A DNA stretch of 64,000 nt, taken from positions 266,724,001 through 266,788,000 of the forward strand of contig OZ024743.1 in the NCBI GenBank assembly GCA_964016885.1. The letters are read 5' to 3'. The notes beneath the pieces were generated by a model. That model made no database searches. It was not told the DNA's origin and was given only the letters and a program-made list of their open reading frames with translations. The position numbers and the translations under genes were made by a program. Below are positions 1 to 64,000 of the stretch, piece after piece. Within the stretch, counting starts at the first letter, position 1. Each line of letters begins with the position of its first letter. This stretch comes from Eledone cirrhosa (Eukaryota).

Positions 1-720
1 TGATGCCAAGATCAGTAAGTAAGAGTCTGGTGCTACCTTCGATCAGCACAGAGACGCACGAACCATCTGCTGAGAGGAACCAGCAAAGCTTGGCCTCCAA
101 GTGGGATGAGCAAAGTCAAAACTGATATATGTCGGTGATGGCCCGGTTCCTCATTCGGTGATGGCCCGGTGCCTCCGACATCGTGGAGTTTGTTAGTTCC
201 TTCATTTACATTGGCTCGACAGTCACCAACAATGGAGACCAAACCCGGGAGATCAACCACAGATGTTGTCTGGACGCCGGTTCATGCGCTCTCCAAGGAA
301 GCTCCTTTGGCTCCACTGCTCTGTCTCCCGGAAGAGGAATCTCCGTATTTATAAATCGCCATGCCTTTCCGTTCTTGTCTATGGAGTAGAAACGTGATCC
401 CTCACAAAGACCCAGGCACAAAAAGATCGACAGATTCGACAGCAAAGCTCTGAGGTATTTTGAGTATGTCAGAAAGGCCCACCACGTTTCCTGCAATGAT
501 TTGTGCGCCCGCATGCATAAGTCAACACCGTCCAGACTCATAGGCATCCGCCACATGCACTGGTATGAACATGTCCACTACCTTCCGCCAGATCATCCTA
601 CCAGGGCCTTATTCTCATTCGCCGCAGCAGCTACAAACTGGGAGAGATCACGCTGCAGGCCCCGCACGAAGCTGGAAGTCATCAAGTAGTTCTTCAGAAG
701 ATCAACGTCACCTTGTTAAA
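1..720 (+). mobile_element. Decayed non-LTR retrotransposon (RTE-like) RT C-terminal fragment
   Basis: ORF 183-389 reads EFVSSFIYIGSTVTNNGDQTREINHR, matching the 'F.YLGS...EI..R' motif after RT domain 7; downstream frameshifted LYGVET-like segment. Confidence 0.65.
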
Positions 721-1387
721 AGCAGAGGGGCTGGCACGGAACCACCCGTGATGAAGGGCACCGATCTACCTGGTCGGTCTTACGCATGATCATACCTCTG
801 GAGTCGGCTCTACGCACGATGATACCCTTGGGATCGCTTACCTAGTATGACCCCAGTCTTATCGAGCAAGAGCAAGGAAAAGAAAAAAATATATATATGA
901 ATTAGATGCCTATTCATAATTTAATCATTAAATGTTTCATCGTATCCTTGAGCAAGACATGGGTCGAGCTGTAAATATGGAAAACGACATTTGCTTATGT
1001 TCCTCGGAATCGAACACAGGTATTATTGATTGCGAAGCGATTTTCTTAACCACTAAACCACCCACGGTATCTTTTGTAAGTGCAAGCAATATCGTTTTAT
1101 TTGATATCATGCTAGATTTGCTACAAATAACTATTTTGCTTGCAGAATCATATATAGAAACGAAAATATTTTTCTGTGAGTTCAACCAACTTTTTCTAAG
1201 TTTTATATTCTTTGTAGAAGTTTGGGTTTTACAAATTAATATACATTTATATTACACAAATATACGCACACAAATGCACACACACGCATATACACGCATA
1301 TTTATATGCCTGTATTAATAAAATTATGTAAATTCATAAATGTATATATACATATGTATATGGATGCATATATATGAATGTGTATGT

Positions 1388-1452
<65 letters not shown>

Positions 1453-1477
1453 AACACACACACATTTATACATATAT

Positions 1478-1615
<138 letters not shown>

Positions 1616-2241
1616 GCATACAAACATATACTCTTTTATAATTATATACTTAATTTATGTGCCGATATGTACATACATATGAGATAGACAATCATACATA
1701 CGCAGTCACACACAGACAAATATAAATATATATATATATAGAGAGAGAGATAGATAGATATATAGATACATATATTAACAAGCGTATGAAAAGTATATTC
1801 ACAAATATTCTGCGTTTGTGCTTGCGTACGTGTTGCGTGCGTGTATTTGTGAGTGCGTGAGTGTGCTTGCGCGCTTACGTATGTGTGCGTATGTGTATTG
1901 ACAACCCAAAATGTCAACACAGCACAATAACTGGAAGTTGAAATAGATAAACATAGACAAACTATCTCGTGCATCGACTAATAATTTCAATATTGCCTAA
2001 ATATATATTAACATACCACTACTATTCCGGCAAAGCCATATACATATGTTAGCATGCAATGCTACTAAAAATACAAAACTATATAGGAAATTATACAAAA
2101 TACTGATCACGAAGAATTATAATTATAGGTAGATCATTCTGGGCTTATTTATTTTATATTGCGAAACGCGTAGTATTCACACACATGCATAGACAGCCAT
2201 AAACACACACACATATATATGTCTCTCTCTATATAGATATA

Positions 2242-2337
<96 letters not shown>

Positions 2338-2414
2338 AAATACAATATGTTGAAAAGGTGACACACTAGAAAGAGATAGATAGTGTGCCATCTATATATA
2401 TATTCAGAGATATA

Positions 2415-2456
<42 letters not shown>

Positions 2457-3029
2457 ACACACACACATATAAATATATATATATATATATATATCTGTGT
2501 GTGTGTGTGTTTGTGTGTGCGTGCGTGTATGTATGTTTGCGTGTGTACTCCTAAGCGTAGTTAAAATCTATGAAATCAAAAAACGTAACCGACTTCATCC
2601 TGGGGAATATGTTCCTATTATATGTTCCCGAATTTCACTTCAACGCGGGACCTATTTTCGAAATTTAAAATGTCTTCTCGTGTAACTCACATAATCTAAT
2701 ATATATTATAAAATATAAAGGACGACATGAAAACTACATTGTTCACAGTGGTTTGTCACTTCAACAAAGGAGGACAGTACACCGTAAACAAATTAGGGAA
2801 CCATACACCAGAAAGAATACAATTAGTTAATATAGAGCATTGTTTAAGACGAAGCTTGCTAAATTTCGATATTTCCCATTTCTATCAATGTAGCTATTCG
2901 ACATCAGAACAACAACTCGTCAGCAAGGAAATATATTTTATAACCAAATCTAAACCGTAATTCAACACTCTATACATCTAATTCATAGTCAAACTATTAG
3001 GTATGACTCTTTTTTTCTTTGTGCTGTTT

Positions 3030-5110
3030 TGAGTGGTACTCGTAACAGGTAACCCAGTACAACATATCACATGGTCGGGTCATCAACAACTAAACACTAA
3101 ACAGGTAACCCCACCAACCTTGCTTGGTGAGGAAGGTTATTTTGGACACCCTGCGGGACAAAAAACAAAAGGCAAAATAACTCATAAGAGCCAAGCGCTA
3201 GCCAGTAGTGTGTAAATGTGTATATTCTGTGTAGGTGTGGGTGTTTATGGGACTTATTGCACACGTGTCTGTGTGTGGATAATTGTGAAGAATCAAATAC
3301 CATTTAGAGCCTGAGCAAAGTTAGCTCATGCAGGCACATCCAAGCCACCAGCCTGGAGACGGAGTCTTAATGAAAAATACCAGAAAGGGAAACCTCCCAG
3401 AAACATGGAAAATCCAACTAGAGGGTGTTTGGATGTTCTATCAACAATACATCCACCTGTGGGATAAATAGGAGCTGTCATTCGTTTAAAAATTGGCTGT
3501 GCAATCCTGGATACGCGCTCTTGTATCCAGCTATCGAAAGAATGGACTATTCATTGATTTACACCAGAGTTCAAACAGCTGCCTTAGCTAATTTTCCTGA
3601 AACTCACACCTCATCTTCTGAGACTAATGACAGATCAGTCTTCAACCTGGACTCATCTAGACAGACTGTTCGAGATAGAGCAGAAGGCAAATTAAAGTGT
3701 TAACATTCCGCTCGCTTTAGCACATTCAAAGTCAATAACCTTGGTCCACTTGGCAGACTTGAAGTGTTAGTGACGAGGGCTAAATTCAACGCTATTGCCA
3801 TCATCAGTCTTCAAAAGCATAGACATTTCCAACCAGATCTAGACCTAATGTTTACAAAATCTGACATTTTCCAGCGTGTCACTGCCTCTGCATACAAAAA
3901 CACCAATAACGCCACCATTGGTGGAGTCGGTCTGCTTCTCTCATCAAAGGCACGCGGGAACCTCATCAACATCGAAAAGATAGACGATAGAATAATGGTT
4001 GCCGAGTTCAATACATATCCCAAACTCACATTTATATATTACTATAGCTCAACAAATAGCAGTGATGAAGAAACTGCCGCCAGTTTCTATCAGTCTCTAA
4101 GATCGGTCATTGAAGACGTCCATGCCCATAATTTCCTTACTATTGCAGGCGACTTCAATTCCAAACTAGGCCCTGACGATGTTCACCGAAACAAACCGGA
4201 ATGGTGAAATGCTTCTCCAACTCCTTGACGAATTTGAACTCTTCTCGTCTACAAATAGCTTCATGAAAAAACAATCCAAGCTCAGGTCATTCACCTATTC
4301 TAACGGTAGTAGGGCTCAATTGGATTATATCCTATTTCAGAAAAAATGGCGAAACAGTGTACGCGACTCTGAAACCTATGCCTCTTTCTCCAACGTGAGA
4401 TATTATCACAGGATTGTCTCTTCCAAAGTTACTCCTTGCCTTCACACTACAAAGAAAGTCCCCGCTGAGCATTTGAAACAAATTAATTGGAGGTAAGTGT
4501 CATCAAATTACGAGCTCTCCAGCCGGTATGCAATTAGTGTCTACAATATGTACTCAGGCAACAACATCAAAGCAATCGAGGGCAGTGATATCAAGCAAGT
4601 CGAGGATTTTAAGCATCTTCGGTATTGGATTATGGCCTCTGGGAAGGAGTTTGCCTCCAGAAATGCCCAAGCATGGTCAGCTTGCCACATATGGATCGAG
4701 TTTGGCACTCAAATCTTTCCAACCACACCAAGAAACAGACTCTTCCAAGTAACATTTCAACCAATTTTACTATATGGAAGTGAAACATGGACGCTTTCCT
4801 CCAAACAACAAAAGCACTTTGATGGCACTTACACTCGTCTACTTCGACGTGGTGACATCTGACTATGAAAGAAATATATGCCGGCCCCCACGCACATCTG
4901 TCGTTGTAATAAAAGGAGAGTAGGATTTGCTTGCCACTGCCATCGTGCCACCTCTGAGGTTGTGTCAGCACTAGTGCTCTGGAAACCACAACAGTCATTA
5001 ATAACTCTCCTATCCAGAGATTCTAGTATTGAAATCCAGGACATGGCAACGGCAATGAACGACATACCCACTTAGGGATCAAATTTTGAGTTGAGGCCGC
5101 CGGATGATGA
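3030..5110 (+). mobile_element. Internally deleted RTE-type LINE (APE endonuclease plus RT C-terminus)
   Basis: APE motifs IGGVGLLLS, AGDFNSKLG, NRNGEML, QLDYIL (3764-4496), then directly IKQVEDFKHL...ILLYGSETWTL (4560-4860); ends at GATGATGAT near 5110. Boundaries approximate. Confidence 0.8.
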
Positions 5111-5483
5111 TATCCATGTCAACGAAGATATAAGCAGTTTTCGCCTTTGTTAGATAAAATAACACCCACGACAATCAACAGCACATGTTGTATAGAACAC
5201 CAAACGGCATATAACAACTCACAAAAAATAGATACAACAACACAACATAAAATGAATCTTTGATAAGCGAAACTGGTTTGTGTAAAAACAACATTGAAAA
5301 CGAATAGTTTTGAAAACCTTCCTATTTTATGAAACCAAACACATAAAGAAAACTATAATTTATTTTGTATGATCTATTTTATGTTATTTATTATATACGT
5401 GAATATATATATATAAAGAAAGCTAGGTACTTCTCCAATTCTTTATTAATATTTTTTTCTCTCTCTCTCTCTCGCTCTCTCTT

Positions 5484-5593
<110 letters not shown>

Positions 5594-6173
5594 AGAGTAT
5601 TGAAGTTTGCTTGAAGCATTGTGGAATAATAAGGTAAATTTCTTTAAGTCGTTTCGAAGCCTCGACAAGGCAGATGGGTAAATCTCCGGGTAACAGGATC
5701 TGGTGGTGGAGAGAGAGATGTAAGTAGGTGTACGTTGAGATGCGTGGCGTGTATAAGACTGTAATGTGTAGAGGAATGAAGGAAAGTGCGTGAAGGATAA
5801 AAATAAAAATAACAACACGAGAAAGAGTTACCTTGGGAGAGATTTAATAGTCCCTATATATTTCGGATTCAAATCCATCAACTGGGTTTTTTTTCGGGGG
5901 GGGGGGGTCTGTCGGAAAGATGCGAAACGTGTCCTCCGGTGTCTCAAAATTATTTTTGAAAAGCATAAGAAATGCGCAACCGGTAGAAACTTAAAACTAA
6001 AACTGCATACTAACTAATATTTATAACTAATACTTATAACTAATTTATACTTATTCCTAATTAAACTATTTTTCACTGGGAAAAATTTGTCAGCGTTTCC
6101 TTTCCTTTTTACTAATATAAATATATATATATAAAACGAAAAATCGGTGTTGCATCTAGACTCAGTTTATTAC

Positions 6174-6261
6174 GTGTTACAAATGTTTCGCCGGCAGATA
6201 GCTCGAGACTTGATCATTGTATGGATCTGCCTGATTCTATAACTGCGGGTTCTTCGAACAC
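6174..6261 (-). ncRNA. Type I hammerhead ribozyme motif, degenerate core (same family as 60419-60507)
   Basis: Minus strand: GTGT TCGAAGA [long stem II] GAAAC ATTTG TA ACAC. Core positions 3-4 mutated. Confidence 0.45.
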
Positions 6262-7157
6262 ATGTAATGCTTTCGGAGCAAATTTTCTCACTGGGGTGTT
6301 AGCTTCAAAAAAACACATTCAAAAAACATCTTCCACAATTGTCTTGCCATTGGCTGTTGTTTTTCTACGCCGTCATAAATTCTGGTCAATATTTGCTGCC
6401 ACACTGGTCATCAGCTACTCTCCGTCCGACACACTTCAATGGGTTTGGTATCTCACAAGTCCGCTCACACTCACAAATATATACACACACACACATAAAT
6501 ACACATACACATACACACTGACACATACATATATATGCATACACATATGCACGCACACATATGTAGATATACACACCCATATACATATACACACACACAC
6601 TCCCTAGCTTACACACACCCTCATCCACACACATCCGCATACACACCAACACACATGTCCACTGGCGCCTGCCTATATACCCTATACATCTGGTCTCACA
6701 CGTACGCACACGCACACACACGCACACACACACGTACACGCAATAAGGACACATATCATCGGTCGCGTACATCTGCACATATACACAAACACGCACAGAC
6801 ATATACATAGACACACACACGCCTGTCCTTATTGATAGGCAGAAGGATCGATACGCTTCCAAAGACACAAAGACACATACACACATACATACACCCATGT
6901 GTATATACTCACAATCATATAAATCTGCACAAAAGTTCATACAGGGTCATCCATGGAAGGATGCATCCTCTTATACAAGCACAAATATAGACCATGTAAC
7001 CATACACATATGTCCATACATATACATGCAAGCATACATACACACATATAAATAAATAAATAAATAAGTAAGCAGATAGAAAAATAGAAAAATAAAAAAA
7101 TAAGAACATAGTGTGCTCAACTACCATACCGCCTATGGAAGCACCATAGCTACCATT

Positions 7158-7238
<81 letters not shown>

Positions 7239-7287
7239 ATAAAATAACAGGAGGCTGGACTGGTGTAAATCCTTGAAATGTTTATTT

Positions 7288-7343
7288 TACTATGATCATT
7301 TCAATGACCGGGTTCCATATGAATCCGGTGATATCATCAGGTA
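7288..7343 (-). ncRNA. Type I hammerhead ribozyme
   Basis: Minus: TAC CTGATGA tatcACCGGattcatatggaacCCGGTcatt GAAA TGATCA TA GTA; palindromic stem III ATGATCAT. Confidence 0.7.
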
Positions 7344-8416
7344 TTGGACAAAGGAATATGTAAAAAACATGGGTCCGAAAAATCAGAGAGAGAGACAAAG
7401 AGGACGACTGACCAACTAGCTGCTCGGCCAGTCGCCCTCAAAGTGATGGCAACTGAATCTACTAATGAACATCTGGTGAGGGGGCGAAGGCTTATAATGT
7501 ACTACCACCTCTCCGTCAAAGAAAAAAGGGAAGAAAGAAAGGGAGAAAGAAGTCAGTGTAAGGGTCACACTACATTCATGCGAGAACATGCTGCGAAAAA
7601 ATGCTACTCCAAAGAATCTATAATGAGTGTGTGTATGGTCTAACATATGGGTGTCTGTATGGTCTAATGCAAAATGATAAATTGAAAAATAAGTTATTAG
7701 AGAATTAAAGTAGCGAGATTTATTTATTTAATGAACTTAATAAATAATAAAAAATAATAAAATAACAAAATAATAAAATAATAAAAAATATACATTAATG
7801 AAATAATAAAAAAAATAATAAAGGTAAATAAGAATCAATATAGATCAAGTTGTAGTAAGATAATACAGGTTGTACATATAGATATTGAGGATGGAGGAGA
7901 TGGAATGGTAACAGGTTGTACTTAGTGTAAATTTCGGGTCTCCGAATTCAATGTGAGTCACAAACAGTCCTGAGGTATAGAGTAGAGAATTCAGTCAATA
8001 CAATACATGTTTTAGTATAATACGTATAGTTTTGTCGAAATCGGAATCATCCCGACAAGGAAGTAGTATTAGGTGGCGGTAGATATAGCACAGAGCAGCC
8101 AAAATCCGAATTGTAAGTAGATCAGTTAATCCCATGCTGGTAATAGTTGTACACTGAAATCAGTGCCGCTGTTCAATATTACATTTTGAAGTGCTCAACA
8201 TTATTGGAGCATTATTTCTTTAGGTTTGTTGGTTCACCACTGGATAGAACTGGTCATTCCGTATGGTCAATCCTGGTGTAATATTGTGAAGAGTACTCAA
8301 CGCAGTGCAGTTCACCCATCTTCGTTTGTGTAGTTGGTGGTGCGAATACGGAGTTAATTATAAATAAAATAAAATAACAGGAGGCTGGACTGGTGTAAAT
8401 CCTTGAAATGTTTATT

Positions 8417-8474
8417 ATACTATGATCATTTCAATGACCGGGTTCCATATGAATCCGGTGATATCATCAGGCAT
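8417..8474 (-). ncRNA. Type I hammerhead ribozyme
   Basis: Minus: ATGC CTGATGA ...ACCGG/CCGGT... GAAA TGATCA TA GTAT; stem I closes with a G-U pair. Confidence 0.7.
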
Positions 8475-8723
8475 TGGAATATAACAAAGGAATATGTAAA
8501 AAACCATGGGTCCGAAAAATCAGAGACAGAGACAAAGTGGACGACTGACCAACTAGCTGCTCGGCCAGTCGCCCTCAAAGTGGTGGCAACTGAATCTACT
8601 AATGAACATCTGGTGAGGGGCGAAGGCTTATAATGCACTACCACCTCTCCGTCAAAGAAAAAGGGGAAGAAAGAAAGGGAGAAAGAAGTCAATGTAAGGG
8701 TCACACTACATTCAAACCTAAAG

Positions 8724-8780
<57 letters not shown>

Positions 8781-9693
8781 GATTAAGTGTAATTGTGGGA
8801 CAGCCCGGCCCATTGAATATCACATAAATTCGCCGCACCGTTTGAACAATTTCACTCACAAAGCATCGGTAGATTCAATGAAATTGTAAATGACTCATGC
8901 GCTACAGGACATAATGAACGCGAAGCGAACTGTTAAAGTATTCGGTTATACTACGTTCTCATGACACATTAGATCATTTTAATAACAAGTTTGATTTGAA
9001 GATGACGGCAATTATGTTTTTATATGTTTAATTAGATATCATGTAAAAAAAAAACAAAAACTTCAACGGGAAGGACCAAATGAATTATGTTTGCATTGGT
9101 CTTTCCATTGCTGATACTATCTCATGCTTGCAGATTCAGGCATTAGGAGACGAAATTGGAACTCAAAAACCCACATCAAATATTGTACATTATAGTCTCC
9201 AGCAGATTATAAATACTGGCAATACTACTCTTAGATAATTTAAATATCGAACTCCAAAGCTGGAAAGCTAAGTTGATCTCGAAGGACTTTGAAGGAGAGA
9301 TGATAGAGTTTAAAAACGTTACATCACTTTTAATTAGATGCTCTAATGGGTCTGACAATTTTGCAGCATTACACGAGTAAAATCAATGGTGTTTAAAAAT
9401 GCAAAAGATCGGCTACAAACACGTTAAACAAGATCGTATATTATATCATTGTACTCATCCATCAATGGGACGATAGAAAAGGAAAATCTGTAGTTTTTTC
9501 AATATTACGTAATACATTTATCGTCTGCATGTCCGGTTTTATTTCAGAAAAATTGTTGGCGAATGATAGCTGAGGCCGAAACTTGACAGTCAATGACAAC
9601 TATTTTCTCAGAATATATATATATACATATGTCCCAAGTCTCTGAAACCATCAACACCAAAAACACAGAGCTGGAATATCTAAGAACTGACTA

Positions 9694-9749
9694 ACTCACT
9701 GATGAGGTCATAGCCATGCAATGGCTATCATCGAAATATATATAGCAGT
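9694..9749 (+). ncRNA. Hammerhead motif with degenerate stem I
   Basis: CTGATGA ggtcATAGCCATgcaATGGCTATcatc GAAA TATATA TA gcagt; core and stem II intact, stem I only partly paired. Confidence 0.5.
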
Positions 9750-9790
9750 AAATAAATGATTATGAGTTCATGCAATTGACTTATGTTTCG

Positions 9791-9855
<65 letters not shown>

Positions 9856-9983
9856 TATATATAATAATATATTATATATAATAATATATTATTATATAAT
9901 GCTCAGTATTTATACTTTGAGCCAGTTAATTACAGTGTTTCAATATGAGGTATCAACTATGCCATTTATTTGTATATAAATAA

Positions 9984-10018
<35 letters not shown>

Positions 10019-10026
10019 CATATATA

Positions 10027-10105
<79 letters not shown>

Positions 10106-10351
10106 AATATGTATATATATATATATATATACATATATATACACATGCCGTATTGCCTGAGGAAAGCTCCGTCTCACATGTGCAGGGAAGGCAGCAAAGG
10201 ATTTAGCTATTCTATTAGCTGGTTGCAGTCCTAATCAGAATATCTCAAGAGGTTCTCTTAGACAGGTGGACCAGCGCCATCTGGGGAACCACATATAACT
10301 TACACCATTATAAAGAATATATTGCCTTTGCTAGCTCAAGCTTCCATATGA

Positions 10352-10391
<40 letters not shown>

Positions 10392-10453
10392 GTGTGTGTG
10401 TGTGTGTGTGTGCGTATTCAGGTATATATACTATATATATCTGTATATATATA

Positions 10454-10559
<106 letters not shown>

Positions 10560-10844
10560 TGCTGAGATATCAATATTTGATTTGAAACATAGAAATTACT
10601 AATATTAGGCAATTATATCTTTTATGGTTTCTAAACAGTTGTAAGATGCCATATCATTCAGCTGTTGATGAGGTTTTTCATCCTGAGGGCAGTGTGGATA
10701 TAATCATTTCTATTTACCGGGGTTTTGTTTTGCGTTATTTGCATCATCTTTAGTACCACAAAGTCAAAATTGAATGCAGGAGTAATTGTTGACATGTATA
10801 TATACATGTATGTGTGTATAAACAGGCTGCGATACATACATACA

Positions 10845-10942
<98 letters not shown>

Positions 10943-11004
10943 TGTGTGTGTATGTGTGTGTGTATATATATATACATAGATACATACATGCACACACTCA
11001 CACA

Positions 11005-11042
<38 letters not shown>

Positions 11043-11047
<5 letters not shown>

Positions 11048-11160
11048 TAAAATAACAGATTAAAGTTTAAGCAAAGAATCGCTGCTTTCACCCTTAAGAT
11101 GCCGCTAAGGGTGAAAGCAGCGATTCTTTGCTTAAACTTTAATCTGCTATTTTAATAAAT
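11043..11160. repeat. Near-perfect fold-back palindrome (~55 bp arms)
   Basis: TTTATTAAAATAACAGATTAAAG...CACCCTTA / TAAGGGTG...CTTTAATCTGCTATTTTAATAAA; a single arm recurs at ~59718-59768. Confidence 0.85.
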
Positions 11161-11303
11161 ATTTGCTCTACGGTTCTTATATATTTGATATATATTTATC
11201 CTTATCGAGCCCTCTTTGGATTTTAGTCTTCAAATTTATTATTATTACTATATATATATATATATAGATTACAGTAATCAAAGTTCAGTTTAAGTCATTT
11301 ATT

Positions 11304-11350
11304 TGCTTACAATTGTTTCCTCCAAACCGAGGTTTGGATTCTTCGGAGCA
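11304..11350 (-). ncRNA. Type I hammerhead motif (CCGAAGA core variant)
   Basis: Minus: TGCT CCGAAGA a TCCAAACC tc GGTTTGGA g GAAAC AATTG TA AGCA; perfect stems I and II, palindromic ACAATTGT. Confidence 0.6.
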
Positions 11351-11574
11351 GCTATTTATAACATACTTGACCTCCTTTTCAACCCAAGAGACACATAAAA
11401 CATATGCGCATATTGATCAACAGTGGGGTGACATTCATCAAATGAAATAGCATTTAACTTACTGGTAATAGGATAGTAATTAATGACTATCTCTCACTAT
11501 TTAGGGTTTGTGTATATATAATATATTACCATCAAAGGTTTTATTGCATACATAACCATAAATAGTACCCTTAA

Positions 11575-11636
<62 letters not shown>

Positions 11637-11734
11637 ATGTGTGTAGATAGATAGATAGAGGTTTTTATGTAGATATAGCTATATATATATCTATATGTGT
11701 ATATACAAATTTATATGCATATATTTATTGAAAT

Positions 11735-12480
11735 TATTATCTGACAATTACATAAAAAAACTTTCGTTTTCTGTGAAGCGATTCGAGAAGAGCTCAATAT
11801 AATTGAATCCAATTAGTTTATGCTCATTAAGGCATTTCGAATTCAACTGGTTCTCGTCAGCACGATCTCTGCCCGACTTTGAAAATAGGCGAAAATATAT
11901 AGTGTTTTCGTCTGTGTAAATGAGGTGATTAATCTGATTTACATATGAAGCTATATACTTGGTTCAACTCATAATAGAATAGAATTAGAATTTAGCTTCA
12001 ACCATATATGTACAAAAATATGTGCCGGGCACCACCTGGTGGCATTAGCTGCCAGTGTGTTATTCATACGTATGGTTTTCTAAATGTTTATTTATAAACA
12101 TACCATATTTCTTTTAGAAATACGGCATTTAAATACATATTTGTATACAACTATGTTCGAAGCTAAATTAGAATTCTATTCTATTATAAGTTGAGCCAAC
12201 GTATACAGCTTCGTATGCAAATAAAATTAATCACCTTATTTACACAGACGAAAAAACTATATGTTTTCGCATGTTTTCAAAGTCCGGCAGATGCAAGTGC
12301 AGGAGAGATCGTCTTGACGAGAACCAATTGAGTTTGCTATGCATCAACGATTGTCCACCTTGCTCCTGCCGGGCGCCGCCTGTTGGCGTTAGCTGCCAGT
12401 GTGTTATTCATAGCTATGGCTTTCTAAATGTTTATTTATAAACATACCTTGTTTCATTTAGAAATACGAAATTCAAATAC
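11735..12480. mobile_element. Non-coding element with Penelope-like inverted plus direct repeat architecture
   Basis: Inverted pair ~11835-12000 / ~12158-12335; direct pair ~12023-12140 / ~12368-12480; possible minus-strand hammerhead at 11816-11863 (CTGACGA GAA..TTC GAAA TGC..GCA TA). Confidence 0.55.
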
Positions 12481-12779
12481 ATATATATATAGAGACCTTA
12501 TATACCATATTCTCACATGTATCGTCATTATAGATGTACATGTAAATATGAACACACTCATACACACACATACACATACATACAAATACACACTCTCACA
12601 CACACCTTCATACATACACATACATACACTTACATCAACAACCTGATGGAGAACGGAACGCACGTGGTTAGTAGTGATACGGCCACTGGATATGCAGCTT
12701 AGTTGCGATATTAGCGGTTTCCTTTCGAAAAAATAAACCACCTCGGAACAACACCAATAAACTATTAAGAATTATGGAG

Positions 12780-14850
12780 CAATGGGTGACACTGTTATCT
12801 TCCTTGAACAATTTCACTACTCTGTGATATAGGTACGACGAGGTGAGTAAAGACCACTTTTAAAAAGGTTCAATCTCCGCGTGCATGAGGAAATAGCAAA
12901 TTGGTGACTGGTGCAAATAAGACCATCAAACTTTACAATATGACAAGAGACATTAAAAGGATCCATTCCGTATCGTCCTTCGCGTGGGATAGCAATTGTC
13001 ACGTTCAAGTCTGAGGTAGAAGTATATTGCTGTCTCTATCTATAGCTGCAAGATCTGGCGATGGGCGTGCATCTGTTTGGGAAGAGAGTGGGATGGATGC
13101 TCGAATGTTACGTGTCCCTAGACCTCAAAGAAAATCCGGAATGGAGCAAACCTTCAGTGTTGGTAACTGGAACTTACAAACCTTAGAGGTAAGGAGTAGA
13201 AACTAGTAGAGGAAGCTACACTCTACCTTCTAGAGTTAAGTCATCTTTTCCTGAACAAAATTTCCGGGCTGTGGTATTGTAGATTTGGCTGGATGATGGA
13301 AACTCTACTATTCAGCTGTGAGGCCACTAAAGTGTGTATAGGTGATAGTGGAATACTCACAATCCCGCAGCTGTTAGAATGTGTTATGAATTGGATCGCA
13401 TTGGGAAGGAGGAATTGCCTCTTGAAGCGAGGCTGAAAGAAAGGTTTATGTGTGTGGTTTATGTGCCAAAGAGAGTATCCGAATACTGATACCTCTTTCA
13501 TAAAACCACTACAGCGTTATGTGTAGTTAAGACTAAGACATATATCCTAATACAATACTTCAATACACATGTTGGAACTGACTATCTGATATAGAAATTA
13601 CCGATTGGAAGAAATGGTGATTTCGATCAACATACGAATGGAGAGGAACTATTAGATCTCTATTCTAGAAATACACTCTCTATTATGAATAAGTTCTGCC
13701 AGCACAAGACATTCATATATACACATGGCATGGAGGGAATCGAGGATATGTTTCGACATTGATTTGTTTATCGTCTCTGATCACTTCGGTTCTGTGCTGG
13801 ATATTTGTGAAAAGATAGTGGCTGAGCTGACAATCCGTCACCATCTAATTATCTGCCACCAGAGAATAATTAAAGCCAAGAAATGCTACAGAACCTACAG
13901 CCCAGGAACAGATATGGGGGATGTCATTGAATCTAAATTTAGATATCTCCATGAGCAAATTGAAGACGTTGACACTTTTCAGCTTGGCAGTCTATGCTGT
14001 AAGCAGCTTGGTTTGGCACCGGATGGCAGGAGTTCCCATGGTTCAAATAATTGGTCAAAGATGCCATTCAAGAAACAAATGTGGCTTACAAATCTTGGTT
14101 TTGAAATAATTTCTCCTTATTGCAGAAGTTGTAAATATAGGCGTGAAACGTCACGACAGAGACAGTAAAGATGTCTAAATTTCAGGCATGGGAGGATTTT
14201 TGTGTTAGACAGAATCCGATTTCAGATCAGCAAATCAAATAACATGTTCTGACAGATCATCATTCGACTTCATAATAAAAAGTCGTCTTCCGTGTTTGTC
14301 AGAAACGTGTCTGGGGTTCTCTTTTCTTCAGAGAAGTTCAGCCTCGCAAGTTGGAGATAATTTATTGCCCATTTCATACACCCGGTCGCAACAGTTTGTT
14401 CTTATGTACACGATGTGCATCTGGGAAAAAATATTAATCTTTCAGAGGCTGAAATCACAAGAGCATTTAAGCAGATCAAATGTGGCTTGGGAGGGCCACA
14501 TTCGGCCGGAAATGTTAAAAGCCTTAAATAAAGAAGGTACTCTGTAACTGACTCGTTTGTTTCGTGTGTTCTGTTTCTCTAAGCAATGGTATTCAGGAGT
14601 GATAATCCCAATTTCTGAAATTGGATTCAAGTGAAAATGCTCCAATTATAGACGGATATTCCTGTTAAGCTTTCCTCGTAAGACCTATCATAAGTGTCTG
14701 GTAAAGAGTTATAGGGATAATGAGTCGAAGCTAGATGACAAACAGTGGGGTTTTCGCCCCGGACGCAACACAACCGATCAAATATTTACGGAAAAAATCG
14801 TAGGAGCATTGCCAAGATTTCTATGAATGTTTTGTAGGCCTTGAAACGTC
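12780..14850 (+). mobile_element. Heavily decayed RTE-clade LINE (APE + RT N-half)
   Basis: Frameshifted motifs VGNWNLQTL (~13160), FNTHVG, NGEELLDL, IDLFIVS, IRPEMLKAL, CSNYRRIFLLS, QWGFRPGRNTTDQIF (~14745-14790). Confidence 0.7.
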
Positions 14851-15068
14851 ATATGAACGCGTTGGTGGTAGTATTGATTAGGTACTAGAGTTGTTGTAAT
14901 GCTTAGTGTTTTAATGGTGAGCGTAATTATATGGACAATGCTAGTAGTGGATGGAGTGTTGTTGTTTTGAGGTAATGGTGGTAATTGTAAATACGTGCTG
15001 CTCAAATATATAACATAATCATCGTCATTTTTATTATTGTTTTTGATGCTAATTTCATAATCACTCTA

Positions 15069-15200
15069 GTGGTGGATTGGGTGAATCGCTAGGAATTCGC
15101 TGTATTTTTCAGGTTTTATATTTCAAATTCCGACACAGACAATTTAATTTTCATCCTTCCAGGTCGATAAAATAAAGTACATGTCAAGTGAAAGTTTCAT
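15069..15200 (+). mobile_element. Degenerate copy of the octopod-type tRNA SINE
   Basis: GGTGGATTGG...TTCAAATTCCG...TTTCATCCTT...GTCGATAAAATAAAGTAC similar to intact copies. Confidence 0.55.
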
Positions 15201-15439
15201 TTACCCTACCCACAGCTCTACGTATGTCTTGCGAGTGAACTTTGGAAGCTCGTCGGACGGACTCAACCTGTAATTCAGTCCGACCCTCTATCGATACTGC
15301 CAATTCCCCGCTGCAATCTAACCATTCACATACACGAATCACAGATACGCACTGACTTTATATTAAACTATGTAAGAATGCTCAACCACCCTCCATACAT
15401 ACAGACACACACACAATATATATATACACACACGCACAC

Positions 15440-15541
<102 letters not shown>

Positions 15542-15947
15542 AATAGGGAGCGCACCATCAAATAAAAAATTAAAATGGAGACAAAATAGAACGGAAAGCC
15601 ATCTCATCAGTCAACATCTGGAAATAGTACGGTTTTGGTCCATTGAGATCGATAGCATTCATTCCAGTGCACATGGGAACATAAGAAAACTGGTAGAGAC
15701 AAGTTATGCCTTTAGGTAAAGTAGACAAATGTAGAGTGCATAAGTGCTTAGCCAAAGAAGAAAAATATAGAAAGGAGATAAATAGTAAATCACAAGAGAA
15801 TAGGAATGTTGTCCAATGTGCAGATAAAGAAGGACTAAGAGGCGTAGATAAGGTAAGAAGAGAGAATAGGGGAAACAGGCCGACTGGTGTGATGTCTAAT
15901 ATATGATAGTTTCTAAACAAACCCGCATAGCTGTCTTTAGAATATAA

Positions 15948-16046
<99 letters not shown>

Positions 16047-17928
16047 AGCGTGTGTGTGTGTGTGTATGTGTAGGTGTGTGTGTGTGTATGTAGCGTGTTT
16101 GAATATATGTACCAATAAATATACATATATATATCAATATACATATAAAAAAATGACTGTATGTATATAAATATGTACTCTTAAATTGTGCCTGTTTTAT
16201 ACAAAAAAGAAAAAAAAGAACAACTGCATGTGCACACATAGATATGCATCAATAAATAATATATATGGACCCACAAGATACATATGCACACCTATATAAA
16301 ATCGCGAACAGACATATGTTTGTATGTACGCATACATATATACATACATACTCCTTTCTATAAGTATACGTGATTGTGTATCAGTGTAGCATGCCTCTTT
16401 CTCTATATATGTACAATAAGTGTGTATCTATATGTGTTCATAGTAATACTCATTTATCTATGTATGCATGAACACGTGACTGTCTGCCTGTGCCTTCCTA
16501 TCTGTTTATAAATGTATGTGTATGTGTGCATATGTGAATACATTATCCAAATGAGAATGAAAAAATGTGTGCGAAGCATCGTTCTTCCCCATAGATGTAG
16601 AAAATAGCAAAAACACCGGAAATTAATTGTGGAATGAAGTTTGTGGGTGGTGACTGTTTCCCCATGCAAGATAAAATCTCAAAAGCAAAGCATTGAATTA
16701 TATTCAAAGAAGGTAAGCTTAATGAAATAAAGCGATAAGATCAAGAGGTGTTGAAAGTATTGAAAGCATATTGACATGGATTACCCAAAAATGAAAAAAA
16801 GCAAAAAGAAATAATAATAAAACTAAATAAAACTAAAACAAATATATACGAAAATAAAGTTTAACTAAAAATCTCTGTTACCTAGCAAGGACAGAACGGT
16901 ATTATATAAATGATACCGCCATATACCGGAGATTAGTTTGGCTTGTAGAACATTTCAGTTTTCGAAATGAATAGAATCGTTGTCCAATTGTTATTGTTGT
17001 TGTTGTTGTTGTTGTTATTATTGTTGTTGTTTGTTGTGGTTACTGCCTGTGATGCTCATGCTTGTGCTGTTTTGCTCGTTTTTAGCGTTGTTGTTGTACT
17101 TGTTGCAATGTGTCTTCATCTTTGTTCTCACTTGACCTAAGGTACACTGTTATATGTAAATAATTTCAGAGGGTTGTATTTTTTCTCACGAGTTTACTAT
17201 AATATGAATTGACTTTCTTATATTAGTCTTTTTGTTGTTGTGTGCTTGCCTCCTTCTCACCGTCTGCCCTTGGTGTCTGAATACCATCATCTGACACCCA
17301 ATTAATACAAGGGAGACTATAAGGGAGACTATTCTAAGCTTAACTCAGTTGTAATTGACCAACGAAAACATCTTATAAATGGCTGGATATTTTATAGCTA
17401 GAAAGAGATATAGATGGTGATGGGATGAAAGAAACAATGTGCTACTAGCAGAGTCAGGCAGAGGAAAAGGAATGAAAGGAAAAGAAGAGATGTGGAGACT
17501 GGGGATGAAAGAATAAGCAAGAAGTGAGGGAGAGAGGACTCAGGGTTAAATGAGGTGTTAAACTTTCAAAATCAGAGATAGAGTTAGAGAGATATATAGT
17601 TAGACATAGTGATTCTGGGTAAGTGTATAAGAATGTAAAATGGGGTGGGGAAAAGTGGCCAGAAAGAGAGAAATATAGGATGTGACGCCAGTAGAAGTGG
17701 GAAAGGCCATCAAAATGAGAGAAGTCAGTGAGAGTGGTTATTGTTAAATGAGTGCTAAACTTCCAATAAAGCACGCGATATAATGGTTTATGGTTAATTC
17801 CCAACGAAACACTTGCAATCTTCCTTCCCATCACCCTCATACTTGTTTCTCGTCTTTCTCTCTCTCTCTCTCCCTCTCTCTCTTTATCTATCTATCTTAT
17901 ATATATATAACTAAAAAATACATCTATA

Positions 17929-18033
<105 letters not shown>

Positions 18034-18424
18034 TGCGTGTGTTTGCGTGTGTGTGTGTGTGTGTAGGTGTGTGTGTAAGTGTGTGTATATGTCTGTGTGT
18101 ATGTGTGTCTCTGTCTCTGTGCGTGTATACATACATAGAAATTATAGCAATGCTTATTTCCCTCTTCCCACTATCTATCAAGTTGTGGACTTGCGTATGT
18201 TCTCTTCTTACACAACCCAAGTAGTTGTATATTTTGTCTCTTGCTTTTACGCTCCATGGGAGGTAGGTCATACACACCAACATTTTTACCTATTTCTTTG
18301 TTACCTTTGTAGAAATTTATTTTCCTTCTCACGACTCATGATTTACACACTTAGATGTGTAACCTTCATGTATATATGTATATATATGTATACACACACA
18401 CATACATATACATACACACACAAT

Positions 18425-18489
<65 letters not shown>

Positions 18490-18692
18490 AAAAGAATCAG
18501 GACTCCGACGGCAAAGATCCGGCCGTTTCGACAACTAGATCTGAACTCCTTGTTCGGATCTAGCTGTCGAAACGGTCGGAGCTCAACAGTCGGGGTCCTG
18601 ACTCTTTTTACTATTACCCACTCTACTACCCTAAGTATCGAGTACCCTGGTGCATTATGGTCCACATGGTATCTTACCACACCTTCTTTGTT
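18490..18692 (+). mobile_element. Penelope-type terminal repeat fragment with 5' fold-back
   Basis: Hairpin 18497-18601; 18560-18692 matches the reverse complement of 34654-34785, which lies just upstream of a Penelope RT fragment; flanked by (TA)n. Confidence 0.6.
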
Positions 18693-19333
18693 ATATATAT
18701 ATGGGTATGTGTGTGTGTGTTTCTCTTTTTACTGTGTTAGAAAGAGCTTGGAATTTTTTCCTTGAGCTTATTTTATTATAAGATTTTAACTCAATATGTT
18801 AATCTTGATAGCATTTTTATTGTGTTTTGTTAAATATGCGCTCTAATACATGCTATATCTTCCTCTCTCACTCACCTATTGAATCGTGCAAGTCGTGAAA
18901 TTGACAACGTGGTTGGTCGAAATATCTAGAATTCGAATTCTAACCAGCGCGCTAACTCTATATCGCTGACTAATCGGTTGTTGGTATTTAATGTCCCGAA
19001 AGTTTTTAGGCACTACCATTGTTACTGTCGCACTATTTCTCGCCATAGTAGTTGGAGACTGGAGCCGATACTACCATTCTATTGTACAGCGATTTGAGAC
19101 AAATTTTTTCTAATAGCCGATTTTTCACTTACTTTTAATTTGTGTTTGAGATACGTTGGCTGAGTGCTTATGGCGGGAGCGGAATTATTTTTGAACCAGT
19201 AGCCAATCGGTTGTGATGATGGATAGGGATTTCAGTTGCTAATGTTTTCCTGTGTTGACCGTCACATTCACTGTCATAGCCGACACGGACTAGAATCGAA
19301 TTGTGTCGATCGATTGATTATTGATTAGGCGAA

Positions 19334-19446
19334 ACCCACTGATGAAGCCACATGCAGCGATTGTGCAGTGTTGAATAATAAATGCAGGCAGTGGATGCTA
19401 TGCACTCTATTGCTGCATTAAATGTGGCTGAAATTCGAGTACGGGT
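19334..19446 (+). ncRNA. Type I hammerhead motif with ~80 nt extended stem II
   Basis: ACCCA CTGATGA AGCCACAT GCAGCGAT...ATTGCTGC...ATGTGGCT GAAA TTCGAG TA CGGGT. Confidence 0.65.
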
Positions 19447-19591
19447 ATAGTTGAAGGTAGCCATTTGCGTGTGTTGTATTGAAGCGAATAACTTTGTCTA
19501 CTGTGGGATTTTACGTAATATTACCTATTTAGTACGTTGAGATGCGACCGGTACTAGCAGTGAATCCCATGCTAGTCCCGTCAAATTACAG

Positions 19592-19692
<101 letters not shown>

Positions 19693-19996
19693 CTATATCC
19701 ATATATCAATTCTGGTACATATCCAATTAAGTATCATTTTACACTACCAATTTATTTTTTTTAAAAATAATTTTCTGGCACTCTTTGTGTAAGGTAGATT
19801 TATGACGTCACTCTTCAACGATCCCCACATACTGACACTTAGCTGTTTTCTTTTAACATGCTTGCTGGGAACAGTAAGACCCCTCCGATGCCTCCTGAAT
19901 ATTTGAGGTTGCGGGTAGCGGCTTGATGTTCATTTGAACAAACTTTTCAGTTAAATAAAATCAATGACTGCGACTCCAAGAAAATAATATTAATGA

Positions 19997-20132
19997 TAAT
20001 TGTTTCTACTTTTGTCACAAGGCCGGCAATTAACCAGTGCATTACTGGAACTTTATTTTATCTACCCCGTAAAGATGAAAAGCAAAGTTAACTACGGCGG
20101 GATTTGAACTCAGAATGGCAAGGGCCGTAACT
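19997..20132 (-). mobile_element. Octopod-type tRNA SINE, 5' truncated
   Basis: Reverse complement of the SINE body (GTTCAAATCC B box, GTACCAGTAATGCACTGG-like core, AAAGTAGAAACAATT tail). Confidence 0.8.
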
Positions 20133-22963
20133 CTAAAAAAAAAACACGACAAAGGGAACAACAAAAAAAACAACAGCAATAATAATAATAACAACAACAA
20201 CAGCAACAGCCAAAATATTCTTATTCATGTCACGATTCCGAATGCAATGTCTCTCTGTGTAAAAAAAATAATAAAGGAACAATAAAAAAACCGGGTCTCT
20301 AAGTTTGTATGAGTTCCTCTCCAGTCGTGAGCCTTACAGTAATAAGGACACTTGACATATTTTAAGCAAAATCGGTTAACGGAGGAACACGCAGGAAATA
20401 AAAGTTATTCACATGTTATAGTGTGATTTGAAGTAGAATTCTGTACAAGTCTGAAACTCCTATTTTGGTTCGATCAAACAGCAAACTTTTAAATAGCTAC
20501 ACTAATAGACAAAATATATACATGCACAGAAAACGGAGGTCCTACGAAACAATAAGGGAGGTAATATCAGATATGGTTAAGTATACAGTTAATAATAAGT
20601 ATATATTCCATAGGCAAATATATATATATATGTTTATATATATACACACACCTACATACCCACATACACACACGCACACACACATACACACGCACACACA
20701 CACATATATATATAATGTACATATACATAAACATTTGTTTGTGTGTGTGTATGTATGTGTGTATATATACATATTTCATATACAAAAATTAAAGGTTAAC
20801 AATTGTTATATGTGTTGAGTCTACACTATATAAATAAAATGTATTTCCTTAGTTTATGACATGCTTGTTGTTCGTGTAGCTACTATACACACACACACAC
20901 ACACATATATATATATGGGGGGGGGGGCGTGCACCGGTGTAGACGTGTGTCTGAGTGTGTGTGTATGTGTGTTTACATCAAAGCGATAAATTGGTTGTAA
21001 CAGAAAACATTTTTTAACTTGCATAAATGATATAAACAGTTAACTGGATAATTAAGAAAATTAAAATGAATACACACATACATCTATAGTACATGCATGA
21101 ACACAGACATACTGACACAGACACACAGACACACAGACACACACACACAGAGATATGTAAGGAAACCAATACAAAAACTCAAGCTTCCACGCAACTCAAA
21201 TATATAGATATACAGCAGAGACTATAATTAATTATAGTTTAAAGTCTGTCTGCCACATAATATAAATATTTGATATGTATTTCCGCCGTATAAATGAAAA
21301 ATGATTCATGTTAGATATAGCAACGATTTAAATTTAATGATTGTATGACCCAAGAATTTTTTTGATACAGTTCTACGATTGCCGAGTGTTCTGTCATGTA
21401 GGTGTTAGTGTTTAGCCTCAGGCATGCCTCTGCAGGAAGATATATGATCAAAGCATTCCAAAAGAAACCATCTTGTTTTTTTCCCAGGATAATGTTATCC
21501 AGTGTTTACTTTGCTTCTAATATGGTGTCTGTGGAAGATTTTTTACTAATGTTGTTGTATAGAATATTTGGCTGCTAATTTTAGCCAATTGATTGACTGC
21601 ACAAAGTCTCTGACGACCTGTCAAATTTGTGGGTTTTAATTGGTTGACAAACTCTTGATTTATCATATCACGTTAATTCGATACAATGATAACATGGTAT
21701 GGAATTTAAATATGTTTGTAAGCGTGAAGTCGTTCTATTTTTTTCTCCAAACCTAAAGAGAATTTAAGCGTAGCCACAGACCTCTAGATTATGTTCTCTC
21801 ATATTCATAATGAATTCCAGTTAAGCCACTCTCTTCCAGTACTAAGAATAAATTGTCTCGGATTTATTTCAGACAGTATGTGTCAGTCCAATATCGGCTA
21901 CAAACACCATGATTGTCTCAGAATTTAATTGGATTGCCAAAATATCATGAAATCTGCAATCAAATTTTATACACATTGTTCAAAACTGAAAGGAATTCAA
22001 CACAGCAGATAAAACTTCAAATATATTAGTTTCTTGGCTGTTGATATCAGCACTGAAATACATTTTCTGCAAATTGGTGCGCGGGGAGTTGATTGATCTA
22101 TAGAAACACAACCAAAGTTATAGAACGCTAATTTGATGAGAAACGTACTACATTTCAGTAGTCATTCAATAGTAATATGCATATTTACAGAACTGGAAAC
22201 AATGAATAACTAAGGCAAAATGCTCATACATAAAGACGGGTAGATGGCTTACTACTATAATATTCTACGTTCGTTTCCCGGTAGTACGTTACGTTCTTGT
22301 GCAATACAATTATTTCAAGTCGTGTTTGTCCACCCAGTAGACTAAAATGAGTTATACCTCTAACCAAAAGTCCAATGAGTAATCTTGTCTTACATCATGA
22401 CACTCTGAAGCTGCCTAAAATACGGGTGTATATTCCAATGGGAAGTTCAACCACTTTCAGGATAATTTTATGTATAGACCGTTCGTTGTTTGAACGGACG
22501 GAGGCCATACTTCAAAAAAAAATGATGGCCTTAAAATTGATTTCACTAGAAAAAAAAATGTGTTTTGGACTTTCTAGTTTCATAGTAGGGCCAGAATATC
22601 TAGGTGACCGACCAGGGAAACTTAAACACCTTACTTCAGTTACAGCTACTGACCGAAATCTACTGGGCTTAATAGAAGGAAAAGCAAACGGGTAGACTCA
22701 AAGTTTGCAATTATTTTCACAGGTGTTGAGCTTTCAGTTCCCAGCGGCGCGTTGAGTACTTGAGCAAGATACTTTATATCACGTTACTCCAGTTCACTCA
22801 GCTGGTAAAAAATAGTGAACCATTTGCATGAGCAAACAGTCCCTTTGACCTTATCAAGTGGAACACTCATCACTGTAACCGACGTAGCGACAGGTTTATA
22901 TATACATATATATATATATAATGCAAACAGACACAGCAGGGACACACACAAACACACAAACCC

Positions 22964-23020
<57 letters not shown>

Positions 23021-23024
23021 TATA

Positions 23025-23051
23025 TCTGTATATATATAAAGCTGAAGTTTT

Positions 23052-23093
<42 letters not shown>

Positions 23094-26000
23094 ACAATTT
23101 TTAATGAGGGCTCATATATTCTAAACCATTCATGCGATTTCTTTGAAATTTTTTACAGAGCTTCTCCTTGCACAAAACCTGTACATGATTTACAAAGGCC
23201 TTTGGAGACATTAACAAATTTCGGTTATTTGTGTCAATTTTCGTGATTAAGTAAGACAAGAGTTATCTTTCGTCAATAAAATAGGAACTCATTTTTGATG
23301 TTGTCAAACATTTTGTTTGGGGATTTTGTTTATTATAATTCGGCTCATTCGGATTTTACTTTACTCTTTGTACTTGAAACAAAAGGTACGCTTCCTTGAG
23401 ACTAACAATATCATTTTGTATATTTCACAATCAGCAATTTCTAACAGATTACTAAGTTAAATTATAGATTTGACATTGTATAATTTATCGTTTCAACGTT
23501 GGTGTTCATACATTAAGTGATGTCATAACTTTTACAATAATATGCTTAAATTTATCGAAAGGATGATTTATACATCAACGACTTAAAATTATTCTATTTT
23601 TTCGCATTGATTAGACTACGTTTCTGACACATAATTTAGTTATTAACTTACATACCCTGTACATTTCTACCGTTACATGTACTTCAAATACATTTTACAA
23701 TTAATCTTTATTTTTACATTCGATTGTGTTATATCATGTCTACTTTACAGATTTCGTTTTGATGCCTCGTTGAAATAAAAGAAGTTGTCTCAGCAGATTG
23801 TCGACCGGTGTGGGTAAGGAAAAGCAGCGTCGAGCTAATGAAACTGAGGAGCAGAGGACAACGAGGTTATCCACATTAGCTGCCTACAACGCAAGACTCA
23901 ACACTTCGCATTCATCGCATCGATACTCAGTAGAAAATCTTGCGGCTCATATGGCAAAAAATGCACAAACCACTGCTGCTTCACGATCAAATGAGTCTAC
24001 AGAGGAACGTGCTATTCGGTGAGCGCTGAATGCTGCCGCGACTGCTGCCTCAAGAGCTGCGGAGACACCTAAACAACGCATACGTCGCCAGGCTTCCGAT
24101 TGTGCTTATCGGACTGCTGCGATAGCTTCTGAAACATTAGTTGAAAGAACTTCTCGACTACAAACAATTGCGCATCATCAAGCTGTTCTGCTTGGTGCAT
24201 CAAAGCCTACGAGGAATAGATGAGTTCTTAAGGTCTATCATTATGAACCCTCTGAAAATTATGCTAACCACAAAGATGTTGCCATTGGTCGTATGTCATA
24301 AATCTGTTTACACTCTAAAGCACTAACTTGGCCGGGAGAGTCTATTGGTCTATGCTGCTCAAATGGAAAGGCTTGTCTGCCCAGCAGCCCTGAAACTCCA
24401 CAGCCTTTAAAGTCCCTTCTGCTTGGTGAGCATCCATATTCTCAAGATTTCATGAACCGAATCCGGGCATACAATTCTGCATTTCAAATGACAAGTTTTG
24501 GTCATAAGCCCATATCTTATGGAAACTTTAATCCCACTTTTACCATTCAGGGACAGGCGTACCATTTAATCGGTTCTCCTCTACCAACAGATGCTTCTCA
24601 TCATAATTTTCTTCAGATATACTTCATGAGACCAGAGAGAGAGCAAATTGCACGTAGGGCTGCTGTTGCTCCAGGCACATACACGGCTGTTCTTGGACCT
24701 CTTCAGGAAATGTTTCATGAACACAACCGGTATATCAAACAATTTAAAACGGCTATTCAACGCCACCGGGCAGACAATGCCAACATTAAGGTTGTTATTA
24801 GAAATGACAGGACTCCTGTTGGGGAACATCCCCGCTGTTACAACCGACCCGAATCAGAGGAGGTTGCTGTTTTGCTTTGCAATCCCAATGCAACTCTTTC
24901 CAAAAGAGATATCATCCTAGAGTGGCAGGACTCCCGTCTTAATCTTAAGAGGACCAATGAATTAAATCCAGCCTATGACGCCCTTCAATACCCCTTACTC
25001 TTTCCCTTAATCCTGATATCCATACCATTGTACCTACAACAGACCAAACAGCACAGCCTCCAAAAATGGTTTCCCAGATGAACTTCTACAGTTACAGATT
25101 GATGGTTAGAACGAACAACTTCAACAGTCTTCACAGAGCAGGGGCTCTTCTGAATCAGTATTGTGTGGATATGTATGTTAAGGTAGGATTTATTCCCCTT
25201 TGAGTCATTTGTACTTTTTATTAAAATCTTTGCATAACCATCCTATTCCTTACCCTTGCAGATTGACTCGGAACGACTTCTTTGGATTCGCCATAATCAA
25301 AAGCAGCTCAGTGCAGATGAATATGCCAACGTTCGAGACGAGATTAATAGCAATGACAATGTAACTGCTTCTCAGGTTGTTATTCGAATCATCCTGCCAT
25401 CGTCATATACAGGCGACCCGAGGTATATGCATGAACAGATGCAGGATGCTCTCACATACGTTCGTCTTTACAACCGCCCATACCTTTTCATAACGTTCAC
25501 ATGCAACATCCAAATGTGCTTAATTTCCGGGCCAACGACCAGCAGATCGCCATGACATCACTGTTCGCGTTTTTCATCTTAAAGTTCGTAAAATGATTGA
25601 TTTATTTAAATGTGGTGAAATTTTCGGGCTGATAAAATGTTTTATGTATACTGTTGAATGGCAAAAACATGGTCTACCTCACGCCTACATGTTACTCTGG
25701 CTACAAAGCAAACTTCGACCTTCTGACGTGGACACAGTCATAAGTGCAGAATTTCCAAATCCCAATGAAGACCCCCAGTTATACGAAATCATTCGAAAAA
25801 ATAAGGTTCATTGGCCATGTCGGCACTTTAATTCTACGTCTTCATGGATGGCAAACGGAAAATGCACTAAGAAATATCCACGAAAGCTTTGGGCTGAGAT
25901 GAACACAGGTAACGACGATTACCCATTATATCGCAGAAGAGCTCCTGGACATGGCGGTTTCGCAGCAACAATCAAACATGGATCTAACCGGGAATTTACA

Positions 26001-28778
26001 ATTGACAATCAGTGGGTTGTTCACATAACAAGATGCTATGCAAGACATTTAATGCGCATATTAAATGCGCATATTAATGCGCATGTTCAATATTGTAACT
26101 CAGTTAAATCTATACGTTACGATTGCAAATATGTCAATAAGGGATCGCAAAGAGCCGTCTTTCAAGTGGCACCAACATATTAGGTAGAACTGTTTCAAAT
26201 AGGGCGTTATATCTCAACCAATGAGGCCGTTTGGAGAACGTTTGGTTTCCCTATGCACGAGCGATTCCCCCTGTTCAACATCTCAGTGTTCACTTAGAGG
26301 ACAAGCAGAGAGTTTAATTCACTGACGAAAAGTTACGTCAACAGGTTCTTTTCCCACGTACGAGAACTTTGACTGCATTTTTCGAACTCTGTACGGTTAA
26401 CTCCTAAGCAAAAACCCTTCTGTGTGTTGATGTTCCTCATTATTATTCTTGGAACCACTGAACTTGCTTATGGCAAAGAAGAAAACAGGGCCGACATATC
26501 GATTAAGATCCTGCCATTTTTGAAGGTGACACAATAGGACGCAATACTGTTCATCCTTTCAACTTTGAATGCTTCCATCTTCGACTGCTGCTTCACGTTG
26601 TACGTGGACCAACATCCTTTGTAGCCCTTCGCAAAGTGGACGGTCAATTATGCAAGACATTCAATGACGCCTGGTTTAAACGGGCACTCATCGATACGGA
26701 CAACCATTATGAAAGTACACTTGAGGAAGCGTCTCTCCGATGATCTCCGTCAAAGCTTCGGCATATATTCGCCATTATGCTGGTTTTCTGCAACTATGTT
26801 AACTCGCCTTCATTGTGGAATAAATACAGGGACCACCTGTGCCACGATATATGGCTTCAAACCTGTCAAGCTACCGAAAATCCCACCACTGCTTTTACCC
26901 GCTGATCTAATTATCTTGGAGGACTTATTCCCCGGATAGAAACCAAGAGCAAACTTTTAATCGACTCCTCCCTAGAGAAACCAGCTACGACAAAACCAAG
27001 CTTCGACAATACGTAGCTGTCAACGAGCCTCTCCTTAATCCAGATCAAGAATCTGCATACAAATCCGTTCTAAACAAGGTATACTGCAATACTGGCGGGA
27101 TTATTTTCATAGATGCACCTGGAAGGACCGTTAAAGCAGTTCTGCTTAATCTTATTCTTGCTAAGGTAAGGCAGAATGACGACATTGCACTTGCTGTTGC
27201 CTCTTCCGGTATAGCTGCGACTCTTTTAGAAGGTGGCGCACATCACACTCGACCTTCAAGCTGCCACTGAACGTCGTCCATCAAGAGAATCCCATCTGCA
27301 ATATCTCACATAGTTCTGACGAAGCTGCTATGTTGAAAAGCTGTAAACTAATTGTGTTGGATGAGGCAACCATGTCCCATAAAGGGCCTCTTCAGGCACT
27401 AGATACCACAATGAAAGATCTTAGATCTAATGACAATATATTTGGAGGAGCCACTCTTCTTCTCGCAGGTCACTTCAGACAGACACTTCCTGTGGTACCA
27501 AATGGATCAGCTGCTGATGAAGTGGACGCCTGCTCAAAAAGTCCTCTTTTGGCAGTTTGTTGAGGTACAAAACCTAACAATTAATATGCGATCGCTATTA
27601 AAAGCTGGTCGTCTGTCTACGCCATTTTCCACTCAACTCCTCCAAATCGGTGATGGTCAACTTGAGTCCGACGACAATGGATACATTGACACTTCTACCA
27701 TTGGCCATTCACTCTCGACGCCCATGACTTATGTTCTTCAGTTTATCCAAATCTTTCAACTGAATTCATGAATCCTGATTGGCTTTGTGAGAGGGCTATT
27801 CTTGCACCCACAAATGCTGCTGTTAAGCTGATCAATCACGAAATAGTTGGTCAGTTGCCCTCTATTCAACGCTGTTACAAGTCAGTTGACACTGTTACAG
27901 ACTTTGATCAAGTGACCAACTTCCCAACAGAGTTTCTTAACTCTCAGGATCCTCCAGGACTACCTCCTCACGAGTTGTATCTAAAAGTTGGAGCTCCTAT
28001 TATCCTGCTACGTAATTTATCCCCCCTCCCCCTTTCTATTAATGGAACAAGCCTGGTGGTAAAGCAACTGATGAACCTTGTAATTGAGGCAGAAATAATC
28101 ACAGGACCCGGGCGATATGAATCTGTTTTTATTCCCAATATTCCTTTTAACCCTTCTGATTGTCCATTTACCATGAAAAGGTTACAATTCCCACTGAAGA
28201 TTAGTTTTGTAATGACCATAAACAAATATCAAGGCCAATCTCTTAAAGTTGTTGGTCTTGATCTTCGAACCCATTGCTTTTCACATGGTCAGTTTTACGT
28301 TGGCTTTTCTCGAGTTGGTAATCCTGACAACCAATTTATTTATTCTCCTGACGGGAAAACCAAAAATGTTGTGTATAAATCTACTCTTCAATAATCCAAA
28401 AGACAATGAGTACTCCCACCCAACATCCACCTCTTTTTATAACGATTTGCTCATCCATCAGTTCCCCCCTGTTATGTCCAATCTGTATTGTTATTCTAAC
28501 CTATGTACATAATAGAGTCTATTATTCACTTCACTTCTCCATTTCATGATGCGCTTTTACTGTTGTCAAAAAAATGTAAACCTAGACTGGATTTCTGTTG
28601 TTATGGGATAACGGATGACACCGAGCTCACACATTAATTATATCGCTGGAAAGTGCCTAATGTTTTCATATTTAAATAAAGTACGTTTTTCTTCTATGTA
28701 TTCAAATTTACATTGTTTAGTTTAATGAGCTACATCGAAAGCTAATTAAACCGTCCAAAGGACGGGTACTTTAGCTAG
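23025..28778 (+). mobile_element. Full-length Helitron (decayed RepHel)
   Basis: 5' A|TCTGTATATATATAAAGCTGAAG; 3' hairpin CCGTCC-AAA-GGACGG then GTACTTTAG CTAG|T; AT target inside (TA)n. Confidence 0.9.
23762..28394 (+). pseudogene. Helitron Rep/Pif1-helicase gene, disrupted by frameshifts and stops
   Basis: IRAYNSAFQMTSFG, YDALQYPLLF; Rep motifs LFITFTCN, VEWQKHGLPHAYML, RYDCKYVNKG; helicase DAPGRTVK (mutated Walker A), IVLDEATM, AGHFRQTLPV, RAILAP, MTINKYQGQSL, HGQFYVGFSRV. Confidence 0.92.
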
Positions 28779-28864
28779 TATATATATTTAATATATATAT
28801 AATATATATATATACGTATATATATATAGCATATATATATTATATATGTGTATATATACATATA

Positions 28865-28942
<78 letters not shown>

Positions 28943-28965
28943 TAATATATATATATAATATGGCA

Positions 28966-29163
28966 GTCGATCGACTTACGTCCAATCAGACCGTGTAAAC
29001 AATGTTTCCATAGGTCTTTCCAATTGCTAATACTATCTATCGGTCGCAACTCCAGATAGAAGGAGCAACGTGGAATAAAGTGTCTTGCTCAAGGACGTAA
29101 CGTATCACCCGGTCCGAGAAGTGAACGCGCCTTGACACACACACAAACACACACACGCACACA

Positions 29164-29203
<40 letters not shown>

Positions 29204-29505
29204 GACACACACACACACACATACACACATACACACACATGTGTGTGTGTGTGTGTGCGTGGGTGCGTGTGTGTGTTTGTGTGTTTGTCAAGGCGCGTGG
29301 CTGAATGGTTAGATAATTCGATTCGCAATCGTGAGGTTGTGAGTTCGATTCCTGGAACGAGCGATGCATTATGTCCTTGAGCAAGGCACTTTATTTCATG
29401 TTGCTCCTTCTACCTGGAGTTGCGACCGATAGATAGTATTAGCAATTGGAAAGACCAATGGAAAAATTGTTTCCTCGGTCCGCTTAGACGAAAGTCGATC
29501 GACTG

Positions 29506-29508
<3 letters not shown>
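28966..29508. mobile_element. Divergent pair of a second tRNA-derived SINE family
   Basis: Plus copy 29292-29508 (GGCGCGTGGCTGAATGG A box, GTTCGATTCC B box, TGTCCTTGAGCAAGGCACTTT core); internally deleted minus copy 28966-29132; fragment also at ~22750-22830. Confidence 0.75.
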
Positions 29509-29555
<47 letters not shown>

Positions 29556-29586
29556 TATGTATATATATATATTTATATATATATAC

Positions 29587-29620
<34 letters not shown>

Positions 29621-29621
29621 T

Positions 29622-30216
29622 ATGCAGACACTACATTACCCGTAATCAGTAATCACCCAGAAACATTAGTGTCTGAAGTTCTGTTTACATGCCAACACAA
29701 GAGCAAGAACGAAGTGCTTATTCTACTGAAAAGAGGCTTGTTTGTATAATTGCAAACGAATCGAATATTATTATTAATATGAAAAAACACTCCGATTACA
29801 TTCATTGTACTCGGCCATGTAGAGCGATAACGTTTTGTTAGTTATTTGAATATGGCACAGCCGGCCACTTATCGCTCGAATACATGAAACTGATTGGTCT
29901 ATCTGCTGATATGCAATTCTGATCAGTGGACCTGCTAATATGCAGATTTGACTGATCTCACAGTCTGATAATATGCAAATCAGGTCGAGCAGTCACTGTA
30001 TATTTTAGAAAATATCATATAATTTCACTAGTTCTGACAGTTGGCAGATGATCAGTGAACTGTACTGATGAAGGGTATTCGCCCAGAAACATTAGTGTCT
30101 GCAGTTCTCTTTAAATGCTAACATAAGAGCAAAAATTAGGGGCTCAGTCTACTGACATGGCTTAAAAGAGGCCTGTTTGCATAATGGCAAACGAATCAAA
30201 TATTATTATTAATATT
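29622..30216 (+). mobile_element. Retrozyme-like element: partial tandem of a ~426 bp unit with a hammerhead
   Basis: Direct repeat ~29657-29780 / ~30083-30215; starts with a short inverted copy (TGCAGACACTA) of the ribozyme 3' strand; TA-rich flanks. Confidence 0.7.
30057..30107 (+). ncRNA. Type I hammerhead ribozyme, canonical GUC site
   Basis: GAACTGTA CTGATGA aGGGtattcgCCCa GAAACA ttag TGTC TGCAGTTC: 8-bp stem I, intact core, stem III ACA/TGT, predicted cleavage after 30099. Confidence 0.85.
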
Positions 30217-30404
30217 CGAAAAACTTATATATAAATATATAAATTATTCCGCCGGCGAAACAATTGTAACACACAATAAATTGAGTTCAGATGCATCACT
30301 GATTTTTCGTTTTCTATTATATCATACACTGTTCTGTAAGAGCATAGAGTGCTCAACTGGCATGCCGCCCATGGAAGCATCTTAGCTACCATCAGACACA
30401 CACA

Positions 30405-30477
<73 letters not shown>

Positions 30478-30686
30478 GTATCTTGATCACGGTTTTACAG
30501 CTGATGAAGGATTTCTTTTCTTCTTTTCTTTTCTTCTCTAATATATATATATATATATTCATTAGTTAAACAAAACAAGACCACACATTTCACAAGGAAG
30601 ACATTATTAAAAGATTGTCAACATATGTTAGTTTGATGTAAGGAATGTAGCGAATAATAATAATAATATTAATAATAATAATGTCC

Positions 30687-30805
30687 GTTTATAATTGTTT
30701 CGCTACTACATATAATATTTCTGGATCAAATGACTATATATCAGTATTGATCTGGTTCAGTTGAAAATAATTAACATAGTTAAAGATGGAGCGGCTCATC
30801 GGAAC
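30687..30805 (-). ncRNA. Hammerhead motif in inverted Penelope pLTR
   Basis: Reverse-complement copy of 33231-33349 with the same CCGATGA core. Confidence 0.5.
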
Positions 30806-33230
30806 TTCAAAGGAATATAAATTAAAATAAGGAAAGAATGTTACATAACTCCTGAAACTTACAACTCTTTCCTTCTTAAGGAACTTAATAAAAACTATAA
30901 AACAACTATACCCTCCAGTGTAAACGTACTTAACCGAAAAACCCAGGCTTTGGTTAAGGACTTGCATCTGGATAGATTTACCCACCCTTATGAACCAACA
31001 ACCCCAAGGTTCTCTCTCAAGTATCATAAGCCAAAATTTATAGAGAACCCATCTATTAGACTTATAAACCCAATCACATCCGACCTGGGTCGTATCAGTA
31101 AGAACATCCTTGATAGGATCATCCCTGGGCTACGGGATGATATCACCTACAAGTTGTGGTCCAACACCGACCAAGTCATTAGATGGTTAACCGATCTAAG
31201 GTCCAAGCAATCTATGAGGTTCATCCAATTTGACATTGACAGTTATTACGCTTCAATAACCCCGGAACTGCTCAACAAAGCATTAATCCTAGCCAGCACC
31301 AACTCGGACATAACCAATAATGAGATTGACATCATACTTATGGCTAGGCAGCACTCTGGACTAGAAAAGACAGAACAGACAACTTTGACATCACGATGGG
31401 CTCAAGTTACTCTGCGCAAATCACCGATTTAGTTGGAATTTACCTATTACATAACATCAGAGCCGAAATCCAACTCTTGCAAGGCGGAATACACAGCGAC
31501 GACGCCCTATTTGCAGTCCACAATTGCACTAATCGGGGCATTAATTTGCTCAAAAAACAATTACTTAGATTCTTTAAAAATAACGGTCTCTCTATCACCA
31601 TCGAGCCGAACCATAAAGTAGTAAACTTCCTAGACGTCACCCTGGTTCTTAACAATAACCTATATTACCCTTACCATAAACCAGGTGAAATACTTACATA
31701 TATTAGCCCAGACTCTAACCACCCACCGGCAGTCATCAGAGCAGTAATCAAATCTCTCTCATATAGGATCTCCATGCGATCAGCAAATGAGGAGATATTT
31801 ATAAACCATGCTCCATATTATAATAAGGTTCTTTCTGAATCTGGTTATGACCAGTCCATATACTAAAATACCTAAATGCCATAACATAGCAATTCACCAT
31901 AATAAACTTAACACTAGAACTAGAAATACCTTAGCATATAGCCAGATTCGCCGGAATTTTAGCAGTAACAGCACCTATACAGGGAACATTAATGGTGGCA
32001 GCGGCCTGCTTCCCACTCCAAGTAGCAAACTAAAAATCAACCCTAGAATATGAATGAGCAATGGGATGACAAATAACAAATTCCCAGGTAATAATAATCC
32101 TAGGAAGGCCACTACCAACTCCACTAGAACCCCTAGAAGGAATAGGCCTAGAAATATCACCTGGCTCAACCACCTATTCTCATCTAATCTAGCCACTAAT
32201 ATCCCTACACGCTTCTTCTCTATCCTATCTAAACATTTTCCCCAACCATAGATATTACAAACTCTTTAATAAAAATAACATTAAAATCTCATTCTCCATA
32301 ACACCTAACCTAGCTAGCCACATCATATTCAGTAACCATCCTAAAGTAAGACAGTATAACTCCCACACCGCGGTATCACCACCCCTATCATATACACCAC
32401 GCCACTATACCAATACTTACTCTAGTAGCACACCTCCCCATCTAATCCTTCTAACACTGACCAACCGCTTAGGTTAAACTACCCTACTCTCACTAACTGC
32501 AGAAGTAACTGCAACTGCCGTTACCCTAAAACTGCTTCGAATACCAGCTCCTATATCGGGTCTACCTCTATCCCTTTTAAGGTACGCTATAACGCGCACT
32601 CTTTTTCCTTCCGAGACCCTAACAACAGATGTTCGACATCTCTAGCTAAGCTCATTAAAAACCTTAAATTAACCACCATTGAACACTCACTAACATGGGA
32701 TATCTTAGCTAGGGCCCAACCGTTCAATAGATGAAGAAAATCTTGTGATCTCTGTATTACCGAAGCATATTACATAACTCTATCACGACCTCTACCGATT
32801 AACGATATAACGGAGGTAACTATCAGCTGTCAACATCGAAGGGCTAATTCCTTCGCCAACATATTATTTGAGCCAACATAGTCATCCTGCCCCATTTTTA
32901 CTTGTAGTTAATAAGTTAAATAGCTATAACTAACTTAGATAATTATAAGTTACCTCCCTTACATTGTCTCTCAATTAAAAAATTAGCACTTAACTATAAA
33001 CTACCCACAATTTCTAATCTCTCGAGGAGTTACTTCCCCTGAAACCACCTTCTAATGGCGGCCATCTTGTTACCCATAGGCAGATCTCACACAATGCAAC
33101 CCCGACAGAAGAATACTGCTTGATTATGGCAGACAATTGATACACCCAGGACTCCATAGTGAAATACCAATATATGGAACATTAAATTTATGTAACATTC
33201 TTTCCTTATTTTAATTTATATTCCTTTGAA

Positions 33231-33349
33231 GTTCCGATGAGCCGCTCTATCTTTAACTATGTTAATTATCTTCAACTGAACCAGATCAATAATGATATAT
33301 AGTCATTTGATCCAGAACTATTATATGGAGTAGCGAAACAATTGTAAAC
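33231..33349 (+). ncRNA. Hammerhead motif in Penelope pLTR, ~95 nt stem II
   Basis: GTT CCGATGA GCcgCTCTAT...ATGGAGtaGC GAAAC AATTG TA AAC. Confidence 0.55.
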
Positions 33350-33655
33350 GGACATTATTATTATTAATATTATTATTATTATTCTCTACATTCCTTATAT
33401 CAAACTAAAGTATGTTGACAATCTTTTAATAATGTCTTCTTTGTGAAATTTGTGGTTTGTTTTGCTTAACTAATGAATATTTCCAGCTCTGTGCGCCCAA
33501 TTTCTGCATGAACCCAGCCACCTAGCTTCTTTCTACTGCATATTGCACATTGAGCACATGCCTTTACTCTTTGGCTTCTAACTAATCCACCACTCTCTCC
33601 TCTCCATCTCCTCTCCTATCTCCATCTCTCTCTCTAAGATTGGTTACTCTTGAAC

Positions 33656-33739
<84 letters not shown>

Positions 33740-33750
<11 letters not shown>

Positions 33751-34642
33751 CTGCAGATGTCTGCCTGTGTGTGTGACAGTTTGAATCCCTAAAACTCGAG
33801 AACCAGCCAACCGACTGTTTTCAAACTTTACACATGTAATATTTATGTTTCGGGGAGTGTTCTGAGTAAAAAAAAAACAATTTAAATGTTCAATGCCCTA
33901 AGGACCGCATGAGGCGATTTAGCGATCTCTCTCTATAATTCTTAGTCTTTCTCTTTTTAGATAGATACATACATATAACGTCGCGCTCTTATAATATTGG
34001 TCTCTATGTCTGTGTCTGCATTACGTCACTTCCCTGAGGATGTCTGTGTGTGTGTGTGTCTGAGTTTGAATCCCTAAAGCTCTAGAAGTACCCAACCGAC
34101 TGTTTTCAAGCTTTACCTATGTTTCTGGCAGTGTTATGCACATTAAAAAACTGAACTTTTAGTCCCTTAGGGCCCGCATTAGTTTAAAAACTGTGTTTTT
34201 TCAGGTTTTTATGGATCTTTTGAGGCGTTTCTTCAGACTGATTTCCTTGAAATTGTAACTATGTATTAGTCAATCTCTTCTTCATACCGTGAGCAAAGAA
34301 AATCGAACTTTTTTTATCGCCTAGGCTCCGCATTTGGTGAAAAACTTCATTTTTTCAGCTTTTTAGGACTTTTTTTGAGGCGTTACGTCTAGCCGATTTT
34401 CTCAAAATTTCAAGGCATATTATGCAGATAAAGAAAATTCATTTTCATGATTCCCGCATTAAGTGAAAACCTGCATTTTTCCTCCTTCATCGAGGAAAAT
34501 ATTAAAGATTATCCAGCCATCAGAGTATTCGGTTTATTTTATTTACATATTATTCACGCATGCACTTTTCTCACGATTAGGTCTGTTGGCGGCCTGCGTT
34601 CCAAAATACTTTATCCCGTGCAACGCCGGGTACCACTGCTAG
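33740..34642 (+). mobile_element. Non-autonomous Helitron
   Basis: 3' terminus CCCGTGCAACGCCGGG TACCACTG CTAG|T; 5' end merges into (TA)n; internal duplication ~33757-33830 / ~34040-34115 and degenerate ~130 bp subrepeats. Confidence 0.75.
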
Positions 34643-34653
34643 TATATATATAA

Positions 34654-35182
34654 AACGAAGGAACTGTGGTAAGGAACCAAGTGGACCATAACGCACCAGA
34701 GTACTTAATACTTTAGGGTAGTAGAGTGGGTAACAGGAAAATGTTCAAGACCCCGACGGTAGAGCTGGAGCCGTTTCGACGGCTATTTCTGGACTAAATT
34801 AGATTTTTAGAATGGTAGTAAACAGCTAAACGTTTCAAGGGGTAATATGGGAAGATTGTAGTTGTCAAAAGGATTGGTCAAAATCTCTTGTAAACACAAT
34901 TAAATCCTTCATGGCGGTGGGTGGGAGGTGGTAGTGGCTGAACTTGCGGATTGTACCGAGATGATGGGCTCCTTACCCTCAAAGGGTAAAAGCCCAGTAG
35001 TACGGACCGGCTCTGTAAACACCTAATCAACTTCTTTCGGGACTGGGGATTTAAGATCACCCTAAAGACGTCCCTAACTCGAGTCAATTTCCTGAAGGTT
35101 ACCCTCAACCTCGAAAATTATATGTACTCCCCATACAGGAAACCAAACGACAACCTTCACTACATCCACCGCCGCTCTAACC
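34654..35182 (+). mobile_element. Penelope fragment (inverted pLTR piece plus RT core)
   Basis: From 34951: LYRDDGLLTL...LINFFRDWGFKITL...VNFLKVTLNLENYMYSPYRKPNDNLHYIHRRSN. Confidence 0.8.
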
Positions 35183-35189
35183 AGAATAT

Positions 35190-35795
35190 AATGAGGTTCA
35201 AATGGCCATCAACCAGTTAAACACGGGTAAGGCACCTGGATCAGTAGGAATTCCCGTGGAATTTTAAAGGTTGGTAATATGAACATAATACAAACAATAC
35301 TCAATCTCATCACAGAGTGCTGGGCTGCAGCTCCTATACCACAAGATTGGATAGATGGCATCTTGATGGCCTTGTTTAAAGTTAAAGTGGATAAAGGAAT
35401 CTGCGATCACTACCCTGGCATCACTCTGTTGGAGTCTGTGGGCAAAGTTTTTGTTAGATTATTGTTGAACAGATTGATGGAGTACATTTGTCCCTCAGTA
35501 ACGCCTTAATCACAAAGTGGCTTTAGATCTGATTGATATGATCTTCACTGCAAGGCAGACTCATGAGAAATGTATCGAGCAGCGTATCAGGTTTTTGTTG
35601 ATCTGACAAAGGCATTTGAGGCGATGCACAGAGGCGTACTGTTGAAAATACTATGGAAAATAGGGTGCCCGCCAAATTTTATTGATATGTTTGTCGGACT
35701 GCACAGAAATATGAAAGGAAAATTGTCCAATGAAATCCCAGTTGATAATATGGTGTGAAGCAGGGAGATATCCCGGCTCCCAATATTTTTTGCAC
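35190..35795 (+). mobile_element. RTE LINE RT N-half fragment
   Basis: AINQLNTGKAPG, CDHYPGITLLESVGKVFVRLLLNRL, VFVDLTKAF, GVKQGD motifs. Confidence 0.85.
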
Positions 35796-35799
35796 TATC

Positions 35800-36850
35800 T
35801 TGGAATGCATGAGTCAGAATCTCAGCAAAACATATTAAACAAGTGGATTTTCATGTGATTTTAAATGAGTGATGTACCCGGATTTAGAGACCAGAAAACG
35901 ACCACACACCTTCAACCCCAGCTCCCTATGTTCTTATTGAGGTTCATACTGTGGCCTTTTCGAAGCTGAAGTTTAAGTTTTTCACGATCAAGACGTCTCT
36001 CATCAAACATTCTGCAGCCTTCATTCACACGTCCTCTCCATTTACCCCTCTTTAAAGCAAGCACTTCCCAGTTCTGAACTTCAGACTGTAGATCTTTAAG
36101 GTTGTTTTTTATGAGATCCTTATATCTTTTTCTTGGTTTGTGCTGAAGGGGTTTCCCAGTGTGCAATTGACTGTAAAATAGTAGTTTTGGGAGTCTTTCC
36201 TCATTCATGCGCTCAAGATGGCCTACTCAACGCATTTGAGAGGATATAATGGTAGATCCAATGCTCATGCAACCAGCATCTATAAGAATTTGTGTGTCAG
36301 GTACTTTTTGTTGCCATTTGATGTTTAGGATTCGTCTTAAACACTTTTGATTAAAGTGATCAAACAAATTAAGGGGTCTACGATGTACTGTCACGTTTCC
36401 AAAGAGTACAATAGAGCACTCAGAGCATCTTGTACACACTAATCTTGGTCTTGATACTGATGCCATGATCCGTCCACAATCTTTTTTCAAGTTTTCCGAA
36501 GGCTACAGAAGCCTTCTGAATGCGCAGGTGCATTTCTACGTCCATTGAACCATCCCTTGATAATGCACTACCCAGGTAAACAAAAGTGTCAACTAAACAC
36601 AACCTAGTTCCATGCATAATTATATTTGGCTCAATATATGCTCCCACTGGTGATTATGTGAACATTACCTTAGTCTCTTTTAGACGAATGTTCATGCCAA
36701 AGGCATTGCAAGAAGCTGCATATCAATCCATCATGTGTTGTATGTCATCTTGTGAGTGATCCAGAAGTCAACATCGTCTGCATACATGAGTTCTCTAATT
36801 AATATTTGGAACATTTGAATTTGAAATTGAACTTTCTTAGATCAAAGATC
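35800..36850 (-). mobile_element. RTE LINE RT C-half fragment (inverted)
   Basis: Minus: RELMYADD (~36790), FVYLGSALS, RIQKASVAFGKL, CLRRILNIKW, ERLPKLLFYSQL. Confidence 0.85.
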
Positions 36851-36882
36851 ATTCTTGTAGTCCTATCTTCCCGGACCATCGC

Positions 36883-37221
36883 TAGCTGTTTGTAAACAAC
36901 GCCTGCTTTGTGTCTCCTTATTTATATACGTATATATGTATATACCTGCTATGGTTATATAGCTTCTAATTAAATAGCAAGTAGCATGGGAGCCATGTCG
37001 GTGTAATGGTAACACATTGGTCCGGCTAACCAAAGATGTGGGTTCGTGTCCCATGTACATCAATACTCATCATTTTTCTGAGGATTTTTTTAAAATCCCA
37101 ACTAAAAGACTAATTTTTTTAGTCAAATACGGCGGAAGCACATGTTAATAACACATTTTCAAATTCGCTGGTAGTTTGTAAACAGAGCCTGCTTTGTGCC
37201 TCCCTAATTATATGTATACAT

Positions 37222-37225
<4 letters not shown>
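36883..37225 (+). mobile_element. Short element with ~55 bp direct repeats (period ~285 bp) and an internal tRNA-like cloverleaf
   Basis: GTTTGTAAACA..GCCTGCTTTGTG repeated at ~36888 and ~37175; tRNA-like 36993-37062; related copy at ~54665-54958. Confidence 0.65.
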
Positions 37226-37267
<42 letters not shown>

Positions 37268-38254
37268 ATGTGTGTGTAAATTAATTTAAACGTAGACCAA
37301 TACATTCACACAGACTACCAGATAGATGGAAGAACATGAGATAAAGAGAGTGGGGCAAAAAATATGAATATTAGTAAAAAATATATACAAAATATAAAAC
37401 AAAACAACCACCCAAGGGAGGGCAATCTTTACAGATGAAAAATTGGAAATACAAAAAGGAGATGAATGAAATAATAAATAAATATCGTGCAATTTGTAGA
37501 TAACCTGTGTTATGTATATTTTGTATGCATATTTCTTCTCATTTCCTCGTGTACTATGATGGGAGAAGGGAAAGTAGAGTGGATTAGATCTGACCGATGA
37601 TCTGTAATTCCATAATTCTATAATTCCTGTTCGTAGATATACAAAAATAAAAACAGCTAGAAATATAAAGATGGAAGATCTGATAATAATAATAGCAAGA
37701 AAAATAAAGAAAAATATTAGACACAATAATAAAAAACAATAACATCAGCAACACTAACAACAAACACAACGACAATAATGATAAAAAAAAGTCATATTGA
37801 TGATGATGATGATGATGATGATGATGTGTACGGCGATGAGGAAAATGAATTAATTTACAGCTACATATCTGGGACAAATTTCAAATCACGCGCACACACT
37901 CATATAGACTTGTGTGTGTATGTGCGCGGGACTGTGCGCTTACGCGTGTGTGTATGAGTGTGTATATGTGTCTTTCACGTTGATAAGGAATTAAAAGATT
38001 TTGGTAGATAGTGTTAGACGTCTATATTAAAAGATAATGAAAATTATGGAAATATAACAAAAAGGAAATACATTCGAACGAAATAATAAAACAAAGACAT
38101 ATGAATACAAAATTATGATACGCCGCGGCAAATATATATTGATAAAGATATACAGAGAGAGAAAACTCAAACATAGAATATATACGCAGGTCCCTGCATA
38201 CAGGCATGTACACAAGCACACACACGCACACACACACACACACACAAACACACA

Positions 38255-38340
<86 letters not shown>

Positions 38341-38399
38341 TATGTATATATATATATATATATATGTGTGTGTATGTGTGTGTGTATGTGCGTGTGTGT

Positions 38400-38594
38400 G
38401 TGTGAGAGAGAGAGATGCTGTATGTCTTTACGCATGTTCTGTGCGTTTGTGCATGTATGTGTATTAGATATTAAATTTCACACTATAAAGCTAAAGTATA
38501 TTATGGATTGATAAATGTACAAACATTTTGTTTAAACGAATGTTTGAGAGATGTGTAGGTATGCACAAATTGTTTATATTTAAGCATGTAATCC

Positions 38595-38630
<36 letters not shown>

Positions 38631-39410
38631 GCATGTATGTATGCATGTGCATATGTTTGCATTTGTAACTGATTTGATGAATCTGAATACGACTAAATGT
38701 GTGTGATATCTCCGGTAATATGCATATATACACACGTACGAGAATTCACAGACGCACATACATAGACAAACATATTAGTACACGGTTTCATCGGATTTAA
38801 GAATAGCATATACACACATGTGCACAGACAAACAGGAATATAAGAATGTTAGTGCAAACACACAACCCTATATGCACGCACTAAAAAACACATGCACACA
38901 ATCAAATACACGCACACAAACTTACACACCATACAAAAAATGCATGCGTACAGAGAGACAGGCAAATACACACACACACGCATGCAGTCAGAAAATGCAC
39001 TCCAGTATTTTGTGAGATACAAAAAAATATTAACATTAATATAAAATTCATGGAAAATGTACAATTCGCCAACGCAAAAATAACTGCAAAACCAAACTAG
39101 CAGCTCGTGGGCACATCTCCACTTCTATAGGTTATTTTATCCTGGTATTATAGGAAGCCTTTTTAGTCATAGATATTAATTCCACGCTGGATATAGTTGG
39201 AAAAATGTTATAACACTTCGGACGTTAGTCATTCATCAGAAGATAGAATGAAATATTAAAGAAGAAATAGAAAGAGAGTGAACAGAGAAAGAGGTGGAAA
39301 ACACATTTTCGAAACACCACGTGTTGTCAGTCAGTTAGTATATATATATATATATACTTCCTGAATGAAACAGTTCTAGTCCTGTAGAAGCTCTTCTATA
39401 TTAAAACTAA

Positions 39411-39477
<67 letters not shown>

Positions 39478-39815
39478 TATGTCATTGAAATGACTCGAGT
39501 TTTGATCTTTATATAGGCATTCCTCAGAATCGTTTATGCTACACGAAGGATAAGAAGCCATTATTTTTCTGTACTCATCACACATGACAGAACTAGAAAA
39601 CTGAACCTACTCGGATTACATGCATAAATATAAACAATTTGTGCATACATACACATCTCTCAAATATTCGTTTAAACATAACGTGCACTCTTTATACATT
39701 TATCAATTCATAATATAATTTTGCTGTATAGTGCGAAATTTAATATCTAATACACATACACGCACAAACGCAGAGCACATACGTAAACGCATACAGGATC
39801 TCTCCCTCTCTCTCA
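38400..39815. repeat. Diverged ~200 bp inverted repeat
   Basis: 38400-38594 matches the reverse complement of 39614-39815. Confidence 0.7.
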
Positions 39816-39842
39816 AACACACACACACACATACACACACAC

Positions 39843-39937
<95 letters not shown>

Positions 39938-39973
39938 TATATGTACATATACATATGTATATATATGTGTAAA

Positions 39974-40074
<101 letters not shown>

Positions 40075-40084
40075 GTGTGTGTGT

Positions 40085-40116
<32 letters not shown>

Positions 40117-40364
40117 TTGTGTGCGTATGGGTATATGAAGTTAAGGAGTGTATTCCGAAGGGGATCAGAAAAAAAACAAAACGTTATTCAATACGTTATT
40201 AGAGAGAAGGCATATTTATTTCATATAGAAATAACTTCTTGAGAAATAGAAGTGTTTTATTCGTTTTGTTTCTTTTAGATGTTATTGTGTCTTTTCTTGT
40301 CTTGTTTTTGTTCTTTCGAATAGCATTAAGGCTTGTAATCACTCCTGTAAATAATATCGATATG

Positions 40365-40392
<28 letters not shown>

Positions 40393-40395
<3 letters not shown>

Positions 40396-40754
40396 CAAAA
40401 TGAAAATCCGTAGGCAAGGTAAAATTTCCAATCATTTTAATCACGACAAGAGATAAATGGCTCGTGAAGCCCTGATCGATTATCACTGATCTCGTCAGGT
40501 GAAAATGAATTGTCTTCAAATTCTTGATATGAGGGAGAAAATTAGCAATGTTCACTCACAGAGTTAACTAACTCTGTGAGTGAACATTGCTAATTTTCTC
40601 ACTCATCTCAACAATTTGAAGACAATTCATTTTCACCTGACGAGATCATTGATAATCGATCATGGCTTCACGAGCCATCTATCTCTTATTGAAACATGTG
40701 TCGTGATTAAAATGATTCGAAATTTTACCTTGCCTTCGGATTTTCATTTTGATA
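40393..40754. repeat. Large palindrome (~175 bp arms) from a hammerhead-bearing element
   Basis: Centre GAGTTAACTAACTC (~40567); mirror ORFs 40199-40555(-) and 40580-40780(+) reflect the symmetry. Confidence 0.85.
40633..40706 (+). ncRNA. Type I hammerhead ribozyme, GUC site
   Basis: TCAC CTGACGA gat...[ATGGCT/AGCCAT]...att GAAAC ATGT GTC GTGA. Confidence 0.7.
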
Positions 40755-40934
40755 CTAATACTCTGTTTTACATCATCTAGCTGTTCCCTTGAATGGAATT
40801 GGAGATATACAAAAGCATGGAAAACCTAATATTGCTAACAAAATTTATTGGACCGTTTTACACAATCAATAATACACCTTACTATATATATATATACATG
40901 CTAGCGTGGAAGATGATGTTGATGATGATGATGA

Positions 40935-40984
<50 letters not shown>

Positions 40985-41625
40985 CTGTGACATTAGGAAC
41001 CCTTTCAGAACTTCTTACTTAAATATCTCTCTGCATATTATTTATACACTTCAATCTATATGTTTTTTTTACTCACCTCAAATCGGATTCTCACTTGAAC
41101 ATTTTTTAAATTTCTTATTGTTAATTTTTTAATTTTTCAATTTTTTAATTTTTTAATTTATAATTTCTGATATTTCATTTAGGTTTTAGATTTTAAATTT
41201 TAATTTTTACTTCCAACTGTCACTCGTAACTTCCAATGTAAAACCATGATGCCTTGAATTAAGTATATTTTCTCTTAGGGGTTAATGGTCAGTTGTACTG
41301 TCCATGCTTGGTGAGAGGTAGTATTATGACCTGTTAAAACTAACACTCTCCCATCTCCTCTGGCTTTCGGCTGACTGCCACAGACGGGATGGGTAGCAGT
41401 AAACTATGGTACAGGCCTGAATGGGTCATTGTTTGGCTGAGAGAGGGAACGGACTAAGCGAATTTCGTTGAAATCTGCGCTAGCTAATGGTCAAATTCCT
41501 TCGGATATGCGCCTGCGCAGACCGGTGGGGGCGAATTGGTACTCACAGGGGAACGGATGAAGAACCCAAAAGCACACACTTCGTCAGTTCCCATGTCGGG
41601 GAAACATAAGCTTATTATGTGACAA

Positions 41626-41699
41626 GCTGTCTGACGATGTCGCGACACTCGCACACAGAACAGTGTGGCCAGTGTCGTCATTGAAATATATATCACAGC
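41626..41699 (+). ncRNA. Type I hammerhead ribozyme
   Basis: GCTGT CTGACGA tgtcgCGACACTcgCACACagaacaGTGTGgccAGTGTCGtcatt GAAA TATATA TC ACAGC; perfect stem I. Confidence 0.75.
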
Positions 41700-41827
41700 A
41701 TGATTATTAAAAGACTTGAACATCTGAAACTACTTCGCTTTTCCTTATTCGATATTTACTCCGTCACTCCTATGTGGAAAAAGTACGTTGAGTGCTTGAA
41801 GTGAATTGCATCAATATTTACCCTAAG

Positions 41828-41923
<96 letters not shown>

Positions 41924-42270
41924 GATGATCCTCTATTTCGTTTTAACTATACTAATTACGATTCCAGTTCTAAGTAATTAAACATGTTTCTCATAAAGGA
42001 AAATATTTGTCAATATATTTATAGATGTCTCAGTGTATGCATATGTATATACATTTACATATACATACAATTACATGTGTTGTATACTACATGAAAGCCC
42101 TATGGTTTAAACGGATGAAAATTGTCAGTATGTTGTACACATATTGTAAAATACGTACACTGTAAAATATGTAATGTGTAGAGGAATAAGATAAAGAGTG
42201 ATCATATTGCATTTTACATAGTAACATCCTAATTGTTGAAATTCACTTACATGCAGGCAAACACACGCAC

Positions 42271-42344
<74 letters not shown>

Positions 42345-42728
42345 CCCTATCACACAGTCAATCTCTTTTAATAGCCGGTCTTCTACACACACGGTGCACA
42401 TTCAGAAAAGGGAGTGGGTTGTGGAGCTACACGGGCTTTCCAAAATAATTATAAAGATATGAACTTCAGATTGCACCGGGATTACACTGTATTTGATGAG
42501 AATGGTGTGGAATTATATTATCCATAGATTCAGCTAAGGAATTGCCCTGGAAAAATGGTTTTCTCTTTAGACATATTGTATATAAAAGTGTTGATGGTCA
42601 AAGAAGATTACGGTTGGAGGAAAGGGGATACTGAGATTAGTGTGTTACATCTAGTAGAATGGTATAGAATAATCTTAAACTGTGTGTTAATTCTTTGTTG
42701 TGAGGAATAATTTGTTCTAGAAATATAT

Positions 42729-42938
42729 AATTGTTTCTACTTTAGGCACAAGGCCAGCAATTACCAGTGCATTACTGGTACTTTATTTTATCGACCCCGT
42801 AAGGATTATTTTATCGACCCCGTAAGGATGAAAGGCAAAGTCAACCTCGGCGGGATTTGAACTCAGATGGTAAAGGGACGTAACTATGCTGGAAAGCATG
42901 GCGTCCGACCCTCTACCGATACTGCCAATCCACCGCCT
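42729..42938 (-). mobile_element. Octopod-type tRNA SINE (full length, small internal duplication)
   Basis: Reverse complement begins GGCGGTGGATTGGCAGTATCGGTAG (A box) with GTTCAAATCC (B box). Confidence 0.9.
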
Positions 42939-43486
42939 AGAAATATATAATATAATATAATAAGTAGAGGAATATAAATGAAACCAAATGGGAGTAAAAT
43001 TTAGATATAATATAGATAAAATATTATATAGGTAAGAAAATACTAAAGTTTGTGTAAGTAATGTATTGTGTTAGAGTGGTTAGAATGAAGTTTTCTCTGT
43101 AGGGAATTATATTTTCGAATACGAGTCTACATTAATAATCTTTTTTTTTTTCTAAAAAGGAGGTTTAAATGAATATCAGTTAAAAAGTGTGTTAGATTAT
43201 TGAAAATAATGTAATATATAGTGCTAAAATATAGTTAATTATATAAAACAGTTATAGGGATGAGATAGAGGATTTAATCCATGGTTTATTCTAATAGCAG
43301 AATATATATATATATATATATAGATAGATATACACACGCATATATATACACATATATATACATACACATACGTATATACACACACATACATACACATATA
43401 TATATATACATGCAAACATACATACACATACTAAATACACACACATAAATACATATACACACACATATGTATATAGGAATACACTT

Positions 43487-44895
43487 ATGAAATATAAGCA
43501 TATTAGGAAATTCCTCAAAAATTACTATAATCTTACAGTTACTTTTGAAAATAGCACTAAAATTGTCAATTTCCTCGACATCACATTGGACCTATCAACA
43601 TGCACTTACCAACCTTACCACAAACCAAACCAAAACCTCCAGTATATACACTCACTATCTAACTACCATAGTTCCATACTAAAAAATCTAGTGTACAATA
43701 TCTCACTCAGATTATCTAAATTATCATCTAATGAAGAAATATTCTATAAAAATGCCCTTATTATAATGAGGCTTTAACTAGAACTGGCTACAAAGATAAA
43801 TTATTTTACATACCTAACACCATGAATACACCTAACATACAGCCAAGCATTAGCAACAAAGACGTAGAAAACACCAAAAAGAAACCTTTTAGAAACCATA
43901 AAAGAAATGTAACATGGTATAACGCTCCATTCAACTTGCAACTATGGGCCAAATCCCTGAAAAAATGTTTACAATTCTCGATAAGCATTTCCCACCTAAC
44001 CACAAATACCATCAAATCTTAAACAGAAATACAGTAAAATTTTCTTACTCCACATCGAGCAATATACAACAAAAAATAAGTGCGTATAACATCTATAAAT
44101 GTAAAAAAACCTCCATCTATACCACACATAATAGCACACCACACACAATATAATTATGGTAATACTACAACGCGTAACCAGAATATTACAGCATAACCAC
44201 CTGCTACATCCGCTCACTCACCTTACCGGCACAATATAGCAGCCTACAACCAACTATCATCTTCCTCATCCTTAATAGGGACTAAGAATTACATACCCAA
44301 TCTAACCAATAGCTTCCAAATCAACCATGATTCTATAAACTCTATATCTAGTATAATTTCACCAACTAACAACAATTCGGGCCGCAACCACCCAACCGTA
44401 AACCCTTCTCTCCCAAATAAAAAGGTAAACACAAATACTAGCACTATTATTGAGAATACGGATAGCACATCTGAAACCCTATATGCAAACGATTGTAATT
44501 GTAGAATAAAAGATAATTGCCCCTTAAATGGAAATTGCTTAATTAATAATATAGTATATAAATGTATAACCACCACTAAGGACTCTCATCAATCCTATAT
44601 TGGATCCACTTCTAATCCGTTTAAATGGAGATTTTATGCACACACCCACAGTTTCCAAAATATAAAATTAGCTAATACCACTTCTTTAGGAGAAGCAGTT
44701 AATAATTGTAAAAAGAGGAATATTAAATATAACCTAACTTGGAAGATTCTTAAGAGAACTATTTCTTATCAGGGCAATAGAAGGGAGAGACGACTGTGTT
44801 CCCAAGAAATTTTTGAAATTATTAAATCGAAGGACACTCTATTAAATAAAAGACAAGAATTAATTATAGTATGTAACCATAAAATTAGAAGGACA
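43487..44895 (+). mobile_element. Penelope-like element, 5' truncated (RT thumb + GIY-YIG)
   Basis: IVNFLDITLDL, YQPYHKPN, RNVTWYNAPF, TVKFSYS, CNCRIKDNCPLNGNCLINNIVYKC, SYIGSTSNPFKWRFYAH. Confidence 0.9.
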
Positions 44896-45032
44896 TTCAA
44901 ATATTATAAATACAACTAAACAAATATGGAAAATGATATAGGGGAAAAAATGTGTGGGTATATGTGTGTGTGTAAATATGTATATGTGGGTGTGTATATG
45001 TATGTGTATGCATAAGTGTATGCCTATATACA

Positions 45033-45460
45033 TAGAATATTTCTTCATTAGATGATAATTTAGATAATCTGAGTGAGATATTGTACACTAGATTTTTTAG
45101 TATGGAACTATGGTGGTTAGATAGTGAGTGTATATAATGGAGGTTTTGGTTTGGTTTGTGGTAAGGTTGGTAAGTGCATGTTGATAGGTCCAATGTGATG
45201 TCGAGGAAATTGACAATTTTAGTGCTGTTTTCAAAAGTAACTGTAAGATTATAGTAATTTTTGAGGAATTTCCTAATATGCTTATATTTCATAAGTGTAT
45301 TCCTATATACATATGTGTGTGTATATGTATTTATGTGTGTGTATTTAGTATGTGTATGTATGTTTGCATGTATATATATATATGTGTATGTATGTGTGTG
45401 TATATACGTATGTGTATGTATATATATGTGTATATGTATGAGTGTGTAAATATCTATCTA

Positions 45461-45509
<49 letters not shown>

Positions 45510-45530
45510 TGCTATTAGAATTAATCCATG
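45033..45530 (-). repeat. Inverted duplicate of ~43270-43747 (Penelope RT piece plus flanking microsatellite)
   Basis: ORF 44897-45292(-) is nearly identical to 43487-43777(+). Confidence 0.9.
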
Positions 45531-45711
45531 AAAGTTATTTGATACCTCATCCCCTGACGGCTTATTTATTCATCTACTACTACCAACTTAAGGATCTATA
45601 CTGCCCCTTCCTTTTACTTAGTATTGGTCAACCTCAACCTGGTTATAAAACGTTACTCATTCATATGTATGTTTTTTTATGTATTCCTCAATAAACAAAA
45701 CTCATTATTTC

Positions 45712-45875
45712 TGACCAGTAATGCACTGGGATAATTGATGGCCTTGTGCCAAAAGTAGAAACAATTATTTCTGAAGACTTTGCCTTTCATCCTTACGGTG
45801 TCCATAAAATAAAGTACCAGTAATGCACTGGGTAATTGCTGGACTTGTGCCTAAAGTAGAAACAATTATTTCTGA
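45712..45875 (+). mobile_element. SINE 3' fragments (two in tandem)
   Basis: ACCAGTAATGCACTGGG...AAAGTAGAAACAATTATT present twice. Confidence 0.7.
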
Positions 45876-46028
45876 AGACGGCGGGTAGTGAAGACGTATG
45901 TATTTTTTCTTACTGTCATATTTTGTAATATACTTTACATAGATCAATAAGTGAATGGACATACGGGGAAACGATCGTAAAATAATGAGTTTTACTATGA
46001 ATTACCCGTTTTTTGTTTAATTTCATTG

Positions 46029-46078
<50 letters not shown>

Positions 46079-46446
46079 CAAGGTTTAGCAAATAAGAAAA
46101 AGTTTCAAAATAAATAAAAAAAAGTTCCCTGTACTCACTATGGTTACCTTTACCGAATCGGTTTCGAGTCTCCAAAATAAATGGACAGTCCTTGCGGCCT
46201 TCCATTGAAAAGATAAACTCTCGTCAGAAGGTTCTTTTCACTCGGAGAATATAAAATTCGCGAGTTCAAATTACGAACTGGCGCTATTCAAAATTGTTCC
46301 CGAGATGAGAATGAATGATGTGGAAGCAATTCTGTCCAGTGCCGTGTGTAAAGATAGAAGCAGAGGCAGGGAGGTCAGTCTACTACCACTATAACTAGCA
46401 GCAGTCAGAACGACCAAATGTGATCTCGATATATGTATATATATAT

Positions 46447-46516
<70 letters not shown>

Positions 46517-46569
46517 ATTTAAAACTGCACTATTCACAAGTGTTTTTTAACCTTCATATCATGTCTTCC

Positions 46570-46640
46570 TATTTTATCTGATGAAAACACAAATATTATT
46601 GCATGATGATATTTGTTTTTGAAATGCGCATAATAAAATA
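46570..46640 (+). ncRNA. Type I hammerhead ribozyme
   Basis: TATTTTAT CTGATGA aaacACAAATAT..ATATTTGTtttt GAAA TGCGCA TA ATAAAATA; 8-bp stem I, palindromic ATGCGCAT. Confidence 0.8.
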
Positions 46641-46670
46641 CATGGAACTCTTTTAACCATCTTTTGATCT

Positions 46671-46707
<37 letters not shown>

Positions 46708-46708
<1 letters not shown>

Positions 46709-47346
46709 GGTTGGAAAATCACTGACGAAGGACTATTTCTATCATATGTAACCCATGTGCAAACCACGCAGTATTCTTCTTTCTTCTCATGTTTTTTATA
46801 TATATTTACCTCGGCTGCGTTTGTCTGTTTATCTCTTACTGCTTCCCCACTCTCTCTGTTTCTCTCACCTTCTTTCGCCTCCCCTGTCATTTACACTTTC
46901 TCTCGACTGACCTCTTCCTCACACTTTCTCTCGACTGACCTCTTCCTCACACTTCCACTCACTCACTCTCTGTTTCTCCCCTTCTCACTTCCTCCCGTTT
47001 TGCTTGTGTGGATCTCTTCTTGCTCACATCTCACACACATCAACACGGTCTGTACCTCTCTCGCTCATGAAATCCACCCAGTTTATGCAGACCGGACAAC
47101 CATATTGCTTGTTTATTTTCCCATCTTCGGTTTGCTTTTATCCTGCTATGTTGTTTACTTGTGCCCCTCGCCTTACGCGAATTCTGGTCCCAATAACTTT
47201 TTTTAGTTATTGCTCGCACCAACCTGAGGTATCTGATTTTTAATGCGATGAAATACCAATGATGGTTGGAAAATCACTGACGAAGGACTATTTTTATCAT
47301 ATGTAACCCATGTGCAAACCACGCAGTATTCTTCTTTCTTCTCATG

Positions 47347-47352
<6 letters not shown>
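46708..47352 (+). mobile_element. Non-coding element with ~90 bp direct repeats (period 555 bp)
   Basis: 46708-46798 matches 47263-47352; between (TA)n tracts; degenerate hammerhead at 47219-47269. Confidence 0.65.
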
Positions 47353-47406
<54 letters not shown>

Positions 47407-47434
47407 ATCAAACGATGGTTAAAAGAGTTCCATG

Positions 47435-47505
47435 TATTTTATTATGCGCATTTCAAAAACAAATATCATCATGCAATAACATTTGTGTTTTCATCAGATA
47501 AAATA
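47435..47505 (-). ncRNA. Type I hammerhead ribozyme (same family as 46570-46640)
   Basis: Reverse-complement copy with intact core. Confidence 0.8.
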
Positions 47506-47616
47506 GGAAGACATGATATGAAGGTTAAAAACACTTGTGGATAGTGCAGTTTTAAATCAACATATGCACTATCTGCACTATCCACAAGTGTTTTTAACCT
47601 TCATATCATGTCTTCC

Positions 47617-47684
47617 TATTTTATCTGATGAAAACACAAATGTTATTGCATGATATTTGTTTTTGAAATGCGCATAATAAAATA
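47617..47684 (+). ncRNA. Type I hammerhead ribozyme (third copy)
   Basis: TATTTTAT CTGATGA...GAAA TGCGCA TA ATAAAATA; forms a palindrome with 47403-47560. Confidence 0.8.
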
Positions 47685-47833
47685 CATGGAACTCTTTTAA
47701 CCATCTTTTGATCTTATATATTATGTATACTCCAGTCCTACAAACTGTAGAGTGCTTCTTATCCGATATCTGCATTGCTTTATTGTACTACAATAAAACT
47801 GACCTCCTACATATATATATATATATATATACA

Positions 47834-47891
<58 letters not shown>

Positions 47892-47895
47892 CATG

Positions 47896-47977
<82 letters not shown>

Positions 47978-47997
47978 TATGTATATATATATATATG

Positions 47998-48064
<67 letters not shown>

Positions 48065-48128
48065 CAATGAAATTAAACAAAGAACGGGTAATTCATAGTA
48101 AAACTCATTATTATATATATTATATATA

Positions 48129-48320
48129 TGGTGGTGGATTGGCAGTATCGGTAGAGGGTCGGATGCCATGCTTTCCAGCATAGTTACGTCCCTTAACGAT
48201 CTGAGTTCAAATCCCGCTGAGGTTGACTTTGCCTTTCATCCTTACAGAGTCGATAAAATAAAGTACCAGTAATGCACTGGGTAATTGCTGGCCTTGTGCC
48301 AAAAAGTAGAAAGAATTATT
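48129..48320 (+). mobile_element. Octopod-type tRNA SINE
   Basis: Full body with A and B boxes and ATT tail. Confidence 0.9.
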
Positions 48321-48438
48321 ATATATATTATATATATTATATATATATATATATAAAATGCCTATAATTAAGCATACAGAGTATTGCAAAATACACTATA
48401 TATACATTCATTTGTATAGCGCTATTTTAGAGGACTAA

Positions 48439-48474
<36 letters not shown>

Positions 48475-48498
48475 TATTTATATATATATATATATATA

Positions 48499-48900
48499 CA
48501 GGTTGTCTGTTCAATAAAATCCTTGCCCGTTTCAGTGTAAACATGTCCAGTTGTGTCATAAGTTCCTATGTGTATATTTAGACCAGTGAAACTTCTAAAA
48601 TCCTATCCACATAAATTGCAGTTTTATCTGAACTTGAAGAACTTTGAAACGTCTCTTTAGACCTCCTTCAGATTTACGGATCTTGTGGCAAATTTGGATG
48701 AGTTAAGGGAGAACTAGTTTGTACTCTTAATATTTATTTGCATGAGCTTGTTTTCTTCAAAGGTTGTCAAACCAAAATTGTTGAATGGCCAGCAGAGCGA
48801 TGCACTGCGAGACTTTCCAGGTTTCTTGGGTAAATTCCTACATTGTCCAAATTTTTTAATAAATTTGATAGGTTTCGGCCAGTATTGGCTCATGCCTTAT
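48499..48900 (-). mobile_element. Possible Tc1/mariner remnant
   Basis: TA|CAGGTTGTC TIR-like end; minus-strand IKKFGQCRNLPKKPGKSR resembles a Tc1 HTH/linker. Weak. Confidence 0.3.
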
Positions 48901-48939
48901 CTAACTTAATAGCACCTACCTGGTTAATAGCAACAATTT

Positions 48940-49255
48940 GAAATTAGAAAGCCACGACAATGTAGATTGGGCAGATAAAGAATTAAGTCGTAAGAAACGA
49001 GGGTGTTTTTTTTTACCTGAATTAATTCTTATGTCGAGATTAATATCTCTTCTTCTGTGGAAAATAGCGGCTTGCTATACCATGCTGGCCTCGTCGTATA
49101 GCAAGCCGCATCGGACACTGGAATAGTTCCTTTACTTTCCTCATAAAAAGTGATATTAATCTCGACAGATCAGAATTAAGATTAAAAAACCCTACTCGTT
49201 TCTTAAGACTTGAATACTTATCCGTCTAATCCACATTGCCGTGGCTTTCAAACTT
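48940..49255. repeat. Diverged ~120 bp inverted repeat
   Basis: GAAAGCCACGACAATGT...GTCGAGATTAATATC versus GATATTAATCTCGAC...ACATTGCCGTGGCTTTC. Confidence 0.7.
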
Positions 49256-49458
49256 AGAGTTCTTTATAATATATACAATGCTTCAAGTAAACTACATGTA
49301 TATATATATATATATACATGTATATATCTATATACATATAAACAATATTTATTTCGAATATTTAGTAAATCATTTAAGGAAACTTTCGACCGAACGAAAT
49401 TCTTATTTCATTTTCATCAAAAAAGCAGAAACCAGTCCTTCAAACTTCACTATATTTA

Positions 49459-49588
<130 letters not shown>

Positions 49589-50002
49589 GATTTATTCCAC
49601 GATATCTTCGGGCTTGTCTCCTATCAAACGTGCACATCAAAGATATATCCGTGTCTTCAAGTCATCAATTATAGCTGTACTTTAGATTGACGATAAAAAA
49701 AAAATACCGATATTATTAGTAATAAATAGCGAAAAAAAAAACAAAAAAAAACAATATAAAATATATGCAGAAAAGAATCCACCCGTAGGGTAAAAATGAA
49801 ACACAAATACATATAAGTATTCATATATTAAGTATAACTATTTCAAGAATCTAAATATGTATTAGTACATGTGCCAGGATTCAAATGGGTTTTCATTCGT
49901 TTAATAATCATTTTTGACTCCAAATATTGTGAAGATAGAGACACCCAGCAAAAAGCACCAGATTAAACCCTCGTGTAAATATAGGAAATATGAATGTATT
50001 AA

Positions 50003-50440
50003 TAATTGTTTCTACTTTTGGCACAAGGCCAGCAATTACCCAGTACATTATTGGTACTTTATTTTATCGACCCCGAAAGGATGAAATGCAAAGCTAACCT
50101 CGGCGGGATTTGATCTCAGAACGTAAAGGCTGTAATTCTAAGCTTTGAAGCATGGTGTTCGACGCTCTATCGATACTGCCAATCGATATTCGTTTTGTTT
50201 CTTTTAGTATGAATGAATTAATAATGATTTCTGATTAAGGTACAAGGCCAGTGATTTTGGGGGGAGGGGAATGTCGATTAAATCAACACCAGTGCATTAC
50301 TAGTGTCTTAATTTATCGACCCCGTAAAGATGAAATGCAAAGCTAACCTCGGCGGGATTTGATCTCAGAACGTAAAGGGCCGTAACTCTAAGCTATGAAT
50401 CATGGTGTCCGACGCATAATCGATACTGCCAATCCACAGC
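50003..50440 (-). mobile_element. Two tandem octopod-type SINE copies
   Basis: 50003-50185 and 50225-50440 are both reverse complements of the SINE. Confidence 0.85.
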
Positions 50441-50458
50441 ACTCAAATTTATTAATAA

Positions 50459-51706
50459 CTATTAGGCCTGTCCGGCTGGCGCCTGGCTACAATTGGCGTG
50501 TTCTACGCCATCCAGATAAAGGTGACATACCTAGACGATAAGCCGTCTGTGTAGTATAGTATTACTGTTATAGTATAGTATAGTATTATTATATAGTTTA
50601 GTATAGTATTACTGTTGAAAATATATAGTATAGTATAGTATTACTGTCGAAAATATATAGTATAGTATTACTGTTGAAAATATATAGTATATTATTGCTG
50701 TTGAAAATATATAGTACAGTACAGTATTACTGTTGAAAATATATAGTATATTATATAATTACTGTTGAAAATATATAGTATAGTATAGCATTACTGTTGA
50801 AAATATATAGTACAGTATTACTGTTGAAAATATATAGTATAATATTACTGTTGAAAACATAGAGTGTAGTATTGTATTAATGTTGAAAATATATAGTTTA
50901 GTACAGTATCACTGTTGAAAATATATAGTATATATAGTATAGTATTACTGTTGAAAATATGTACACGAATATATAATTATATATATATATATAATTAATT
51001 AAAAGTTGGTTAGAAGCGAAGTCAATGCAGACAGGCAGAGATACAGACAGATATTATAAGCGCGCGACGTTATAGCTATGTATCTATCTAAAAAGAGAGA
51101 GAGTAATAAAGAGAGAATAATGTCGTATTATGTATATTATATATAATAAATACCAGTAATGTACTGGGATAATTGCTGGCCTTGTGCCAAATGTAGAAAC
51201 AATTATACGTCCTTTTTATACAACTGTAAATAACTTGTTTATGTACGTATACATACGTATATATACGTATAAAAAATGCTGTAATAAAATGTACAAATTA
51301 AACTGTCTCTTATTTATGATAATAACTCTCTCTCTCTCCGTCTCTCTCGCTCTCTCACACACACATAGATCGAAGTCAATGTACAGAATGGTTTTCATAA
51401 TGAAGACAGCCAGACATACAGAGACATATTATAAGGACGCGACGTTATAGTTATGCATCTATCTAAAAAGACAGACTAAGAAAGAGAGAGGAATGTCGTA
51501 TAACCGGAAGTCTTGACATTTGAAAATTTTAAAGAAGTAAATATTTAAATAATATCTTTAATCTTTTAACAAAATTTAGTAGACAAAAATACCCTCACTT
51601 TCTTTGAAAAAAGTTACATCTATGGTGCAAATTTGGTGCCGTTTGGTTCAGCCATTTGGCGAAAAGTTTCATACGTACATACGGCGGTCAGTTTTATTAC
51701 TATAGA
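50459..51706 (-). mobile_element. Probable non-autonomous Helitron containing a minisatellite
   Basis: Minus 5' end A|TCTATAGTAATAAAACTG; degenerate GC hairpin + ATAG|T 3' end near 50460-50490; shares a segment with the Helitron at 33740-34642. Confidence 0.55.
50551..50960. repeat. Minisatellite, ~13 units of (TAGTA)1-3 TTACTGTTGAAAATATA
   Basis: Visible tandem units of about 26-36 bp. Confidence 0.9.
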
Positions 51707-51707
51707 T

Positions 51708-51918
51708 TATTTCTGTAGAAGGCTCGTAATTTGAACGGAAGGGAAAAGTCGATTAAATCGACCCCAGTCCGTTACTGGTGCTTTATTTTACCGACCCGGT
51801 AAGGATAAAAGGCAAAGCTTACATCGGTGGGATTTGATCTCAGAACATAAAGCGCCCTAACTCTATGCTGTGAAGCATGGTGTCCGACGCTCTATCGATA
51901 CTGACAATCCACCGCCCT
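51708..51918 (-). mobile_element. Octopod-type tRNA SINE
   Basis: Reverse complement starts GGCGGTGGATTGTCAGTATCG. Confidence 0.85.
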
Positions 51919-52342
51919 CAAACGTATTAATAATAATTACATATAAAATACTATGGTTAGTAATTAGAAATATTCCTTTGCCATGGTGAAGCACACTGAG
52001 AGTTAATTTAAAGGTACCTAAATTTCTCAAGCAAGATGTTACGTTGTCTTTACAACTGAAACACTCAACGTCAGAATCGATGGAGGTTTAGAGAAAACAC
52101 ACATATACATCATTTTTAAATACAGTCGCTTAAATAATTGGACTGTTTCCCACGCAAGGGAAGATATGGCAGCTGCCAGAACTAGTCTTTCTTAGCGAAA
52201 CACACACACCACACACACACACAAACACACAAACACACGCACACTCACACGCACACACACACACATACATAAACACATACATACACATACATACACAAAC
52301 ACACACAAATACAAATATGTATATATATACATACATACATAT

Positions 52343-52431
<89 letters not shown>

Positions 52432-52655
52432 TTTGCGTGTGTGCATAAATAGATGTGTGTTAGCATATATTACCTGAAAAGTTCCATTTAGATGCACTCA
52501 CGTATAAATATGTCCTATTTTTCAGGCCCAACCGTATATATAATTACAAAATTACATTTGCAGTTACACACTCATGCACACATACATACATAAAACTATT
52601 ATGTACCTCTCCCTCTCCCCCTTTCTTTCCCCCTGTCTCCATATTTATAATGTAG

Positions 52656-52704
<49 letters not shown>

Positions 52705-52727
52705 TATACATATATATATATGCATAT

Positions 52728-52790
<63 letters not shown>

Positions 52791-52861
52791 TATATACACA
52801 TAAATATATATATATATATAAATATATATATATACTTATATATACATATATATATATATAC

Positions 52862-52909
<48 letters not shown>

Positions 52910-52951
52910 GTTTATGTATATATATGAACATAGATTTATGTAGTTATACAT

Positions 52952-53034
<83 letters not shown>

Positions 53035-53682
53035 CATATATATACATATATACATATATATTTATATTTATATATATATATATATATATACTAAAAAAAA
53101 TATATATATATAAATGTATATACCATGTGATGTTGTTCATAATTTCATCAGCTTACCGTTTCTTTTCAAGAGCAATAGAAAGGATTCTTTGAAGGCAGAG
53201 CGTCAGTGGAATGGCCACGTCAGAATCAATACTACATCCTGTCAGGCTTGGAGAAAAATTGACACCAGGGAACAGGAAACAAGGTAATCTTTCGACTTGA
53301 CCAAAAGTAGGTAAAGAGGAAAATATCCTTGATTGGCTACTGGTGAGTGATTGCCATTGGTTAGTACGTAAGTTCTTAAAAAGAACGGTAAAAGTCTATT
53401 ATAAGGAACACGTGTTTGTATTGTTAAGAATTTTTACTCCTTTCATGTCACTTAAAACAAATCAATAATAATGTATATAAGCTTTTATATATCACTCGTT
53501 CGTGTGCAATATTAACTGAAGTTGTATGGTTGTATATCGGGCTATATGAAAATACGTTTTTGATATGGCAGTGGAAACAACAACCACGCCACCCGAGTTC
53601 CATATCGAACACCGTCATGCTTATATACATGTCTGTTTGTATGTATGTATGTCTATCTATCTATCTATACATCTCTCCCCTC

Positions 53683-53742
<60 letters not shown>

Positions 53743-53841
53743 GTATATATATATGTACGCGCGCACACACATACACACACGCACACACACACACCCACAC
53801 AAACACACACATACACACAGACACACACACACACACACATA

Positions 53842-54285
53842 CAATGATATTAAATAAATGGAAACTATATTTATAAAACCATATTTATTCTATTATAAAT
53901 ATTTAAAGGGTACAAACAATTCTGGTACGCTTTCATCAGATAAAATACAAAGTATGTTTTATAAATTTTGACAGCCAATGAAACATACCTTATCAGTTGA
54001 ATTTTCCTTGGGTAGTATAAGGTATGATAAGGTATGTTTAAGTATAAGGTATGTTTCCTTGGCTATGTCAACATTTATAAATAACACTTTGTATTTTATC
54101 TGATGAAAGCGGACCAACGTTTTTGGTACACTTGAAATGTATATAATAGAATAAATATGGTTTTATAAATATAGTTTCCATTTATTTAATATCATTGAAT
54201 ATTTACTCCAGAAACTTTCGAGTGCTATGAATCAGTTATAAACATTTATATTAGTTGAATTTCCAACAAATTAAATATCTCTTCT
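53842..54285 (+). mobile_element. Hammerhead-bearing element with inverted 5' copy
   Basis: Inverted arms 53842-53993 / 54044-54197; second family member at ~62650-62875. Confidence 0.7.
54092..54153 (+). ncRNA. Type I hammerhead ribozyme
   Basis: TATTTTAT CTGATGA AAGcggACCAAcgtttTTGGTacaCTT GAAA TGTATA TA ATAGAATA. Confidence 0.7.
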
Positions 54286-54288
54286 ACT

Positions 54289-54433
<145 letters not shown>

Positions 54434-55110
54434 ATATATATGAGAAAGTGAGGTATTTTTACAAAATGAAAGAAAAAAAAACGAGGTGTCCTACACAAGT
54501 GAAAGTATCGGGAAAAAAGATGAAATTGAAATGCAACTGGAGTCTTTTTTTTAATAAAAAATATATATTTATTTGATTCCTTTACTGGTTTCGCAGTTCT
54601 TCTGCTTTTCGAAAGTAGAATTGAGATGGAGGGTTTGTGTTTTCTCTCACATATATATATAAAATTAGGTAGTAACCTGTGCTTAATTCGTATTTGACTA
54701 AATAGAATTAGTCGGTTAGTTGCGGTTTTAAGAAACCGTCTGAATGGAAAAATTGATGAATATAAAGTGTATTGTTAACATATTGGTCCGGCAAACCAAA
54801 TATGTGGGTTCGTGTCCCTTGTACAACACTCATCCTTTTTCAACACTCATCCTTTTTCCATTAACAGACTAATTTTATTTAGTCAAAAAAGACGTAAGCA
54901 CATGTTACTACCTACTTTTCAAATTCGGTAACCGTTTGTAAACAAAGCCTGCTTGCGCTCCATCATCCACAAAATAAATCATACACAAAACGCCAGCATC
55001 AACAGTTTTGCAAGAGATATCAATTTTTATGATATGTTATTTTTATCTAAAGACATTTTTTTCAAATTCCAAACCGCCCGTCCCCTCAATCTATCTTATT
55101 TATTATTCTT

Positions 55111-55146
55111 TCTTCTGATGAAGGACTCGCGTCCGAAACGTTAAGA
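55111..55146 (+). ncRNA. Minimal type I hammerhead (Penelope-type)
   Basis: TCTT CTGATGA a GGAC tcgc GTCC GAAACGT T AAGA; ACGT palindrome replaces stem III. Confidence 0.75.
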
Positions 55147-55230
55147 CCCTCTTCCTGCTATATCAAGCGTTAACCTAATATATCCCTTCCATATACTGTA
55201 CCTATCGTGTTGTTATTTATGTTTACCTTT

Positions 55231-55277
<47 letters not shown>

Positions 55278-55673
55278 GATGCATTAACATAGCTAAATAG
55301 AAAGAAAAACATCTTTTCATTAATTATGGAAATTATTTTTATACCTTCCCTACCGATATGTTTATTGATTTATAAATATATAATGTATGTTTATATATGT
55401 TTTCATATACATTATTGGCAGTGGCACTAAGAACATTTAAGCATAATAGAGGTGTATATGGAAAATGTATAAACATGGAACATGCACACACACACAACAA
55501 CAACAATCTGCGTTTTATAGATAATGATAAACATATCGGTATGTGTATGTATATAAAAGGTAAACAGAAATTACAAAAATAACAAAATAAACACACACAC
55601 ACACACAAACATATATATATGTGTGTGTATATATATATTTATTTATAAATGCATATATTTATATATATATATA

Positions 55674-55731
<58 letters not shown>

Positions 55732-56546
55732 TGCATCGTTGACTTTAGAAAGCAATGTGGCATGTACTATGAAAATACTTGAATTTAATTATATAAATAC
55801 TGTCCGAATATTTAAACAAACTTTTCAACAAATCCGTTCAAAGTCGCCAGAATTGATATAAATGTGATTCTTTTCGAACAAATAAATCACAAAATACCTC
55901 AACTCGTATAAAGAAAATTCTCTAAAATTTGCGAAATTTAAGAACAATCTTTTCGGGAAAGAATTTCATTGTTTCTTCTGAACGAAAAAATAGATAATTT
56001 ACATACACTACAACAGAAATATTTATTTTCGATACACAGGGTAGCAACATTTTAAAACTTTTCAAGCAATGAATGTTCGAAATGATTCTCATTAATTATA
56101 CATACCTACCAACCTACCTACATAAAGACACACACATAAACGTAAAGATATATATATATATATATATATTCTATGATTGATAAGAACCAATCAAATACAA
56201 CAACTCTTGCCAATAAAATATGGCAACTCAAAAATGCAGGCACTAAATACGAGATCAGCTGGGAAATACTGTCAACTACTAAAGCCTATCAAACTGGTAT
56301 GTCCCATTGTAGGCCTTGTAATATGGAGCTCTTCCAAATTCTTAATTTTAGTAAAACCCTTCTTAACAGTAGAATTGAGCGAACTATCTTTTGCCGGCAT
56401 AAATGAAACCAACTTAACTCCATTTTCTTCTCCTTATTCCTTTTTATACTTTTAGCACTTATTACGATATCAAATTATCACAAACTTCATAATTACGTAG
56501 GAATAACCTAAACACATTTGTATTAACATCATTAATTTTATTTGAC

Positions 56547-57179
56547 GGCGGTGGATTGGCAGTATCGGTAGAGGGTCGGACGCCATGCTTTGACGTATAG
56601 AGTTACGGCCCTTGCCATTCTGAGGTCAAATCCCGCCGAGGTTAACTTTGCCTTTCATCCTTACGGGGTCGATAAAATAAAGTACCAGTAATACACTGGA
56701 TAATTGCTGGCCTTGTGCCAAAAGTAGAAACAATTATTTTTATTTTTATTTTTATTTGTCATTAATTATTTATTTGTCGGTGGATTGGCAGTATCGGTAG
56801 AGGGTGGGACGCCATGCTTTCCAGCATAGTTACGTCCCTTTACGATCTGAGTTCAAATCCCGCCGAGGTTGACTTTGCCTTTCATCCTTACGGGGTCGAT
56901 AAAATAAAGTACCAGTAATGCACTGGGTAATTGCTGGCCTTGTGCCTAAAGTAGAAACAATTAATTATTTATTTGTCATTTATTATTTTTATTTGTCATT
57001 TATTATCTTATATATATACGGGCGGTGGATTTGCAGTATCGGTAGAGAGTCGGACGCAATGCTTTCCAGCGTAGTTACGTCCCTTTACGGTCTGAGTTCA
57101 AATCCCGCCGAGGCTAAATTAAAGTACCAGTAATGCACTGGGTATTTGCTGGCCTCGTGCCAAAAGTCGAAACAATTAT
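56547..57179 (+). mobile_element. Three tandem octopod-type SINE copies
   Basis: 56547-56737, 56777-56965 and 57021-57179 (last one internally deleted). Confidence 0.9.
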
Positions 57180-57696
57180 CTTATATATGTACATCTTTCA
57201 CCATTTGTCTTTGAATTTCTCCACTTAAACATATTTTATCTCGATCATTTTATCTTATAATATAATACTTCTCAAACTAGCTATTTTACATAGTAATGTA
57301 TATTCGTCCGTATGTTTATTTTCTTTTCTCTCTTCTTATTATCCGTATGTTTAATTCCTATCCCACTCTACTCCCTCATCCCTCTTAATCTTCCTCTATT
57401 TCTTTCTCTTCTTCCTTACTTATACTTCCTCGTTGCCTATGCTATATCCCCCCCCCCCCCACTTCTCTCTTTCTCTACATATATCTTTATTATTATTAAT
57501 ATTATATTTATTTTAATGTGATAGGTTGATTTCGTAACGTTGCCGGTTATACATTTAACTATATCTTCGTTCCTTCTTTCTTTCTCTCTCATTTCCATCT
57601 GTCTCCCTTCCTTTATTTATTTATCATTAACAATATTGATGTAGTAATTTGAATTTTTAAGTTTACCGTTACGAATATATTTTATATTTCTTAATG

Positions 57697-57800
57697 GTTT
57701 CTGATGAAATGATTGTACTTAAATGTATTGTAAATTGAGTTATACTGCCTCCAGTGTTTACAATTTATAGACAATTCTATCATGGAAACAATTGTAAGAC
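57697..57800 (+). ncRNA. Type I hammerhead with ~75 nt stem II
   Basis: GTTT CTGATGA aATGAT...ATTGTAAA...TTTACAAT...ATCATg GAAAC AATTG TA AGAC, then AATAAA. Confidence 0.7.
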
Positions 57801-57846
57801 TCTAAATAAATACGCTTGTTTGTGCTGTCAACCATGTTATTCTTAA

Positions 57847-57881
<35 letters not shown>

Positions 57882-58424
57882 GACTCCAATCTTTCAAGAC
57901 ACTTCTGAATTATATTCGATAAGATTTGGATTGAAGCCAGTCGTATTACATTTTGTCGTGGAAAACTCGCTATATATCATTTAAAATCATTTAAACAGTG
58001 ACGCTGAAATGCAAGGGTATTTGTGTGTGATTGTTCTTCAATTTGGCTACATTACCCAATTTTCGCAACTGATATTTATGGTGATTTTTATCAGTTCCTC
58101 TTTACCTGATCTATTAAACATGATTATTAGTATTACCCAGGATGAGGGCCCAAACCATCGATGTGAAATATGTTTCAGTGTATATTTTTCCATTGTCCTG
58201 TGTCCCACACCATTTGGTCTGTTTACTTGTTTTTTTTCTTTCTTCCTCTCTCCTCGCTACTTTCCCCCGTTCTTTTTCTTTTTTCTTTTCTTTCACTCCT
58301 GGCCTTTTGCGCGATAAAAAGCATTGAGCGCGCCGCTGATTGCTTTTAGATGTCCTGTATTAAGCGCCGAAACATCTTGATCTAGGGTTACAACTGATGA
58401 ATGATTTCTTTTCTTCTCTTGTTT

Positions 58425-58491
<67 letters not shown>

Positions 58492-58540
58492 TATAAATAT
58501 ATATATATATATACATACACATATATATAAATATATATGG

Positions 58541-58578
<38 letters not shown>

Positions 58579-59199
58579 ATGTGTATTTATGTATATATAT
58601 ATATATGTACATAAACATATATATATATATATGTATATATACACATTCACATACACTGACGTACACACACACACATACACACACACACACTCCTTTAAAC
58701 AACAATGACTTTGTCTCCGACTTCGTCTGTAACCTTCATTAATTTGTTTTCATAGAATATTTGAAAGAAAACTAACTTCAACAATATTAACCAAGATTGA
58801 ATTAGAAAAAACAAATCATAATAAAATATTTTGCTACAACAAAATATACAAATTTCCTAACAAAGAGAACATTTTGCTCATTTAGCTTTAAATTTATGTT
58901 TAAATGTTCTTTATTTATTATAAAATATAATTCTTTGAAACGATTTTCTTTGTTTTTTGAGCTGTAATGTATTTCTATTGAGTTGTTTTTTCTTCTGCTT
59001 AATCTGGCACTATTTTGAATGACGTAGAATTTGATATTGTAATTGAGTCAATCATGTCATTTTGAAATTCAACTCAGATGGAATATGAAAGGACTACTTA
59101 ATCTCATATAGTTTCTTTTATTATTTTCATAATGCATTTCGACGTCACGATCCCTCAATATCTATAAGTATACATACACACAGACGTGAACAATACCCA

Positions 59200-60077
<878 letters not shown>

Positions 60078-60162
60078 AAAATGAAACGGTAACAAAATAG
60101 TGAAGCAGTACGAACAAAGGTTTATTAGTTTCACGCTCTTGAGATTGGGGTGGTGGTGGGGA

Positions 60163-60194
60163 ACGACGTTTCGGGCATAAGCCCTTCTTCAGGC
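60163..60194 (-). ncRNA. Minimal type I hammerhead
   Basis: Minus: GC CTGAAGA a GGGC ttat GCCC GAAACGT C GT; stem I very short. Confidence 0.6.
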
Positions 60195-60290
60195 GAGGAG
60201 TGTGTGGGAAGAGACTTCCGAGGGTATATATATATATTTATATATATATATATTATGTATGTATATATGCAATATATATATATATACACG

Positions 60291-60373
<83 letters not shown>

Positions 60374-60418
60374 TATAAAAAAAGAAAAATCAGTGATGCA
60401 TCTGGACTCAGTTTCTGC

Positions 60419-60507
60419 GTGTTACAATTGTTTCGCCAGCAGGTAGCTCGAGGCATGATCACTGTATGCATCTGGCTGATTCTACGGCTGCAGGTTCCTT
60501 CAGACAC
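60419..60507 (-). ncRNA. Type I hammerhead motif, extended stem II
   Basis: Minus: GTGT CTGAAGG aaCCtGCAG...CTGCtGGc GAAAC AATTG TA ACAC; family also at 6134-6290 and ~30250-30312. Confidence 0.5.
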
Positions 60508-62682
60508 ATGCAATTCTTTCGGAGCAAATTTTCTCATAACAAACTTAAGACGACACGATAATTATTTAAGCTAATGTTCAATATATCATACTAGATGTTT
60601 AGTAATGATTAATACGAAATGCACTTAAACCGAATTATATATTATAAATTCACTTAAATAATTATCGTGTCGTCTTGAGTTCGTTATGTGTCTCTTTTTT
60701 TATAAAATGATGCCACAGAGTGTATGATAGATAATGATTAGAATATTTTTGAGCAACAACTCTAGTTCAACACTTTTGATGGTTTATTATAACATTCTGT
60801 GGCTCTTTTGAGCTTGCGTATTTTTCAGATCTAGTTTAATATTTTTTCAGGCAACGCTTGCAATAACTCTAGTTAAACATGATACATATTAATAATACAT
60901 TATCGTTGTAATGTAATTAGATTATATAATTGTTATTTTATAAATGATCTTATAAATATTATTGTAAGATGTATAAAAATATTTTCAGACTTTTAATATA
61001 AAGAACTACAAAAAACAATCAATAATAAATAAATATATTTTACATAATAATTGTTTTTGTTGAATTAATAAAAATTAAATATTACATACAAATAGTCTAA
61101 CATAATAATAAAAAAATAATCTAACATAATAATAATAACATAATCTAACATAAAACGAACAATAATATGGACAAATATACAAGTAAATATGATACAACCA
61201 ATATTATAAGCATGTTATAACGAACTGAAAAAATATTTAATATAAATTTAAAAAAATCATATATAAATTAACAATATATTTTGATGATAAAAGACGAAAT
61301 ATAGGAGAAAATATTTTGATGATAAAAGACGAAATATAGGAGGAAGATTCGAAAGCGAAACGATAAATAAACGTGCAAACAAAATGGCGGATGCTTTTGC
61401 GCAACAATTACTCTCGTTGGTTGAGTAGCCAATAAGATGATGGAATTAGCAAATAAGACGATACATTACAAAACATGTTTGGCAGTGATCACAACGGCCA
61501 GCGACACCCCTTGAATTTTTTATTCACAAACTACGCATACATCTTAGGCACGCAGACTTAAAACATTCTGTTGTTAGTCAATGCGTGTTTCACATATGTA
61601 TGTATATATATATATACATATATATATATATAAATGAAAAACTTATCGAAGGGTTTAAGAAAATATTTTGAAAATTCCTTTGAAAGATATAAAAAAACAA
61701 TATTTTTATATTTTTATATTTTTATATTCTTATATTTTGAGAGTTTTTAATATATATCTCCAAATGTTTATATATATGTGAAAAACATGTTTTTTTTTGT
61801 ACATATGGAGTAACCTATGGTTTATGCTTTAAATATATTCTTTTTTAAATATGTTTAAATGTTCTAACTTTATAGCAAGTAAATTTATGACTTCGTATAA
61901 GGTTCATGTTCTAATTACATTCTAAAGATAGAAAATTTAACTTCTTAACTTTAATCCTTAGAGTCATCTGAGTTCTTAAAAAATCACTTATAACCTCCTT
62001 TACGCTCCTTTACTGTTTTAAAAATATCAATAAGTGGTTATTCTTTTGTAATCTCTCGAAAATTTTCCATAAATTTAGAATTATTTGGATATTTTAAATT
62101 TTTGTCTTACAACTTTTAATAAAATAAACTATAATATATATTTTTTAAAAATTTATAATCCTTAACATACACATTTAAACTAATTATTAAATTATTAAAT
62201 TAAACCTTTAATCAAATTTGTTCAACCTATCATTATAAATATCATAATCAAAGCATAACGAATCCTGCATTATAAATATTATTCCTCCACGCTATCCTCA
62301 TTTCTTCTTCATTTCTTCTTCTTTCCTCTCACGTAAATATACTTACGTTGTATTTGTCCTTTGTAACTAATATTTTCTCTCACTTAAACATATAATTACG
62401 TTCCTCCACACTATTTTCACTGTCAAAAATATATATAATCGTTCCTTCTTTTTTTCTTTCTTTCTTTTTTTCTCTATCCCTCACAATATCACCTTCTTCC
62501 AACAGTTTAATTTAAAGAAACCGTTATCTTTTCAACCTTTCGAACACTCATTCGCATACTCGTTCATAACTTTCTATCACCCCCAATAAATGTAATCTCT
62601 TCACTATCCAGGAAGCTCCAACCGTTAAGGTTGTCTTTTTTCAGGGTCTGTCAATATTTATTTATAAAAAAAATCTGTATTG

Positions 62683-62748
62683 TATTTTATCTGATGAATG
62701 CGCACTATAATTTGCCTTGGTGACCCTCGAAATATGTATAATAAAATA
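62683..62748 (+). ncRNA. Type I hammerhead motif (same family as 54092-54153)
   Basis: TATTTTAT CTGATGA ... GAAA TATGTA TA ATAAAATA; stem II weakened. Confidence 0.55.
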
Positions 62749-63019
62749 AATATGGTTTTATAAATATAATTTCCATTTGTTAATATATTGTATATTTACT
62801 CCACTAATTTGTTGAGTGCTTTATATCAGTTGTAACAATGTTTAAGCTTGTTGAATCCCAACAAATTAAATATAACCTCTGCAGAAATTGTCAAATTTAC
62901 AAATTAAAATTACATCATCAATAATAATATTAATTATAAAGATATTGGCTAATTTCATCGTCTTATTATACACAATATATATATAATATATATATATATA
63001 TAGATATATAATCTGCTCG

Positions 63020-64000
63020 ATCTGGGCCGTATCAGTGATGTTGACCCCTAACACACTATATCAGACATAACGTTTGGCGCCCCTGGTGACTTAGCGGCAA
63101 TAAACGAAATTAAACACAATTCAGCAGTAGGCTCCGACACGTTCCCTGCTTGTGTCCTGAAGGTGTGTCGACACCAACTTGCTAATCTGTGGAGGAACTC
63201 ACTGGACACTGGCTATATTCCTGAAAACTTTCTGTCCCAGTCCGTTGTCCCAGTCTTCAAATAGGGAAATGAATCCCTTGCAGTGAACTACCGTCCGATC
63301 TCACTCACCTCTCATATTATTAGGGTATTTGAGAGGGTGGTGAGATCACGAATAACCCACTTCCTTGAAAGCAACGGCCTGCTGAACTCCAACTAACATG
63401 GGTTCCGTAATGGAAGGGACTGCCTAACGCAGCTCCTGCATCACTTTGATGATGTTTTGAGAGCTTTGGGAGAGGGATCCAACACTGATGTTCTCTACCT
63501 TAATTTCAGCAAGGCCTTCAACAGGGTTGATCATAAGATTCTACTGAAAAAACTATCCAATGTTGGTGTCTCTGGAAGGTTACTACAGTGCATCAAATGT
63601 TTCCCGACAGGCAGAACCCAGCTTGTTGTAGTCGAATGAGTAAAATCAAGCCCTGCCAAAGTCAGCAGTGGCGTCCAACAAGGCACTGTGTTGGGCCCAC
63701 TTCTTTTCATCATCTACATTAATGACATTACTGACATCATCAAACACAGCAACATCAGAATCTTCGCAGAAAATTCCAAGCTCCAAAGGGTCATCAATGA
63801 GGTGGGTGACCGGACTTGCCTTCTGTCAAACATACTGGCTGTTATCCAATGGGCAGAAATGAATAATATGCTGTTGAATGAGGATAAGTTTGAACTAATC
63901 CACTTTGGAAAAAAGGATGCCCTGTTACTACCAAACTCTCTTCCTTCGGGTGAAACTCTAGTGGCATCCAATAACATCAGAGACCTGGGAGTAATTGTGG
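63020..64000 (+). mobile_element. CR1/L2-group LINE reverse transcriptase fragment (runs off the window)
   Basis: VNYRPISLTSHIIRVFERVV, HGFRNGRDCLTQLL, YLNFSKAFNRVDH, GVQQGTVLGPLLFIIYINDI, IFAEN (decayed FADD); in-frame stops. Confidence 0.85.

What the first reader, a model, noticed from the sequence alone, without database searches (positions are those of the whole stretch)
7231..8714. LTR-like retrozyme candidate: two hammerheads 1130 nt apart bounding a non-coding spacer
Two ~350 bp direct repeats each carry an intact minus-strand hammerhead followed by AATAAA. The spacer shows no coding signal. Double self-cleavage would release a ~1130 nt RNA that could circularise. This layout resembles plant LTR retrozymes and is longer than the few-hundred-nt animal non-LTR retrozymes. 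The palindromic ATGATCAT would let the two ribozymes pair as a dimer in one transcript (inference).
Basis: partly seen in the sequence, partly recalled or inferred. Interest (0 to 1): 0.75.

Follow-up and report, generated by a model that had tools for sequence, protein, structure and literature searches.

The report
Long non-coding Penelope hitchhiker with hammerhead
This is a shortened copy of an abundant repeat with no detected protein gene, whose 1.9-kb unit carries a hammerhead (self-cutting RNA) motif and two predicted small hairpins beside the two fixed places where copies end, so it is likely copied by Penelope-type jumping-gene enzymes and is not a plant-style LTR retrozyme.

Summary
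The repeats (7229-7578, 8359-8714; 95.5% identical) and both minus-strand type I hammerhead cores, 1130 nt apart, are real. The LTR-retrozyme reading fails. The locus is one copy of a family with at least 5,103 hammerhead sites. Its usual hammerhead-to-hammerhead unit is about 1.9 kb (19 of 22 units). This copy lost about 790 nt through two deletions whose junctions match nowhere else. The 'LTRs' are a Penelope partial tandem. 5' ends vary, but 117 of 122 3' ends fall about 57 or 203 nt past the cleavage site, into (TA)n, and 29 of 30 inverted pairs have one of each (146-nt tail). No ORF or Penelope remnant was found. Each fixed end lies a few bases before a predicted bulged hairpin that also occurs in published Hydra-clade Penelope consensus sequences. 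A third copy mid-unit is never used as an end. Verdict: a probably dead, deleted copy of a long non-autonomous Hydra-type Penelope element. Cleavage, circles and the partner element are untested; no RNA data were available. The scan found this end signature and the hairpin pair before, on other families of this genome.

The parts
8713..8728 (+). Inverted remnant of the long (tail) 3' end, running into (TA)n; second outward end of the insertion
   Evidence: 16-nt exact reverse complement of 8213-8228 (E 0.083 alone, but it sits at the junction and ends at the family's fixed long end)
8359..8714 (-). 5' pseudo-LTR: 5'-truncated partial tandem unit (unit 1609-1908 plus 1-57)
8399..8490 (-). Type I hammerhead, RNA-5' copy: core 8470-8421, 4-bp core stem I plus predicted extended stem I, long stem II closed by U-U, palindromic stem III; predicted cleavage after A8421
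   Evidence: activity untested
8213..8358 (-). 146-nt tail: the stretch between the family's two fixed 3' ends (unit about 57 to 203)
   Evidence: loose (TA)n ends in DNA contigs at 8213/8219 and 8359/8367
8292..8354 (-). Predicted bulged hairpin 1 (ACTC - inner stem - 2-nt bulge - GAGT-RCT), about 5 nt past the short end
8190..8210 (-). Predicted bulged hairpin 2 (GCTC ... GAGC-ACT), a few nt past the long end; inner stem only 1-2 pairs
   Evidence: 32 of 44 sites not ending in a TA run carry it exactly; lead from earlier notes
7753..8212 (-). Non-coding unit body, unit 204-672
7740..7752 (-). Junction of private deletion 1 (about 713 nt, unit 673-1385, which includes the third hairpin)
   Evidence: 35-nt junction pattern has 1 hit in the genome
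7644..7739 (-). Unit 1386-1464, then private deletion 2 (about 77 nt) with a 24-nt local duplication
   Evidence: 22-nt junction pattern has 1 hit in the genome
7229..7578 (-). 3' repeat: end of the main unit, ending at the short fixed end (about 57-60 nt past cleavage) in (TA)n
7269..7355 (-). Type I hammerhead, RNA-3' copy: core 7340-7291 intact, stem I weakened (3 pairs, 6-nt deletion)
7160..7230 (.). Left flank (CA)n(TA)n microsatellite; target
8726..8777 (.). Right flank (TA)n microsatellite; target (a TSD cannot be read)

Best explanation
The locus is an internally deleted copy of an abundant 1.9-kb repeat with a type I hammerhead motif and no detected ORF, which was likely inserted into a (TA)n run by the reverse transcriptase-endonuclease of a Hydra-clade Penelope-like element acting in trans. 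Inferred mechanism: the protein binds two bulged RNA hairpins downstream of the hammerhead and starts cDNA a few bases before one or the other (about 57 or 203 nt past the cleavage site), one start on each side of the cut target. That gives the one-sided 146-nt tail, the inverted arm and variable 5' truncation. Both starts lie downstream of the cleavage site and the cDNA runs back across it, so the template must be joined there. I favour a circular 1.9-kb monomer made by dimer cleavage of tandem transcripts (about 0.45) over an uncut read-through RNA (about 0.4). Copying beyond one unit makes the direct repeats. The 1130-nt spacing comes from two deletions private to this locus; I give about 0.1 that this copy yields a detectable 1.13-kb circle. 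Shown: family, unit length, end geometry, target, private junctions, motif positions. Inferred: partner clade, hairpin function, cleavage, circle.
For: Family: 139 matches and 3,259 first-look candidates, 40 scored; 5,103 exact hits to a 29-nt hammerhead pattern, reversed control 0. Unit: 19 of 22 hammerhead-to-hammerhead units are 1839-2008 nt. Ends: of 156 unique sites, 68 stop at 45-65, 49 at 190-212, 34 read through, 5 other; a TA run follows 67 of 68 and 46 of 49; 29 of 30 outward inverted pairs are short plus long. 5' extent in 40 hits taken from the position-ordered list: 47-2275 nt, median about 165. The same two ends occur in a subfamily only about 70-78% identical, where the 80 nt around the hammerhead match at 77 of 80 against 157 of 240 upstream and 169 of 240 downstream (one B unit against the A consensus). 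Junction patterns have 1 hit each. Hairpin motif: 159 hits with an inner stem against 1 in reversed sequence, with at least five different complementary inner stems downstream of hammerheads of unrelated families; the GCTC/GAGC version is seen by eye in 3 of 6 published Hydra consensus sequences. Hydra-type ORFs (DKT, CxCX5C, CxxC, CxH) are abundant here and Hydra targets (TA)n. The tail equals the stretch between two internal RT starts in Poseidon (PMC11167929).
Against: No autonomous element sharing this pseudo-LTR was found among the loci examined; the one candidate (L230) is a one-off chimera, since 39 of the 40 best hits stop at its junction. The tail is 146 nt against 30-40 nt in print. 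A third perfect hairpin in mid-unit is read through 84 times and no family copy ends there, so the hairpin alone does not set a start. Hairpin 2 has only 1-2 inner pairs, and neither tail segment folds better than shuffles (z -0.16 and 0.02). 27 of 40 other-family hammerhead sites without an early TA run lack the motif; I saw none in Hydra-1_Obim, one mismatched version in Hydra-1_Crog, and Hydra-1_Amil is too short to test. Most of the 159 motif hits are copies of a few families and are not independent. Stem II closes with U-U where G10.1-C11.1 is reported as highly conserved; 8 of 9 Xenopus retrozyme dimers did not cleave in vitro, and uncut RNA was the main Poseidon template. No A-to-G excess marks an edited RNA intermediate (39 against 67 T-to-C).
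Confidence: 0.82

Rival explanations
1. Plant-type LTR retrozyme: true LTRs with hammerheads bound a non-coding core, a 1130-nt circle is the replicating form, and a Ty3/Gypsy partner inserts it.
For: Two 350-bp direct repeats with hammerheads and a non-coding spacer resemble the plant layout of 300-400-bp repeats and a 300-600-bp core (PMC4918200). The 1130-nt sequence folded as a circle is somewhat more stable than 12 shuffles (z -3.2).
Against: Type I rather than type III hammerhead; no PBS, PPT or TG...CA pair in either orientation; 5' boundary varies freely among copies; inverted arms and a tail; junctions unique.
Confidence: 0.02
2. Same Penelope-type mobilisation, but from uncut read-through transcripts of tandem source copies. 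The hammerhead is conserved as a protein-assisted or structural element and no circle is needed.
For: Poseidon inserts equally well with dead hammerheads, and no reads started or ended at the cleavage site. The predicted active fold is unfavourable and stem II closes with U-U. Arrays seen reach only about 2.1-2.3 units, unlike long retrozyme arrays.
Against: The hammerhead is the most conserved part between subfamilies. Greater-than-unit copies must be regenerated somehow, which is the published argument for circles.
Confidence: 0.4
3. Decayed or truncated autonomous Penelope element whose spacer is an ORF remnant.
For: Penelope-type ends; autonomous units of similar clades are under 3 kb.
Against: Longest ATG ORFs are 89 aa in the 22-copy consensus and 75 aa in the subfamily B unit; tblastn of 14 long ORFs including Hydra RT-EN gives best E 0.56; 161 ORFs gave only self hits below E 0.005. 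Other PLE clades were thinly represented among the queries.
Confidence: 0.05
4. Local DNA duplication or assembly artefact created the direct repeats.
For: The two repeats share substitutions against the consensus (17 counted, partly an alignment effect around one indel, against 3 and 4 private). One other locus (L070) has two 100% identical units.
Against: The repeats differ by 8 substitutions and 3 indels. The same partial-tandem layout recurs in at least 19 other units, and this copy has one short and one long family end.
Confidence: 0.03

Closest known systems
Metazoan non-LTR retrozymes (Cervera and de la Pena 2020, PMC7229834, passages read; Li, Clavereau and Pollet 2026, bioRxiv 10.64898/2026.07.22.740005, parts 1-3 of 5 read)
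   Same: Non-coding, type I hammerhead once per unit, head-to-tail units, low GC (35%), proposed Penelope dependence
   Different: Unit 1.9-2.4 kb against 170-400 nt and 51-972 bp (that survey's tandem finder was capped at period 1000); mostly short 5'-truncated, often inverted insertions, not long arrays; expression and circles untested here
Hydra clade of Penelope-like elements (Craig et al. 2021, PMC8557442; passages, section 11 and supplement parts 52-53 read)
   Same: (TA)n target, hammerhead near the 3' end, partial tandem pseudo-LTR, inverted 5'-truncated arm, one-sided tail; bulged hairpin seen in 3 of 6 consensus sequences
   Different: No RT-EN ORF; tail 146 nt against 30-40 nt; a third hairpin in mid-unit; no partner identified
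Poseidon_Ac of the green anole (Frangieh et al. 2024, PMC11167929; parts 1-2 of 4 read)
   Same: Two internal RT start sites downstream of the hammerhead define the tail; AT-rich target
   Different: Autonomous, other clade, short tail; the start region there is described as an AC-rich stem-loop, and its sequence file could not be read here
Plant LTR retrozymes (Cervera et al. 2016, PMC4918200; passages read)
   Same: Two 300-400-bp direct repeats with hammerheads around a non-coding core
   Different: Those have mostly type III hammerheads, a PBS, a PPT, 4-bp TSDs and Ty3/Gypsy ends; none is present here
Non-autonomous Chlamys PLEs such as MRC1 (passage in PMC8557442)
   Same: Non-autonomous PLE first mistaken for an LTR element because of its pseudo-LTR, the same misreading as here
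   Different: Green algae; most Chlamys lack hammerheads

Membership tests
Plant LTR retrozyme | Type III hammerhead in each LTR | tested here: not met
   Stem I is the open helix and stem III the closed palindrome, so type I
Plant LTR retrozyme | PBS after the 5' LTR and PPT before the 3' LTR | tested here: not met
   Neither is seen in either orientation (by inspection)
Plant LTR retrozyme | Fixed LTR termini | tested here: not met
   5' extent 47-2275 nt in 40 copies; two alternative 3' ends
Plant LTR retrozyme | 4-bp target site duplication | tested here: inconclusive
   Both flanks are (TA)n, so no TSD can be read
Penelope-like element (structure) | Partial tandem forming a pseudo-LTR, with 5' truncation | tested here: met
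   definition
Penelope-like element (structure) | Inverted 5'-truncated arm with a tail on one end only | tested here: met
   29 of 30 pairs; this copy ends short at 7231 and long at 8728; the tail is longer than the published 30-40 nt
Penelope-like element (structure) | Type I hammerhead with palindromic stem III in the pseudo-LTR | tested here: met
   definition; the U-U closure of stem II is atypical
Autonomous Penelope-like element | Single ORF with RT and GIY-YIG endonuclease | tested here: not met
   Pfam is uninformative because it also missed the 4 real PLE fragments given as controls
Hydra-clade dependence | (TA)n insertion bias | tested here: met
   113 of 117 fixed ends are followed by a TA run; Naiads share this target, so it is not diagnostic alone
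Hydra-clade dependence | Pseudo-LTR sequence shared with an autonomous Hydra family | tested here: inconclusive
   None among 36 Hydra-ORF loci or 64 hammerhead-pattern loci; only the hairpin motif is shared; the genome could not be searched exhaustively
Metazoan non-LTR retrozyme | Head-to-tail non-coding units, each with a type I hammerhead | tested here: met
   L113 and L070 hold three same-strand hammerheads about 1.9 kb apart
Metazoan non-LTR retrozyme | Unit of about 50-1000 nt | tested here: not met
   1.9 kb and 2.4 kb
Metazoan non-LTR retrozyme | Self-cleavage and accumulation of linear and circular RNA | not testable with these tools
   No RNA run was available; needs bench work

The most novel reading that the evidence does not exclude
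This family is a kilobase-scale animal retrozyme: a 1.9-2.4-kb non-coding circular RNA, two to five times longer than any animal retrozyme in the papers read, that has parasitised Hydra-clade Penelope enzymes through several subfamilies. Its pair of bulged hairpins, conserved from coral and sea cucumber elements to this genome, is the undescribed RNA signal that places a telomerase-related reverse transcriptase at two start points and sets tail length. The unused third hairpin shows that hammerhead-proximal context licenses the signal.
Probability: 0.3. Interest if true: 0.75.

Novelty: new variant of a known kind. Interest (0 to 1): 0.48.

Why it matters
How Penelope-like elements choose their internal start sites, and what their hammerheads do, are stated open questions (PMC8557442, PMC11167929). 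This family gives a clean natural test set: two starts spaced unusually far apart (146 nt), a hairpin beside each, and a third hairpin that is never used. It also extends hammerhead-bearing non-coding Penelope passengers beyond the 1-kb limit of the one published survey read here. The locus itself is a decayed copy and matters mainly as a warning: pseudo-LTRs plus an internal deletion mimic an LTR retrozyme.

Tried and rejected
Rfam: no hammerhead model hit in the window or in two full units; only chance hairpin families. Pfam on 8 unit ORFs: nothing, but it also missed 4 real PLE fragments, so it was not used as evidence. An antisense frame of 86-117 aa in the deleted middle part: broken by a stop in the consensus, no family hit; rejected as a gene. 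Search for the autonomous partner through 150 GIY-YIG hits (30 loci plus 6 long stretches) and 64 hammerhead-pattern loci: none. L230 as partner: rejected as a one-off chimera. Linking the commonest other hammerhead family to Hydra ORFs: only 1 of 30 short loci (L094) had it directly behind the ORF, so that link is weak. RNA-editing scars: no A-to-G excess in singletons of 22 units. Sequencing runs: no RNA holder listed, which is no evidence on expression. Three DNA contig sets (at most one sample, possibly the assembly's own) laid on 7590-8630 showed the two fixed ends but did not span the deletion junction. The end tally was not de-duplicated and was replaced. Literature: no paper describing the hairpin pair or a kilobase animal retrozyme turned up in searches. 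Repbase, subscription journals, the bioRxiv supplements and the Poseidon sequence file were not visible and may hold an entry for this family. The cephalopod terms in two searches were my guess at the host and come from no call.

Full report
Observation. The window holds two direct repeats, 7229-7578 and 8359-8714, 95.5% identical over 357 columns with 8 substitutions and 3 indels. Each carries on the minus strand a hammerhead core (CTGATGA at 8470 and 7340), a long stem II, GAA, the palindrome ATGATCAT and the cleavage nucleotide A at 8421 and 7291, 1130 nt apart. Stem I is the open helix, so the topology is type I. The right copy has a 4-pair core stem I and a predicted extension that pairs the AATAAA; the left copy has 3 pairs and a 6-nt deletion in that extension. 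Rfam does not detect either motif. The active monomer fold is predicted 10 kcal/mol above an inactive rod in which the core strands pair with each other, and the palindrome gives an 8-pair duplex of -7.2 kcal/mol. This fits the dimer requirement published for Penelope hammerheads (PMC4209133, parts 1-2 of 4 read). Stem II closes with U-U, where that paper reports a conserved G-C. The flanks are (CA)n(TA)n and (TA)n. A 16-nt inverted piece, 8713-8728, matches 8213-8228.

It is one copy of a large family. A DNA search of the own 3.0-Gb genome gave 139 matches from 40 scored of 3,259 candidates; a 29-nt hammerhead pattern has 5,103 exact hits, with 0 for the reversed control. Among the 30 best loci, 22 hammerhead-to-hammerhead units could be cut out: 19 are 1839-2008 nt, and the others are 1545, 1389 and this copy's 1130 (these loci were chosen for long matches). 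Against the 1908-nt consensus, this copy lacks unit positions 673-1385 and 1465-1541 and has a 24-nt local duplication. Exact patterns across the two junctions each hit once, here, so no daughter of the 1130-nt form was seen; diverged daughters could escape an exact search. A sister subfamily at about 70-78% identity has at least 40 scored copies and one measured unit of 2393 nt, and further subfamilies exist.

It is non-coding. The longest ATG frames are 76 aa in this copy, 89 aa in the consensus and 75 aa in the sister unit; tblastn with 14 long ORFs including Hydra RT-EN proteins of this genome gives best E 0.56, and 161 ORFs gave only self hits below E 0.005. Pfam found nothing but also missed four real Penelope fragments.

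The ends are those of a Penelope-like element. In 201 loci there were 258 hammerhead sites; 25 were dropped for too little downstream DNA and the rest collapse to 156 unique sites. Of these, 68 stop 45-65 nt after the cleavage site, 49 stop at 190-212, 34 read through and 5 stop elsewhere; a TA run follows 113 of the 117 fixed ends. Of 30 outward-facing inverted pairs, 29 have one short and one long end. The 5' side is ragged: 47-2275 nt, median about 165, in 40 hits taken from the position-ordered list. This copy obeys the rule: short end at 7231, long end at 8728. DNA contigs of at most one sample show TA-bearing loose ends at the same two places. Partial tandem, inverted arm, one-sided tail and (TA)n target are the published PLE structure (PMC8557442; PMC3846280 passages; PMC8969392 passage), and in Poseidon the tail is the stretch between two internal RT starts (PMC11167929). 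The tail here is 146 nt against 30-40 in print. The features of plant LTR retrozymes (type III, PBS, PPT, 4-bp TSD; PMC4918200) are absent or unreadable.

A shared signal in the tail. Other hammerhead families in the loci held also have a short end (about 36-55 nt) and a long end (about 100-150 nt), and several carry ACTC - inner stem - bulge - GAGT-RCT just after the short end. A scan found 251 unique motif hits, 159 with an inner stem, against 9 and 1 in reversed sequence; inner stems differ between families yet stay complementary (CGT/ACG, CGT/GCG, CAA/TTG, CAG/CTG, GTC/GAC and others). Most hits are copies of a few families, and 27 of 40 other-family hammerhead sites without an early TA run lack it. 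In the six Hydra consensus sequences of Craig et al. (File S7), I saw by eye a GCTC/GAGC-ACT version in Hydra-2_Amil, Hydra-2_Ajap and twice in Hydra-1_Ajap, a mismatched one in Hydra-1_Crog, none in Hydra-1_Obim; Hydra-1_Amil stops too early. Earlier notes of this scan describe the same end signature and a hairpin pair on other families; their claim of a second hairpin behind the long end was new to me. It holds here: hairpins at 8354-8292 and 8210-8190, with the second present exactly in 32 of 44 sites that do not end in a TA run, though with only 1-2 inner pairs. A third perfect hairpin at unit 912, deleted from this copy, is read through 84 times; the pattern for an end there hit 3 places, none of them family sequence. 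The hairpin is therefore not sufficient. Tail segments do not fold better than shuffles.

Partner. Hydra-type ORFs with DKT, CxCX5C, CxxC and CxH motifs are abundant (61,311 candidates, 150 scored), two fragments lie in this window, but none examined shares this pseudo-LTR. L230 joins a young Hydra ORF directly to a subfamily copy, but 39 of 40 best hits stop at that junction. It may be a template switch or a later deletion. The partner clade is inferred from target, hammerhead style and hairpin.

Mechanism. Both fixed starts lie downstream of the cleavage site and cDNA continues back across it, so a cut linear monomer cannot be the template. It is either a ligated circle, as proposed in PMC4209133 and shown to exist for short animal retrozymes (PMC7229834 passages), or uncut RNA, as in the Poseidon assay. 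The hammerhead is the best-conserved part between subfamilies (77 of 80 against 157 and 169 of 240), and arrays reach 2.1-2.3 units. That leans slightly to a circle but does not decide it. One array has two identical units and could be a recent duplication or an assembly artefact; the other has units 5.5% apart. No editing scar was found.

Verdict. The family is a long non-autonomous Penelope-type passenger, longer than the 51-972-bp retrozymes of the 2026 survey, whose tandem finder was capped at 1000. Not found in print in searches; Repbase and subscription journals were not visible. New variant of a known kind; interest 0.48, carried by the testable hairpin pair with its built-in negative control rather than by this locus.

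Noticed in passing
window 46578(+), 47497(-), 47625(+): A second hammerhead family (palindrome ATGCGCAT) with direct copies 1047 nt apart, an inverted copy, short and long ends and the tail hairpin at 47729; the same architecture as the finding.
   Followed up: partly
window 41631(+), 54100(+), 62691(+), 9709(+), 40637(+), 30065(+), 55125(+), 60182(-): Further hammerhead-like motifs of other families; 41631 shares the U-U closure of stem II, and 41631, 54100 and 62691 carry the tail hairpin.
   Followed up: partly
window 30573-33463 and 43302-45477: Broken Penelope-type ORF fragments inside inverted repeats of 276 and 446 nt; the second has a Hydra-type GIY-YIG end (44197-44919).
   Followed up: partly
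L125:262-2655 (minus strand count); L214, L222, L228-L230: Sister subfamilies: a 2393-nt unit with an internal duplication, and a younger group 94-97% identical to each other, all with the same two ends.
   Followed up: partly
L230:2410-2430: One-off junction of a 99%-identical young Hydra ORF to a subfamily copy with no TA run between; possible reverse-transcriptase template switch between passenger and driver RNA.
   Followed up: partly
L002:2734-2763 (unit 912): Third perfect bulged hairpin in mid-unit, with degenerate copies further on; never used as an insertion end; may be a relic of another element's tail.
   Followed up: yes
L070 (two 1903-nt units): Two adjacent units 100% identical though 4% from the consensus: recent tandem duplication or assembly artefact.
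   Followed up: no
L066, L069, L167, L052, L054, L101: Many short fold-back insertions without a hammerhead carry the same hairpin motif and end in (TA)n; they look like tail-only stubs of other families.
   Followed up: no
window 24302-28394: Broken ORFs that look like a Helitron Rep-helicase (label recalled from the motifs, not from a call).
   Followed up: no
window 37000-37054: Weak tRNA-like match (Rfam 34 bits), probably a SINE head.
   Followed up: no
window 3704-4862: Fragments that look like a LINE endonuclease and RT C-terminus (label recalled).
   Followed up: no
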